From contig NC_135814.1 in NCBI RefSeq assembly GCF_964213995.1, positions 85,374,001 to 85,438,000 of the forward strand: a stretch of DNA of 64,000 nucleotides, read 5' to 3'. The DNA is from Mustelus asterias (lineage: Eukaryota). Shown here in pieces: positions 1 to 64,000 of this stretch (positions within the stretch are counted from its first letter, which is position 1; each line of letters opens with the position of its first letter). A program made the position numbers and the translations under genes. The notes below the pieces were generated by a model, which was not told the origin of the DNA, did not search any database, and saw nothing but the letters and a program-made list of their open reading frames with translations.

Positions 1-354
1 GATCGGGGCCTGGGTGGCGGAGGGGTTGGGAGAATAAGGGGGTCAGTAATGTTGTGGGGGTGGAGCAATGTCTGTGGGGCCGGGGGAGGCATTATCCAGC
101 CCGGGCGCGATGCGGCTGGGGAGCGGCATTCTATCATTTTTTTTCTGCACATGGAGGCGCCGATCGGAGCTGCAGGGTTTCGGGTACATTTAGCCCCGCC
201 CACAGGCTTGTGCAGCACAATTTGGACTCGCTGATATTTGCAGGTAAAATGCGTACGGGGGGGGGGCCTGAGAATGGGTCTAAAAGTCGGATCTGAAACA
301 CTCCCAGTTTCAAGTCCGCCCAGCACTTAGAATCAAAATGGTAAAATAGGACCC
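1..354. mobile_element. Right end of a non-autonomous Harbinger-like DNA element
   Basis: Ends cagcacttagaatcaaaatggtaaaataggaccc, nearly identical to the right end of the TIR-bounded element at 61419-62436. Confidence 0.7.
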
Positions 355-973
355 TTTATGTGGGGACAGAGGAGGCATTGGTGGCCCGATCACCTTTGTG
401 CCTATTGAGGTCCTTAGGTAGTCAATCAATTGACTTCATCCTATCCCACTGGTATTTTACCCGTGGTAGGTACAGGCCCACTCCACGCAGGAAGCCCAGC
501 AGCTTTGGCTGCAGAGGCAAGTGTCAACTAAGGGGAGGGGGGGACCTTCTTTGCGGATCTCCTTGGCCCATTGGAGGCTCCCCTCTCCTGGCCAGTCCTC
601 CTCTTTAATCCTCTCCCAGCCTCTTGAACCCATCCCTCCATCACCCCCTTTGCTGAGACTCCCAACCGCAGATCTCTCTGGGCTCCTCGATGTGGACTAC
701 TGCTTGTAGTCCCAGCAGTGGCCATTGCTCATGGCTGGCGCTGCTGAAATGAGAAAGCTGTCGGCCATCCAACTGGCTGGCAGATCTCTAAAGCAGGTCT
801 CCCTCCCTCCTAAGAAAGCGCCAGAAGTCTCAGTCTTGAAGTGATTTAACACGGCTCACAGCTTTAACTTGCTGTAGGATAGCCGTCGGGACAATGGACA
901 ATTCCCACCATCCCTACCTCTCCCTGAATTTCTAGCCAGGGAACGGGGACCACAGCATCCAGTAAAATCCAGC
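355..973. mobile_element. Degenerate GC-rich non-autonomous DNA element (Harbinger-like end gtaaaatccagcc)
   Basis: Terminal motif resembles the GGGCNGGATTTT TIR family; internal similarity to 4652-5265. Confidence 0.35.
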
Positions 974-3839
974 CAAATGTGTGAAAATCTGAAACTTCTT
1001 GCCCCCTCAGTCGGTGCTGAGGGATTAATTGATTCACGTTCAGTTAGGATATTGAGGAGTATGGAACAAAGGTAAATGGAGTTGAAGTACACAGTCAAGA
1101 TATAATTAAATAGCAGAGCAGGAGCTGAATGACCTACTCCCACGCTTATGTTCCGCTGCTGACAGATACAAGACTAGCTTTTGCTGGAAAACTCTTAAGT
1201 AAAGTCAGTTTGTCTAGTATATACACTGCCTGGCTTGTGACTCTGAGTATTAATCCTCAATAGTGTGATGTGTTTTGAAGCATACCATCATATCCCACAG
1301 GTTCTCTTTTGGAACAGGGAACTTTGTGCAAAGACCAGTGTAATACTGTATAGTGAATGTCATTTTGATGTCACCACAGAGTTACAAAGAGCTGCCTCAA
1401 TTGTCCGACTCTAGTGAACCCAAAAGGAGCTAATCTTGTGGATTTTGGGTGCAAATAGTAAATGACTCAACATGGTCCCCACTTGGACACTCATGTTCCA
1501 TTCTGCCTGTGAAGTATAATCAGTACTTGGTTGCGATACTGGAAGGCATTCGGTTCTTGAAGCGCTGTATTCAGCATTAGTCGGTGCCTCTAGCAATTAG
1601 TAGGCGACAGGGAAAGCAGAGGGTGGTGATGGGGAGGAACTCTGTTTCGTAGTTTATGGCATCCAAATGCTTTGATGTGTTGCAATCCTGTAACATACTC
1701 ACATTTCCTATTGAAGTGACCACATCTCTTAAAATCTGAGTGCTGCGTTTATACAGAGTTTGGTTACATTTTGATATGACATTACAGTAACTTGTATTTC
1801 GTTAACAACCTTCAGTATCAAAAGATGTTGCAAAATGCTGTGCAGAGATGTAATCTTAAAATGGATGCCAAGTCGAAGAGCTCTGTTAACAGCTACATTC
1901 TGAGGTTGTGGATGTTATGCATCAATCTTCCCAGGGCTAGATGTAATTCATTGTCATTTGAATACAGTGTAAATCCTCCCATAATAAGAATTGCCGCACT
2001 TAGTGTAGTCTTTCACCATGTGTGCCAAAGGTTACAAAGCCGAACATTTATTGCAGTTGAACCTTTGAAGTGGTATTCAATCTACCTGCAAAAGTCATTG
2101 ACAAGTGCAAATAATAGGAAATGTCCTCATGCATTTTCCTTTATTCTCTATCAGAACTTTTGTACTTCCTCACATGTTGCTTTTCCTGTGTGGTGCCATT
2201 TGTTAAATTCAGAGCAATAACAGAGGGGCAGGCAAGATGTTGCCGCACATCAAAGGCAGAGTCCACTGGGCTCAGTGGCATTGATTACACTGGTAGCCGA
2301 GGGCTGATTTTCATGCAGATTTTCGAAAACAACTGTGCTGTTCCAGCTTTTAAAATTTGTATCAGGAGATGGAATAACACTTTGTCTGAGGGTTTATGTT
2401 TTATTGATGCGAGGATTCCACTCCTAGCGTTGTCCATTGCATCCTGCTCAAAAGGCATTTGTTTGTGCATACAAAGGTAGGCAGTAAAACCAGGTTTATG
2501 GCCAAAAAGCATAGTCCTTTTCAATACTAACCACTGGGAGTTGAAGGATGAGTGTGTAGCAAGGTGAAGAAATCTATTGAAGCATTACTACCTTCTGATC
2601 AGTAAAATTTTAAATGTTTGCATCAAATATTAAATTGAATGGGTTATTTGATATAAAATAGAGCTCTCTCCCTTCCTCCAGTATTCCACTCTTCTCTCCA
2701 AACGTTTTGATCATCACAGGATTGGAAAGGATGTTTGAATGAAGACAGCTTTTCGACTCACTTTATCTCATCCTTTCACAACTTCAGTCCTGTCCTCGTC
2801 CCATTACAGCATCTAACTCCTTTTAAGTGAGCCCAGTGTACTGGCTTTAAGCAATCTTCATGTCAATCAGTAGAGGCTGTTGATCTTGCTCCGTTCAAAT
2901 AAATATTTCCTCATATTTAACCTAAATTTAACCTTCAGAATCCTGAACTTGTGGCCTGGCACCTATAAAGGTACTCTTTTAGTTTTATGTTCTCCGTCTT
3001 GTGTTGTTCAAAGATGCCCACTGTCAAATATCCCGATTCAATGTTAAAGAGCCCTAACTTATCACGTCATTCCTCATTGCTTTTCTCAGCCTTGTTACTT
3101 CACTGTGCATTGCCCAGAAAGTCTGCATGGCTGTGTTATGTTGGGATAACCAAAATTCTAAGCAGCATTCCAATATGTCCTGAACAGGATAATACACGAG
3201 ATTCACTCCATGGGATTTAAACTCGACTGATTTGTCAATATTGTTCAGCTGTCAAACCCACCATCAGTACCTCAATCACCACTCCCCGTCACTCCTGCTA
3301 CCCCATTACTGTCAACCCTGCCATAACCATTATTTCCCCCTACATCTCCTTTGCGCCACTTGGTCACCACCATTTTCCCTCCACCGCCTTCACTCTGAAA
3401 GCAACATCATTCACCTCGTGGTTGCTGTTCCTCTCATAACTTTCCTCAACACTGATACTACTTCCCCAGCACCACTCATTCCAATCACAGTAAATACCAT
3501 CTACCATCACTGCCTCTGTCCCTTCACCCCTTTCACCCAAAGCCATTACTCCCCAACTCTACTGCTTGGTCTTTGCTTCCTCCATTACTGTCAGTGCAAT
3601 ACGTTTGCTTCTACGTCCTTACGATTCAGAGCTCTTTCTATTCAATACATAGTTATAATCAATTTCAATTAATTCTGCATTGTTTTTTGTTCAAAGCTCA
3701 TTTTTACTAATGCTAAATTTCTCCATTCCTGGCAGCATCCAAATAAATTACCACTATAGCCACCCCAGCGCAATCAGATCCTTCCTCTTAAGGTAGTGAC
3801 TATAACGTTACACTCTAAGGTCCCTTGGTACACCTCTTA

Positions 3840-4260
3840 GTTTCCTATCAATAATTGGGTACTTCTTGCTTTGTTTGCCCACCCCAAATGCATCATCTCA
3901 CCATTCTCAGTAAATGAATTCCATTTGGCACTTTTCTGCCCACCTGACCACCCTATTGATATATTCCTACAGTCTACAGCTTTCTTCAGCACTTTCAAAC
4001 ACACACCCAACTTTTGTATCATCTGAAAATTTCTTCATTATTCCCCCTACTAATGCCAGATCATTTATATGTACAACAAAACGCAAGGTACCTTATTCCG
4101 CGCTCCGCAGAACTGCACTGGAAACAGCCTTCTGATCATATATTATTAATTACCCTTTGCTTCCTGTCACTGTTCCAATTTTGGGCCTAACTTGCCACTT
4201 TCCCTTGAATCCTATGATCTGCTACTTTTCTGACCAGTCTGTCAAATTGGACCTTGTAGA
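3840..4260 (-). mobile_element. Old CR1 LINE reverse transcriptase fragment
   Basis: Degenerate RT-region translation (WNSFTENGEMMHLGWANK, cf. WQMEFNLDKCEVMHFGR). Confidence 0.55.
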
Positions 4261-4651
4261 TTCCGTTAAATGTGCCACATCATTGACCCTCTCTTGTTGC
4301 CTCCTTAGCGTCAAATTTTGTTTGATAACACTCCTGTGAAACCAGCTTGAGATTTTTTACTATGTCTGATGTATTATATAAATGTAAGTTCTTCTTCTTA
4401 TGTGCATGATGGATCCGCCATTTAAAATGGGACAACTAGTCCTAATAACTGATAGAGTAGTTTTTGGGTAAATTAAACTGTTTGAATCATTAAATGGTTG
4501 GTATACTTGGCGTGATGGTTAGTTTAATTATTCCGGGCAGTTAGACTGAGGTTGAAAATAATACTGTTAATTTAAAGATTATCTGCAAAATAGTAAGTGT
4601 TAAGATTGCTTTCACTCTTCCAGTAACTGGTTAGTTTAGTATCTACAATAT

Positions 4652-5265
4652 GGATAGGATTTTAATGGTAGCAAGCGAGAATCAGCGCCCAATGTGCAGC
4701 CAGAAACTCTTGAAATCCCACTGCCATTTAATGCTCACTCAGGCATTGATTGGCAGTGAGTGGGACTTCCAAATGCCCTGAGAAGGAAGTTGCACCTTTG
4801 AGTTGGCCAGGCACAGTGCAGCAGTGGTCAGAAGCGTACTGCAGTGCTCTGACTGGAACCAGTCCCGGCACATTTGAAATGCCAAGTCCCGCGGGCAGGA
4901 GGGTAAGGGACGCCCAGAAGGGAGGGTTGGGTGTGGTGGGGGGCTGGTCCTGGAGCGCCAATGCCCTGAGGGGGAGGAGGGGATCTTGTGAGCCACCCCC
5001 TCCTTTCCGACCAAGGTGGGAAAAGTGTAAATGTCACTTTGCCACTATGCTCGCTCCCGCCAGCCTGAAAATTGAGGCTGGGCAGGATAAGGCCCTTAGG
5101 TGGCCACTTAATAAGTGAATGGACAGGTTGCCCGCCCAAGGCCATGGTGCGTCCAAGTGTGAAATTGCATCTGGGTTGGGCGGGCAGGTTTCCGGCGGAA
5201 TTGCCATCCATTTAATTTTACTCTCACCCACCTGCCCACCTTATGGGGAGCATTAAGTTCAGCTC
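4652..5265. mobile_element. Degenerate non-autonomous DNA element (Harbinger-like)
   Basis: GC-rich island starting ggataggattttaa, ending taagttcagctc; shares ggcccttaggtggcca-type motifs with 355-973. Confidence 0.35.
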
Positions 5266-5336
5266 TATCTTACTCTTATCTAGTTACTTGTTCATCTGTC
5301 ACCCAACACATTTTCATAATTGTAAAAACCTAAAAT

Positions 5337-6630
5337 GAATTTGATTTGATTTATTATTGTCACATGTATTAACATACAGTGAAAAGTTTGTTTCGTGCAC
5401 GCTATACAGACAAAACATACCATTCATAGAGAAGGAAATGAGAGAGTGCAGAATGTAGTATTACAGTCATAGCTAGGGTGTAGAGAAAGATCAACTTATT
5501 GCAAGGTAAGTCCATTCAAAAGTCTGACAGCAGCAGGGAAGAAGCTGTTCTTGAGTCGTTTGGTACATGACCTCAGACTTTTGTATTTTTTTCCCGAAGG
5601 AAGAAAGTGGAAGAGAGAATGTCCGGAGTGCGTGGGGTCCTTAATTATGCTGGCTGCTTGCCGAGGCAGTGGGAAGTGTAGACAGAGTCAATGGATGTGA
5701 GGCTGGTTTGCGTGATGGATTGGGTTACATTCACGATCCTTTGTAGTTCCTTGCGGTCTTGGGCAGAGCAGGAGCCATACCAAGCTGTGATACAACCAGA
5801 AAGAATGCTTTCTATGGGGCATCTGCAAAAGTTGGTGAGAGTTGTAGCTGACATGCCAAATTTTCTTAGTCTTCTGAGAAAGTGGAGGCGTTGGTGGGCT
5901 TCCTTAACTATATTGTTGGCATGGGGGGACCAGGACAGGTTGTTGGTGATCTGAACACCTAAAAGCATGAAGCTCTCGACCCTTTCTACTTTGTCCCTGT
6001 TGATGTAGACAGGGGCATGTTCTCCTTTACAATTCCTGAAGTCGATGACGATCTCCTTCATTTTGTTGACATTGAAGGAGAGATTATTGTTGCCGCACCA
6101 GTTCACCAGATTCTCCATCTCATTCCTGTACTCTGTCTCGTCATTGTTTGAGATCTGACCCACTACGGTGGTGTCGTCAGCAAACTTGAAAATCGAATTG
6201 GAGGGAAATTTGACCGCACAGTCATAGGGTGTAAGGAGTATAGTAGGGGGCTGAGAACACAGCTTTGTGGAGCACCGATGTTCAGGATGATCATGGAGGA
6301 GGTGTTATTGCCTATCCTTACTGATTGTGGTCTGTGAGTTAGGAAGTTCAGGATCCAGTCGCAGAGGGAGGTGCCGAGGCTCAGGCCATGGAGTTTGGAG
6401 ATGTGTTTCGTAGGAATAATAGTGTTGAAGGCTGAACTGTAGTCAATAAATAGGAGTCTGATATAGGTGTCCTTGTTATCTAGGTGTTCCAGGGTTGAGT
6501 GCAGGGCCAGGGAAATGGCGTCTGCTGTGGACCTGTTGTGGCAGTAGGCAGACTAGTGGATCCAGGTAGTCCGGGAGGCTGGAATCGATTCGTGCCATGA
6601 CTAACCTTTCGAAGCATTTCATAATGATGG
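5337..6630 (-). mobile_element. Rex1/Babar-clade LINE, 5'-truncated
   Basis: RT motif FADDTTVVG plus C-terminal AHQRLHFLRRLRKFGMS...ESILSGCITAWYG (ORF 5645-6163); 3' end acatgtgacaataataaatcaaatcaaa. Confidence 0.85.
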
Positions 6631-7681
6631 AATAATGAATGCTGTTGTTATGAAGCTCTCTCTCCCAACTTAGAGAAAAGTTTTAGAGAAAGAGAAAAAT
6701 TCATTATCCTGGTCTCACTATCAGAAACATTCTCCAGATGCCGGAATTAATGGTGGTACAGTTAAGACTGCCAGGAGTTCAGACTTACCTATGAGAGTAA
6801 CTCCAAATGCAAGTTGAAGGATTCAGAGCGGGAGTGCAATCTTAGAGCCTACTCCTCTGTATCTACCTGGAATAAGAAGTTAAAAACAATGCAAAAACAT
6901 ATTAACCCTTTGCTTGGTCCACTCATCCACTGACTCTCACACTCAGGACTCCCACATCAATAACAGTGACTTTGTCGAGGGACCAGTTATTGCTATCTGT
7001 GGAATGATATCCAAGAAATTCTGAGAGGTGGAGTTACATTTTTTTACCATTAGGATACACTTGCTTTGGCAGAAACAATGGAAGAAGGTAATATAGAACA
7101 AGAGGTACTATAACAATTCGCCAATTCTGCTAATTTGACATGCAATAATACATTGAGACTAGATTACAACAGTAGTTCAGAACCATGTAATCAGCAAAGA
7201 TATGTGTATGTAGACTGATAAGTGCCAGTAACTTATAAGAAGCTTTCAAGTTTAATCAGGAAGTCGCTTCCCTAAGGGTCATCAAACTAATAAAATGTAG
7301 CAAGTCATAATAGATTTCCCATCACATACTCCAATCACAAGCTATAAATTTTTTCATTATGAAGAGAGCACAGTAATGGAGTGTGATGATGAACCAATAT
7401 GATAGCTATTCACCAAAAACATGCTGAATGAAACTGCCGATTCAATTCACAAAGGTAGTTTGTAGCTGAGCTATCCAGACAAGGAATTAGCAGACAAAAA
7501 TCCCAATCTCATCCAGGAGGCAGCAGAGATGCAGCAGTTGACATCAGTGTCTTGCACTAAGAAGGAGAAGAATCCAGGGGTGATCTAGTTTATTTCCATT
7601 ATTAGTGATCCCTGTTAGAAAGTATATATGCACGTTTGGGATAGAAATGTGTGTTTGTAGGTGATGCCATTGAATATAATC

Positions 7682-7980
7682 CTAGAATCCATACAGTGCA
7701 GAAGGAGGCCATTCAGCCCATCAAACATGCACTAGCAACAATCCTACAAGGCCCTATTCCCGTAACCCCTTGTATTTACCCTGCTAATCCCCCGACACTA
7801 AGGGGCAATTTTGCATGGCCAATCAATCTAAACCGCACATCTTTGGAGTATAGGAGGAAACCAGAGCACCCGGAGGAAACCCACGCAGACACGGGGAGAA
7901 CATGCGAACTCCACACAAGGCCGGATTTGAACCCGGGTCCCTGGCGCTGTGAGACAGCAGTGCTGACCACCATGCCACCC
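7682..7980 (-). mobile_element. HE1-like tRNA-derived V-SINE, CR1-type tail
   Basis: tRNA head (GTGGTCAGCAC...GGGTTCAAATCC), V domain gggtttcctccgggtgctc, tail gaatggcctccttctgcactgta. Confidence 0.9.
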
Positions 7981-9554
7981 TTAAATGTCATCTGTAGGTG
8001 AATAGATTACTAGTACGCACTGTACAAAATAGTGACTTAGATGAAGAATTAATTAACACACTTGGCACTGTACCTTAGCAGGTAACACATCATTAAGGAG
8101 TGCAAAGTGGAAAATTTGCAGTAATGGATAAAATAAACCACGTACCCATATTCAGCAAAATACTGACTGAGATGTCAAGTCTCAAATCATATTGGGTTCT
8201 GTATGCTGAAGGCAAATATTAAGAGCAGATACATTAGGCCAGATTTTCGTCTCCCAAAGGAGGTGCGAATCAGGTCATGAAATACAAAACTTCATTTTCT
8301 TTGCAGGAAAAACAATTTTCATCTGTCTTCCTGACCTCATACCATTTTTTGTCTGGCCTTTTGGCGGGTCAGGAAGGCCTTGGGTGCAAGGGTTTCAGGA
8401 TCCCCACTATGAGGAGCACAGGAAAATTGCATTCCCTTCCACACACTATTTTTGTGTACTGGTGTGGGTTTTGTAAGTCCAACACAAAGGCATCTTTTTG
8501 GAGAATTTGCGACCACTGGAGGAAGCCTGACTGGGATAATTTTGAAAGGTAAGTGTAGAATGTTTTGGCTCCTTCAGATGTGTCACTATTAGGTGCTATG
8601 TTGTAATGTAGATGTATTTTTAATGCTATGATTCATCAAAGAGATTTGTCCTGCAAGGTATTGATCAGCATCATTTTAATTGCTGTCATGTTTTCAGGAC
8701 TTTTCCAATGGTCAAAGTGCCATAATGCATTAACAATGTAAAACAAAATGCTCTGTTAGCCTCTGCTATCATATTTTGTACAGTGATTTAAATCCACTGA
8801 CCACTCTGGCTGTTTAAAAAAAACACCTGCTTTTGAAAGTTGAAAAAATCTCTGCACCTGCTCCCCTCCATTGATTGAAATTCTTTGAAATGGAAATGGG
8901 ACATCATTCTAATTTGGAAGGCACAGTAGTTGGAAGCCTTTGTTATGACAGCTGTAGCCATTAGGAATGCTTGCCTGCATTTCCAAAGCTGTTCATGGGT
9001 TCAGCTCAGCAGGTGGTCTGTTGATCCAAGAATAGTTGAAGTTTTTAAGAGGTTGTAATAACAGAATTTCCTCTGACGTGATTTCTTGTTTGTTTAAGAC
9101 CTTTCCTGTGCTGGAATCCAGTATCAATGATGGTGTATTTGAATTTAGGATTTTATTTATTAGATTATTAGAGATTTAATTTTCCCAATGATTTTAAAAT
9201 AATTTGTATTGCTATTGCATGGTTCCTGAAGATTGCTCAATGTGCACATTGAGTGAGTGGCTATAGAGGAATCATATTGGCATGGATGATCTAAGGGAGC
9301 ATGAGGTGGCAAGGTGCATTGGTAGGGGTGCGAGTGTGAGGTGTAGATGGTCTTTAAATGGTGTTGGGCGCTAGCCTGCTGTGCTAGAAAACTGGAGTGG
9401 GCCTTTTGACCAGGCCACCTCCACACCCACATTTGTCAATCACTCCATCACGGCTCACAAAATGTATTATGAACCAAAATCTTGTGTAAAAAGACAAAAA
9501 TCACGGACAAAGTCACACATGGGTTGGGTATGCATTTCAGAAGGTGCAAAAGGT

Positions 9555-11995
9555 GACCATAATTCTATCAGTTTTAAGATAACTGTGGAGAATGATCGGT
9601 CTGGCCCAAAAGTTAAAATTCTAAATTGAGGCAAGGCCAATTTTGATGGTATCAGGCAGGAACTTTCAAAAGTTAATTGGGGGAGTCTGTGGGAAGGCAA
9701 AGGGATGTCTGGTAAGTGGCAGGCTTTCAAAAGTGTGTTAACCAGGGTTCAGGGTAAACACATTCCTCTTAGAGTGAAGGACAAGGCTGGTAGATATAGG
9801 GATGTCTTGGGATATTGAGGCCCTGGTCAAGAAGAAGAAAGAGGCACATGACATGCATAGGCAGCTGGGATCAAGTGAATCCCTTGAAGAGTATGGGGGT
9901 GTAGGAGTAGAGTTAAGAGAGAAATCAGGAAGGCAAAAAGGGGACACAAAATCGTTTTGGCAGATAAAGCAAAGGAGAATCCAAAGAGCTTCTACAAATA
10001 CATAAAGGGCAAAAGAGTAACAAGGGAGAGAGTCGGGCCTCTTAAGGATCAACAAGGTTTTCTGTGTGCAGATCCATAAGAGATGGGTGAGATGCTAAAT
10101 GAATATTTCTCATCGGTATTTACTATTGAGAAAAGCATGGATGTTAGGGAACTTGGGGAAATAAATAGTGATGTCTTGAGGAGTGTACATATTACAGAGA
10201 AGGAGGTGTTGAAAGTCTTAAAGCGCATCAAGGTAGATAAATCCCCGGGACCTGATGACGTGTATCCCAGGACATTGTGGGAGGCTAGGGAGGAAATTGC
10301 GGGTCCCCTAGCCGAGATATTTGAATCATCGATTGTCACAGGTGAGGTGCCTGAAGATTGGAGAGTGGCAAATATTATGGCTTTGATTAAAAAGGGCTGC
10401 AGGGAAAAGCCTGGGAACTACAGGCCAGTGAGCCTCACATCTGTGGTGGGTAGGTTGTTGGAAGGTATTTTGAGAGACAGGATCTACAGGCATTTAGAGA
10501 TGCAAGGACTGATTAGGGACAGTCAGCATGGCTTTGTGAGTGGAAAATCATGTCTCACAAATTTGATTGAATTTTTTGAAGGGGTAACCAAGAAGGTAAA
10601 TGAGGGCAGTGGAGTTGATGTTGTCTACATGGACTTTAGCAAGGCCTTTGACAAGGTACCGCATGGTAGCTTGTTGCATAAGGTTAAATCTCACGGGATC
10701 CAGGGTGAGGTATCTAAATGGATACAAAATTGGCTTCTTGACAGAAGCCAGAGGGTGGTTGTAGAGGGTTGTTTTTCAAACTGGAGGCCTGTGACCAGCG
10801 GTGTGCCTCAGGGATCAGTGCTGGATCCACTGTTATTTGTCATTTATATTAATGATTTGGATGAGAATATAGGAGGCATGGTTAGTAAGTTTGCAGATGA
10901 CACTAAGATTGGTGGCATAGTGGACAGTGAAGAAAGTTATCTCCAATTGCAATGGGATCTTGATCAATTGGGCCAGTGGGCTGACGAATGGCAGATGGAG
11001 TTTAATTTAGACAAATGCGAGGTAATGCATTTTGGTAGATTGAACCAGGGCAGAACTTACTCAGTTAATGGTAGGGCTTTGGGGAGAGTTACAGAACAAA
11101 GAGATCTAGGGGTACATGTTCATAGCTCCTTGAAAGTGGAGTCACAGGTGGACAGAGTGGTGAAGAAGGCATTCGGCATGCTTGGTTTCATCGGTCAGAA
11201 CATTGAATACAGGAGTTGGGACATCTTGTTGAAGTTGTACAAGAAATTGGTAAGGCCACACTTGGAATACTGTGTGCCGTTCTGGTCACCCTGTTATAGA
11301 AAGGATGTTATTAAACTAGAAAGAGTGCAGAAAAGAATTACTAGGATGCGACCGGGACTTGATGGTTTGAGTTATAAGGAGAGGCTGGATAGAAACCCTA
11401 CAGTACAGAAAGAGGCCATTCAGCCCATCGAGTCTGCACCAACCACAATCCCACCCAGGCCCTACCCCCATATCCCTACATATTTTACCTGCTAATCCCT
11501 CTAACCTACGCATCCCAGGACACTAAGGGGCAATTTTTAGCATGGCCAATCAACCTCACCCGCACATCTTTGGTCTGGGACCAAACTGGGACTTTTTTCT
11601 CTGGAGCGTAAGAGGCTGAAGAGTGACCTTATAGAGGTCTATAAATTAATGAGGGGCATAGATCAGCTAGATAGTCAATATCTTTTCCCAAAGGTAGTGG
11701 AGTTTAAAACTAGAGGGCATAGGTTTAAGGTGGGAGGGAAGAAAGTGTCCAGAGGGGCAATTTTTTCACACACAGGATGGTGAGTGTCTGGAACAAGCCG
11801 CCAGAGGTAGTAGTAGAGGTGGGTACAATTTTGTCTTTTAAAAAACATTTAGAGAGTTACATGGATAAGATGGGTATAGTGGGATATGGGCCAAATGCAG
11901 GCAATTGGGATTAGCTTAAGGCTTTAAAAAATAGAGTGGCATGGACAAGTTGGGCCGAAGGGCCTGTTTCCACGCTATAAACCTCTATGACTCTA
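9555..11995 (+). mobile_element. CR1 (HER1-like) LINE, 5'-truncated, RT ORF 10083-11390 interrupted by a SINE
   Basis: KSPGPD, NYRPVSLTS, QHGFVSGKSC, DFSKAFDKV, GVPQGSVL and KFADD motifs; 3' end gggccgaagggcctgtttcc...ctctatgactcta. Confidence 0.95.
11389..11573 (-). mobile_element. 3' part of HE1-like SINE inserted in the CR1 RT
   Basis: CR1 sequence gaggctggatag|actgggactttttt is split by this SINE tail. Confidence 0.9.
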
Positions 11996-12120
11996 AGGTG
12001 AAGGTCAGGTTTACCCAAGCCCACACAAAAATCCAGGGCCTGGTTTCCTTTAATCAGTGAACAGATTTTCATTAAAGTTTCATCCATTGAAGCTGCTGTG
12101 AGACAGTTAAGAAGGAGAAG

Positions 12121-12454
12121 GGTGGCATGGTAGCACAGTGGTTAGCACTGCTGCTTCACAGCTCCAGGGACCTGGGTTCGATTCCCGGCTTGGGTCACTG
12201 TCTGTGTGGAGTTTGCACATTCTCCTCGTGTCTGCGTGGGTTTCCTCCGGGTGCTCCGGTTTCCTCCCACAGTCCAAAGATGTGCGGGTTAGGTTGATTG
12301 GCCATGCTAAAAATTGCCCTTAGTGTCCTGAGATGCGTAGGTTAGAGGGATTAGTGGGTAAATATGTAGGGATCTGGGGATAGGGCCTGGGTGGGATTGT
12401 GGTCGATGGGCTGAATGGCCTCTTTCTGTACTGGAGGGTTTCTATGATTCTATG
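12121..12454 (+). mobile_element. HE1-like V-SINE, CR1-type tail, full length
   Basis: A/B boxes (TAGCACAGTGG; GGTTCGATTCC), V domain, tail ending tttctatgattcta. Confidence 0.92.
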
Positions 12455-14394
12455 AGAATAACTTCCTTGCTGCATCATCAGCTGCATGAGCAATTCACAT
12501 CCATTTACAGTAACACAAATACATTAGTGAGAATAGGCATCAGCAAGAAAGCAGTAATTATTAAAATATATTGCTGCAATGTCAACCATTTATTATATCA
12601 TATAAGCACAGACTTGCAACTATGTGATCAGTGACTCCAGTGTGTTTGTAACTTGATAGCTTGTTTAGGAGCAAAATATTTATGGTCTTGTTTTAATATG
12701 GATTCAAAGATGGATTACTGACAGGAATCTGCACACTCCACATTTGAACAAAGTGGAAATGCACTAATGATGAATTAAGATTGAGTAATTAGCTATAACT
12801 AAAATAGCAACAAAAAGCACACTTAGATTTGGTAAAATAGATAGTAAAATTCAACTAGAATTGTAGCCTAGAATATAATCCACACAGGTGATGATTACAG
12901 TACTCAGTCCCTTCAGCGATCATAGATATACGAGGTAGACTTAAATGAAGATGAGAACCAAATCAAAGAAGGTTACGTTGGGTTGATTAGATATTTGAAT
13001 ATTATTTGGTCCATTTCATGGTTTAGGCACACTTACTTGGCCTTTCTTTTGTGTGGGTGTGTGTGGTGGGAGGGCGGCGGGGGAGGTCGGTTGGTGAGTC
13101 GGTCGGATTACATAAGCCTGATGCATGTACACAGTTGCAAACCATAACTTAGAATCAGCAGCTTGCTCTTGTGTTGACTCAGTGCATAAATTCCACTTGT
13201 CTTGTGCAGAATCCCTAATGTGTGAGGAGGTGGCTAATCTCACACTTTGAAACTCCCATATTATCTCAAGTATCCTAATTCACAATCCATCTAATAAAAA
13301 GTAACCATGATGTCATTGAATCTAATACCTTTGAGATGATTATGTAACACACCATCCTTATTGACCTTATGTAAATATAAGTGATTCCTAATGTTGCAGG
13401 ACCTGACCAAACATTTTGATAGAGGCATGATGCTTCTTGCAAATAAAAGAATCTCCTCTGTTTATTTGGGGCCTGTTGATTTAACAGGTTCTTGCGTGTC
13501 TTTTTAAGTAAGGAAGTGAAATGAATCAAACTTGCATATGTCTCCAGTCATTATGCTGGTATTTTTTTCTTTGCGTCAGGCTCAAATTTCTTCATCTACT
13601 GTGTGTGTCTAAATGAAAACATTTCAGTGAAGTCAGATCGGCCAACATACAACCCTACTGCGGTTAGCAATGCACAAAGGCTTTGCTGAAAACCATTTTT
13701 TCATCCACTAAACTGCAGGTTGTTACATCCACAGCATGCATCAGCAGTACACAAATTCCCAATTGTGAATGTATGTTTCCAAATGTCTTCTGCACCATTG
13801 ACATCTCATTATGATGTTAATGAGCAAAGCACTTCAACATGCTTGCAATTACCACAAAATGCACAAACAATGAAAAGGCCTTTGGCCTCCAAACTGATTA
13901 GCTAATTGCACTGAGTGAGATTGACAGTCACCGAAATGAAAGTGGTTCCCACTTCCACCCAAGATCTATGCTGTTACTTACTCTCACATATTGCTATACT
14001 GCTGACAGCGCAATTGGCCTAAGTGTCTCTAGTTCAGACACCTGGGTTCTGAACACCATCCAGTAACCCCTTCTGACAGTAGCTAAGTGGGGACTTTGTT
14101 TGGTTCTTATACCAGGAAATTACCTTAAATGGCACAAAAATGGAGTTGAATTCTTCTAAATGCTTCTGTCTGAATTTCTGCCCATGGACAACTGCACCTC
14201 AGGTTGAGTTGTAGCACACACTTGAGACAGTGTTTGAATTGTCTCCTGGTAATCACTGTAAGCTCCTCAGTTGCAAAATAAAAGCCTAAGATCCGCAATT
14301 TTTAGGAAAGGTTTGACTTCACTTTTCTGCTGCTCTGATGTTAATGAAAACACAATCCATGGTGCCCAAGAGAAATGCTTCTTGCTACCTCGCA

Positions 14395-14590
14395 TAGAAA
14401 TATAGAATCCCTACAGTGCAGAAGGAGGCCATCCAACCATCGAGTGTGCACCAACTACAGTCCCACCCGTAACCCCATGTCTTTACTCTGCTAATTCCCC
14501 TGACACTGAGCATCAATTCTGCATGGCAAATCAACCTAACCTGCACATCTTTGAACTGAGAGAGGAAATCGGAGCACCTGGAAGAAATCC
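14395..14590 (-). mobile_element. HE1-like V-SINE fragment, CR1-type tail
   Basis: atagaatccctacagtgcagaaggaggcc... matches the other copies. Confidence 0.8.
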
Positions 14591-15389
14591 CAACCCCCCC
14601 ACCCCCCCACCCCCCACCCGCCATCCACCCACCCACCCACACACACACACTTCAAACTCTCCCCTCCTACTCTTACTCCTGAGTTTCTTGGGAGACTTGC
14701 TGGCTGCCTGTCCTCCATTTTCCCAGTTTTAGTATAAAAATGCAACTGAGTGAAACTGTAGTTGAAAATAATTTTCAAAGCCTGTCCATGCACTAAAATG
14801 TTTCTTGTTCTCAGGGCAGTTCTCAACTCTCTGCACCCTCCTCATTTTGCTTGGTTAATAGTAAACCCTAGAGTCTGGAAATAACTTTTAATTTATGTAA
14901 TGATATTACCTGGATACTTGTTAGATTGGAAAAAGCAAAGTGCCAGAAGGTTACCTAGAAAACAAACCAAACTGTGGTTCCAAAGCCAGTTTCCTGCCTG
15001 CAACAGGTGAAAAATACTTTTATATTAAGCTCCTGTGATGTTGAGTCCACTAGACTGTTAGCGTCTCAATACCCCTGCTTCTTGCAGAATTGACTGATCT
15101 CAATAAGGGTGATGGTGGACATTCCACATTGGGCTTCATCATTTTATACTGGGTAAAATTCAGCCAGCTTTCCTATTGTCAACTAGCTATGTCTGTGGCT
15201 TGGATTTCCACTTCTGAGGGTTTTAAAAAATTCATTTATAGGATGTAAGCATCGCCAGTATTTATTGTCCATCCCTAATTTCCCTTGAGAAGGTGGTGGT
15301 TAACTGCCTTCTTGAACCGCTGCAGTCCCTGTGATGTAGGTAAAAGCACAGTGCTGTTATGGAGGAAATTCCAGGATTTTGACCCAGAG

Positions 15390-16290
15390 TGCATGTGGGG
15401 GAATTTTTAAGCTCACCCGCCTCAGATTAATCTCTTCCAACTGGTGGGATTTTCCACCACCACCACCCTTTGCCTTTACACCCTCCATGCCAACTCACCT
15501 GATATCCATCATGGACAGACCTCAGGAGCCATGTTGAAATGAAATAAAGTAAAGTTCTAAATATCTATGATAGCCTTCACTTTATTTAAAACAAACACCC
15601 CATTCATGAAAATCCATTACATTTTTTAAATTCCCTCAATACTTGATCCCTTATAAAATCAAATGGACTTGTATTGTAGTCCCACATAAAGGACAACTAA
15701 TTATTTAATACCCTCTTTAAGCTGTCGATCAAACTATGAATTTAAGACCCTCTGTTGGAGTAATTATAACTTGCCGGTAGCAGCCAAGCGTTAATAATGA
15801 CATAATGATAAACCTTGGGGAAATGCCAACAAACAGCTTTTGTAACTCTCAGACTATGTTTGTTTTTCCTCTCACTAACACAGGCAACCTTTATTTCTTT
15901 AACAACATTGGGGATTTAAGTAACTTCACAGGTTGACTTTTCTTACCTCTCACTGACGCAGGCAAGTTTCCTTTCCCTTTTTTAAAGGACTGTGAATTTA
16001 AATAATTTCATATCCTGACAGCTCCACAAACCCTCACCACACTTCAACAGTACTTATATCTACTCTCGAAATTTGTAATTGCCACACTACGGCTCAAGGC
16101 CCTTGTGATAATGGGGTCTGGTTAAACTCAGCACTGAGTTCAAATGGCCCTGTTGAGTTCAAGTTTCCCCCATGGGAGTCAAACCCCACCCACTTGTCCC
16201 TATCAGCAAAAATGGGATCTGTCAGAATAGGGACAGGACTTCCAGGTCCAAATCCGCCCACTGTTTTGAAAGATCTTTGGAGTCTCCACA
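15390..16290. repeat. Unclassified interspersed repeat (related copy at 51490-52960)
   Basis: Shared collinear blocks: cagacctcaggagc.atgttga, tgtc.atcaaact.tgaa, cataatgataa.cctt.ggaaat, aaggcccttgt...ggggtctg.ttaaact. Confidence 0.55.
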
Positions 16291-16453
16291 ACCACACAAG
16301 AATCCAGCCCTGTGAGCCAGTGTCATCATTTGTCTTGATTTACAATGATCTCTACTGTGAATAGTCTGCCGACTATTGCCAAAGCTCATGCATGAAAAAT
16401 GACCACTGGAGTGAGGTTCTGAAAGGTGATTGACACTCTGGGAACCAAATCCC

Positions 16454-16709
16454 ATGATGTGGAGATGCCGGCGTTGGACTGGGGTAAGCACAGTAAGAAG
16501 TCTCACAACAGTAGGTTAAAGTCCAACAGGTTTATTTGGTAGCACAAGCCACAAGCTTTCAATTTTGTAAATTGAGTTTGTGTCTTTATATGCCCTGTTT
16601 GGGAACAGAACTCCCACTCACCTGATGAAGGGGCAGCGCTCGAAAGCTTGTGGCTTGTGCTATCAAATAAACCTGTTGGACTTTAATCTGGTGTTGTGAG
16701 ATTTCTTAC
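16454..16709. mobile_element. Penelope-like element pseudo-LTR fold-back insertion containing a hammerhead motif
   Basis: Inverted arms 16493-16560 / 16642-16709; same terminal sequence as the PLEs at 33283 and 46596; imperfect TSD caaatccc/caaattcc. Confidence 0.85.
16619..16652 (+). ncRNA. Minimal type I hammerhead ribozyme motif (PLE-type)
   Basis: CAC-CTGATGA-A-GGGGCAGCGCTC-GAAA-GC-TT-GTG; stem II is one base short. Confidence 0.55.
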
Positions 16710-16834
16710 CAAATTCCAGGCAGAAGTTAATGCCTACAGTGAGAGTAAAGGAGAAAGTTGACTGTACAGAACATGCGATGTTCTGGAGATTTGAAGAGCA
16801 CTATATAAATGCAAATTCTTTTTTTGTGGGAGCT

Positions 16835-16977
16835 GAGTCCGGATGACCCTTTGACAAAGCTTTGGCTCGAAACGTCAGGCCTTTTTTCTCCTTACAGATG
16901 CTGCCAGACCTGCTGAAATTTTGCAGTATTTTCTCTTTTGGTTTCAGATTCCAGCATCCGCAGTAATTTCCTTTTAT
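16835..16977 (+). mobile_element. Remnant of a second PLE-like terminal repeat family
   Basis: ctcgaaacgtcag...cagatgctgccagacctgctga...ttcagattccagcatccgcagt, preceded by an inverted half of a degenerate hammerhead. Confidence 0.5.
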
Positions 16978-17877
16978 CCAAAGTTGGCGAGAGCACAGAC
17001 AAGGCAGAAACATCTTTTCCCTCCTCTCTGCTGGGAAAATAAGAGGGTAGTTGTAGCATCAGATGGCTGAAACTGCCACAGAAAATATCTTTTTCCTTTC
17101 AAAGTGACTCTATGCAATAAACTGATGTGAGCACGTTATTGCTTTAAGCAAGATTTTATGCAAATGAAGTCATTAAAATAATGAGTGGTTTTATTAATCA
17201 TGTTCAGTTTGTCATTTGGAGTGAATTCCGCACCTGTATTTCAAAACGTTGTGTGACCTGAGGAGGGGTTAGGATTTCAGAATTTTCCTGCTTACATGTC
17301 TATTGGAAATAGCAAGTCAGATCCTTAACGACCAGGTGACAATTCATACAATAGAATGTGTAGAACACCCCCAGGATGTGCGGTGTGGTTTTCTCAGCTT
17401 TTTATTGGATATTTCAAACCTGTTAACTAACCAGCAACTGCAAGCTTTAGCAAAGTGATTCAGCTCCCACAAAGAAAGAATTTGCATTTATATAATGCCC
17501 TTCAAATCTCCAGGACATCGCATGTACTGTACAGTCAATAAACATTTTAAAATGTAGGCCAATAGAACTCAAAACTTTTGCGAAATGTCTACCAACTTTT
17601 AACAATACCAGAAATTGGACTAATCTCAGATTACCCATTCAGAAAGACCCCCTGGTCCCCTCTTACCTTTATCTAATTGTTCCTTAAATGATGCAAAGGT
17701 TTTTGCCTCAGGTACTTTACCCAAAGTTTAATTAATCACCTATGTTGTGAAGCACTTTCTAAAATCAGCCCTCAATTTCCGTTACGCTAGCTTGTACCTG
17801 TCCACATGTCTTACCTGGTTTACTTTGAAATAATTATCTTTATCTAACATTTCTATTCTGCTTATCTCATATATAAG

Positions 17878-18172
17878 GGGCAGCACGGTGGTTAGCACTG
17901 CCACCTCACAGCGCCAGGGACCCAGGTTCAGTTCCGGCCTTGGGTGACTGTGTGGAGTTTGCACGTTCTCCTGTGTCTCCGTGGGTTTCCTCCGGTTGCT
18001 CCCGTTTCCTCCACAGTCCAAAGATGTGCGGATTAGGTTGATTTGCTAAAAATTGACCCTTAGTGTCAGAGGGATTAGCAGGGTAAATACGGGGATAGGG
18101 CCTGGGTGGAATTGTTGTCAGTGCAGGCTCGATGGCCGAATGGCCTCCTTTTGCACTGTAGTGATTCTATGA
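17878..18172 (+). mobile_element. HE1-like V-SINE, CR1-type tail
   Basis: Head, V domain and tail as in the 12121 copy. Confidence 0.9.
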
Positions 18173-19151
18173 TAAGATCTCTCAAATGCATCCTTTCAAA
18201 GCTGAAAAGCTCAGGTTTCTCCAATCTTTCCTCATTCTTCACTTCATTCTTTAATTTGTTCTCACAAAGTAGGTGATGCTGGTGGGGCCAAATGTATCGC
18301 TCATTCCTAATTGTCCACAGAAGGTGGTTGGTGAATTGCTTTCTTCAACCGCTGCCGTATTTCTAGTGATAGTGTTTTCGCAATGTGGTTAGATAGAGAA
18401 TCCTAGAGTTTGAATCAGCAGCCACCATGTCCAGGCAAGCGATGATTATTCTAAACTCCTGACTTGAGTTTTAGATGGGGAGAAACATTGATGGGTGAGC
18501 CACTCTTCATAGGATATCTCAATCTCCGACCTGCCGGTGAATTCTGCTCTCCTCAAAAACATCCAGAGTTTGAATATCTCCTTTGCTACTCAGTGACCAG
18601 AGCTGGTGTTATCTGACCAGAGCATTAGACAGTTTGACTTTCTCTGATTGTATGCTACTGTTTTGGTTTACAGAGTTTAACACACTCTCTGCTTTTCCAA
18701 TTACTGTCCTATCACGTTGAGCATGATGTCTATTTCTAGCCTTGATTTCACATGGTTTCATCTTTAGTTTTTTCAACACTATTTGTGAAGGGCTTACATT
18801 GTCCATTTTTCTTCCTGTATAAAGTAATCTAAATTTGGCCATATTAAATATAATTTTACAAACTCTGACCCACTTACATATTCTGTCCAATTCATTTTGT
18901 CATTCCCAACCACCTCGGATTCAGTTGCTCTCCAGTCAACCTCACTTTGATATCTTCTGTAAATTAAACCAATTCGTATTGAATTCCAAATTGTACATTG
19001 GAAACAATGGGTGATGATGAGGTATACTCAATATAGCTTATATACTTAATATACTTAATATTCGTATAGCTGGAGAAGCAATTATAGCTTGATGTCAAGG
19101 TTAATACATCCGGCAGCACATTCAGAAAACCTGAGCCAACGTCAAGATGAC

Positions 19152-19470
19152 GGCGGCATGGTGGCACAGTGGTTAGCACTGCTGCCTCACAGCGCTAGGG
19201 ACCCAGGTTCAATTCCCAGCTTGAGTCACTGTCCATGTGGAGTTTCATGCCCTCCCCGTGTCTGTGGGTTTCCTCCGGGTCCTCCGGTTTCCTCGCACAG
19301 TCCAAAGATGGGTGGATTAGGTGGATTGGCCATGCTAAATTGCCCCTTAATGTCAGGGGGACTGGCTAGGGTAAATGCACGGGGTTATGGGGATAGGGTT
19401 GGGTGTGATTGTGGTCGGTGCAAACTTGGTGGGCCGAATGGCCTCCTTCTGCACTGTAGGGATTCTGTGA
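19152..19470 (+). mobile_element. HE1-like V-SINE, CR1-type tail
   Basis: Head, V domain and tail as in the 12121 copy. Confidence 0.9.
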
Positions 19471-19477
19471 TGAGAGT

Positions 19478-20100
19478 GAATCTCATACACAAACTGCAGG
19501 TAACACCTGGGGCGACAGAACCAACAAACTACACAAAGCTCCACTTGCCCTAGTCTGCCTACCAGCAGAGTACTTTCTCAACCTGGCTCAGGAGTCGCCA
19601 CACAAACAGAGGTGGACATCCACTTCCAGGAAGTCATGAGGTTTATTTCTGGGATGTGGAGGCCAACATGGCTTCCTGTGATAACACATATTGGACATCC
19701 TGATGTCCACAGGGAAAATATTCTCTTCAAAGAACACCAATGGCTGACAGCTAACGAAGCATTCCTTTTGACATCGGACCTCAAAAGAAGCCGCATGCGC
19801 TCGTCTGAAATTCCCTAAATCCTCCTGGAACACACTCCACACTGATTGACCGCGAAGATCACCAACCACAACCTCGTAACTGATCTGAATGAAGTCCCAG
19901 GTTTCAACCTTCCATGTAAAATTTGGGCAACTTTCAGCCACTTGAGGGGAGATGTGACCACTTGCTCCACATTGTGACTGCCATCCAAGTTAGACGAACA
20001 TCCACATACTGAATTTCTGCCCTGAGAGATCCATTCCTGGTTGCATCAAAATCATGCATGCTATCTCAGCTGAAGCCATTGAATGGGTTGTTAACCTCGT
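19478..20100 (+). mobile_element. Vingi/Ingi-like LINE 3' fragment, degenerate
   Basis: Frameshifted LIHKL..TWG, ALVC..AEY and VDIHFQEVMRFISGMWRPTWLPVITHIGHPDVHRE, homologous to 32400-33090. Confidence 0.65.
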
Positions 20101-20122
20101 TAGTTTTAAGTTTTTTTAAGTG

Positions 20123-20391
20123 TAAAGTTTATTTATTAGTGTCACAAGTAGGTTTACATTAACACTGCAATGAAGTTACTGTGAAAATTCCCTAGTTGCC
20201 ACACTCTGGTGCCTGTTTGGGCACACTGAGGGAGAATTTAACATGGCCAATGCATCGAACCAGCACGTCTTTCGGATTGTGTGAGGAAACCGGAGCACCC
20301 AGAGGAAGCCCATGGAGACACAGGGAGAACGTGCAGGCTCTGCACTGACGGTGACCCAAGCCGGGAATTGAACCTGGGTCCCTGGCGCTGA
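20123..20391 (-). mobile_element. V-SINE with alternative (Rex/Babar-like) tail
   Basis: Same head and V domain, but the tail is ttcacagtaacttcattgcagtgttaatgtaa.cctacttgtgacactaataaataaac. Confidence 0.88.
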
Positions 20392-21291
20392 GAGTCAGTA
20401 CTGGTATTAACATTTGTATGTTAATGTCAGTACTGACTCCTTCAGTGCATACACAGTGCTGCAGTCATTGAGCAGATACTACTGTTTCAATTGGAGAAGG
20501 AAAAAGGACTGAAAAATAAATGAAATCTTAGAACTTCCTTCGGTTTCAAACACAAATCAGTGGCTGCGACTTGCACCCATATAGCTGTGAATCTAGGGGC
20601 AGAAATTACTTCCTGCAAATTATGAGTGTTTTTTTAAGAGTGCAGTGTGTGGTTAGCAGCAAGTACAAATGAATTAAGATAATAAACAGGAAATTCAGAT
20701 GAACATGGCCCTGTAATGTGTTTGTCAGTGCAGTAATACTTTCAAAATGCAATTTCAACCCTGGAGTAAGAAGGCATTTAGATTTAAGTCAACTTGAGAT
20801 CTCCGAATTTAACTGACTTTATTTGACATTAACATTTGCCAATACAATTACCCTGCAAAACAAAATCTAATTTGTCCGTGCGGCAAAATTATTGGGTCAT
20901 CGGGCTTTTTTTTGGTCACAACATAACTAAAGCAGGATAGTCCTATTTCTCACATTTCATTCACGATTAAGAATATTCAGTCTTCATGGTTTCATTGTGA
21001 AGTATCAGTAATGCTCAATTGACGCATACTTTCATCTTATGAAAATGTTCCAGATTGTAACTAAGCTGCTGTAGCCTGGTAGCAGCTAGGCAACAGTGAT
21101 CTGCACATAATTTGGACTGACACAGGAGTCATGTAATGCAAGTGGAATCCTATTCCAATTGACCCATTTCTTTTCATGCCCTGGTTATCCTGCAGTTCAA
21201 GAATTGTAGCAGGTCTGAAATCTAGCTCTGGGTGGACTGTATAGCCGTACTGAGTTCCTCCTGAACTCTGCAAATTAGGACAAAAGTCAGC

Positions 21292-21418
21292 GGGCGGGAT
21301 TTTCCAGCCATGCTCACCCCAAGGCCGGAAAACCCCACCTGAAATCAACGGACCTTTGCATGGTGCGTGTCCCGCCCACTACGATTTCTGTGGCGGGCAG
21401 GATGGGAAAATTCCACCC
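21292..21418. mobile_element. 127-bp Harbinger-type MITE
   Basis: TIRs gggcgggattttcc / ggaaaattccaccc; 3-bp TSD AGC (21289-21291, 21419-21421). Confidence 0.75.
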
Positions 21419-21939
21419 AGCATTCTTTACTGAGACCTGTACAGCTTGGAGTAGGTCATTCCTTTTACTCCTTTCCCAATTGTCTTCCTTTTTTTTTCCG
21501 TGTTACTCCTTTTCTTTCAAAGTTTGAGATTCACATTGCAATTTGGATGTACTGGTGCCAGTAGCCTTTCAACGCTTCACCCAAAGTGGCTATTGTTCAT
21601 GTGTAAGCCTTGACAGTATGTTGATGGTTTCTTACACAATGGGTGTTATAACCAAGCTCAAACTTGTCCTCACGCTTCACCTACACAGGTAGACTTTCCA
21701 TTAGGGATGACTTGATTGAAAGCAGCAGCATCTTTATTGGTCCTCCTGCTGACAAACTCACTCTGCAATAGAAACAGGGTAATTTCACCACACTAGAGCC
21801 GAGATGCAGGAATACAGAACTGCTTTATTCAAGTCACTCCATATTGCCAACTGGGTGTCTAAAACTGACTTTTTTCTCTGCCTCCTCCAAGACTTGAGTG
21901 CCTCCTAACTACGTCATGACCACAACGGGACAACAGCAA

Positions 21940-22110
21940 TAGCGTGCATTTAAGTTACACCTTTAACATAGTAAAACATCCCAAGGTACTTGACACAAGT
22001 GTAATGAAACTAAATTGGACTACGAGCCACATAAGGAGATATAAAGCCAGCTGACCAAACGTTTAGTCAGAGAGGCAGTTTCAAGGGCTGTTTCAAGGTG
22101 TGTTTAGGGA
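21940..22110 (-). mobile_element. L2-type LINE 3' end fragment
   Basis: gcatttaagttacacctttaacatagtaaaacatcccaagg, a typical L2 tail in reverse. Confidence 0.5.
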
Positions 22111-22284
22111 AAAAGAGAGGTAATGGAGTTTGCACCAATCCCACAAAATAGCGTGTGGGCCTAAAAATCGGCTCCATGCCCGGCACCAAACTGTTTGCAA
22201 TAGTCCCAGTCCCTTTATATTGATGCAAACCAGATCTCACCCAGAAAGGGCGCGAGAGTGATTAACACGACATTGACTCAGAGA

Positions 22285-22435
22285 GGGAGTGAACTCTGCA
22301 GGGGTGGTGATCGGAGAGGGAGGGAACTCTGCATGGGTGGTGATCGGGGAGGAAGGGAACTCTGCAGGAGTGATGATCGGGGAAGAGGGAAACTGCAAAC
22401 AGGTAATCGGAGAGGGAGGGAATTCTGTAGGGGTG
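22285..22435. repeat. ~33-bp minisatellite (about 4.5 copies)
   Basis: gaactctgca recurs at 22291, 22324 and 22357, with degenerate later units. Confidence 0.8.
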
Positions 22436-22646
22436 CTGAATGGCATGGTGGGGTGGAGTGGCAATGTCCATGGGGGGAGGGGGGGTGCAACGTAGACCTG
22501 CACAGGAGGCAATAAGTGGGGGAGGGAGGTCCCAATGTCCGTGAGATGGGTGGGGGGATGAGCTCAGGCATCACCCCCCCACCCCCACCCCTCACCACCA
22601 CCTCCCCTACTGGCAAGAACAGCATCCTGGCACTTCTTTTGCAGTC

Positions 22647-23190
22647 ATGATGTGGAGATGCCGGCGTTGGACTGGGGTAAACACAGTACGAAGTCTCACA
22701 ACACCAGGTTAAAGTCCAACAGGTTTATTTGGTAGCAAAAGCCACTAGCTTTCGGAGCGCTTGCTGCTCCTTTGTCAGGTGAGAGGGAGTTCTATTCTCA
22801 AACTCTGATTCACAAGTCTCTATTCACAAGTCTCTGATAGCCAAGTTCCGCACACATGAGGACGGCCTCAACCGGGATCTTGGGTTCATGTCACACTATC
22901 TGTAACCCCCATGACTTGCCTGGGCTTGCAAAATCTCACTAACTGTCCTGTCTGGAGACAATACACATCTCTTTAACCTGTGCTTAATGCTCTCTCCACT
23001 CACATTGTCTGTACATTTGAGACTTGATTACCTGTAAAGACTCGCATTCCAACCATTATTTTGTAAATTGAGTTTCTGTCTTTATATGCCCTGTTTGTGA
23101 ACAGAACTCCCACTCACCTGACGAAAGCTAGTGGCTTTTGCTACCAAATAAACCTGTTGGACTTTAACCTGGTGTTGTGAGACTTCTTAT
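22647..23190. mobile_element. PLE fold-back insertion (inverted pseudo-LTR plus 3' fragment)
   Basis: TSD ttcttttgcagtc (22634-22646) / ttcttttgcactc (23191-23203); includes the GIY-YIG C-terminus KFRTHEDGLNRDLGFMSHYL*. Confidence 0.9.
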
Positions 23191-24025
23191 TTCTTTTGCA
23201 CTCAGTGATGTAAGATTGTGACTTGCAGCTCGCTCAAAAAACCAGCACGATTCTCTCCCGTTTTTTCACACATTCGGGGCTTAGAATGTTTTTCAGAGCC
23301 CTTAATTTTTATTTTGGAAATTCCTCCCTATATTTCAGCACCATTCAGTTTTTCTTTTCCCTCTTGCAGTCCTATCCTCACTCAACATTGAGACGAGCCC
23401 AATTCCTGAAATACCAGACATCAGTCAGAGTTGTAAATCTGCTCACATTTTTCTTTGCCTGAATTCAGGTGCAGAGAGTAATTATAATGCTCTCCCAAAA
23501 ACCTGAAATAAAATAATTTAGCACAGACTGATGATCAAAGCTGGGATCTTTGTTGTGTATGTATGATTTTATTGAAGGAAGAGTGGGAAACAAGACAGAC
23601 AAAATGATGAGAATTAGTGGCAGTGATTTAACCTTTTCCCTCTCCAAGAGAAATCTTAAAACAGACATATGTGAATGGAGCGCACTTAATGATTTGAATT
23701 TTCTTCTCTCCGCACTATTTAACCTTATTCTGCTGAAGCCGCTGCCTCATGTGGAACCCTCTGGAACCTTGCCAAAGGAGAATTTCTTTGTATGTGAGGA
23801 TGGAAATTGAAAGTTGACATATTATTTGATCATGGAATTGTTTGGCCTAGTATAGTTCTTATTTAACATACATATATTGCACCATTTCAGCAGCATCACT
23901 AGATGATACCATATGAGCATATTTTCCCCTTCCTAGTTTCGGAACATTGCCATTTCAGCCCAAATACATGCGTGAATTATTTATTCAGTGGGCGGAGCTA
24001 GGTTCGGCTGACTGATGGGCTGGTT

Positions 24026-24304
24026 AAAGTTTAAAGTTTATTTATTAGTGTCATCAGTAGGCTTACATTAACACTGCAATGAAGTTTTACTGTGAAAATC
24101 CTCTAATCGCCACACTTCGGCGCTTGCTCGAGTACACTGAGGAAGAATTTAGCACGGCCAATGCACCTAACCAGCACGTCTTTCAGACTGTGGGAGGAAA
24201 CCGGATCACCTGGAGGAAACCCACGTAGACACGGGGAAAACATGCAAACTGCACACAGACAGTGACCCAAGGCCGCAATTGAACCCAGGTCTTTGGAGCT
24301 GTGA
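24026..24304 (-). mobile_element. V-SINE with alternative (Rex/Babar-like) tail
   Basis: As the 20123 copy. Confidence 0.88.
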
Positions 24305-24466
24305 ATAAATCTTAATCAGAAACCCAAGCTCTGTTAGTATCAGTAATTTGAGGAAAAAAGTGAAAATTAATAAGACTGTATGAAAAGTTTTACATATGGC
24401 CCTTTGGACCCATGGTGTGCCCCCTGTGCTGCTCCACAAAATCAAAGTTTGAACATCCCTGTCCCT

Positions 24467-25107
24467 GATTATTTGATTTGATTTATTATTGTCACATGTA
24501 TTAGCACACAGTGAAAAGTACTGTTTCTTGCGAGCTATGCAGACAAAACATACCGTACTTAGAGAAGGAAATGAGAGAGTGCAGAATGTAGTGTTACAGT
24601 CATAGCCAGGGTGTAGAGAAAGATCAACTTAATGCGAGGTAAGGCCATTCGAAAGTCTGATGGCAGCAGGGAAGAAGCTGTTCTTTAGTCGGTTGGTATG
24701 TGATCTCAGACTTTTGTATTTTTTTCCCGATGGAAGAAGGTGGAAGAGAGTATGTCCGGGGTGTGCGGGGTCCTTGATTATGCTGTCTGCTTTTCCATGG
24801 CAGTGGGAAGTATACACAGAGTCAATGGATGGGACACTGGTTTGCATGATGGATTGGCTACATTCATATTAGCATAGACAGGGACATGCCCTCCACTACG
24901 CTTCCTGAAGTTGATGACTGTCTTCTTCATTTTGTTGACATTGAGGGAGAGATTATTGTCATCGCACCAGTTCACCAGATTCTCTATCTTTTTCCTGTAC
25001 TGTGTCTTGTCGTTGGTTGAGATCCGACCCACAACGGTGGTGTCATCAGCAAACTTGAAAATCGAGTTGATGGGGAATTTGGCCACACAGTCAGGGGTCC
25101 TGGTGTA
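24467..25107 (-). mobile_element. Rex1/Babar LINE fragment with internal deletion
   Basis: [15 protein letters not shown]; same 3' end as the 5337 copy; ~270 bp missing near 24868 relative to it. Confidence 0.85.
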
Positions 25108-25930
25108 AGTTTGAACCTGCAAGCTTCTGAGTTAGATTGGATTGCAACTGCATCAGATGAGCTGGCACTGTAAGAATATATTTAGATGCTATTCACAGAA
25201 TAAAGATGCAACTTAATTCTTTCATCCAGTCTTGTGATTTATGAAAATAATCAACTTAAGTTCTGCCAATGTAAATCCACTTCTCTGCGTGTTTAGTCAG
25301 CACACATCTTTTGCGGCACTGTCTTGACCTCATTACATGTTAATTGCCTTTGCACTGATGTTTGAATGCAGAAAGGACAGTTGGTATGGTAACCAAAAGC
25401 TGAGAGACTTGCCTGCCATATCAGGCCATGTAACATCAGTCGACATCATCACTTTGTCTGACTCATCCAGCTTGATAGCTTGTTGCTGAACTCGGGAGAA
25501 GTCGACAAGGAGAACATGTACGGCCTGAAGACAGATGCAGGTTCTGACAGAGCAGCTGAAAATATCTCTTTGTGGTATATTTTTAATAATCATCGCTGTG
25601 TCGACTGACTAAAAACTCTGCTACCTTTCACTTAGCAATTCCAGTGATGTGCTTTGTAATTTGCTTTAATGGTGTTTCCAAAAATAGAATATACGATTAA
25701 AATCTGATGTGTTTAATACCTTGAGGTAATTTTACCTAACCGACTAAAACTATACCACCTATACCATCACTGACTCTCAGACAGAGGGATTTGCATTTCA
25801 GATACTAGGCACTGGTATTATGAGATGTTCTCTCTTCCACAATCTAAAATTGTGGTATCCTACAAAAGTCAATTTCAATATCCGGTGCCATTCTACTTCA
25901 CAAAACAGAAACCGACAGATAGGGGGGCAG

Positions 25931-26057
25931 GGGGTGGATTTTCCATCCCGCCTGCCACAGGAATCGTCGCAGGCAAGGGGCAGACCATGCAAAGGTCCAT
26001 TGACCTTGGGCAGGATTTTCCAATTTTGGAGCGAGCACAGCCAGAAAATTCCATCCC
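25931..26057. mobile_element. Harbinger-type MITE (reverse-oriented relative of 21292)
   Basis: TIRs ggggtggattttcc / gaaaattccatccc; internal ccatgcaaaggtcc is shared with 21292-21418. Confidence 0.7.
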
Positions 26058-27807
26058 TGTTTTCTCTTCGGGAAATGACGCTAGTGCTTAAGATATTTGG
26101 ATTAAAACCTATTCTTGGGTAGAATTTTCACAGAAGGTCTTTCAATCTTTCATCAATGGAGGTAATGAGATAATTCTGGAGAAGTGATATAAATCAATTT
26201 AACAGCTGGTATAGCAAGCATCAAACTTTGGTTTTCTCATTTCCCTGCCCTTGGTATGCATTGACAATGGCCCACATAGATGGGTTTTTTTCATTGCTGG
26301 CTTCAGCTCCACACCATCACCGCATTCTCTTTGTGTTGAAGTCGCTGTATTGTTGGGCCACCATTCTCAAGAATAATACTAACAAAACACATTGCTCCCA
26401 GTTTCTCATCTCTCCTGCTCTCAAGGGGCTTAGTATGATTTCAATGGCCCTTGACTATCTTAACTAAGTGTCCTGTGTGTGAGAGTCGATAAGGCATTGG
26501 CCTGTGAGGATCATCAAAGCTTTACCCAATCCCTGTCTGGGTAAAATTCACTGAAGGAGTCGATGTAACCTTGGATTACATCTTTCCTTGAAGTTAACAA
26601 AAGGGAAGTAAACTGAATCCATGGTAGGACCGCTTGGTTAAGTGGAATGCATGTCATGTAACATGTGGGAAGTTGTGAATGCTACCGGAGTCCTAGAAGA
26701 CCACATGTGCTGGGAGTGTCACCAACTACAGAAACCTGAGCTCCGTGCTTTGCAGTTCAAGCAGTGGCTGGAGTCACTGTGGCACAGAGCTACATATTCA
26801 GAGAGGTGGTCACACCACAGCTTAGGGGCCTGGAGGCAGAAAGGGAATAGGTGACCCAGGCAGTCCAAGAGAACCAGGCTAGTACAGCAGTCCGCTAGGG
26901 TCCCGCTCACCAATCGGTTTTCCATTTTGGATACTGGTGAAGTTGGTTCCTCGGAGGAGTACTGTCAGAACTAAGTTTGTGGGTGGCTTGGCTGTACTGG
27001 AGGGGAGGAAGAAGAAAGGAAGAGCAGTAGTGATAGGAGATTCACCAGTTAGAGGAACACGCAGGTGTTTCTGTGGCCGTAGACATGACCCCAGGCTGGT
27101 ATGTTGCCTCCCTGGTTCCAGAGTTAAGGATGTATTGGAGCAGCAGCAGGACATTCTTCTGGGGCAGAGTGATCAGTCAGAGGTCATGGTCCACGTTAGT
27201 ACCAATGACTTAGGTGAGAAAGGGAATGGGTCCTGAAAGCAGATTGTAGGCATCCAGGAAGGAGATTGAAAAACAGGACCTGTAAAGCAGTAATCTCAGG
27301 ATGACACCTAGTCCCACATTAAAGTGAACATTAAATTGGAGAATTGAGGAATGGACATGTGGCAGAAAAGCTGGTGCAAGAGGAAGAGCATTAGGCTTCT
27401 GAAGTTTTGGGACTGTTTCTGGGGAAGGTGAGACATGTACAAGTAGGACGGTCTACACATGAACAGGACTGGGATGAACATCCTTGCAGGGAGATTTGCT
27501 AGTGCTTTTGAGGGGGGGTTTAAACTAGATTGGTAGGAGGATGGGAACCTGAGGGCATATTAAGAGCAGGGAATGAGAGATGGAAAATTAGCGGTGACTG
27601 AAAAACCAAAAAAGCATAGGTTTAAAAAGTGTATGACACAGGAATGTGGCAGTGTTAAGAGTTAAAATGCAAGGAGTGTAGTAAATGAAGCTGATGATCT
27701 GAGGGCACAGATAGACAAATGGCAGCATGATATCATCGCTATAATAGAAACCTAGTTTAAAGAGGGGCAAAAATGGCAGCTCAACATCCCTGGATATAGA
27801 GTTTACA

Positions 27808-27926
27808 CAGTAAGAAGTCTAACAACATCAGGTTAAAGTCCAACTTTAAAGTTTAAAGTTGGACTTTAACCTGGTGTTGTGAGACTTCTTACTGTGTTTA
27901 CCCCAGTCCAACGCTGGCATCTCCAC
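27808..27926. mobile_element. Micro fold-back PLE insertion
   Basis: Direct repeat atatagagtttaca (27794-27807 / 27927-27940); ~43-bp inverted arms of PLE terminal sequence. Confidence 0.85.
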
Positions 27927-28455
27927 ATATAGAGTTTACAGGCAGGATATGGACGAGGATAAAAAGGTGGGGATGTAGCATTATTGGTAAAAGAATCAAA
28001 TACAGCTGTGAAGTGAGATGATATACTAAATGTATCATCAAATGAGGCCATATCGATTGAGCTCAGAAATAAAAAAGGGGCAGCCACAATGCTAGGAACA
28101 TACTATAGACCCCCCAAATAGTAGAAGAGTTAGAAGAGCAAATATGCAGGCAAAGTTCTGACTGCAATAGCAATAGGGCAGTAATTGTTGGGGACTTCAA
28201 CTACCCAAATATCAATTGGGATTTGAACACTGTGAAGACCACAGTGGCACAAAATTCTTGAACTGCATTCAAAAGAACTTTTTTAGCGATAAGTCCAACA
28301 AGAGGGGATGCAATTCTGGATTTAGTCTTAGGAATTGAAGCTGGGCAAGTGGATGAGGTAGCAGTGGGAGACCACTTTGGAGATAGTGACCATAATATAT
28401 TTAGATTTAGCATCATTATGGAAGAAACATAGAAACTAGAAGCAGGAGTCGGCCA

Positions 28456-29006
28456 GGAGGTATTGGATGAGGTCTTACTTGATAAAGGATATACTGGCAC
28501 TGGAGGGGGTGCAGAGGAGATTCACTAGGTTGATTCCGGAGTTGAGAGGGTTGGCTTATGAGGAGAGACTGAGTAGACTGGGGCTATACTCATTGGAATT
28601 CAGAAGAATGAGGGGAGATCTTATAGAAACATATAAAATTATGAAGGGAATAGATAAGATAGAAGCAAGGAAGTTGTTTCCACTGGCGGGTGAAACTAGA
28701 ACTAGGGGGCATAGCCTCAAAATAAGGGGAAGCAGATTTAGGACTGAGTTGAGGAGGAACTTCTTCACACAAAGGGTTGTGAATCTGTGGAATTCCCTGC
28801 CCAGTGAAGCAGTTGAGGCTACCTCATTGAGTGTTTTTAAGGCAAGGATAGATAAATTTTTGAACAGTAAAGGAATTAAGGGTTATGATGAGCAGGCGGG
28901 TAAGTGGAGCTGAGTCCACAAAAAGATCAGCCATGTTCTTATTGAATGGCGAAGCAGGCTTGAGGGACCAAATGGCCTACTCCTGCTCCTAGTTCTTATG
29001 TTCTTA
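28456..29006 (+). mobile_element. CR1 3' fragment (third-level nesting)
   Basis: ORF 28467-28913 (LEGVQRRFTRLIPE...RVVNLWNSLP); tail ttcttatgttctta; near-identical to 38485-38971. Confidence 0.9.
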
Positions 29007-29263
29007 TTCGGCCCTTCGAACGTGCTCCGCCATTCATTTTGATCATGGCTGATCATCGAATTCAATATCCTGATCCCCACTTCCTCTCATATCCTTGATC
29101 CCTTTAGCCCCTCGAGCTATATCTAATTTCTTCTTGAAATCAGACAAAGTTTTGGTCTCAACTGCATTCTGTGGTCGTGATTTCAGCACAGTCACCATCC
29201 TCTGGGTGAAGAAATTTCTCCTCACCTTAGTTCTAAAAGGTTTTCCACTTATCCTCAAACTAT

Positions 29264-29321
29264 CACAGTAACTTCATTGCAGTGTTGATGTAAGCCTAGT
29301 TGTGACTAATAAATAAATTTT
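29264..29321 (+). mobile_element. Isolated Rex/Babar-like SINE tail
   Basis: tcacagtaacttcattgcagtgttgatgtaagcctagttgtgactaataaataaa. Confidence 0.75.
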
Positions 29322-30883
29322 AGTTCTGGACTCCCCCACCATTGGGAAATTCTTTCTGAATCTACCCTGTCCAACCCTGTTAGAATTTTATAAGTTTCTA
29401 TGAGATCCCCTCTCACTTCTGAACTCCAGTGAATATAATCCTAACCGACTTAATCTCTCCTCATATGGCAGACCTGCCATCCCAGGAATCAGCCTGGTAA
29501 ACTTTTGCAGTATTCCCTCTATAGCAACGACATCCTTCCTCAGATAAGGACACCAAAACAGCACACAATGTTCCAGGTGTGACCTCACCAAAGCCCTATA
29601 CAACTGCAATAAAACATCCCTATCCCTATACTCAAATGTTCTCGCTATGAAGGCCAACATAGCATTTGCCTTCTTTACTGCCTGCTGTACCTGTACGCTT
29701 ACTTTCAGAGAACAAAGATAGAACAGGAGTAAAGGTTTTAAACTGGGGGAAGACAAATTTTACAAAGCTGAGAGGTGAACTGGCGAAAGTGGACTGGATA
29801 CAGCCACTTGAAGTGAAAACAGTGTCAAATCAGTGGGAGGCATTCGAAGACAAGATTCTGAGGGCACAATGTAGACATGTCCCCACAGAGGAAAAGGAGT
29901 GGTACTGCCCGCTGATTATCCAGAAGCATACAGGGTAAGATAAAGCAGAAAAAGAAAGCTTAAGATAGCCACAAAATGCTTAATACCTTTGAAAGCCTGG
30001 AGGAGTGTAGAAATTACAGGGGTGAAGTAAGAAAGGAAATTGGGAAAGCAAAGAGAAGGTACAAAAATATTGGCAGGTAATATCAAAGAAAACCCAAAGA
30101 TGTTTTACCAGTCCATTAAGAGCAAGAGAATGCTAAGGGAAGAGGTATATAAGAGATTTACAGGATAACTTGCGCATTAATTGAGAAGATGTAGGTAAGA
30201 TTCTTTGAGTACTTTGTCTCTGTCTTCATGATGGAGCGGGATGATGCAGACATTCTCGTTAGAGGAGGAGTGTAAAACATTAGATACAATAAGCATAATG
30301 AGAGAGAAAGTACCGGAGGGACTGACATCCTTGAAGGTGAATAAATCACCAGGGCCAGATGGGTTATATCCAAGGCTGTTGAAGGAAGCCAGGAAGGAAA
30401 TGGATGCTCTGAGGCTCATTTTCCAATCCTCACTAGATACAGGCACCAGAGGACTGGAGGTCTGCAAACATTGTACCACTATTTTAAAAGGATGCAAGGG
30501 ATAGGCCAAAAAAATTATAGTCAGTCAGTCTGACTTTAGTGGTGGGCAATTTAATTGAATCAACTCTGAGAGACCGGATAAACTGTCACTGAGAAAGGGT
30601 CAGTCAGCATGGTTTTGCTCGGAAAAGATTGTGTCATATTAACTTAATCAAATTTTTTGAGGAAGTAGTAAGGAAGATTGATGAGGGTAGTGCTGTGGAT
30701 TTCAGTAAGGTATTTGACAAGGTCCCACAAGGCAGACTGCTCAGAAAAGTGAGATCTTAGGGCTTACAGGGGAAGGTGGCAGATTGGCTCAGTGACAGGA
30801 AACAAAGGATAATGGTCGATGGATGTTTTTGCAATTGGAAAGTTGTTTCCAGTGGCATTTCACAGGGTTCAGTGTTGGGAACC

Positions 30884-31435
30884 ACACCTGGAATATTGTG
30901 AATAGTTTTGGTCTCCTTATTTAGGGTAAGATATATTGGCATTAGAGACAGTCCAGAGAAAGTTTACTAGGTTAATCCTGGGTATGGAGGGGTTTTCTAA
31001 TGAGGAGAGGTTGAACAGGTTGGGCCTGTACTCATTGGAGTTTAGAAGAATGAGAGGTGACCTTATTGAGACATATAGGATTCTCAGAGGGGTTGAAAGA
31101 GTAGATGCTGAGAGATTGTTTCCCTTTGTAGTAGAGTCGAGGACCACAGCGCATAATCTCAGAGTAAGCGGTCACCCATTGAGACAGAGATGAGAAGGAA
31201 TTTCTTCTCTTAGAGGGTAGTGAATCTGTGGAATTCTCTACCACAGAGAGCTGTAGAGGTTGGGTCATTAGGTATGTTCAAGGCTGAGATAGACAGATTT
31301 TTAATCAATAAGGGAATCAAGGATTATGGGGATAAAGTGGCAAAGTGGAGTTGAGGATTATCATAGCAGATCAGCCATGGCGGAGCAGACCCAATGGACC
31401 AAATGGCCTACTTCTATTCCTACATCTTATGGTAC
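30884..31435 (+). mobile_element. CR1 3' fragment nested in the old CR1 RT
   Basis: ORF 30936-31193; the host CR1 resumes after tcttatggt. Confidence 0.8.
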
Positions 31436-32399
31436 TGGCAGTTTGTAGTATATATGAACAATCTGGACTAAAATGTGGAAGGCATGATTGGGAATTCAGT
31501 CCAGAGAAATGTGCGGTAATGCATTTAGGAATCAAACAAAGGAAGGGAATACTCAATAAATGGGAGGATATTGAGAGCGGTTGAGAAAATGAGAGACGTT
31601 GGAGTGCATGTCCACAGGTCCTTAAAGGTGGCAGGATAGGTGGACAAGGTGGTAAAGGTTATACAGCTTCCATCATTACATTCCTGCTTTTCTATTCAAT
31701 ACCTCATCCAATAAAGGATGAGGTATTGAATAGAAAAGCAGGAATGTAGTGATGGAACTGTATAAAATGCTGGTTAGGCCACAGCTGGAATTTAGTGTAC
31801 AGTTCTGGTCACCACATTACTGGAAGGATGCAATTGCTGTGGAGAGATTGCAGGGGGAGATTTACAAGAATGTTGCCAGGGCTTGAAAATTGCAGCTATG
31901 AGGAGAGATTGGAGAGGCTTGAGTTGTTTTCCTTCAAACAGAAAATGCTAAGGGGTGACCTAATTGAGGTGTACAAAATTATTCGGGGCCTAGATAGGGA
32001 AAACATCATAGACCTGTTTCCCTGAGCTTGGAGAGGGGGGGGGGGGGGGGGGTTAAATTCCAGAGGGCATAGATTTAAGGTAATTGGTAGAAGGATTAGG
32101 GAGGACATGAGGGAACATTTTTTCACCCAGAGGGTGGGGTGTCTTGGTGGTTGATGCTGAAGCACTCAACTGCAAAGCTGGTAGTGAGATTAAAATGAGC
32201 TGCTAGTTTATCTTTTCTCTCTTTTTGGCTGATGCAGATATGATGAGCTGAATGTCCTCTTTTCGTACTGTAACATTTCTATGGTTTGATGGATCTTTCT
32301 GCTCTTTATATCTGGGTACCACAACACATGCTGAGCTGAGTCACGAAACAAGTATTTTGTGTCCATCTTCACAGTTATTTATTTAGCAAATGTAAATCC

Positions 32400-33090
32400 C
32401 AATTTGCTGATTCTAAGTTGATTAGTTTGCCACTTGGCCTGTAGAGGGGACAGTCCTCGGTTATGTGCAGCATTCTTTGTGTCTTTCATAAGTGGATCAG
32501 GCCCCAGTGATGGAGGTTGGCTGCGCAGGTACCCTGGCCTTTCCTTATTTAGCATGAACCACTCTCACCGGGGTACTTTGAAGCCAACCATTCGACCAGT
32601 GACTTCCTGTGTTTCCCATTCATTGATGCAAAGGATGTCTACCAATGGATCTTCCTCAGGTAGGGCGCTTCACATGGGACTTTGAGGTGGAAGGCAAGCA
32701 GTAGGTGAGTTGAACAGGTCATTCCAAAGTGAGGTGCAGCATGGATGGTTTAAACAAGTGTGTGGGTTTTCTTCAGTCGGCAGTGGATGTGTGGTGGAGT
32801 GATGTTTGCAAGAACAGGAAGCCAGGGGAGCGGTTTTGAGCAGAAGGTTCCAGTTATAATGCACATTATTGCATTCAGTTGAGTATCAACAAGATGTGTC
32901 TTTGATGGCCTTTGCCAGACAGTACTCTGCTGCAGAGTATGATAGGGCAAGGACGGAGGTCTGGAGTGTTGTGGCAGCAGCGCCTCACGTAGATCCAGCA
33001 AGTTTGGTTTCTTTCTCGTTTTGACCTTTGCTGCTGTTTTCTTCAAATGTTCCCAGAAGGACAAAGTCCCGTCCCATCCCAAGTATGTTG
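32400..33090 (-). mobile_element. Vingi/Ingi-like LINE 3' fragment
   Basis: YLG..GTLSFWEHLKKTAAKVKTR / KLAGST / LVDTQLNAIMCIITGT..PLPWLPVLANITPPHIH. Confidence 0.7.
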
Positions 33091-33282
33091 GATTGGGATT
33101 TGATACAGTGCCACACAACAGACCTGTGAGAAAAATTATAACTCATGGAGTAGAAGTAGCAATGTGGATACAAAATTGGCTGAGTAATGGGAAATAGAGA
33201 GTAACGATTAGTGGATATTTTTAGGGCTGGAGGAAGTTTGGAGTGGAGTAACGGTATTGGGACCCTTTCTGTAGTGGAATTC

Positions 33283-34514
33283 ATGATGTGGAGATGCCGG
33301 CGTTGGATTGGGGTAAACACAGTAAGAAGTCTCACAACACCAGGTTAAAGTCCAACAGGTTTATTTGGTAGCAAAAACCACTAGCTTTCAAAGCGCTCGC
33401 TGCTCCTTCGTCAGGTGAGTGGTCTTTCAGTTCACAAACAGGACACATAAAGACACAAACTCAATTTACAAAATAATGGTTGGAATGCGAGTCTTTACAG
33501 GTAATCAAGTCTCAAAGGTACAGACAATGTGAGTGGAGAGAGGGTTAAGCACAGGTTAAAGAGATGTGTATTGTCTCCAGCCAGGACAGTTAGTGAGATT
33601 TTGCAAGCCCAGGCAAGTCGTGGGGGTCACAGATAGTGTGACATGAATCCAAGATCCTGGTTGAGGCCGTCCTCATGTGTGCGGAACTTGGCTATCAGTC
33701 TCTGCTCAGCGACTCTGCGCTGTCATGTGTCGTGAAGGCCGCCTTGGAGAACACTTACCCGAAGATCAGAGGCCGAATGCCCATGACCACTGAAGTGTTC
33801 CCCAACAGGAAGAGCGGTGTCGAGCGGTGTTCATTCATCTGTTGTCGTAGCGTCTGCATGGTCTCCCCAATGTACCATGCCTCGGGACATCCTTTCCTGC
33901 AGCGTATCAGGTAGACAACGTTGGCCGAGTTGCAAGTGTATGTACCGTGTACCTGGTGGATGGTGTTCTCACATGAGATGATGGCATCCATGTCGATGAT
34001 CCGGCATGTCTTGCAGAGGTTGCTGTGGCAGGGTTGTGTGGTGTCATGGTCACTGTTCTCCTGAAGGCTGGGTAGTTTGCTGCGGACAATGGTCTGTATG
34101 AGGTTGTGCGGTTGTTTGAAGGCAAGAAGTGGGGGTGTGGGGATAGCCTTGGCGAGATGTTCGTCTTCATCAATGACATGTTGAAGGCTCGGGAGAAGAT
34201 GTTGTAGCTTCTCTGCTCCGGGGAAGTGTTGGACGACGAAGGGTAACTCTGTCCATCGTGTCCTGTGTTTGTCTTCTGAGGAGGTCGGTGCGGTTTTTTG
34301 CTGTGGCACGTCGGAACTGTCGATTGATGAGTCGAGCGCCATATCCTGTTCTTATGAGGGCATCTTTCAATGTCTGGAGGTGTCTGTTGTGATCCTCCTC
34401 ATCTGAGCAGATCCTGTGTATACGGAGGGCTTGTCCGTAGGGGATGGCTTCTTTAACGCGTTTAGGGTGGAAGCTGGAGAAATGGAGCATCGTGAGGTTA
34501 TCCATGGGCTTGCG
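33283..34514 (-). mobile_element. Penelope-like element (Neptune type), 5'-truncated
   Basis: 12-bp TSD gtagtggaattc (33271-33282 / 34515-34526); HPKRVKEAIPYGQALR thumb region, C-x4-C-x2-C linker (PCHSNLCKTC) and GIY-YIG VVYLIRC...WYIGET. Confidence 0.93.
33379..33417 (-). ncRNA. Minimal type I hammerhead ribozyme motif (PLE-type)
   Basis: Minus strand CAC-CTGACGA-A-GGAGCAGCGAGCGCTTT-GAAA-GC-TA-GTG. Confidence 0.6.
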
Positions 34515-36627
34515 GTAGTGGAATTCCCCATGGGTTAGTATTGGGGCCCTTACTTTTCCTGATATGTATTAATGATCGAGATCTTCTATTCATACATGGG
34601 TGTTGTGTGTTGCTGGCTAAGCATCCCATTGCCCTTGAAGTGAATGGCTTGCTAGGTCATTACAGAAGACATTTAAGTGTCAAGTGAGTCTGAATTCTCA
34701 GGTAGGCCAGATCAGATAAGGATGCTTCTATACCTTATGGCCTTATTTACCAATCTGATTGAAGAATCGTTAAATGAGTACCACGGAGGCTGAACCAGAA
34801 AGTGTCTTCTGGAATATTTAATTCAATTTTAAGGCAGGTGCAGAAAGCAAAATAAAGAGAGGAAAACTGGGATTAAGAGACAGAGGGCAAGAAAAAAAGA
34901 CAAAGAAATGATTGGGGGAGATTAACTGGCCCCACTGGTGCAGCACAGATCCCGTTCTGGCCAGAGACACTTGCCGGGGGAGGGAGCTCATTTGGAGATT
35001 CTTCCTGGCTCCTGCCGGCGGCAACGTAACCTGATTCAGGCCCAGCGAGGGTGTAAACCAGGTTAGCATATGTAAACCTTCATTTAAATATGCAGGATCT
35101 GTTTTAAACTAGATTCACCTGGCTCCAGAATCCACTCACCCACCAGCACAACGTGAAGCCAGTGGGAAGCACTACAGACCTCACAAGTAGAGACATGATG
35201 ACCATGCCAGGAGAGTGGGGTGGGGGGGAGCTCAGAGGCCATTGAGTGGTCAGGGACATGGCTGAGCAATGCCCGAGCACTTCCCACTGGCCACCCTCAG
35301 TTTGGCACTGGCAAGGTGCTGGGGGAAGTGCCAGGTTGGCACTGCCACGGGATGGGGCCTGAAAGGAGGAAAATCTGAAGGGGGCTGAGCATGAGGGGCA
35401 GGGCGTGAGGTGGTGGGGCCTGAAGGTTTCTGAAGGGGAAGAGGCCTGAGGAGAGGGCCTTTGTTGACCCCATAGCAGGGTCTCACTCACGTGACGGGGG
35501 GAGCACTGAGAAAGGGCTCTGAGGAATGCGGGACCTAATGCTGGACAGTGGGCGAGGGGGCCTTTAACCCGGTGTCTTTAAGCCCCACCCCTCTCATTAA
35601 CAACGCAAATCATGCTCCCCCCAAAAGAAAATGGGGAAGGATTGTGATAGCGATCATGCCAACCAATCCAGCAGGAATTATACCGTGTTTCCCACTGGAA
35701 CTGACACTTAGGCATTTATTTTGGAGAATTGAGCCCATTGTTTTTAAATCTCTAAAAATGATGAAAATCTGAAGGAATTAGATTCCACACTTGTAAAAGC
35801 TGATTTTTAGAGCCAGAGATTTGTTTGGCAATAATTCAGATTTATCGCACCATTAAAAATTACACAGGAATGCACAAGCCCTACCCTTATTCCAGCATGT
35901 TTTGTGTATATTTATCATGTAAGTATAGAATCTTTCATGCCATTCCATCCGTTTGAATGTCAAGCCTATTGAGGGGATATAAAAAAGTTACTGGAGTAGC
36001 AGGGTAACTCGGATAGAAATATTTGGATTTCTGTATGTGGGTGCAGGTAGCAGATGTTGCCATCTGATTGACACTCAAATCACGTTAAGTGCTATTAGCC
36101 TCACCATTATTTCTACAGCAATTCCACACCATAACAAAAGCACAACAGAAATAGATTTCAATTTATAGGCAAATCTTAACTTGTATGAATTTCAGTACCA
36201 TATAAAGCATTTCAATTCAGTGATCTATGACTTCTTTATCACCAATTCATGAAATTGCATTAATATCAAATAATATAATGCTTACCGCAATCTAGTTCCT
36301 TGAATCATTTGTAGATTTTTCTCTAATTTTTTAGCAATATCAAAATAGCCATAGTATCCTTTTGTGAACATCATGGTGCACAGCACTGAGACTTTCTAAC
36401 ACCAAGAAAATGGCAAGAAATACTGGAACATTAACAGGAATGCTGAAAGGATTTAGCTCTAGCTCCACATTTCACACACAAAAGTCATATTACATAAAAT
36501 AGCAGACACCAGGAATGACTTTTAACGTTCTAAACTAATCACAAGAGTCAGATGATGCTCTCCAAACCTCATAATCAAATAATACCTCACTGGTGAGGGC
36601 TGGAGAGCAGTCCAGGGTAGGGAGGAC

Positions 36628-37110
36628 ATAAGACCATAAGATGTAGGAACAAAATTAGGCCATCGGCCCATCAGGTCTGTTCCGCCATTCAATCATGGCT
36701 GGCAAATTTCTCAACCCCATTCTCCCACCTTTACCCTTCACGAATCAAGAACCTATCTATCTCTGTTTTTAATATATTCAAATGACCTGACCTCTACAGC
36801 CTTTTCTGGCAATGAATCCCACAGATTCACCACTCTCTGGCTGAAGAAATTCCTCCTCATCTCGGTTCTAAAGGGTTGTCCCTTTACTCTGAGGCTGTGC
36901 CCTCGGATCCTAGTCTCTTCAACTAATGGAAACATCTTTTCCACATCCACTCTATCCAGGCCTTTCAATATTCTGTAAGTTTCAATGAGATCCCTCCTCA
37001 TCCTTCTAAACTCCATGGAGTACAGACACAGAGTCCTCAAACGCTCCTCATACGTCAAGCTTTTTATTCCCAGGATCATTCTCGTGAACCTGCTCTGGAC
37101 CTTCTCATGA
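36628..37110 (-). mobile_element. CR1 3' fragment
   Basis: ORF 36753-37079 (YEERLRTL...RVVNLWDSLP). Confidence 0.85.
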
Positions 37111-37473
37111 CCAATCTTAACGACTGGCTCTTGTTCCCATTGATTTTCCCTGTGTCCCAGCCAGATTCAGTAATTGGTTGATGGATTTGATTGGGAAATT
37201 CTGCAGCCAGTGCCACAGCTGGGGACTGTGGAAACCAGGTGGGGGTGAGGGGAGTGGTAGGTATGGAGAGGGTGTCCAGAGTAAGGGAGGCCCAAAGCTT
37301 CTTAATCAGCTGAGGAGCACTCCAGGCCCTACATGGAAAACTCAAATGAAATTTTCAAACCTAATTGTCTGAGCTTCCTCGAGCCCATCCTTCTGACAGG
37401 TCTAGACTGAGGGCGAAACTGTCACTGTCCCTGCTCAAACCTCCCAGCTATATCACATTTGGTCCTGACAATC

Positions 37474-38014
37474 TGTGTACAGTTCTGGTCACCTATTATA
37501 GAAAGGATATTAATAAACTAGAAAGAGTGCAGAAAAGATTTACTAGGATGCTACCGAGACTTGATGGTTTGAGTTATAAGGAGAGGCTGGATAGACTGGG
37601 ACTTTTTTCTCTGGCGCATAGGAGGCTTCGGGATGATCTTATAGAGGTCTATAAAATAATGAGGGGCATAGGTAAGATAGATAGTCAACATCCTTTCCCA
37701 AAGGTAGGGGAGTTTAACACTAGAGGGCATAGGTTTAAGGCGAGGGGGGAGCGATACAAAAGGATCCAGAGGGGCAATCTTTTCACACAGAGGGTTGTGA
37801 GTGTCTGGAACAAGCTGCCAGAGGTAGTAGTAGAGGCGGGTACAATTTTCTCTTTTAAAAAACGTTTAGATAGTTACATGGGTAAGATGGGTATAGAGGG
37901 ATCTGGGTCAAATGCGGGCAATTGGGATTAGCTTAGTGGTTTTAAAAAAAGGGCGCCATGGACAAGTTGGGCCGAAGGGCCTGTTTCCATGCTGTAAACC
38001 TCTTATGACTCTAT
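37474..38014 (+). mobile_element. CR1 (HER1-like) 3' fragment
   Basis: KLERVQKRFTRMLP...SVWNKLP; same family as 9555-11995. Confidence 0.9.
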
Positions 38015-38484
38015 AATCTCATCAACAGCCATTCTGCATATGTAAAGAAACATGGTAACATCGAGATACAGCAAGAAGGTGGAGGAGTAAATGACTACCC
38101 TGGTTTTCATTGCCAGTTGCTTGGTTTCCGTAGGCATGGGGAGTTAACATTGGGGCCTTGGGGCCTTGGTGCATTAACAGAACTCTTAACATTAACCATG
38201 GAATACCATTGTTTTCATTGTAGATTCCTATTTCTGTCGCTGGGGATAACTCTGTTCAATGGATTCTTTGTTGCAAACACTGCTTACAAATTCCTGCCTC
38301 CATGACACACTCTGCCATGTTATTTTCAAAATACGAATGTACAATTGAAATTAAGGGTATTGTTTACTTTGATTGGGTATGTGCGTTTTAGTCAGTATTT
38401 TAAATACCTGACTCAAAAGGCAAAGATCTCCCATTCATTCCCACTTCAGGTCTATGACTCTATGCACTTCCATCACAACACAAC

Positions 38485-38971
38485 ATGTTGATTCCAGAGT
38501 TGACAGGGTTGGCTTATGAGGAGAGACTGAGTAGACTGGGGCTATACTCATTGGAATTCAGAAGAATGAGGGGAGATCTTATAGAAACATGTAAGATTAT
38601 GAAGGGAATAGATCAGATTGAAGCAAGGAAGTTGTTTCCACTGGCGGGTGAAACTAGAACTAGGGGGCATAGCCTCAAAATAAGGGGAAGCAGATTTAGG
38701 ACTGAGTTGAGGAGGAACTTCTTCACACAAAGGATTGTGAATCTGTGGAATTCCCTGCCCAGAGAAGCAGTTGAGGCTACCTCATTGAATGTTTTTAAGG
38801 CAAGGATAGATACATTTTTGAACAGTAAAGGAATTAAGGGTTATGGTGAGCGGGCGGGTAAGTGGAGCTGAGTCCACAAAAAGATCAGCCATGATCCTAT
38901 TGAATGGCAGAGCAGGCTCGAAGGGCCAGATGGCCTACTCCTGCTCCTAATTCTTATGTTCTTATGTTCTT
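38485..38971 (+). mobile_element. CR1 3' fragment
   Basis: ORF 38485-38871, near-identical to 28467-28913. Confidence 0.9.
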
Positions 38972-39248
38972 GTAACATTTGCACAATCGATGTTCATTTT
39001 CAGCAGAGAGATTTTCAATCTGGAAATGCACTCAGCAACATCTTGCTAGCTGTTGAATTGACCTAACTGGGTAAGGCTTTTCAGACAGACAGCTCTTCAC
39101 AGAATCTTCAGCTTTACTGAATTAAAAAAGATTGGACAAAAGACAATTTGTCCAATCCAAATTGTTGTCGAATAGAATCCAACTATTCTTCAAACTATAC
39201 ACTTCCATTTAAGTGGAGTCTCTCCAAACAAGATACAAAAAATACAAA

Positions 39249-39392
39249 GGACGCGATTTTCCCCAAACAAAACTAAGGCTGACCATTCACGCCAGTGGGA
39301 ATCTCTGCTCCCGCTGCAATGAATGGGAATTTGGCTGAGCGCCAAATTCTCCGTCCTTTCTCGCAGAGGCGGCGGAGCGGAAAATTCTAGCC
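39249..39392. mobile_element. Probable Harbinger-type MITE
   Basis: Ends ggacgcgattttcc / ggaaaattctagcc. Confidence 0.5.
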
Positions 39393-39489
39393 TAAGTGTC
39401 ATAACAACGAGAAAACCAGAGTGACCTGCACCGGACCCACTGACGCAGTGCAGACTGCAGTCATCCAACACTCAGTGACTTTTGGGAGA

Positions 39490-40203
39490 GCATGTCGGAT
39501 CATCAACACGGATGCCATCATCTCACGTGAGAACACCATCCACCAGGTACACGGTACATACTCTTGCAACTCGGCCAACGTTGTCTACCTGATACGCTGC
39601 AGGAAAGGATGTCCCAAGGCATGGTACATTGGGGAAACCATGCAGACGCTACGACAACGGATGAATGAACACCGCTCGACAATCACCAGGCAAGACTGTT
39701 CTCTTCCTGTTGGGGAGCATTTCAGTGGTCACGGGCATTCGGCCTCTGATATTCGGGTAAGCGTTCTCCAAGGCGGCCTTCACGACACACGACAGCGCAG
39801 AGTCGCTGAGCAGAGACTGATAGCCAGGTTCCGCACACATGAGGACGGCCTCAATCGGGATCTTGGGTTCATGTCACACTATCTGTAACCCCCACAACTT
39901 GCTTGGACTTGCAAAGTCTCACTGGCTGTCCTGTCTGGAGACAATACACATCTCTTTAACCTGTGCTAAATGCTCTCTCCACCCACATTGTCTGTACCTT
40001 TAAGACTTGATTAGCTGTAAAGACTCGCATTCCAATCATTATTCATTATTCTGTAACTTGAGTTTGGGTCTTTATATGCCCTGTTTGCTGTTTGTTAGCA
40101 GATCTCCCACTCACCTGACGAAGGAGCAGTGCTCTGAAAGCTAGTGCCGTTTGCTACCAAATAAACCTGTTGGGCTTTAACCTGGTGTTGTTAGACTCCT
40201 TAC
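39490..40203 (+). mobile_element. Penelope-like element 3' fragment (GIY-YIG + pseudo-LTR)
   Basis: ORF to 39888: VVYLIRCRKGCPKAWYIGETMQTLRQRMNEHRS...VGEHF...GLN. Confidence 0.92.
40112..40146 (+). ncRNA. Minimal type I hammerhead ribozyme motif (PLE-type)
   Basis: CAC-CTGACGA-A-GGAGC-AGT-GCTCT-GAAA-GC-TA-GTG: stem I CAC/GTG, intact core, palindromic AGCT stem III. Confidence 0.7.
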
Positions 40204-40687
40204 CATAATTCAAATAGTCGGAATCCAAAGATCCAATCGCGAATGTATCGATAAAAACGTAGACAGATTTTGCTTCCCTGATTTTTCCATGAGCAACTGA
40301 GCCACTCAAAAAAGCCTCTTGTCTGTTCCACCATTTAGTAAGATCATTACTGAGCGACATAACTTAATATACCCAACTTCGCCCGATATTCCTTAATACC
40401 TGTAACTAACAAAGACCTATCAGTCTTGTTTTTGAAGCTCAAATTCCAGTATTGCTGTTGTGATTATTTGAGTTTAACTCCATTGCCATACTGCAATAAA
40501 AGCTGTGACTATCCCGTGAGCTTTCCTATACTTGTGACTTATTTGGCCTTTAAGATCCTATCTTCAGTAAAGCTTGTTATCTGTCCGTGTGATCTCAATG
40601 GGGATGAGGTATTTGGGTTCAAGGTCTCTTGTGTTCTGCTGGGCAATTCGAGTTATCCTTTTTCCTTTCATAAGCAGATGCAGAGTG

Positions 40688-40980
40688 ACGGTGGCACAGT
40701 GGTTAGCACCGCTGCCTCACAGCGCCAGGGACCCGGGTTCGATTCCCAGCTTGGGTCACTGTCAGTACGGAGTCTGCACATTCTCCCCGTGTCTGTGTGG
40801 GTTTCCTCCGGGTGCTCCGGTTTCCTCTGAAAGACGTACTGTTTGGATGCATTGGCCATGCTAAATTCTCCCTCAGTGTACCCAAACTGCTGCCAAAGTG
40901 TGGCGACTAGGGGATTTTCACAGTAACTTCATTGCAGTGTTAATGTAAGCCTACTTGTGACACTAATAAATACACTTTTA
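40688..40980 (+). mobile_element. V-SINE with alternative (Rex/Babar-like) tail, full length
   Basis: A/B boxes, V domain, tail ending cttgtgacactaataaat. Confidence 0.9.
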
Positions 40981-41719
40981 AAAAATCATCCCCTGTGATT
41001 GGCAAATAAAGAGTTAATGTGAGATGGATGTTGGTTACTTCTGTTTTCCCCAAGGGTAATCTGCAAGCTCCTTCATCTCTGTTCTGTTATAGGTGATTTT
41101 CAATACCAATTACTTTAATTGAACGAACAATCATAAAACACAAGTGTAGTCAGTCATCTGTGCAGGGATATTCCAGCCTATACTAAGTAACATAGGTTTA
41201 CATTTTCCAAGCATCTCCCACCCTCACTATTCACTGCCTCCACAACACATTTCCTTTCTGAAGCCACCATTGAACATGCTGAGTCAAACAAGGTGCAACA
41301 AAGCCACATGTAACCACAAAGCCACATGTAACAAGGAGCTGTGAATTTTAGGAAGTGCCCTAAATAAAAGCTTGCAGATGTAAACTGCTTACCAAAAAGT
41401 TAATTTGCAAAAGAGACTAGTTAACAAGCCGCGATCCTTCCCTTTATGCACAATTCATGAAGCTTTTTGTAACAACTAACTGGATTGAGATATGCCTGGA
41501 AAGTATAAGAGGCAGTGCTCAAGTGCCAGAAATGAGGTTTAATGCTTTGCAATTTTCTAAAGTTGTAACAGCTTTCTTTAAAAAAATGCTATGACAATAA
41601 CATACAAGTGAGCCACTCACCCAGAGGGGAGCAGGGAACTAGCTTAACTCGCAACCTTAATGGAATCTAATGAGACTTCTGGTCTTCCAGTCTGTAAATA
41701 CAGAAAGTACAGGCCAAAC

Positions 41720-42567
41720 CAAAAATGGAAATAAGAGAGGAATAGCCTGTGTTTGAGAATAAGTTTAAAAGGGAACCCAAAAGTCTTTTATAGACATGAT
41801 AAAAGTAAAACAGTGGTCAAATAAAGGGTGGAGTCAATTGAGGCAAACAAAAATCTTCTTAAATCAGAGGACATGACTGAGGTACTAATTGAGTATTTTT
41901 CAGATGTTGCTAGTAAGGACTAGGATATTGCCAATGATGCAGTAGAGAAATTGGATAGGATAAAAACAGGTAAAGAGGAAATATTAAAATGATTAGAAAA
42001 GACACCTGCTCAGGATAGGACGCTTCCTATTCTCTGCTTTCTGTCTCTTAGCCTATTGTGTATCCACACTGTTCCTTTTATCCAGTGGGCTTTGCTTCAA
42101 TTGTGCTAACAAGTCTTTAATGTGGTTCTTTGTCAAAAGCTTTTTGAAAGTCTGTTTACACAACATCAACCACACCAAGTTGATAAGAAAAGTAAGGTTG
42201 GAAACTCTGGAGGCCCTGGCAAAATTCTTTCATTCCTCCTCAGATGTGAAAGTTGTGCCAGAGGTCTGGAGGATTGGAAATCCCTGTTCAAAAAAGGGGA
42301 GAGGGATAAACCCAACAACTACAGATCAGTTACCCAAGTGTTGATGATGGTGAAACATTTAAAGATATTAATCTGGGACAAAATTAATTAGCATTTAGAA
42401 AAATATGCAAGTCAGCCCAAATGTGTCACAATCATATTTAACTAACTTGGTTAAGTTATCTGATGAACTAACATAAGGGATTGGTCAAGGTAGCACAGTT
42501 GTGTGTATAGACTTACAGAAAATAAAATATTATAAAATAGACTTGTTAGCAAAATTGAACCTCATGG
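41720..42567 (+). mobile_element. Old degenerate CR1 fragment (resumes at 44016-44490)
   Basis: VPEVWR, LFKKGERDKPNNYRSV. Confidence 0.65.
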
Positions 42568-42819
42568 TGAATATTTTTTAAAATCCCATCAGCTAACCCT
42601 TTATATTACAAAAACTTTAAAATAATCAGCAGAGTAAGAGATCTAAAGATAGCCACATGTATAATACTGTATTCAGTTTTGTTTCTTTTACATAACGAGT
42701 GAGAGAGTAAAAAGTTCAAAAAAGTACCACAAGATTATTTCCCAGTTTAAAGAACTATAGTTAAAAAAGCAACAGAGATTGCTAGAAGTTTATAAAACAG
42801 TGAAAAGGCTGAATTACAT

Positions 42820-43852
42820 AGAGTCATAGAGGTTTACAGCATGGAAACAGGCCCTTTGGCCCAACTTTTCCATGCCGCCCCTTTTTTAACCCCAAAGCAA
42901 GTCCCAATTGCCTGCGTTTGGCCCATATCCCTCTATACCCATCTTACCCATGTAATTGTCTAAATGCTTTTTAAAAGACAAAATTGTATCTGCCTTTACT
43001 ACTACCTGTGGCAGCTTGTTCCAGACACTTAACACCCTCTGTGTTAAAAAATTGCCCCTCTGGATCCTTTTGTATCTCTCCCCTCTCACCTTAAACCTAT
43101 GCCCTCTAGTTTTAGACTCCCCTACCTTTGGGAAAAGATAATGACTATCTAGCTGATCTACGCCCCTCATTATTTTATAGACCTCTATAAGATTGCCCCT
43201 AAGCCTCCTGCGCTCCAGAGAAAAAAGTCCCAGTCTATCCAGCCTCTCCTTATAACTCAATCCATCAAGTCCCGGTAACATCCTAGTAAATCTTTTCTGC
43301 ACTCTTTCTAGTTTAATAATATCCTTTCCATAATAGGGTGACCAGAATTGCACACAGTATTCCAAGTGTGGCTTTACCAATGTCTTGTACAACTTCAACA
43401 AGACGTTCCAACTCCTGTATTCAGTCTTCTGACCGATGAAACCAAGCATGCCGAATGCCGTCTTCACCACTCTGTCCACCTGTGACTCCACTTTCAAGGA
43501 GCTATGAACAGGTACCCCTAGATCTCTTTGTTCTGTAACTCTCCCCAACGCCCTACCATTAACTGAGTAAGTCTTGCCCTGGTTCAATCTACCAAAATGC
43601 ATCACCTCGCATTTGTCTAAATTAAACTCCATCTGCCATTCGTTAGCCCACTGGCCCAATTGATCAAGATCCATTGCAATCCTGGAAACCCTCTTCACTG
43701 TCCACATGCCACCAATCTTGGCGTCATCTGCAAACTTACTAACCATGCCTCCTAAATTCTCATCCAAATCATTAATATAAATGACAAATAACAGTGGACC
43801 TAATACAGATCCCTGATGCACACCACTGGTCACAGGCCTCTAGTTTGAAAAA
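42820..43852 (-). mobile_element. CR1 (HER1-like) 5'-truncated copy
   Basis: ORF 42886-43833 (GVHQGSVLGP, KFADD). Confidence 0.95.
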
Positions 43853-44109
43853 CATGTCTATTAGATTATTTCACTTTAACTGTTTGGAAAGGACCAGGGG
43901 TCAGGCAGTTCAACTACATGAGTGGAAATACGTCGCTGCGGTGGGAGGGTTGTGTGTTTTGGCGCATCTTGCGCAATTCTCCGGCCACAACGCGATTTGC
44001 ACCAGGCACACAGGGCAGTTGTGTAGATAGACTTACAGAACATAAAATATCGCACAATAGACTTGTTAGCAAAATTGAACCTATGGAATTAAAGGGACCG
44101 TGACAACTG

Positions 44110-44424
44110 GGCGACACAGTGTTAGCACTGCTGCCTCAAAGTGCCAGGGACCCAGGTTCAATTCCGGCCTTGGGTGACTGTGTGGAGTTTGCACATTTTC
44201 CCCAAGTCTGTGTGGGTTTCCTCCGGGTGCTCCGGTTTCCTCCCACGTTTCAAAGATGTGTAGGTTAGGTTGATCGGCCATATTAAATTGCCTTTTAGCA
44301 TTAGGGGGTCTAGTGGGTTAATGCGTGGGGTTACAGGGATAGGGCCTGGTTGGGATTGTTGTCGGTGCACACCTGATGGGCTGAGTGGCCTCCTTTTGCA
44401 CTGTAAGGATTCAATGATTCTATG
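44110..44424 (+). mobile_element. HE1-like V-SINE, CR1-type tail
   Basis: Head, V domain and tail as in the 12121 copy. Confidence 0.88.
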
Positions 44425-44496
44425 AACTGGGATACAAAATTGGCTAAGGGACAGAAAGCATAGTGATAAACGGTTGTTCTTCAGACTCGAGAGGAA

Positions 44497-44912
44497 AGAA
44501 AGAATCCTAGCATTTCAATAATGCTTTTCATACCTCAGATCATTCCAAATTACTTTACAGCTAATGAAATACTTCTGTTGTAATGTAAGAGGTTTGGCAA
44601 TCAGTTTCCATACAGCAAGTTCCCAGAACAACGATGTGATAATCTGCTTGAGTGACACTGAACGTTGACCGAGGGTTAAAATGGCCAGAACACTGATGGT
44701 AACTCCCCTGTGTTCGTCTTTTTAAAAATGTCATGAGACCTTCTATATCCACCTGAGGGAGCAGACGGGGCCCTCAGTTTAACATCTCATCCAAAACACA
44801 GCATCCACATCGGTGTTGCATTGCCGACATTTTGTGGTCAAGTCTCTGGAGCGTGACGTGAACGCACAATCTTATAACTCAGAGGTGAGAGTGCTAACAA
44901 CTGAGCCATGGC
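44497..44912 (-). mobile_element. Deu-domain SINE (SacSINE1/AmnSINE-like)
   Basis: Minus strand ggatgagatgttaaactgagggccccgtctgctccctcaggtggatatagaaggtctcatgacattttt matches the recalled Deu core; tRNA-like head and L2-type tail. Confidence 0.75.
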
Positions 44913-45037
44913 AGAGGTAGACTTACAATGAAACATATAGCACTGCAGCATAGGGCCCCCACCAATGGAGGGGCCCCATACTGAGAGGTGGGTGTGGGAG
45001 CACCAATCAGAGCCTGGTAGCTCAGTATTTGCTAATA

Positions 45038-45327
45038 AAAAGTTTATTTGTTAGTGTCACAAGTAAGCTTACATTAACATCACAATGAAATTACTGTGAA
45101 AATCCCCTAGTCGCCACACTCCAGCACCTGTTCAGGTACACTGAGGGAGAATTTTGCATGGCCAATGCATCTAACCAGCACGCCTTTCAGACTGTGGGAG
45201 GAAACCGGAGCACCCGGAGGAAAACCATGTTGACACGGGAAGAACGTGTAGACTCTGCACTGATGGTGACCCAAGCCGGGAATCGAACCTGGAGCTGTGG
45301 TACAGCAGTGCTAACCACTTGCCACCA
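45038..45327 (-). mobile_element. V-SINE with alternative (Rex/Babar-like) tail
   Basis: As the 40688 copy, in reverse. Confidence 0.88.
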
Positions 45328-46353
45328 TTAGGCTCTTCAGCCTATCAGCGGGCATTGCAGAAAAACATCAGACTGTTTGGTGGGGTTCCCTTAGACATTG
45401 AAAGGTGGTGGTGACTTGAAAGCAGTTTGGACTTATCTCCTTATTGTCTGGCCTGAAGTTTCTGAACTTGAGAGTGAGAGGCCCAGGCGGCGAGGACGAG
45501 GCTGCTGAGCCAGGGCGAGAGCAGAGGCCAGGGGAGGCCAGATAAAGCCAACAACAGCAGCCAGGCAGCCAGCCAGGAACATACAAGTTGGTCAAAATTC
45601 AAAGCCTGGCCACCCAAGCAAGAGATAAGCAGTCAGGCGGTGCATGGGCCAGACAGGCACCAACATTGTTTTCACGGAGCAGTGGCCAACTCAACCAGAG
45701 GCCATGGCTGAGAGTGAGGAGGGCTGGGCAACCAGACTGACAAGGGTGAGAGCAGGGACCAGGCCAGAGAACCAGCAGCGGTAACCAGTGAGCCACCAGC
45801 TTGCCTGCAAGCTTAGGTCATCAAGGGAGCAGCTGCAGGAGCGACATGGCCCCCAGGCCAGAGCTGAGGAGGGCTGGGCAGGCGAGGGTGAGGCCAGACC
45901 ATAGCCAGGCAGCCTGAGCCAGCAGTGAGGCAAAGTGTTCGAGGTCAGCAGGGACAATTTGACCCCCAGGGCTGAGAAGGGCAAAGAGGCCTGCTCTTTC
46001 TGAAAATTCATATTTGTTGAAATGAAGATCAATCAATTAACATGAAGTGACACTACAAATCTGGCCAAAATGCAGAAAGTTGAAGGTGAAACAAGAGGAT
46101 GAAGCTGGGCAAAAGGTAAAGGTTTGAAGTATTGAGCAGTGCCTAAACTGCACGTTCATCCCCAACAACAACATCCACCACAGGTTTTGATGATTTGTCT
46201 GATTGCTTTGACCTGCCAATTTCTGGAGCCAACACATCACCTGAAAAACTTGAACCAGAAGTGGACTCTGAAATGGGAATGGAACTACAAGATAATGCTC
46301 AAGCTCATTCTTCTGTAGCTGAAGTGAGGGGAGAAACCCATCCTGAAGAGTAT

Positions 46354-46483
46354 GGGTGGGATTTTAAGGCCTCGCTCGAGCAAGACCGGGAATTCCCAGC
46401 CGAGGTCAACGGAGATTTCCGTTGTTGGACCTTCACCCGTTCCGATTCCGATTCCGTGGCGGGTGATGTGGTAGAGTTCCAGC
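46354..46483. mobile_element. ~130-bp Harbinger-type MITE
   Basis: Ends gggtgggatttt / agagttccagc; possible TSD TAT (46351-46353, 46484-46486). Confidence 0.55.
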
Positions 46484-46595
46484 TATTGTCTTATGGCCAA
46501 AATCAGTATCACTGGGTCTGACTGAATATTTTGTAATTAACAGGGGGGTTGCTGGACAGGTGGGAGAGTGGGAATGCCTTGGCTTTCTTGGGGGA

Positions 46596-48409
46596 AGCAC
46601 AGTAAGAAGTCTCACAACACCAGGTTAAAGTCCAACAGGTTTATTTGGCAGCACGAGCTTTCGGAGCACTGCCCCTTCATCAGGTGAGTGGGAGTTGTGT
46701 TCACAAACAGGGCATATAAAGACACAGACTCAATTTACAAGATAATGGTTGGAATGCAAATCTTTACAGGTAATCAAGTCTTAAAGGTACAAACAATGTG
46801 AGTGGAGAGAGGGTTAAGCACAGGTTAAAGGGATGTGTATTGTCTCCAGCCAGGACAGTTAGTGAGATTTTGCAAGCCCAGGCAAGTCATGGGGGTTACA
46901 GATAGTGTGACATGAACCCAAGATCCCGGTTGAGGCCGTCCTCATGTGTGCAGAACTTGGCTATCAGTCTCTGCTCAGCAATTCTGCGTTGTCATGTGTC
47001 GTGAAGGCCATCTTGGAGAACACTTACCCGAAGATCAGAGGCTGAATGCCCATGACTGCTAAAGTGTTCCCCGACTGGAAGGGAACACTCCTGCCTGGCG
47101 ATTGTCGAGCAGTGTTCATTCATCCGTTGTCATAGCGTTTGCATGGTCTCCCCAATGTACCATCTTTTCCTGCAGCGTATCAGGTAGACAACGTTGGCCG
47201 AGTTGCAAGAGTATGTACCCGTGTACCTGGTGGATGGTGTTCTCACGTGAGATGATGACATCCGTGTCGATGATCTGGCACGTCTTGCAGAGGTTGCTGT
47301 GGCAGGGTTGTGTGGTGTTGTGGTCACTGTTCTCCTGAAGGCTGGGTAGTTTGCTGCGGACAATGGTCTGTTTGAGGTTGTGCGGTTGTTTGAAGGCAAG
47401 AAATGGGGGTATGGGGATGGCCTTGGTGAGATGTTAGTCTTCATTGATGACATGTTGAAGGCTCCGGAGAAGATGTCGTAGCTTTTCCGCTCCGGGGAAG
47501 TACTGGACGACGAAGGGTACTCTGTCCGCCGTGTCCCGTGTTTGTCTTCTGAGGAGGTCGGTGCAGTTTTTCACTGTGGCGCATCGGAACTGTCGATTGA
47601 TGAGTCAAGCGCCATATCCTGTTCTTATGAGGGCATCTTTCAGTGTCTGTAGGTATCTGTTGCGATCCTCCTCATCCGAGCAGATCCTGTGTATACGGAG
47701 GGCTTGTCCGTAGGGGATGGCTTCTTTAACGTGTTTAGGGTGGAAGCTGGAGAAGTGGAGCATCGTGAGGTTATCCGTGGGCTTGCGGTACAGTGAAGTG
47801 CTGAGATTACCTTCCTTGATGGAGATGCGTGTGTCCAAGAATGCAACCGATTCCGGAGAGTAGTCCATGATGACTCTGATGGTAGGTTGGAACTTGTTGA
47901 TGTCATCATATAGCTGTTTCAATGATTGTTCGCCCTGAGTCCAAAGGACGAAAATATCATCGATGTATCTAGTTATAGTGTCGGTTGAGGGTCCTGTGCG
48001 GTGAAGAGGTTTTTTTCGAACCTGTGCATAAAGATATTGGCATATTGAGGTGCGAATTTGGTCCCCACGGCTGTTTCGTGCGTCTGGATGAAGAACTGGT
48101 TGTTGAAGGTGAAGACGTTGTGGTCCAGGATGAAGCGGATGAGTTGTAGAATTGCATCTGGAGATTGGCAGTTGTCGGCGTTGAGTACTGAGGCAGTTGC
48201 AGCAATGCCGTCGTCGTGGGGGATGCTGGTGTAGAGTGCCGAGACATCCATTGTGACGAGGAGTGTTCCTGGTTCAACTGCTCCATGTGTGCTGAGTTTC
48301 TGTAGGAAGTCCGTAGTGTCACGACAGAAGCTGGGGGTTCTTTGTACAATGGGTCTCAGGATGCCCTCGACGTAGCCGGAGAGGTTCAACGCCGGCATCT
48401 CCACATCAT
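46596..48409 (-). mobile_element. Penelope-like element (Neptune type), RT + GIY-YIG, with inverted terminal tail
   Basis: 15-bp TSD ggctttcttggggga (46581-46595 / 48410-48424); RT motifs MDVSALYTSIP, GTKFAPQYANIFM, YIDD; stops and frameshifts present. Confidence 0.95.
46652..46686 (-). ncRNA. Minimal type I hammerhead ribozyme motif (PLE-type)
   Basis: Minus strand CAC-CTGATGA-A-GGGGC-AGT-GCTCC-GAAA-GC-TC-GTG. Confidence 0.7.
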
Positions 48410-48759
48410 GGCTTTCTTGGGGGAGACAGGTTTGAGTGGAAAAGTTGCCTGTTCCTTGTGTGGCCTCACTGCAGTTTGGAGTGTGATGATGTCCAGTGAG
48501 GTTAGGGATCACCTAACCCAGAGACCATGGGTGGGTCAGGGGGAGCAGGGGCCTGTGTCTGTGACCCTTCCACCTCACTCCTGGAGGAAGCAGCTCCTGC
48601 AAGCTGCATTGGAGAGGGTTCGTCAGTCTTCAAACACTATATGATTCAGGAATAAGGGAGGACTCGAGGGCAACAGGGTGTTTGACAATGCGGAGTGTCT
48701 CTCTCTCGCTCTATTGCTCTGTCTCTCTCTCTCTCTCCCTGCCCTCCCCCATTCTCCCC

Positions 48760-49420
48760 TTCATAGGGAGACGGTGCAGCATCTGTGCCAGGCGTTAACT
48801 CATCTGGCACCTGCAGGAGGAGGAGGAGGATACCTGTTCCCAGTGGCCTTGGAAGGTCACAGCTACCTTGAACTTTTGTGCAATTGGATCATTCCAGGAA
48901 TCGACTGGGGACCTGTGCGGTATATCTCAAACCTCCAGGCACAGGTGCATTCGTGAAGTGACAGATGCCCTGAGTGTTCGGGCATCTGATTATATCACCT
49001 TCCACCTGGACCCGGCTCACCAGGATGCCCAGGCTGAAGGATTCTCTGCCATCGCCAGGATGCCCCTGATCCAGGGGGCAATAGATAGCACCCATGTCGC
49101 CCTTCGTGCTCCGTCTCAACATGGGGTGTCCTTCATTAACAGGAAGGGGTACCACTCTATGAATATCCAACTGGTGTGTGACCACCTCATGAACATCATA
49201 CATGTCTGTGCACACAATCTGGGAGCATGCACGACTCCTACATCTTGGGACAGTCGGAGATATCCGACATGTTCAAAGGTCACCCTCAGCCGAGAGGATG
49301 GCTAGTGGGGGACAAGGACTACCCGTTAAGGTCATGGCTGATGACACCTGTGTAGAGGCCCCAGACTGAGGGGGAAACCCATTACAATGAGGCCCACTCT
49401 GCCACTAGGAGCATAGGTGT
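48760..49420 (+). mobile_element. PIF/Harbinger DDE transposase relic (HARBI1-like)
   Basis: LNFCAIGSFQ..TGDLCGISQ, QGAIDSTHV, FINRKGYHSMNIQLVCD, then after a frameshift WLVGDKDYPLRSWLMTP..YNEAH; internal stop. Confidence 0.88.
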
Positions 49421-49445
49421 CAAAAGCTTTGAGTACAGTCTTAAG

Positions 49446-49533
49446 GTGGAGATGCCGGCATTGGACTGGGGTAAACACAGTAAGAGTTTTAACAACACCA
49501 GGTTGGACTTTAACCTGGTGTTGTTAAAACTCT
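49446..49533. mobile_element. Micro fold-back PLE insertion (~88 bp)
   Basis: TSD tacagtcttaag (49434-49445 / 49534-49545); perfect 25-bp inverted arms gtaagagttttaacaacaccaggtt / aacctggtgttgttaaaactcttac. Confidence 0.88.
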
Positions 49534-50074
49534 TACAGTCTTAAGTACAGTGTACTCCTCCACTCCTGTCTGAGGAGAACGTCACCTGCTACTGGAACTA
49601 CAGAATAAATATGCTTTTCATCGACGATCCAATGCTGCTTGATAACGGCAAAAATGGGGTTTCTATAACTTCCACTGCTGGCCTCTCTGCAGGCTCGCGA
49701 GGCAGTCAGATGGTCAAGATAGAGGCAGGACCGTTCACCAGGTATGGTCATCGTTACCTCTCTCCAGTTTGCCTCTTTCTTGCGTTGAGTCACAAGTTCC
49801 TTCAATACCACCAAATGCTTTTTGATGTCTCCACTGCTCCCACCATGTTCTGAGATAGTCTTTCTTTCTGTGGACCCTAGGCACAGTAGTTGGTAGACAG
49901 ACTGCAGTCATATCTGGTGTCTGTTTAACGCTTGCTTATTAGTGCTTCATCTAAACAGGTTACAGAGTAAGCATGTTGCTTCTAGGCATGGTATTCCAAC
50001 CTCTCTAGAGAGAATCTAACATACAACTGACTGATGTCAGTGGAATACCATCACCCATTTTATATGTTAGCATA

Positions 50075-50437
50075 GGGGGAGGTGGCAGTGTAATGATATT
50101 GTCACTGGATTAGTAATTAGTAAGGTCCAGGGACCTGGGTTCAAATCCCACTACTGCAGCTGATGGAATTTGAATTCAATAACAAATATCTGGAATTAAG
50201 AATCGACTGATGGCCATGAAACCATTGTCGATTGTCGGGAAAACCCATCTGGTTCACTAATGTCTTTTATGGAAGGAAATCTGCCATCCTTATCTGTTCT
50301 GGCCTACACGTGATTCCAGAACCACAGCAATGTGGTTGACTCTCAGTTGCCCTCTGAAATGAAGGGTAGTTAGGGATGGGCAATAAGTGCTGGCCCAGCC
50401 AGCGATGCCCACATCCCATAACAGAATATTTAAAAAA
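50075..50437 (+). mobile_element. Second tRNA-derived SINE family with LINE-type tail (related copies at 54230-54620 - and 59445-59665 -)
   Basis: B box GGGTTCAAATCCC; body ggaaggaaatctgcc.tccttatc; tail gggatgggcaataa.tgctggcccagccagcgatgcccacatccc. Confidence 0.7.
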
Positions 50438-50747
50438 TTCCCATTAGCTGACCCTTTATGCTACAAAAACTTTAAAATAATCTGCAGAGTAAGAGATGTA
50501 GAAATGACCACGTGTATAATTCAGTTTTGTTTCTTTCACATGGCAAGTGAGAGAGTAGAAGGTTCAGAAAAGTACCACAAGATTATTTACCAGCTTAAAG
50601 AACTATAGTTAAAACAGCAACAGAGATTACTAAGAGTTAATTAAACAATGAAAAGGCTGAATTACATGCCGATTAGATTATTTCACTTCAACTCTTCGGA
50701 AAGGACCAGAGGTCAGTCAGTTCAATTACATGAGTAGAAATACGTCA

Positions 50748-50863
50748 TGGGGGAGGGTGGGGGAGGGGTTAGGGGGTAGGGAGGGTGGGGGAGGGTAGGG
50801 AGGGTGGAGGGGTGTGGGGGGCTAGGGAGGGTGGGGGGGGTGGTTGGGAGGGTGGGGTGGGGG
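50748..50863 (+). repeat. G-rich low-complexity tract
   Basis: Many GGG(G) runs with short spacers. Confidence 0.9.
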
Positions 50864-51489
50864 ATAGTTAAGTGAACATGATTTTCTGTTCACTTAAACT
50901 AATGGTATGAATACTGCATGTAGAGTATACCTGAATTCCCGGTAGTCATTTTGAACAGGTAAGTTGCCTCTCCTGAGCGCAACATTAGAAAAGTAACCTT
51001 CCCTCACCCACTGACCACTTTGTTTATCCACAATACAATAGCAGCCTGATTTTTGTCAGCTCACTCTGTGTTGCATAAAATTATATTGCTGAAGTTCAGC
51101 ACATTAGGTGAACTGTTCCCCAAGAAAAACTCCTTTTCTGTGTACAATGATTTTTTTTCACTTCACTCTTCATTATGCCACCGCCACCTCCAACAGCATT
51201 GCATCCTGTTTTTCATTCATGAATTCTTGGCAAGTATCACTATCAGCTGTTTCTATCCCAGGCAGAAGGTAGCTTGTTATGCCTCAGCTTATTACCACAT
51301 ATGGAATCGCGATCCTGCAAGGTGCCAACAGAGTTACAAGGTTTCATTATGCATTTCTAGCAGATAGTACAAAAGCTGGCTTCATGAGGATTTTCACTGA
51401 ATTTTAAACAACATTTGCATTCTAGTGTCTGCTGAGGGAGAAGGGATGTGGGAGAATTCATTAGATTTTTTTAAAGGAAACTGAGTTTA

Positions 51490-52960
51490 GAGAATTGGAT
51501 TATCGAAGTGTACCGAGACAGGTAACTCAAGCAAGGAAACCTCCTGACTGGCCAGACCTTCCAGGGTAAAATATACCCCAAAATGCAACATTCTCGCTCT
51601 AGTGAGCAGGGGCAGGATGGAGTCAGCCCAATGACTTCAGAAGCAGAACGCAAGTCACTACTGGGGTGGGTGAGGCTCACCTCCGTTCTCTCAGACTTTG
51701 CCCCAGTTGTTTTATACTTCATTCAGCCCTTTAGCCCTCACCCTTCATACCCCACCCATCTCCATGGCCCCTCTTGCCCTCCATGTCAACTCAGTGTCAT
51801 TCTATGCCCCCCACCCATCCCCCCATGGCCATTCATACTCTCCAAGCCAACTCACTGTGAATTCACCCAGTATCCATCATGGGCAGACCTCAGGAGCAAT
51901 GTTGAGATGAAAAACAACATCTAAAAATTGGATAAAGGTCTCACTTCTACACTTTTGATAGTCATAGTGAAAAAATACCATTCATAAAACCCATCCAAAG
52001 CTTTTAAATCTCTAATAAAAAAAACAAGGAAACTTCTATTCAGAACCCACATCAAAATCAGCTAATCTTTTAATAGATTGGGGCGGCACGGTAGCACAGT
52101 AGTTAGCACTGCTGCTTCACAGCTCCAGGGACCTGGGTTTGATTCCCGGCTTGGGTCACTGTCTGTGTGGAGTTTGCACATTCTCCTCGTGTCTGCGTGG
52201 GTTTCCTCCAGGTGCTCCGGTTTCCTCCCACAGTCCAAAGATGTGCGGGTTAGGTTGATTGGCCATGTTAAAATTGCCCCTTAGTGTCCTGAGATGCGTA
52301 GGTTAGAGGGATTAGTGGGTAAAATATGTAGGGATATGGGAGTAGGGTCTGGGTGGAATTGTGGTCGGTGCAGACTCAATGGGCCGAATGGCCTCTTTCT
52401 GTACTGTAGGGTTTCTATGATTTCTATGATTCTTTAAACTGTCAATCAAACTGTGAACTCAGAACCCAACTGCTGAGATAATTTAGCTTTTGAAACTCAA
52501 CCAAGCATTCATTGTTGCATAATGATAACCCTTAGGAAATATCAAGAAAGTATTGCAACTGCATAAGCAGATGCTATTTTATTTTCTAACCTGCTCTGTG
52601 AATCAAAACAGCCCGGCAATGGGTATCTTTTAACTCTCACCGACAGCTGCAACCTATTTTTTTAAAGTATAAAGAGCAGGTTATTTAAAAATATTCAGAC
52701 CAAAATGTTTATACAGATCACATCCACCCTCCAAGAGTTTTTTATGTTTACTCCATCAATTTGTAGATCCCGCAATGCAGGTTAAGGCCCTTGTAACAGC
52801 CAAAAGGGGTCTGTTTAAACTTAGACTCAGCGCTGTGAATGACGCCCTACTCCTTTCCAAATTGAATACCTCAGAAATGAGGGCAAGACATCAGCATCTG
52901 GGTCCTGCTGCCATTTTTAAAGGTCCACAGAGTCTACTCGAGTCCACAAATTTCCAACCA
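51490..52960. repeat. Unclassified interspersed repeat (relative of 15390-16290), split by a SINE
   Basis: Collinear shared blocks with 15390-16290. Confidence 0.55.
52080..52430 (+). mobile_element. HE1-like V-SINE, CR1-type tail, young full-length copy
   Basis: Near-identical to 12121-12454 and 60667-61000. Confidence 0.93.
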
Positions 52961-54839
52961 GAAGTCCCTTGAGAACTCATTGCTGCCTTAAGGCTAAGGC
53001 AGTTTACACAGATTCTATTGTCTCTCTTTGGCAGAGGTATAGGGTGTGTAATTAATTAGATATTAGCTATCTCTGTTTATAAATGCTTAAAATGTCTCTC
53101 AAAGCACCCCTCCCCCCCACAGAATTTATTAAGCAAATAACAAAGATATATACATCAGAAAGGACCCATCTTCGCTCTTCAATCTACACAGTTAGCTGAC
53201 CTAATCCTGGGTGTTGGGTAGTAGCAGCAGCAAATGCCTGGAGTCCTGGAGCAGGAAGGGACAAAAGAGCCAGAGTTTGTGCTTCTGAAAGAAACCCAAT
53301 GGTTTCCTTGCTACAAGTGTACATTTCTGGGAGTTGGATGGGGACAAGATCAGGCTCAGCAGTAATGGTGAGTAGCCTGCCAACACCTACTGTTAGGTCT
53401 CTCATGTGAGTAATGACCATTTGGATGAAATATCAGCAGACAGTTGGCACCTGCGAAACCATACCCACCAAGGATTCAACATCCTTCAGAGAAAGGGGGG
53501 GGGGGCTGGGGAGGAGAATAAAATAAAGTTTGATTTTGTAAACTTTGTCCAAATCTAACAAATGCTCTTTTAAAAAGTTATGTATGCTATGAGAAATCAA
53601 AACATTTATTTTTTCTTCCCCAAAGGAATATATAAAATAGTTATTTGCTTCCTGACTAACTAGCACTTTTGGCAAACCCTGAATGAGTGCCTTGTTTACA
53701 TTCCCAAGTGTATCTCTGATAATCTGTTTGCAACATCAGCCCAGATGGTTTTAACTTTAACCACAAAGTTACTGCAGCACTCAAGAAATGCACTATAATG
53801 TTGTGAAAGAGTCTTGGGATAATTGAGGCCTCTGTTACATCGTGGCACAGTAACAGTCCATACCATTTCTATCTATACATACTCTATAATGCATTGAGTC
53901 TAGACTGGCATTTCAGAGGGTACTGAGGGAGCGGTGCATTGTTGTTAAATGCTGTATGCTCCCTTGATGATTTGCTGAATTTATTCAATGAATAACTGAA
54001 TCATACAGATCGGTAGTGGCATCAAATAAACTTCAATGCTCCGGGTTAGGAAGGAAGAAGCCATTTCATAGAAATTGCTGCTCAGAAAGAGGCCTTTCAG
54101 CCCAGTTGGTCCATGCTGGTGTTTTGCTCCGCCTCCTCCCATCCTGCCAGTAATACCACCTATTCTTTTCTTCCTTGTGCAGCTTCCCAATAAATGCATC
54201 TATGCTATTTGTCTTAATTACCCCATGTTTTATTTTTATTCATTCACAGCATGTGGGTTTGGCTGACAAGGACAATATCTGTTGCCCACCCATAATTGCC
54301 TTGAGAAGGTGGCAAAGAGCCATCTCCTTGAATAGAACTGGGTGACTTGCTAGGCCACTTTAGACAGTTAAGAGGGAATGACAGTGCTGTGGATCTGGAG
54401 TCATTTTCTAGGCCAGACCGGATAAGGATGGCAGATTTCCTTCCTTAAGAGACATTAGTAGACCAGATGGGATTCTACAACAATCCCGTTATTTCATGGT
54501 CACCATTCCTGATACTAGTTTTTAATTCCAGATTTATTGACTAACCAATTGCCCAAGTTGCCATATGGTGGGATATGAACTCGTGTTTCCCGAGCGTTTG
54601 CACAGCCCTATGGTTTGTGAGGCAAGTATCATAACCATGATGGTCTCATACCGCCATGTGGTCGCAAGTTCCATTTTGTCACCACTCCCTGGAAAAGGAA
54701 GTTTCTCCTGAATTCTGACTGGATTTATTAGTTATTATTGACTCCTGTTTTGGACTCCCCCACAAGCAGGAACATTATCTCTATGTCTGCAATCAGCCCA
54801 CTCCTGAGTGAAATCAGAGACTCTCATATACCAAACTGC

Positions 54840-55455
54840 ACATCCTTTGAATGAAACATTAAACCCAAGCCACGTCTGACTGTTCAATCATATCTTATAG
54901 TCATATAATTCCTACAGTGCAGAAGGAGACCCTCGGCCCATCGAGTCTGCACCAATTCTCTTATTCCCCATAACCCGACACATTTATCCCACTAATCCTC
55001 CTCCCCTACAGATTTTTGGATACTAAGGGACAATTTAGCATGGCCAACCCACTTGACCTAAACATTTTTGGACTGTGGGGAGGAAACCGGAACACCGAGA
55101 GGCAATCCACGCAAACACGAGGAGAACGTACAAATTCCACACAATCACCCAAGGCTGGAATCAAAGTCAGGTCCCAGACACTGTGAGGCAGCAATGCTAA
55201 CCACTGTGCCACTGTAAAGATCTCATGGCATGATTTAAAGAAGAGTAAAGAGTTATTTCAATGTCCTGGCCAGCATTCCTCCCTCAGCCATCACCAAAAG
55301 CTGTTCCTTCATCTCATTCCCTATTTGTAGAATTTTACTGTGTGGAAGTTGGCCACTGTGTTTGCTTGTACAACAGTGAATACATTGTGGAAGTCCTTTG
55401 TTACATGTCAGGTGCTTTAGAATGTCTTAAGGATATTATATAAATGTTAGTTCTT
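54840..55455 (+). mobile_element. Deu-domain SINE interrupted by an HE1-like SINE (54888-55212, - strand)
   Basis: gaatgaaacattaaacccaagccacgtctg | tgtaaagatctcatggcatgatttaaagaagag...tgtcctggcca. Confidence 0.65.
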
Positions 55456-55489
55456 AATAGAAATAGAATGTAACAAAAACAGCATGGTA

Positions 55490-55786
55490 CAGCACGGTGG
55501 CACAGTGGTTAGCACTGCTGCTTCACAGTGCCAGGGACCCAGGTTTGATTCCCAGTTAGGGTCACTGTCTGTGTGGAGTTTGCATGTTTTCCTAGTGTCT
55601 GCATGGGCTTCGTCCGGGTGCTCCGATTTCCTCCCTCAATCCGAGAAATGTGCTGGTTAGGTGCGTTGGCCATGCTAAATTCTCCCTCATTGTACCTGAA
55701 CAGGCGCCGGAGTATGGCGACTAGGGGATTTTCACAATAACTTCATTGCAGTGTTAAGCCTACTTGACCACGAATAAATAAACTTA
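55490..55786 (+). mobile_element. V-SINE with alternative (Rex/Babar-like) tail
   Basis: As the 40688 copy. Confidence 0.88.
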
Positions 55787-56225
55787 ATTTCCCCTTTCCC
55801 TACCCCAAACACATCTTTCGAATGTCATTTTATTCCCTCCTTTTAGGATTCTAGGCTAAGCATTTTTATTAACTATTCTAATGCACTGCAGGACCTCCCT
55901 CCTGCATTTTATTATCCATAAACTTAATCTCATTCAGGAGTCCCTGTGTCCTATCTTACACCAAATCCTGTTCACCCAACACCCACTGACCTAGACTGAT
56001 TCCAGTTAAGCAAACTTCAATTTTAAAATTTCCATCCTTGTTGTCAAATTCCTCCATGGCCTGCCCCACCCCAATCTCTGTAATCTCCTCCAATCCTAAA
56101 ATACTCCAAGATATCTGTGCTCCTTGAATTTGAACCTCTTGCACATCTCCTTTAATGAAGGAGTTATGGTCGAGGAGATGTTTCCACTTTTGGAGAATCC
56201 AGAACAAGAGAGCACAAATCTACGA

Positions 56226-56347
56226 TGATTTGATTTATTATTGTCGCATGTATTAGTATACAGTGAAAAGTATTGTTTCTTGCACACCATACAGACAAAG
56301 CATACCGTTCATAGAGAAGGAAAAAAGAGAGTGCAGAATATAGTGTC
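56226..56347 (-). mobile_element. Rex1/Babar LINE extreme 3' end
   Basis: tgatttgatttattattgtcgcatgtattagtatacagtgaaaag, as at 5337. Confidence 0.8.
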
Positions 56348-57462
56348 ACTAATAACTCCAATACTGGATTCAAGGGAAACTTCTTTACTGAGAGGGTGGT
56401 GAGAATGTGTGATTCAATTCCATATGAAGTGTTTGAGATGGATAGCACGGATGCAATTACATGAGGGAGAAAAGAGTAGAAGGATTTGTTGATACAGTGA
56501 GATGAAGAAAGATGGACAGTGACTCACATGGAGCAGAAACACAAACATAAGCCAGTTGTCCTGAATGGCCTGTTTGCGTACTACAAATTCTATGTAAACA
56601 TTGAACTGATAACCCAATTGTGTAAGTCAGAAATTGCAGCTTATTTTTCCTAGAACTTTAGCACAACTGACAATAGCATACTTGGAATTTAGTTATCAGG
56701 ATCTAACTTGTGTTCCTTAATGTAGATACGGAGAAGGTTTGTTGCTTCTTATTTAGCGCTGGTTAATGGGCATTGTTTGAGTAGATGAGCCAGAGAGCAG
56801 CAGTTTTCTCAGAAAGTGCCTTGGTATCTTGAGCATCTTTTATAAGTAATCACGTTTCAATGAATCTTTTGGTATCTGACCTTGGCTTAAAAAAGCTTTT
56901 CAATTAATGCAACATTCACTGACTCCACCTCTCCACAGAGGGTGTGGGGTACCTCTGTCACAGAAGGACATGCATCTGCGATAATTTCCGACTGGCCCTC
57001 AGAATCTATCTGAGGTTGGAAGATGAACGTTGCAGCTTTAGTTAAGCAGATCACAGGGTGTTTTGCTATTGGAATTTGATGCAAATATATAGTTCCTTGT
57101 TGTCTTGTTTTTCCCTGACTACCAAAGCATTTCCACCCCTTGGCTGGACTTACAGCACATCTTTCATTAAACCAGGGCTGGGAGCCAGTGCCACTGTTTC
57201 ACAGCAATGCGGCACTCTGCTGCATCATTCTACGATCTACTAATGATCTGATTTTTCTGATGAAAAGTTTGAGATTGCAACAAAGTTGTTCACTCCAGAA
57301 AATGTTACCTTCTGACTAGAGCAAAATACGGCAGAAATGGAAAAACCTTCTCCTTATCCTGGATTTTTTTTTGCTAACTATCGTAAACCTGGCTGCCGAC
57401 CAGTATCGGCAAATCGTGGCCTCCCAAAATGACTTTTCTTTTACTTTCTAAATATTCCCTTT

Positions 57463-57589
57463 GGCTGAATTTTTTTGGCCTCTCACGGTGGTGGGATTTT
57501 CTGGTCCCGCCAAAGTTAACGGATATTTGAACGGCTCACCGCATCCGCCGCTAGGGAATCTGCCACAGTAGGACTGGAAAATCTCAGCC
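57463..57589. mobile_element. 127-bp Harbinger-type MITE
   Basis: Ends ggctgaattttt / aaaatctcagcc; same size as 21292-21418. Confidence 0.55.
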
Positions 57590-57803
57590 GGAATAGAGCC
57601 AAAACATTAATAATCCCGGTGATATTCCCTTGTGTATGAGTGCAATTGAACCTACGTCACATAATTCCATGACACCAAATGTCAGTGGTACAGTGCATTA
57701 TGGCGCAAGTAGTGCATTATTTTTATGTAGCAATATTATCCACAGAAATAAATCAGTGAACAAAATGTTACAGATCAGTAAAAGTATCCTGGTTTATATT
57801 TGA

Positions 57804-58121
<318 letters not shown>

Positions 58122-58215
58122 TAATTATTCAAATCTCTCCATTTGCTCTTCTCTTCCACAGCAGATTGTTCAGAGCCAAAACCATTGCAGCTTTTGCCTG
58201 ACCCTTTTTACGCCC

Positions 58216-58561
58216 CACACACACACACATGCATGCGCGCACACAGACATGCATGCACACACACAGACATGCATGCACACACACAGAGACACACACACAG
58301 ATACACGAATGCACACACAGACACACACTGTGCACAAGCACACAGGCACCCATGCACAGACATGCATGCGCACACATGCACAGACACGCATGCACGCGCA
58401 CACACACAAATGCACACACAGACATACAAACGCACAGACACGCATGCACATAGACACACACCATGCACACACACATGCACACAGAGACGTGCACACACAC
58501 ACAGACGCACATGCACACGTGCACACAGACGCACGCAAACACAGGCACACACACACACACA
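58216..58561. repeat. Degenerate (CA)n/(CACG/CATG) microsatellite in the 531-bp intron
   Basis: Alternating purine/pyrimidine CA-rich tract seen directly; it produces the His/Thr and Cys/Val ORFs in the track. Confidence 0.95.
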
Positions 58562-58651
58562 CTAGTCTGATGACTAGTCAGTCTGAAAACTAAGCATGGC
58601 ACAGAAATGTCCCCTTCAAATACTGAGTTAACTGCATGTAATTATTTATAG

Positions 58652-58712
58652 AACAACCAAGCTGCTGCCTATGCAGATTGATGGGGAGCCCTGGATGCAG
58701 CCTCCTTCTACT
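58652..58712 (+). CDS. DGKG: Next internal coding exon (61 bp) of the same diacylglycerol kinase
   Basis: Acceptor attatttatAG (58650-58651) and donor ACT|GTAAGT (58713). Translation (R)[20 protein letters not shown] contains the DAGKa signature PMQ(I/V)DGEPW. The split codon AG|A = Arg is in frame with the previous exon. KLLP and MQP resemble DGKG. Confidence 0.95.
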
Positions 58713-58841
58713 GTAAGTGTTAATTCTACCTATTTCTGTGGTTGTGCTATTGTGCGACACAATATGAATACATCTACTCTCTCATACCTGCCGCCACTGA
58801 CTCACCTTTGTGTTATTTAATGATTTGTTAAAAATACCACC

Positions 58842-59074
58842 TTTTTAAAAGAATTTTTACTTCATTCTTAAAGTTACAAAGCCAATGCTCAGAGTGTACA
58901 TGGCGGACCCAAATCCATCACCCTGCTTACTCCAAAAACCAAATCCAAATTGAGTCCATTTCATGGTCCCCACAAGAGAGAGACAAGCAAGACCCAAGCT
59001 GACAAGCTAAGGCATTGCATCCCATCTTGAGTTTGATCTGACGCTTGATCTTAGCCAAAAGATCAAGAAGCGAT
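58842..59074 (-). pseudogene. U2 snRNA-derived retroposed element (divergent full-length U2-like sequence with internal insertions)
   Basis: The minus strand starts ATCGCTTCTTGATCTTTTGGCTAAGATCAAG (U2 5' end is ATCGCTTCTCGGCCTTTTGGCTAAGATCAAG). It continues with stem II-like CTTGTCAGCTT...GGGGACCAT, Sm-site-like GGTTTTTGGAG, CAGGGTGATGGA and an A-rich tail. Flanking direct repeats ttaaaaataccacc (58828-58841) / ttaaaaatagcacc (59079-59092). Confidence 0.8.
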
Positions 59075-60666
59075 GATATTAAAAATAGCACCATAGGAAA
59101 CACCATCTGCATTTTAAGGCATGATTTTCTCTCAATGAGGGGGATGGGCCGAGGGTAAGGAATGAAGAGAGCTCATCAATGTGGAGGAGCCCTCCAGCAT
59201 TTCTAAATCTTAAATAAAAAAAGGGATCCTGCAGTCATGCACCATTTTCAGCTGGCAAGGGCCAGCTGCCCTTCCACCATCTGCCGTGGTGGGATTTGAT
59301 TAAGTGTATTGGCCATGCTAAATTGCCCCTTAGCGTCAGGGGGATTAGTAGGATAAATGCATGGGGTTAGGGTCTGGGTGGGATTGTTGTTGGAGCAGGC
59401 TCGTTTGGCCGAATGACCTCCTTCTGCACTGTCGGGATTCTATGATTTCCTTCCCTAAAAGACATTAGTGAACCAGGTGGGTTTTTGTGACAATCTGTAA
59501 TGGTTTCATGGTCATCAGTAGATTCTTAATTCCAGATTTTTTAAATTGAATTCAAATTCCACCATCTGCCGTGGCAGGATTCGAACCCGGGTCCTCAGAA
59601 CATGGGCTGAAGTTCTGGATTAATTAATTGTCTAGCGATAATACCATTTGGCCATCACCTCCCCATAATCAAGCTTGAACATACACAACTCCTGGAAGCA
59701 TAACTTGTCAATCAAGCTCACTATCCCGCCCCCACCCCACCCCATCCCATAAATGTTTGGGATTTTCTTTAGAGGCATGGGGAATAAAATTCAATTTCAG
59801 CAAGTGCACAAAATGAGTGGTATTAGGTCTGCCACCCATTACTGTTTGATTGACTAAACCACAGAGGATAAATGTAATTAACATTGAGCAACAACCTTCT
59901 AAAAATTTGAAGCTGGGTACTGTATTATTTTGAGTAGTGATCACTTCTCATTAACTATTTTTTGTCTTGTAAATATCTGCCAAAAGCATTTTCTTTAAAC
60001 ATTTCACTTCTTTAAAATAAGCAGTTGCATTTAATCCCCCGTTTTGGATTCCTCTCAGTCCTTGCAACCTGTTCCCAGGGCCTCTGCCAAATCTGGTCTC
60101 GATCTGACCACTAGAACATGTGCAGGAGCAGCCCTGGAGCGTAGGGAAGCAGCTTACCATCTGTTCAGTGCCTCACCTCACTGGCACACTCAAGATTGGG
60201 AATTACCATGTGGTGGCATTAACCCACCACTTCATGTGTGGCACATTGAGGAGTTTGGCACTACCACCACAGAGCTGCATGTGACCAGTGGAAAATGGTG
60301 TATTTGATTTGATTTGATTTATTATTGTCACATGTATTGGGATGCAGTGAAAAGTATTGTTTCTTGCACTATACAGATAAAACATACCATTCATAGAGTA
60401 CATAGGAGAGAAGGAAAGGAGAGGGTGTAGAATATAGTGTTACAGTCACAGCTAGGGTGTGGAGGAAGATCAGCTTCATATATGGTAGGTTCATTCAAAA
60501 GTCTGATGGCAGCAGGAAAGAAGCTGCTTTTGAGTCGGTTGGATTTGTATCGTTTTCCTGAAGGAAGAAGGTGGAAAAGAGTATGCCCGAGGTGCGTGGC
60601 ATCCTTAATTATGCTGGCTGCTTTTGTGAGGCAGCAGGAACTGTAAACAGAGTCAATGGGTGGGAG

Positions 60667-61000
60667 AAACATAGAAACCCTACAGTGCAGAAGGAGGCCA
60701 TTCGGCCCATCGAGTCTGCACTGACCACAATCCCACCCAGGCCCTACCCCCACATATTTACCCGCTAATCCTTCTAACCTACGCATCCCAGGACTCTAAG
60801 GGGCAATTTTTAACCTGGCCAATCAACCTAACCCGCACATCTTTGGACTGTGGGAGGAAACCGGAGCACCCGGAGGAAACCCACGCAGACACGAGGAGAA
60901 TGTGCAAACTCCACACAGACAGTGACCCGAGCCGGGAATCGAACCCAGGACCCTGGAGCTGTGAAGCAGCAGTGCTAACCACTGTGCTACCGTGCCGCCC
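60667..61000 (-). mobile_element. HE1-like V-SINE, CR1-type tail
   Basis: Near-identical to the 52080 copy. Confidence 0.93.
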
Positions 61001-61418
61001 ACACGGCTGGTTTGCGTGATGGACTGGGCTACGTTCACGAGCCTTTGTAGTTTCTTGCAGTCTTGGTCAGAGCAGAAGCCGTACCAAGCAGTGAGGATGC
61101 TTTCTATGGTGCATCTGTAAAAGTTGGTGAGAGTCGTAGCAGGCATGTCAGTTTTGCTAAGCGTCCTGAGAAAGTAGAGGCATTGGTGGGCTTTATCAAC
61201 TATAGCACCAGCATGGAGGAGCCCGGACAGGTTGGTGGTGATCTGGATACCTAGAAACTTGAAACTCTCGAGCATTTCCATTTCACCACTGTTGATGTAG
61301 ACGGGCATGTTCTCCACAACGCTTCCTGAAGTCAGTGACTATCTCCTTCATTTTACTGACATTAAGGGAGAGATTATTGTCATCGCACCATTTCATCAGA
61401 TTCTCATTCCTGTACTCT

Positions 61419-62436
61419 GGGCCCGATTTTAAACAGGCGCAAAAACATGGTAAAGGATGGTGTGAGGCCATTAACGCGATCCGCCCCCGCCTCCACGCAG
61501 ATGGTCACTTTACTGAGACCCGGGAATGGCCACGATCCGATTCGTGCCTGAAACGGGTGCAACGGCGATTTAAATTCAAGTGCATGCATTTAAATTGAAT
61601 GAATGAACTGCCCAACTTTATCAGCATTTCCCCCTTTACCATCGCGTTCACCGATCCGGAATCGCGCCGAAATGGACATGCTGAATAAAAGTCTGTTTCG
61701 GGCACTCCAGCTGCTGAAGAGGCGAGTTCAGAGCTTCAACGGCTCCCTGACTCAGATCGGTGGTGGGGGCAGTCGGGGGTGGGGGGGGGGGGGGGGGGGG
61801 GCAGGTCAGATCATTCTCTGGTGAGGTGGGGGGGAGGGAGGAGGGAGGCGGGTCAGATGTACCTCTGGGGGAGGGGGGGGAGGAGTGAGGCCAGATCATT
61901 GTCTGGGGGGAGGAGGAGGAGTGAGGCCAGATCATTCTCTGGGTGGGAGGGGGGGAAGTGAGGCCACATCCTTCTCTGAGGTGGGGCGGGGGGGTGGAAA
62001 TGAGGCCAGATCATTGTCTGGGGGGGGGGGGCAGGAGGGAGATGGGTAAGATGTATCTCTGGTGGGGGGACAGGGGGTTCCACTGCCACTCTGCGGGCGA
62101 TCGGTGGGGGGGAAGAGGGCACGGGGTGGGTGGATAAGGGGGACAGTGATGTCTGTGAGGGCCATCGCTCCCGCTTTTCATTTCCGTGCTGCTTTCTCCA
62201 CTTTCTGCAGCCCGGGAGCGATTGACATGGGCGCGCTTTTTCAATTTTTTTCTAACTGAGCAATTCAGAGCTCCGATCGTTTCAGGTGCACTAAGCCCCG
62301 CCCTCAGCACGATTCAGGCTCACGATTTTTTTTTTCAGGCTAAGTGCTAATGAGGGCGCCAGAAAGCAGATTTCCAAGTCGGATCTGAATTGCGCCCAGA
62401 TTCAGCACTTAGAATGAAAATGGTAAAATCAGGCCC
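61419..62436. mobile_element. Complete 1018-bp non-autonomous Harbinger-like DNA transposon
   Basis: TIRs gggcccgatttta / taaaatcaggccc; TSD TCT (61416-61418, 62437-62439), confirmed by the empty site cattcctgtactctgtctcg at 6121-6140; internal G-rich tandem units gaggccagatcatt. Confidence 0.9.
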
Positions 62437-63448
62437 TCTGTCTCGCCATTGCTTGAGATCCGACCCACTACAGTGGGGTCATTGGCGAACTTGAAAATTG
62501 AGTTGAGGGGGGTATTTGGCTGCACAGTCATAGGTGTATAAGGAGCATAGTAAGGGACTGGAGACACAGCCTTGCGGGCCCCAGTGTTGAGGATAATCAT
62601 GTAGGCCATGAATCTAGAATGCTGACTGGTTGGCGCATTCAGAATTCCCAACATTAAGTTATTCAAGCTCTGAACCAAGAAAATAAGTAATAAAATTTCT
62701 CCGTGGGATTTATCTGTTCCCTCTTTCTGCTATCTTTTATTAAAAAGTTGTAGACTGGGAGCGGTTAGGATATGGAAATATTTATTTGGTGTAATTTCCT
62801 TTCCTTTAGGGAATTACATCTCCCCTTGCACCTCACCTCACGCTGAAAATGATTGCAACAGGAATGCAATAGTATTGCTACAAGATCTGTTTACTTTTTT
62901 TCTGATTTACCACTACCAGACAATTTGGGGTTTTTTAAGTGAATCACAGGTGGACAGATTATTATTTTTAAAAATATTCTTTCAGATTATGCAGGTTTTG
63001 GAGAAAAACAGAAATGTAATATCTGAGTTTCTGTAAGTGGAAAGCAATTATTCCATTATCAAGAATTAAATCAGAAAATGCTGAACATGTTAACTGGGCA
63101 ATGAGTGCGGTGTAATAAAATCCTAGTAGTGTACAGCACAGACAGAGGCCATTCAGCCTATCAAGTCTTTTGTTGAGCAATCCAGCTCTAGAATGAATCA
63201 TAAAATGGCTACAGCACAGAAGGCCAATTGACCCATTGGGTACTTACCAGCTCTTTGCTCGGCCCACTCATCTCTCTTTCCAGAGTCCTGCAATCTTTTC
63301 CCTTTCCCCTTCCCTTTGCTTTTCCTTTTTGAAAGCCACAACTGAATCTGCCTCCACCTCACTCTCCAAGCGGTGCATTCCAGGTCCAAACCACTTACTG
63401 TGGAAAAACATTGTTCTTCTGCTGTTTTTTTTGCCATTCCACTTGAGG

Positions 63449-63722
63449 TTTAAGCTTATTTATTAGTGTCACAAGTCGGCTTACATTAACAGCGCAATGA
63501 AGTTACTGTGAAAATCCCCTAGTGGCCACACTGAGGGACAATTTAGCATGGCCAATGCACCTAACCAGCATGTTTTTTGGATTGTGGGAGGAAACCGGAG
63601 CACCCGAAGGAAACCCACGCAGACACTGGGAGAACATGCAAACTCCACACAGACAGTGACCCAAGACCAGAATCAAATCCGGATCCCTGGCACTGTGAGG
63701 CAGCAGTGCGAACCATTGTGCA
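63449..63722 (-). mobile_element. V-SINE with alternative (Rex/Babar-like) tail
   Basis: As the 45038 copy. Confidence 0.85.
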
Positions 63723-64000
63723 TCCCTTAAATCAGCATTGTCTGATTCTCAACTCTTCCGCCAACATGAATGGTTTTTATCTGTTCTATCCTGAACCCTT
63801 ATGATTTTGAACACCTCTATCAAATCTCCTCTCATCCTTCTCTAAGAAGAATAACCATGGCTTCTCCAATCTGCTCAGTGAAGTCCCTCATCCTTGGAAT
63901 CATTCTCTTAATTCTTTTTCTGCACCCTCTGCAATGACTTCACATTCCCCTCAAAGAGCAATTCCCCAAACTGGACACAATACTCCAGATGAAACCAAGC

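Follow-up and report, generated by a model that had tools for sequence, protein, structure and literature searches.

The question raised by this locus is what kind of sequence can be collinear with the U2 snRNA over its whole length, as the minus strand is between 59074 and 58855, and at the same time carry two inserts, a degenerate branch-point recognition region, an A-rich tail, and a target-site duplication (TSD). The original prediction held that the template of this retroposed copy was already a modified U2, belonging to a SINE-like family or to an expressed variant snRNA. The analysis reported here, which covers a 64-kb stretch of DNA (the window, hereafter) and sequencing runs of four species, agrees with the first of these two options, since both inserts are common to many copies in all four runs. 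That the element belongs to a multi-copy family of U2-derived retroposons, and that this family is a real feature, can be regarded as nearly certain; it is best read as a SINEU-like retroposon that arose independently in elasmobranchs.

Genomic setting

The element is 233 nt long (58842–59074), is antisense to a diacylglycerol kinase gene, and is likely intronic, this last point being given as likely only because no later kinase exon was found in the window. One exon of this gene (58652–58712, plus strand), for which there was no PDB match, has its splice donor 115 bp from the element, while the preceding exon (58000–58120, plus strand) matches the Pfam domain DAGK_acc, and a long (CA)n-like repeat lies between the two. 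They are consecutive exons at the end of the accessory domain, and no further exon of the gene was detected in the window.

The window also contains a variety of other repeats. A 290–350-bp repeat, found at 7663–7986 and in about a dozen similar stretches (12–16 self-matches in the window), is probably the common elasmobranch SINE, and a second repeat type occurs at 59298–59594, 200 bp upstream of the element. CR1-type LINE fragments are located at 10080–11495 and 42886–43839. A single protein search with a CR1-type LINE frame of the window makes an elasmobranch the likely host: among the 120 matches listed, this frame has 64–67% identity to the best named ones (Scyliorhinus, Hemiscyllium, and Hypanus), 54% to a second Hypanus sequence, 38–54% to those of birds and turtles, and 68–86% to unnamed and bacterially labelled ones. 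In addition, there are fragments of Penelope-like elements with a GIY-YIG domain (33281–34568, 39391–39888, and 46588–48512), a piece of a DDE_Tnp_4 transposase (48799–49305), LINE fragments with an ALKBH8_N domain (5645–6552 and 60307–61419), and, outside the mapped repeats, a 124-codon acidic open frame on the plus strand (46147–46521) with no Pfam match.

Likeness to U2 snRNA

The collinearity with the whole of U2, as originally proposed, was recovered with the Rfam model RF00004, whose positions 1–192 align with 59074–58852 on the minus strand (25.7 bits, E = 0.0078 in a search of 1.3 kb). The alignment extends past the first ~31 nt, in keeping with the prediction, but its score is below the gathering score of 46 bits, and no Rfam match in the 64-kb window is at gathering level. 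As reference U2 genes we used L001, L033, and L036, which score 173–184 bits with the same model and are the most vertebrate-like of 45 loci, although they are not shark genes. These 45 loci (L001–L045) are eukaryotic U2 genes, some of them in tandem arrays, found as contamination in prokaryote genome assemblies.

Compared with the three references, the head of the element is identical at 28 of 31 positions and its body at about 61% (89/145 and 89/143, or 86/140 for U2 nt 34–188), with transitions making up most of the body mismatches. When the first 34 nt are removed, the score of the body is reached by 0, 2, and 0 per 1000 shuffled sequences, and random stretches of the window reach it in 3, 1, and 1 cases per 1000; it is because this score is so rarely reached that homology to U2 can be claimed beyond the head. 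With BLASTN, 24 of 25 distinct U2 sequences match the first 34 nt only, while L001 adds a weak match in the body (E = 0.018). Neither Rfam nor ARAGORN reported a tRNA, 5S, or 7SL match to the element, and the 64-kb window holds one U2-derived copy.

Scans with exact motifs, namely a U2 motif and the 3′ motif of the element in viral contigs and its 5′ motif in metagenomes, gave zero matches, the 5′ motif having included changes private to this copy. One metagenome locus that came up in the 3′ motif scan, L046, was rejected as a relative because the 21 nt that match are attributable to chance.

Anatomy of the copy

All the features described here are read on the minus strand. The copy is flanked by a 5′ TSD at 59079–59092 and a 3′ TSD at 58828–58841, identical at 13 of 14 positions, so that the 14-bp duplication with one mismatch is confirmed along with the A-rich tail; a repeat as long as this was found in 2 of 1500 control intervals. 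The TSD was examined at this one copy, and the letter at 59078, which differs from the window in the orthologous contigs of species C, D, and F, lengthens it to 16 bp and then, after a 2-nt gap, carries it up to U2 +1; the 5′ duplication probably reaches 59075.

The U2 head (nt 1–31) occupies 59044–59074. Its letters are canonical in the family as a whole, and only this copy has the changes at 59062, 59063, and 59065. These three changes are all transitions and create a perfect 9-bp inverted repeat within 59044–59067, possibly by quasi-palindrome correction or else by chance.

The head is followed by insert 1 (59020–59043), 24 nt made of two 12-nt units that resemble U2 nt 20–31 at 8/12 and 5/12 positions in this copy, and at 9/12 and 6/12 when the commonest letters of the family are used (P = 4e-4 and 0.054 for the likeness of the two units to U2). 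A lag of 12 is also the strongest periodicity in the interval 59055–59019 (14/25). Regarding its position, the alignment scores 42 with the gap after U2 nt 31 or 34, 36 after nt 39 or 40, and 30 after nt 38, and since the best placements are those after nt 31 or 34, the insert precedes the branch-point recognition region or falls within it. The insert had been foreseen, but as 25–30 nt placed right after that region. Similarly, the GTAGTA described as lost is indeed displaced and degenerate, yet it is still there: the equivalent of U2 nt 32–38 is found at 59013–59019, and its letters at 59018–59013 are kept in 3 cases of 6, with three transitions.

Downstream, the equivalents of stem IIa (4 of 6 pairs) and stem IIb (6 of 6) span 58966–59012 and lead to a linker (58939–58965) that includes insert 2, made of short repeated units. 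The spacing from stem IIb to the U-run is 27 nt in the element and 15 in U2, which gives 12 extra nt for this insert, within the 10–15 expected before the Sm site. The Sm-site remnant (58932–58939) has five U after G instead of A, both here and in the family, while the A is present in L001, L033, and L036. Stem III (58891–58922) has 8 of 11 pairs in this copy and 11 of 11 with the commonest letters of the family, and the equivalent of stem IV (58859–58888) has an 8-nt deletion in its loop, a feature additional to those noted earlier. The copy ends with an A-rich tail (58842–58858, 10 A in 17 nt) interrupted by a T-run, so that its layout is A-run, T-run, A-run.

The family in sequencing runs

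Contigs of the runs X1, X4, X6, and X13, from species A, C, D, and F, respectively, were mapped onto 58570–59260 at 80% likeness. These are 4 of the 19 listed runs, one per species; 18 runs, from seven studies, contain words of the element, and species B and E and the further samples, with 2–4 sampled words each, lie outside the mapping. The contigs mapped were 4175, 3699, 2593, and 2392 in X1, X4, X6, and X13, and their summed depth was 535–163,000 in bins inside 58834–59073 against 0–36 outside, the depth of a single-copy contig being about 16, 6.5, 5.4, and 2 in the same order. Depth is high throughout both inserts in the four runs, which makes them common to the contigs of the family, and neither insert is present in L001, L033, or L036.

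The two ends of the element are equally well defined. Past 59074 the depth drops more than 200-fold in each run, and at 59061 there are loose ends in at least 96, 87, 79, and 65 contigs, which continue with U2 nt 5–13 (canonical except for a single CpG-type change in one of the four runs) before entering unrelated flanks, whose agreement is 0.39–0.44 in the loose-end rows listed, with no shared leader there. At the other end, the loose ends at 58842–58855 are T-rich on the plus strand, that is, they are A-tails, in at least 285, 209, 203, and 249 contigs, and the 3′ flanks beyond them are long with low mutual agreement (0.33–0.45, loose-end rows listed). These loose-end figures come from 24 of 1009 rows, 59074 itself not being among them, and the letter differences discussed below from 40 of 108. 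Because depth is confined to the element and the loose ends enter unrelated flanks, the family is interspersed and self-contained.

As for its size, the peak depth gives crude bounds of 130–350 copies if k-mer overlap is maximal and 3,900–10,800 if there is none, bearing in mind that depth is not copy number. The family comprises hundreds of interspersed copies at least and probably thousands, and the loose-end counts reach the 100 or more interspersed copies by which SINEBase recognizes a family.

Other observations concern the variation among copies. Positions 58900 and 58906 are mixed at near 40–60%, and a 1-nt indel occurs at 58919, in all four runs, which suggests either subfamilies or CpG decay. 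Single contigs are head-to-tail dimers of the element (59063 to 58855 in X1, and 59061 to 58843 in X4), an arrangement also described for SINEU-3, and X4 has a loose end at 58918, near the Sm-site remnant. The T-interrupted tail is partly common to the copies, with 59–74 contigs in three runs matching to 58842/58843, and because this interruption is partly shared the tail was probably DNA-encoded in the masters. The same sharing led us to set aside the oligoadenylation of defective snRNA, as treated in the accessible part of PMC7328512, as the sole source of the tail.

Age of the insertion and ancestry of the family

The insertion is old, and this locus is shared between species. The 5′ junction is bridged by contigs in species D (42 letters inside the element) and F (212 letters inside, at depth 2), while a contig of species C is one letter short of the 31-letter rule, and a contig of species D coming from the 3′ flank reaches 16 letters into the tail. 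The orthologous contigs differ from the window by 3.7–7.6%, and no empty site was seen in the mapped runs of the four species.

This copy differs from the commonest letters of the family by about 20–22 changes in 220 nt (~10%), including those at loose ends. Among the 18 rows listed, after dropping 58900 and 59042, there are 16 sites where at least half of the X1 depth differs from this copy. Four of them are within the inserts, and at the other 12 the letter of the family is the letter of U2 in 10 cases when compared with L036, in 8 with L033, and in 9 with L001. All 31 nt of the head are canonical in the family, against a body diverged by ~30%, and the probability of a 31/31 head, had it diverged like the body, is 1e-5 to 1e-3.

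Comparison with known elements

SINEU-3 of crocodilians, according to the accessible portion of its description (PMC4494074), counts ~1,600 copies with a 32-bp U2 head, some of them inserted in tandem; it contains T-runs, its promoter is not known, and SINEU elements in general carry poly(A) tails. Besides tandem insertions and T-runs, the present family has in common with SINEU-3 that it is short, A-tailed, and TSD-forming, that it includes a U2 5′ piece of ~32 nt, and that its copies share a structure which the U2 gene does not have. However, SINEU-3 has its own ~50-bp internal deletion and a ~40-nt non-U2 3′ end, and 90% of its copies reside in Mariner-N4_AMi, as far as the same partial source goes, whereas the present family keeps U2 to the 3′ end, has gained ~36 nt by insertion, and has no shared target by the agreement of its flanks (0.33–0.45, loose-end rows listed), even if a weak preference is possible. 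Since structure, target, and vertebrate class all differ, an origin independent from that of SINEU-3 is likely. In SINEU-1 and SINEU-2, snRNA heads were repeatedly added at the 5′ end and partly duplicated, which is the pattern that we infer for insert 1; these elements differ in having, in the description available, portions of U1 or a long 3′ half unrelated to snRNA, neither of which is found here. Overall, the element has the traits of the SINEU class, namely an snRNA head, a length below 500 bp, a high interspersed copy number, an A-tail, and shared rearrangements. The class is also characterised by its dependence on a Tx1-clade LINE for mobilisation.

Ordinary snRNA retropseudogenes, in the sections available (PMC5322556, PMC4494074), also start at U2 +1, have TSDs, and are mobilised in trans by LINEs, but they copy the cellular U2 and are mostly 3′-truncated and tailless, while many of the copies described here are full-length and tailed and share indels that U2 lacks. 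The retrotransposons Keno (of the Tx1 clade) and Utopia, which insert between U2 nt 38 and 39 in the part of the account that is accessible (PMC4640811), operate no more than a few bases from the junction of the element, and an origin of insert 1 from them had been considered. Such an origin is disfavoured, because the placement at nt 38 scores 30 against 42 and because the insert resembles U2 itself; moreover, Keno and Utopia are kilobase protein-coding elements, and insert 1 is 24 nt of U2-like sequence that fits better after nt 31 or 34. A 20-bp U2 duplication of the Utopia type was rejected as well, being unlike a 24-nt insert with a period of 12.

The tRNA- or 5S-type heads and LINE-derived tails of HE1 and SacSINE1 set these SINEs apart from the present family, as they are not snRNA-derived, although the likely host group is the same. 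Both are known elasmobranch SINEs in the portion of PMC10468316 that was available. The SINEBase definition, as given in the accessible text of PMC3531059, asks for a head at least 60% identical to tRNA, 5S, or 7SL RNA and for a Pol III internal promoter; the element lacks such a head and, by this partly available definition, is not a classical SINE.

Kojima described no SINEU outside crocodilians in the text available (PMC4494074), and the accessible part of a 2017 review places snRNA-headed SINEs under Crocodilia only (PMC5381603). Our literature search, run mostly on papers available without subscription, found no report of an snRNA-derived SINE in sharks or rays, though an entry in Repbase or Dfam may exist; nor is a shark snRNA SINE mentioned in the available portions of PMC13343379, PMC5753468, and PMC5786205.

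Origin and propagation of the family

We consider it probable that this locus is an old copy of an abundant, A-tailed family composed throughout of remodelled U2 sequence, with a master likely driven by a U2 promoter and copies likely made by a LINE of the L1/Tx1 type.

Regarding transcription, we lean slightly towards a master under the external promoter of a U2 gene, whose first 31–34 nt would have been joined to an older and eroded U2-derived body. The reasons are that no usable internal promoter is apparent, that T4–T5 runs able to stop Pol III are found inside the element (T4 at U2 nt 15–18, 59060, and T5 at the Sm site, 58938), and that the copies start at U2 nt 1–5 with no shared leader in the loose-end rows listed. 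U2 genes have an external Pol II promoter, according to the part of PMC4494074 that is accessible. Scattered copies, this one included, would lack a promoter and be for the most part inactive. There is no octamer in the 300 bp upstream of the element, a scan that is uninformative because none occurs either in the 168–232 nt upstream of three control genes.

The main alternative keeps the same family and has its masters transcribed from flanking host or transposon promoters, with the heads acquired by template switching during reverse transcription. Kojima proposed flanking promoters for SINEU-2, where 5′ extensions are shared, and the accessible text names no promoter in any SINEU (PMC4494074). 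The partly shared T-interrupted tail, pointing to a tail encoded in the DNA of the masters as in a retrocopy, and the presence of head-to-tail dimers also speak in its favor. Nevertheless, the 5′ loose ends listed have no shared leader (agreement 0.39–0.44) and the depth falls more than 200-fold past 59074, and we regard this alternative as rather unlikely.

Returning to a master with a U2 promoter, the head may have been renewed more than once. We are inclined to believe that the three 12-nt units are the trace of new U2 heads added one after another, a process that predicts a falling gradient of likeness among them; from the head to the third unit, the likeness to U2 is 12/12, 9/12, and 6/12 with the family letters (12, 8, and 5 in this copy). 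Recurrent 5′ additions of U1 and U2 heads are documented for SINEU-1 and SINEU-2 in the available description (PMC4494074). The third unit, however, is marginal (6/12, P = 0.054), so that a plain tandem duplication, with the head maintained by selection or by gene conversion, fits equally. More speculatively, and at present rather doubtfully, the retroposon might re-enter U2 genes at nt 31–34, regaining each time both a head and an external Pol II promoter and so making up for the promoter that snRNA-derived SINEs lack; insert 1 would then be the fossil record of these events, and the master might persist as a gene for a structured, U2-headed, non-splicing RNA.

The mobilisation step is the one on which we feel most confident: target-primed reverse transcription by a protein of the L1/Tx1 clade, and not by the CR1-type LINEs of the window, appears quite likely because the element has an A-tail, a 14–20-bp TSD, and no LINE-derived 3′ end. 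The 3′ end of the element has no likeness to any repeat of the window, and the 132 window ORFs scanned with Pfam, out of 137 with at least 85 aa, yielded no L1/Tx1-specific domain. The TT/AAAA target motif of mammalian L1, as given in the accessible part of PMC5322556, is absent from the left flank of this copy, which is one site.

A further alternative is that the copies are processed pseudogenes of a useful U2-derived gene for a non-spliceosomal small RNA, presumably comparable to a BC1/BC200-like master, whose fold is kept by selection. With the family letters, 37 of the 41 base pairs of U2 are preserved, compared with 33 in this copy, and the 30 of 34 pairs in the body exceed the neutral expectation (P = 0.003–0.07 for 31–20% divergence). 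The head, which in real U2 pairs with U6, is canonical. On the other hand, G-U wobbles account for 11 of the 37 pairs, the registers were picked by hand, and the reference U2 genes are not from sharks; the whole copy folds unremarkably, that is, no better than its shuffles (z = −1.37), and the sites at ~50% (58900 and 58906) together with the indel at 58919 indicate that there was more than one master, several being the usual case for a SINE. There is a weak hint that the fold of the master was kept, and we consider this explanation improbable.

Even less probable is a Pol III-transcribed SINE whose B box was created by the first duplication. With the commonest letter of the family at 59030, the stretch 59038–59030 fits the B-box consensus by hand inspection, and the A-run, T-run, A-run layout of the tail is similar to that of polyadenylated Pol III SINEs. 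Such a match is cheap, however, because U2 itself supplies 8 of its 9 letters; this copy has no B-box match, and the T4 (U2 nt 15–18) and T5 (Sm site) runs would stop transcription early, an argument also found in the available part of PMC4494074.

That the source was a working variant of U2 snRNA with altered branch-site specificity, the second option of the original prediction, is very hard to reconcile with the family. The canonical head and five recognisable stems would suit it, and embryo-specific snRNA variants exist in zebrafish, although in the part of that study that is accessible their mRNA-binding sites are unchanged (10.1101/858944). Here, instead, the branch-site region is degenerate and 24 nt away from the U6-pairing head, the Sm site has lost its A, loop IV is deleted, and RF00004 gives 25.7 bits where real U2 genes score 173–184. 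Each of the three functional sites is damaged, whether in the family or in this copy, and nothing indicates that the family rescues them; it has no intact branch-point sequence, Sm-site A, or loop IV.

Lastly, a one-off decayed pseudogene, or a U2 gene scarred at this place by Keno or Utopia, would agree with the single copy in the 64-kb window, the sub-threshold Rfam score, and a gap after nt 38–40, but the former is refuted, and either has next to no standing, because in each of the four runs the inserts are common to thousands of contigs with unrelated flanks.

Significance

The family is present in four species, which are likely sharks or rays. The accessible text of the description of SINEU elements (PMC4494074) leaves open how they are transcribed. 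This question becomes testable with a second vertebrate family, apparently of independent origin, in which both ends of U2 are kept exactly, since one would expect to find its master as a U2-like gene bearing the elements of an external promoter. In practical terms, hundreds to thousands of "U2" matches in elasmobranch annotations may be this element, and the family offers a set of non-tRNA markers for the phylogeny of sharks and rays, of which the insertion described here, common to several species, is an example.
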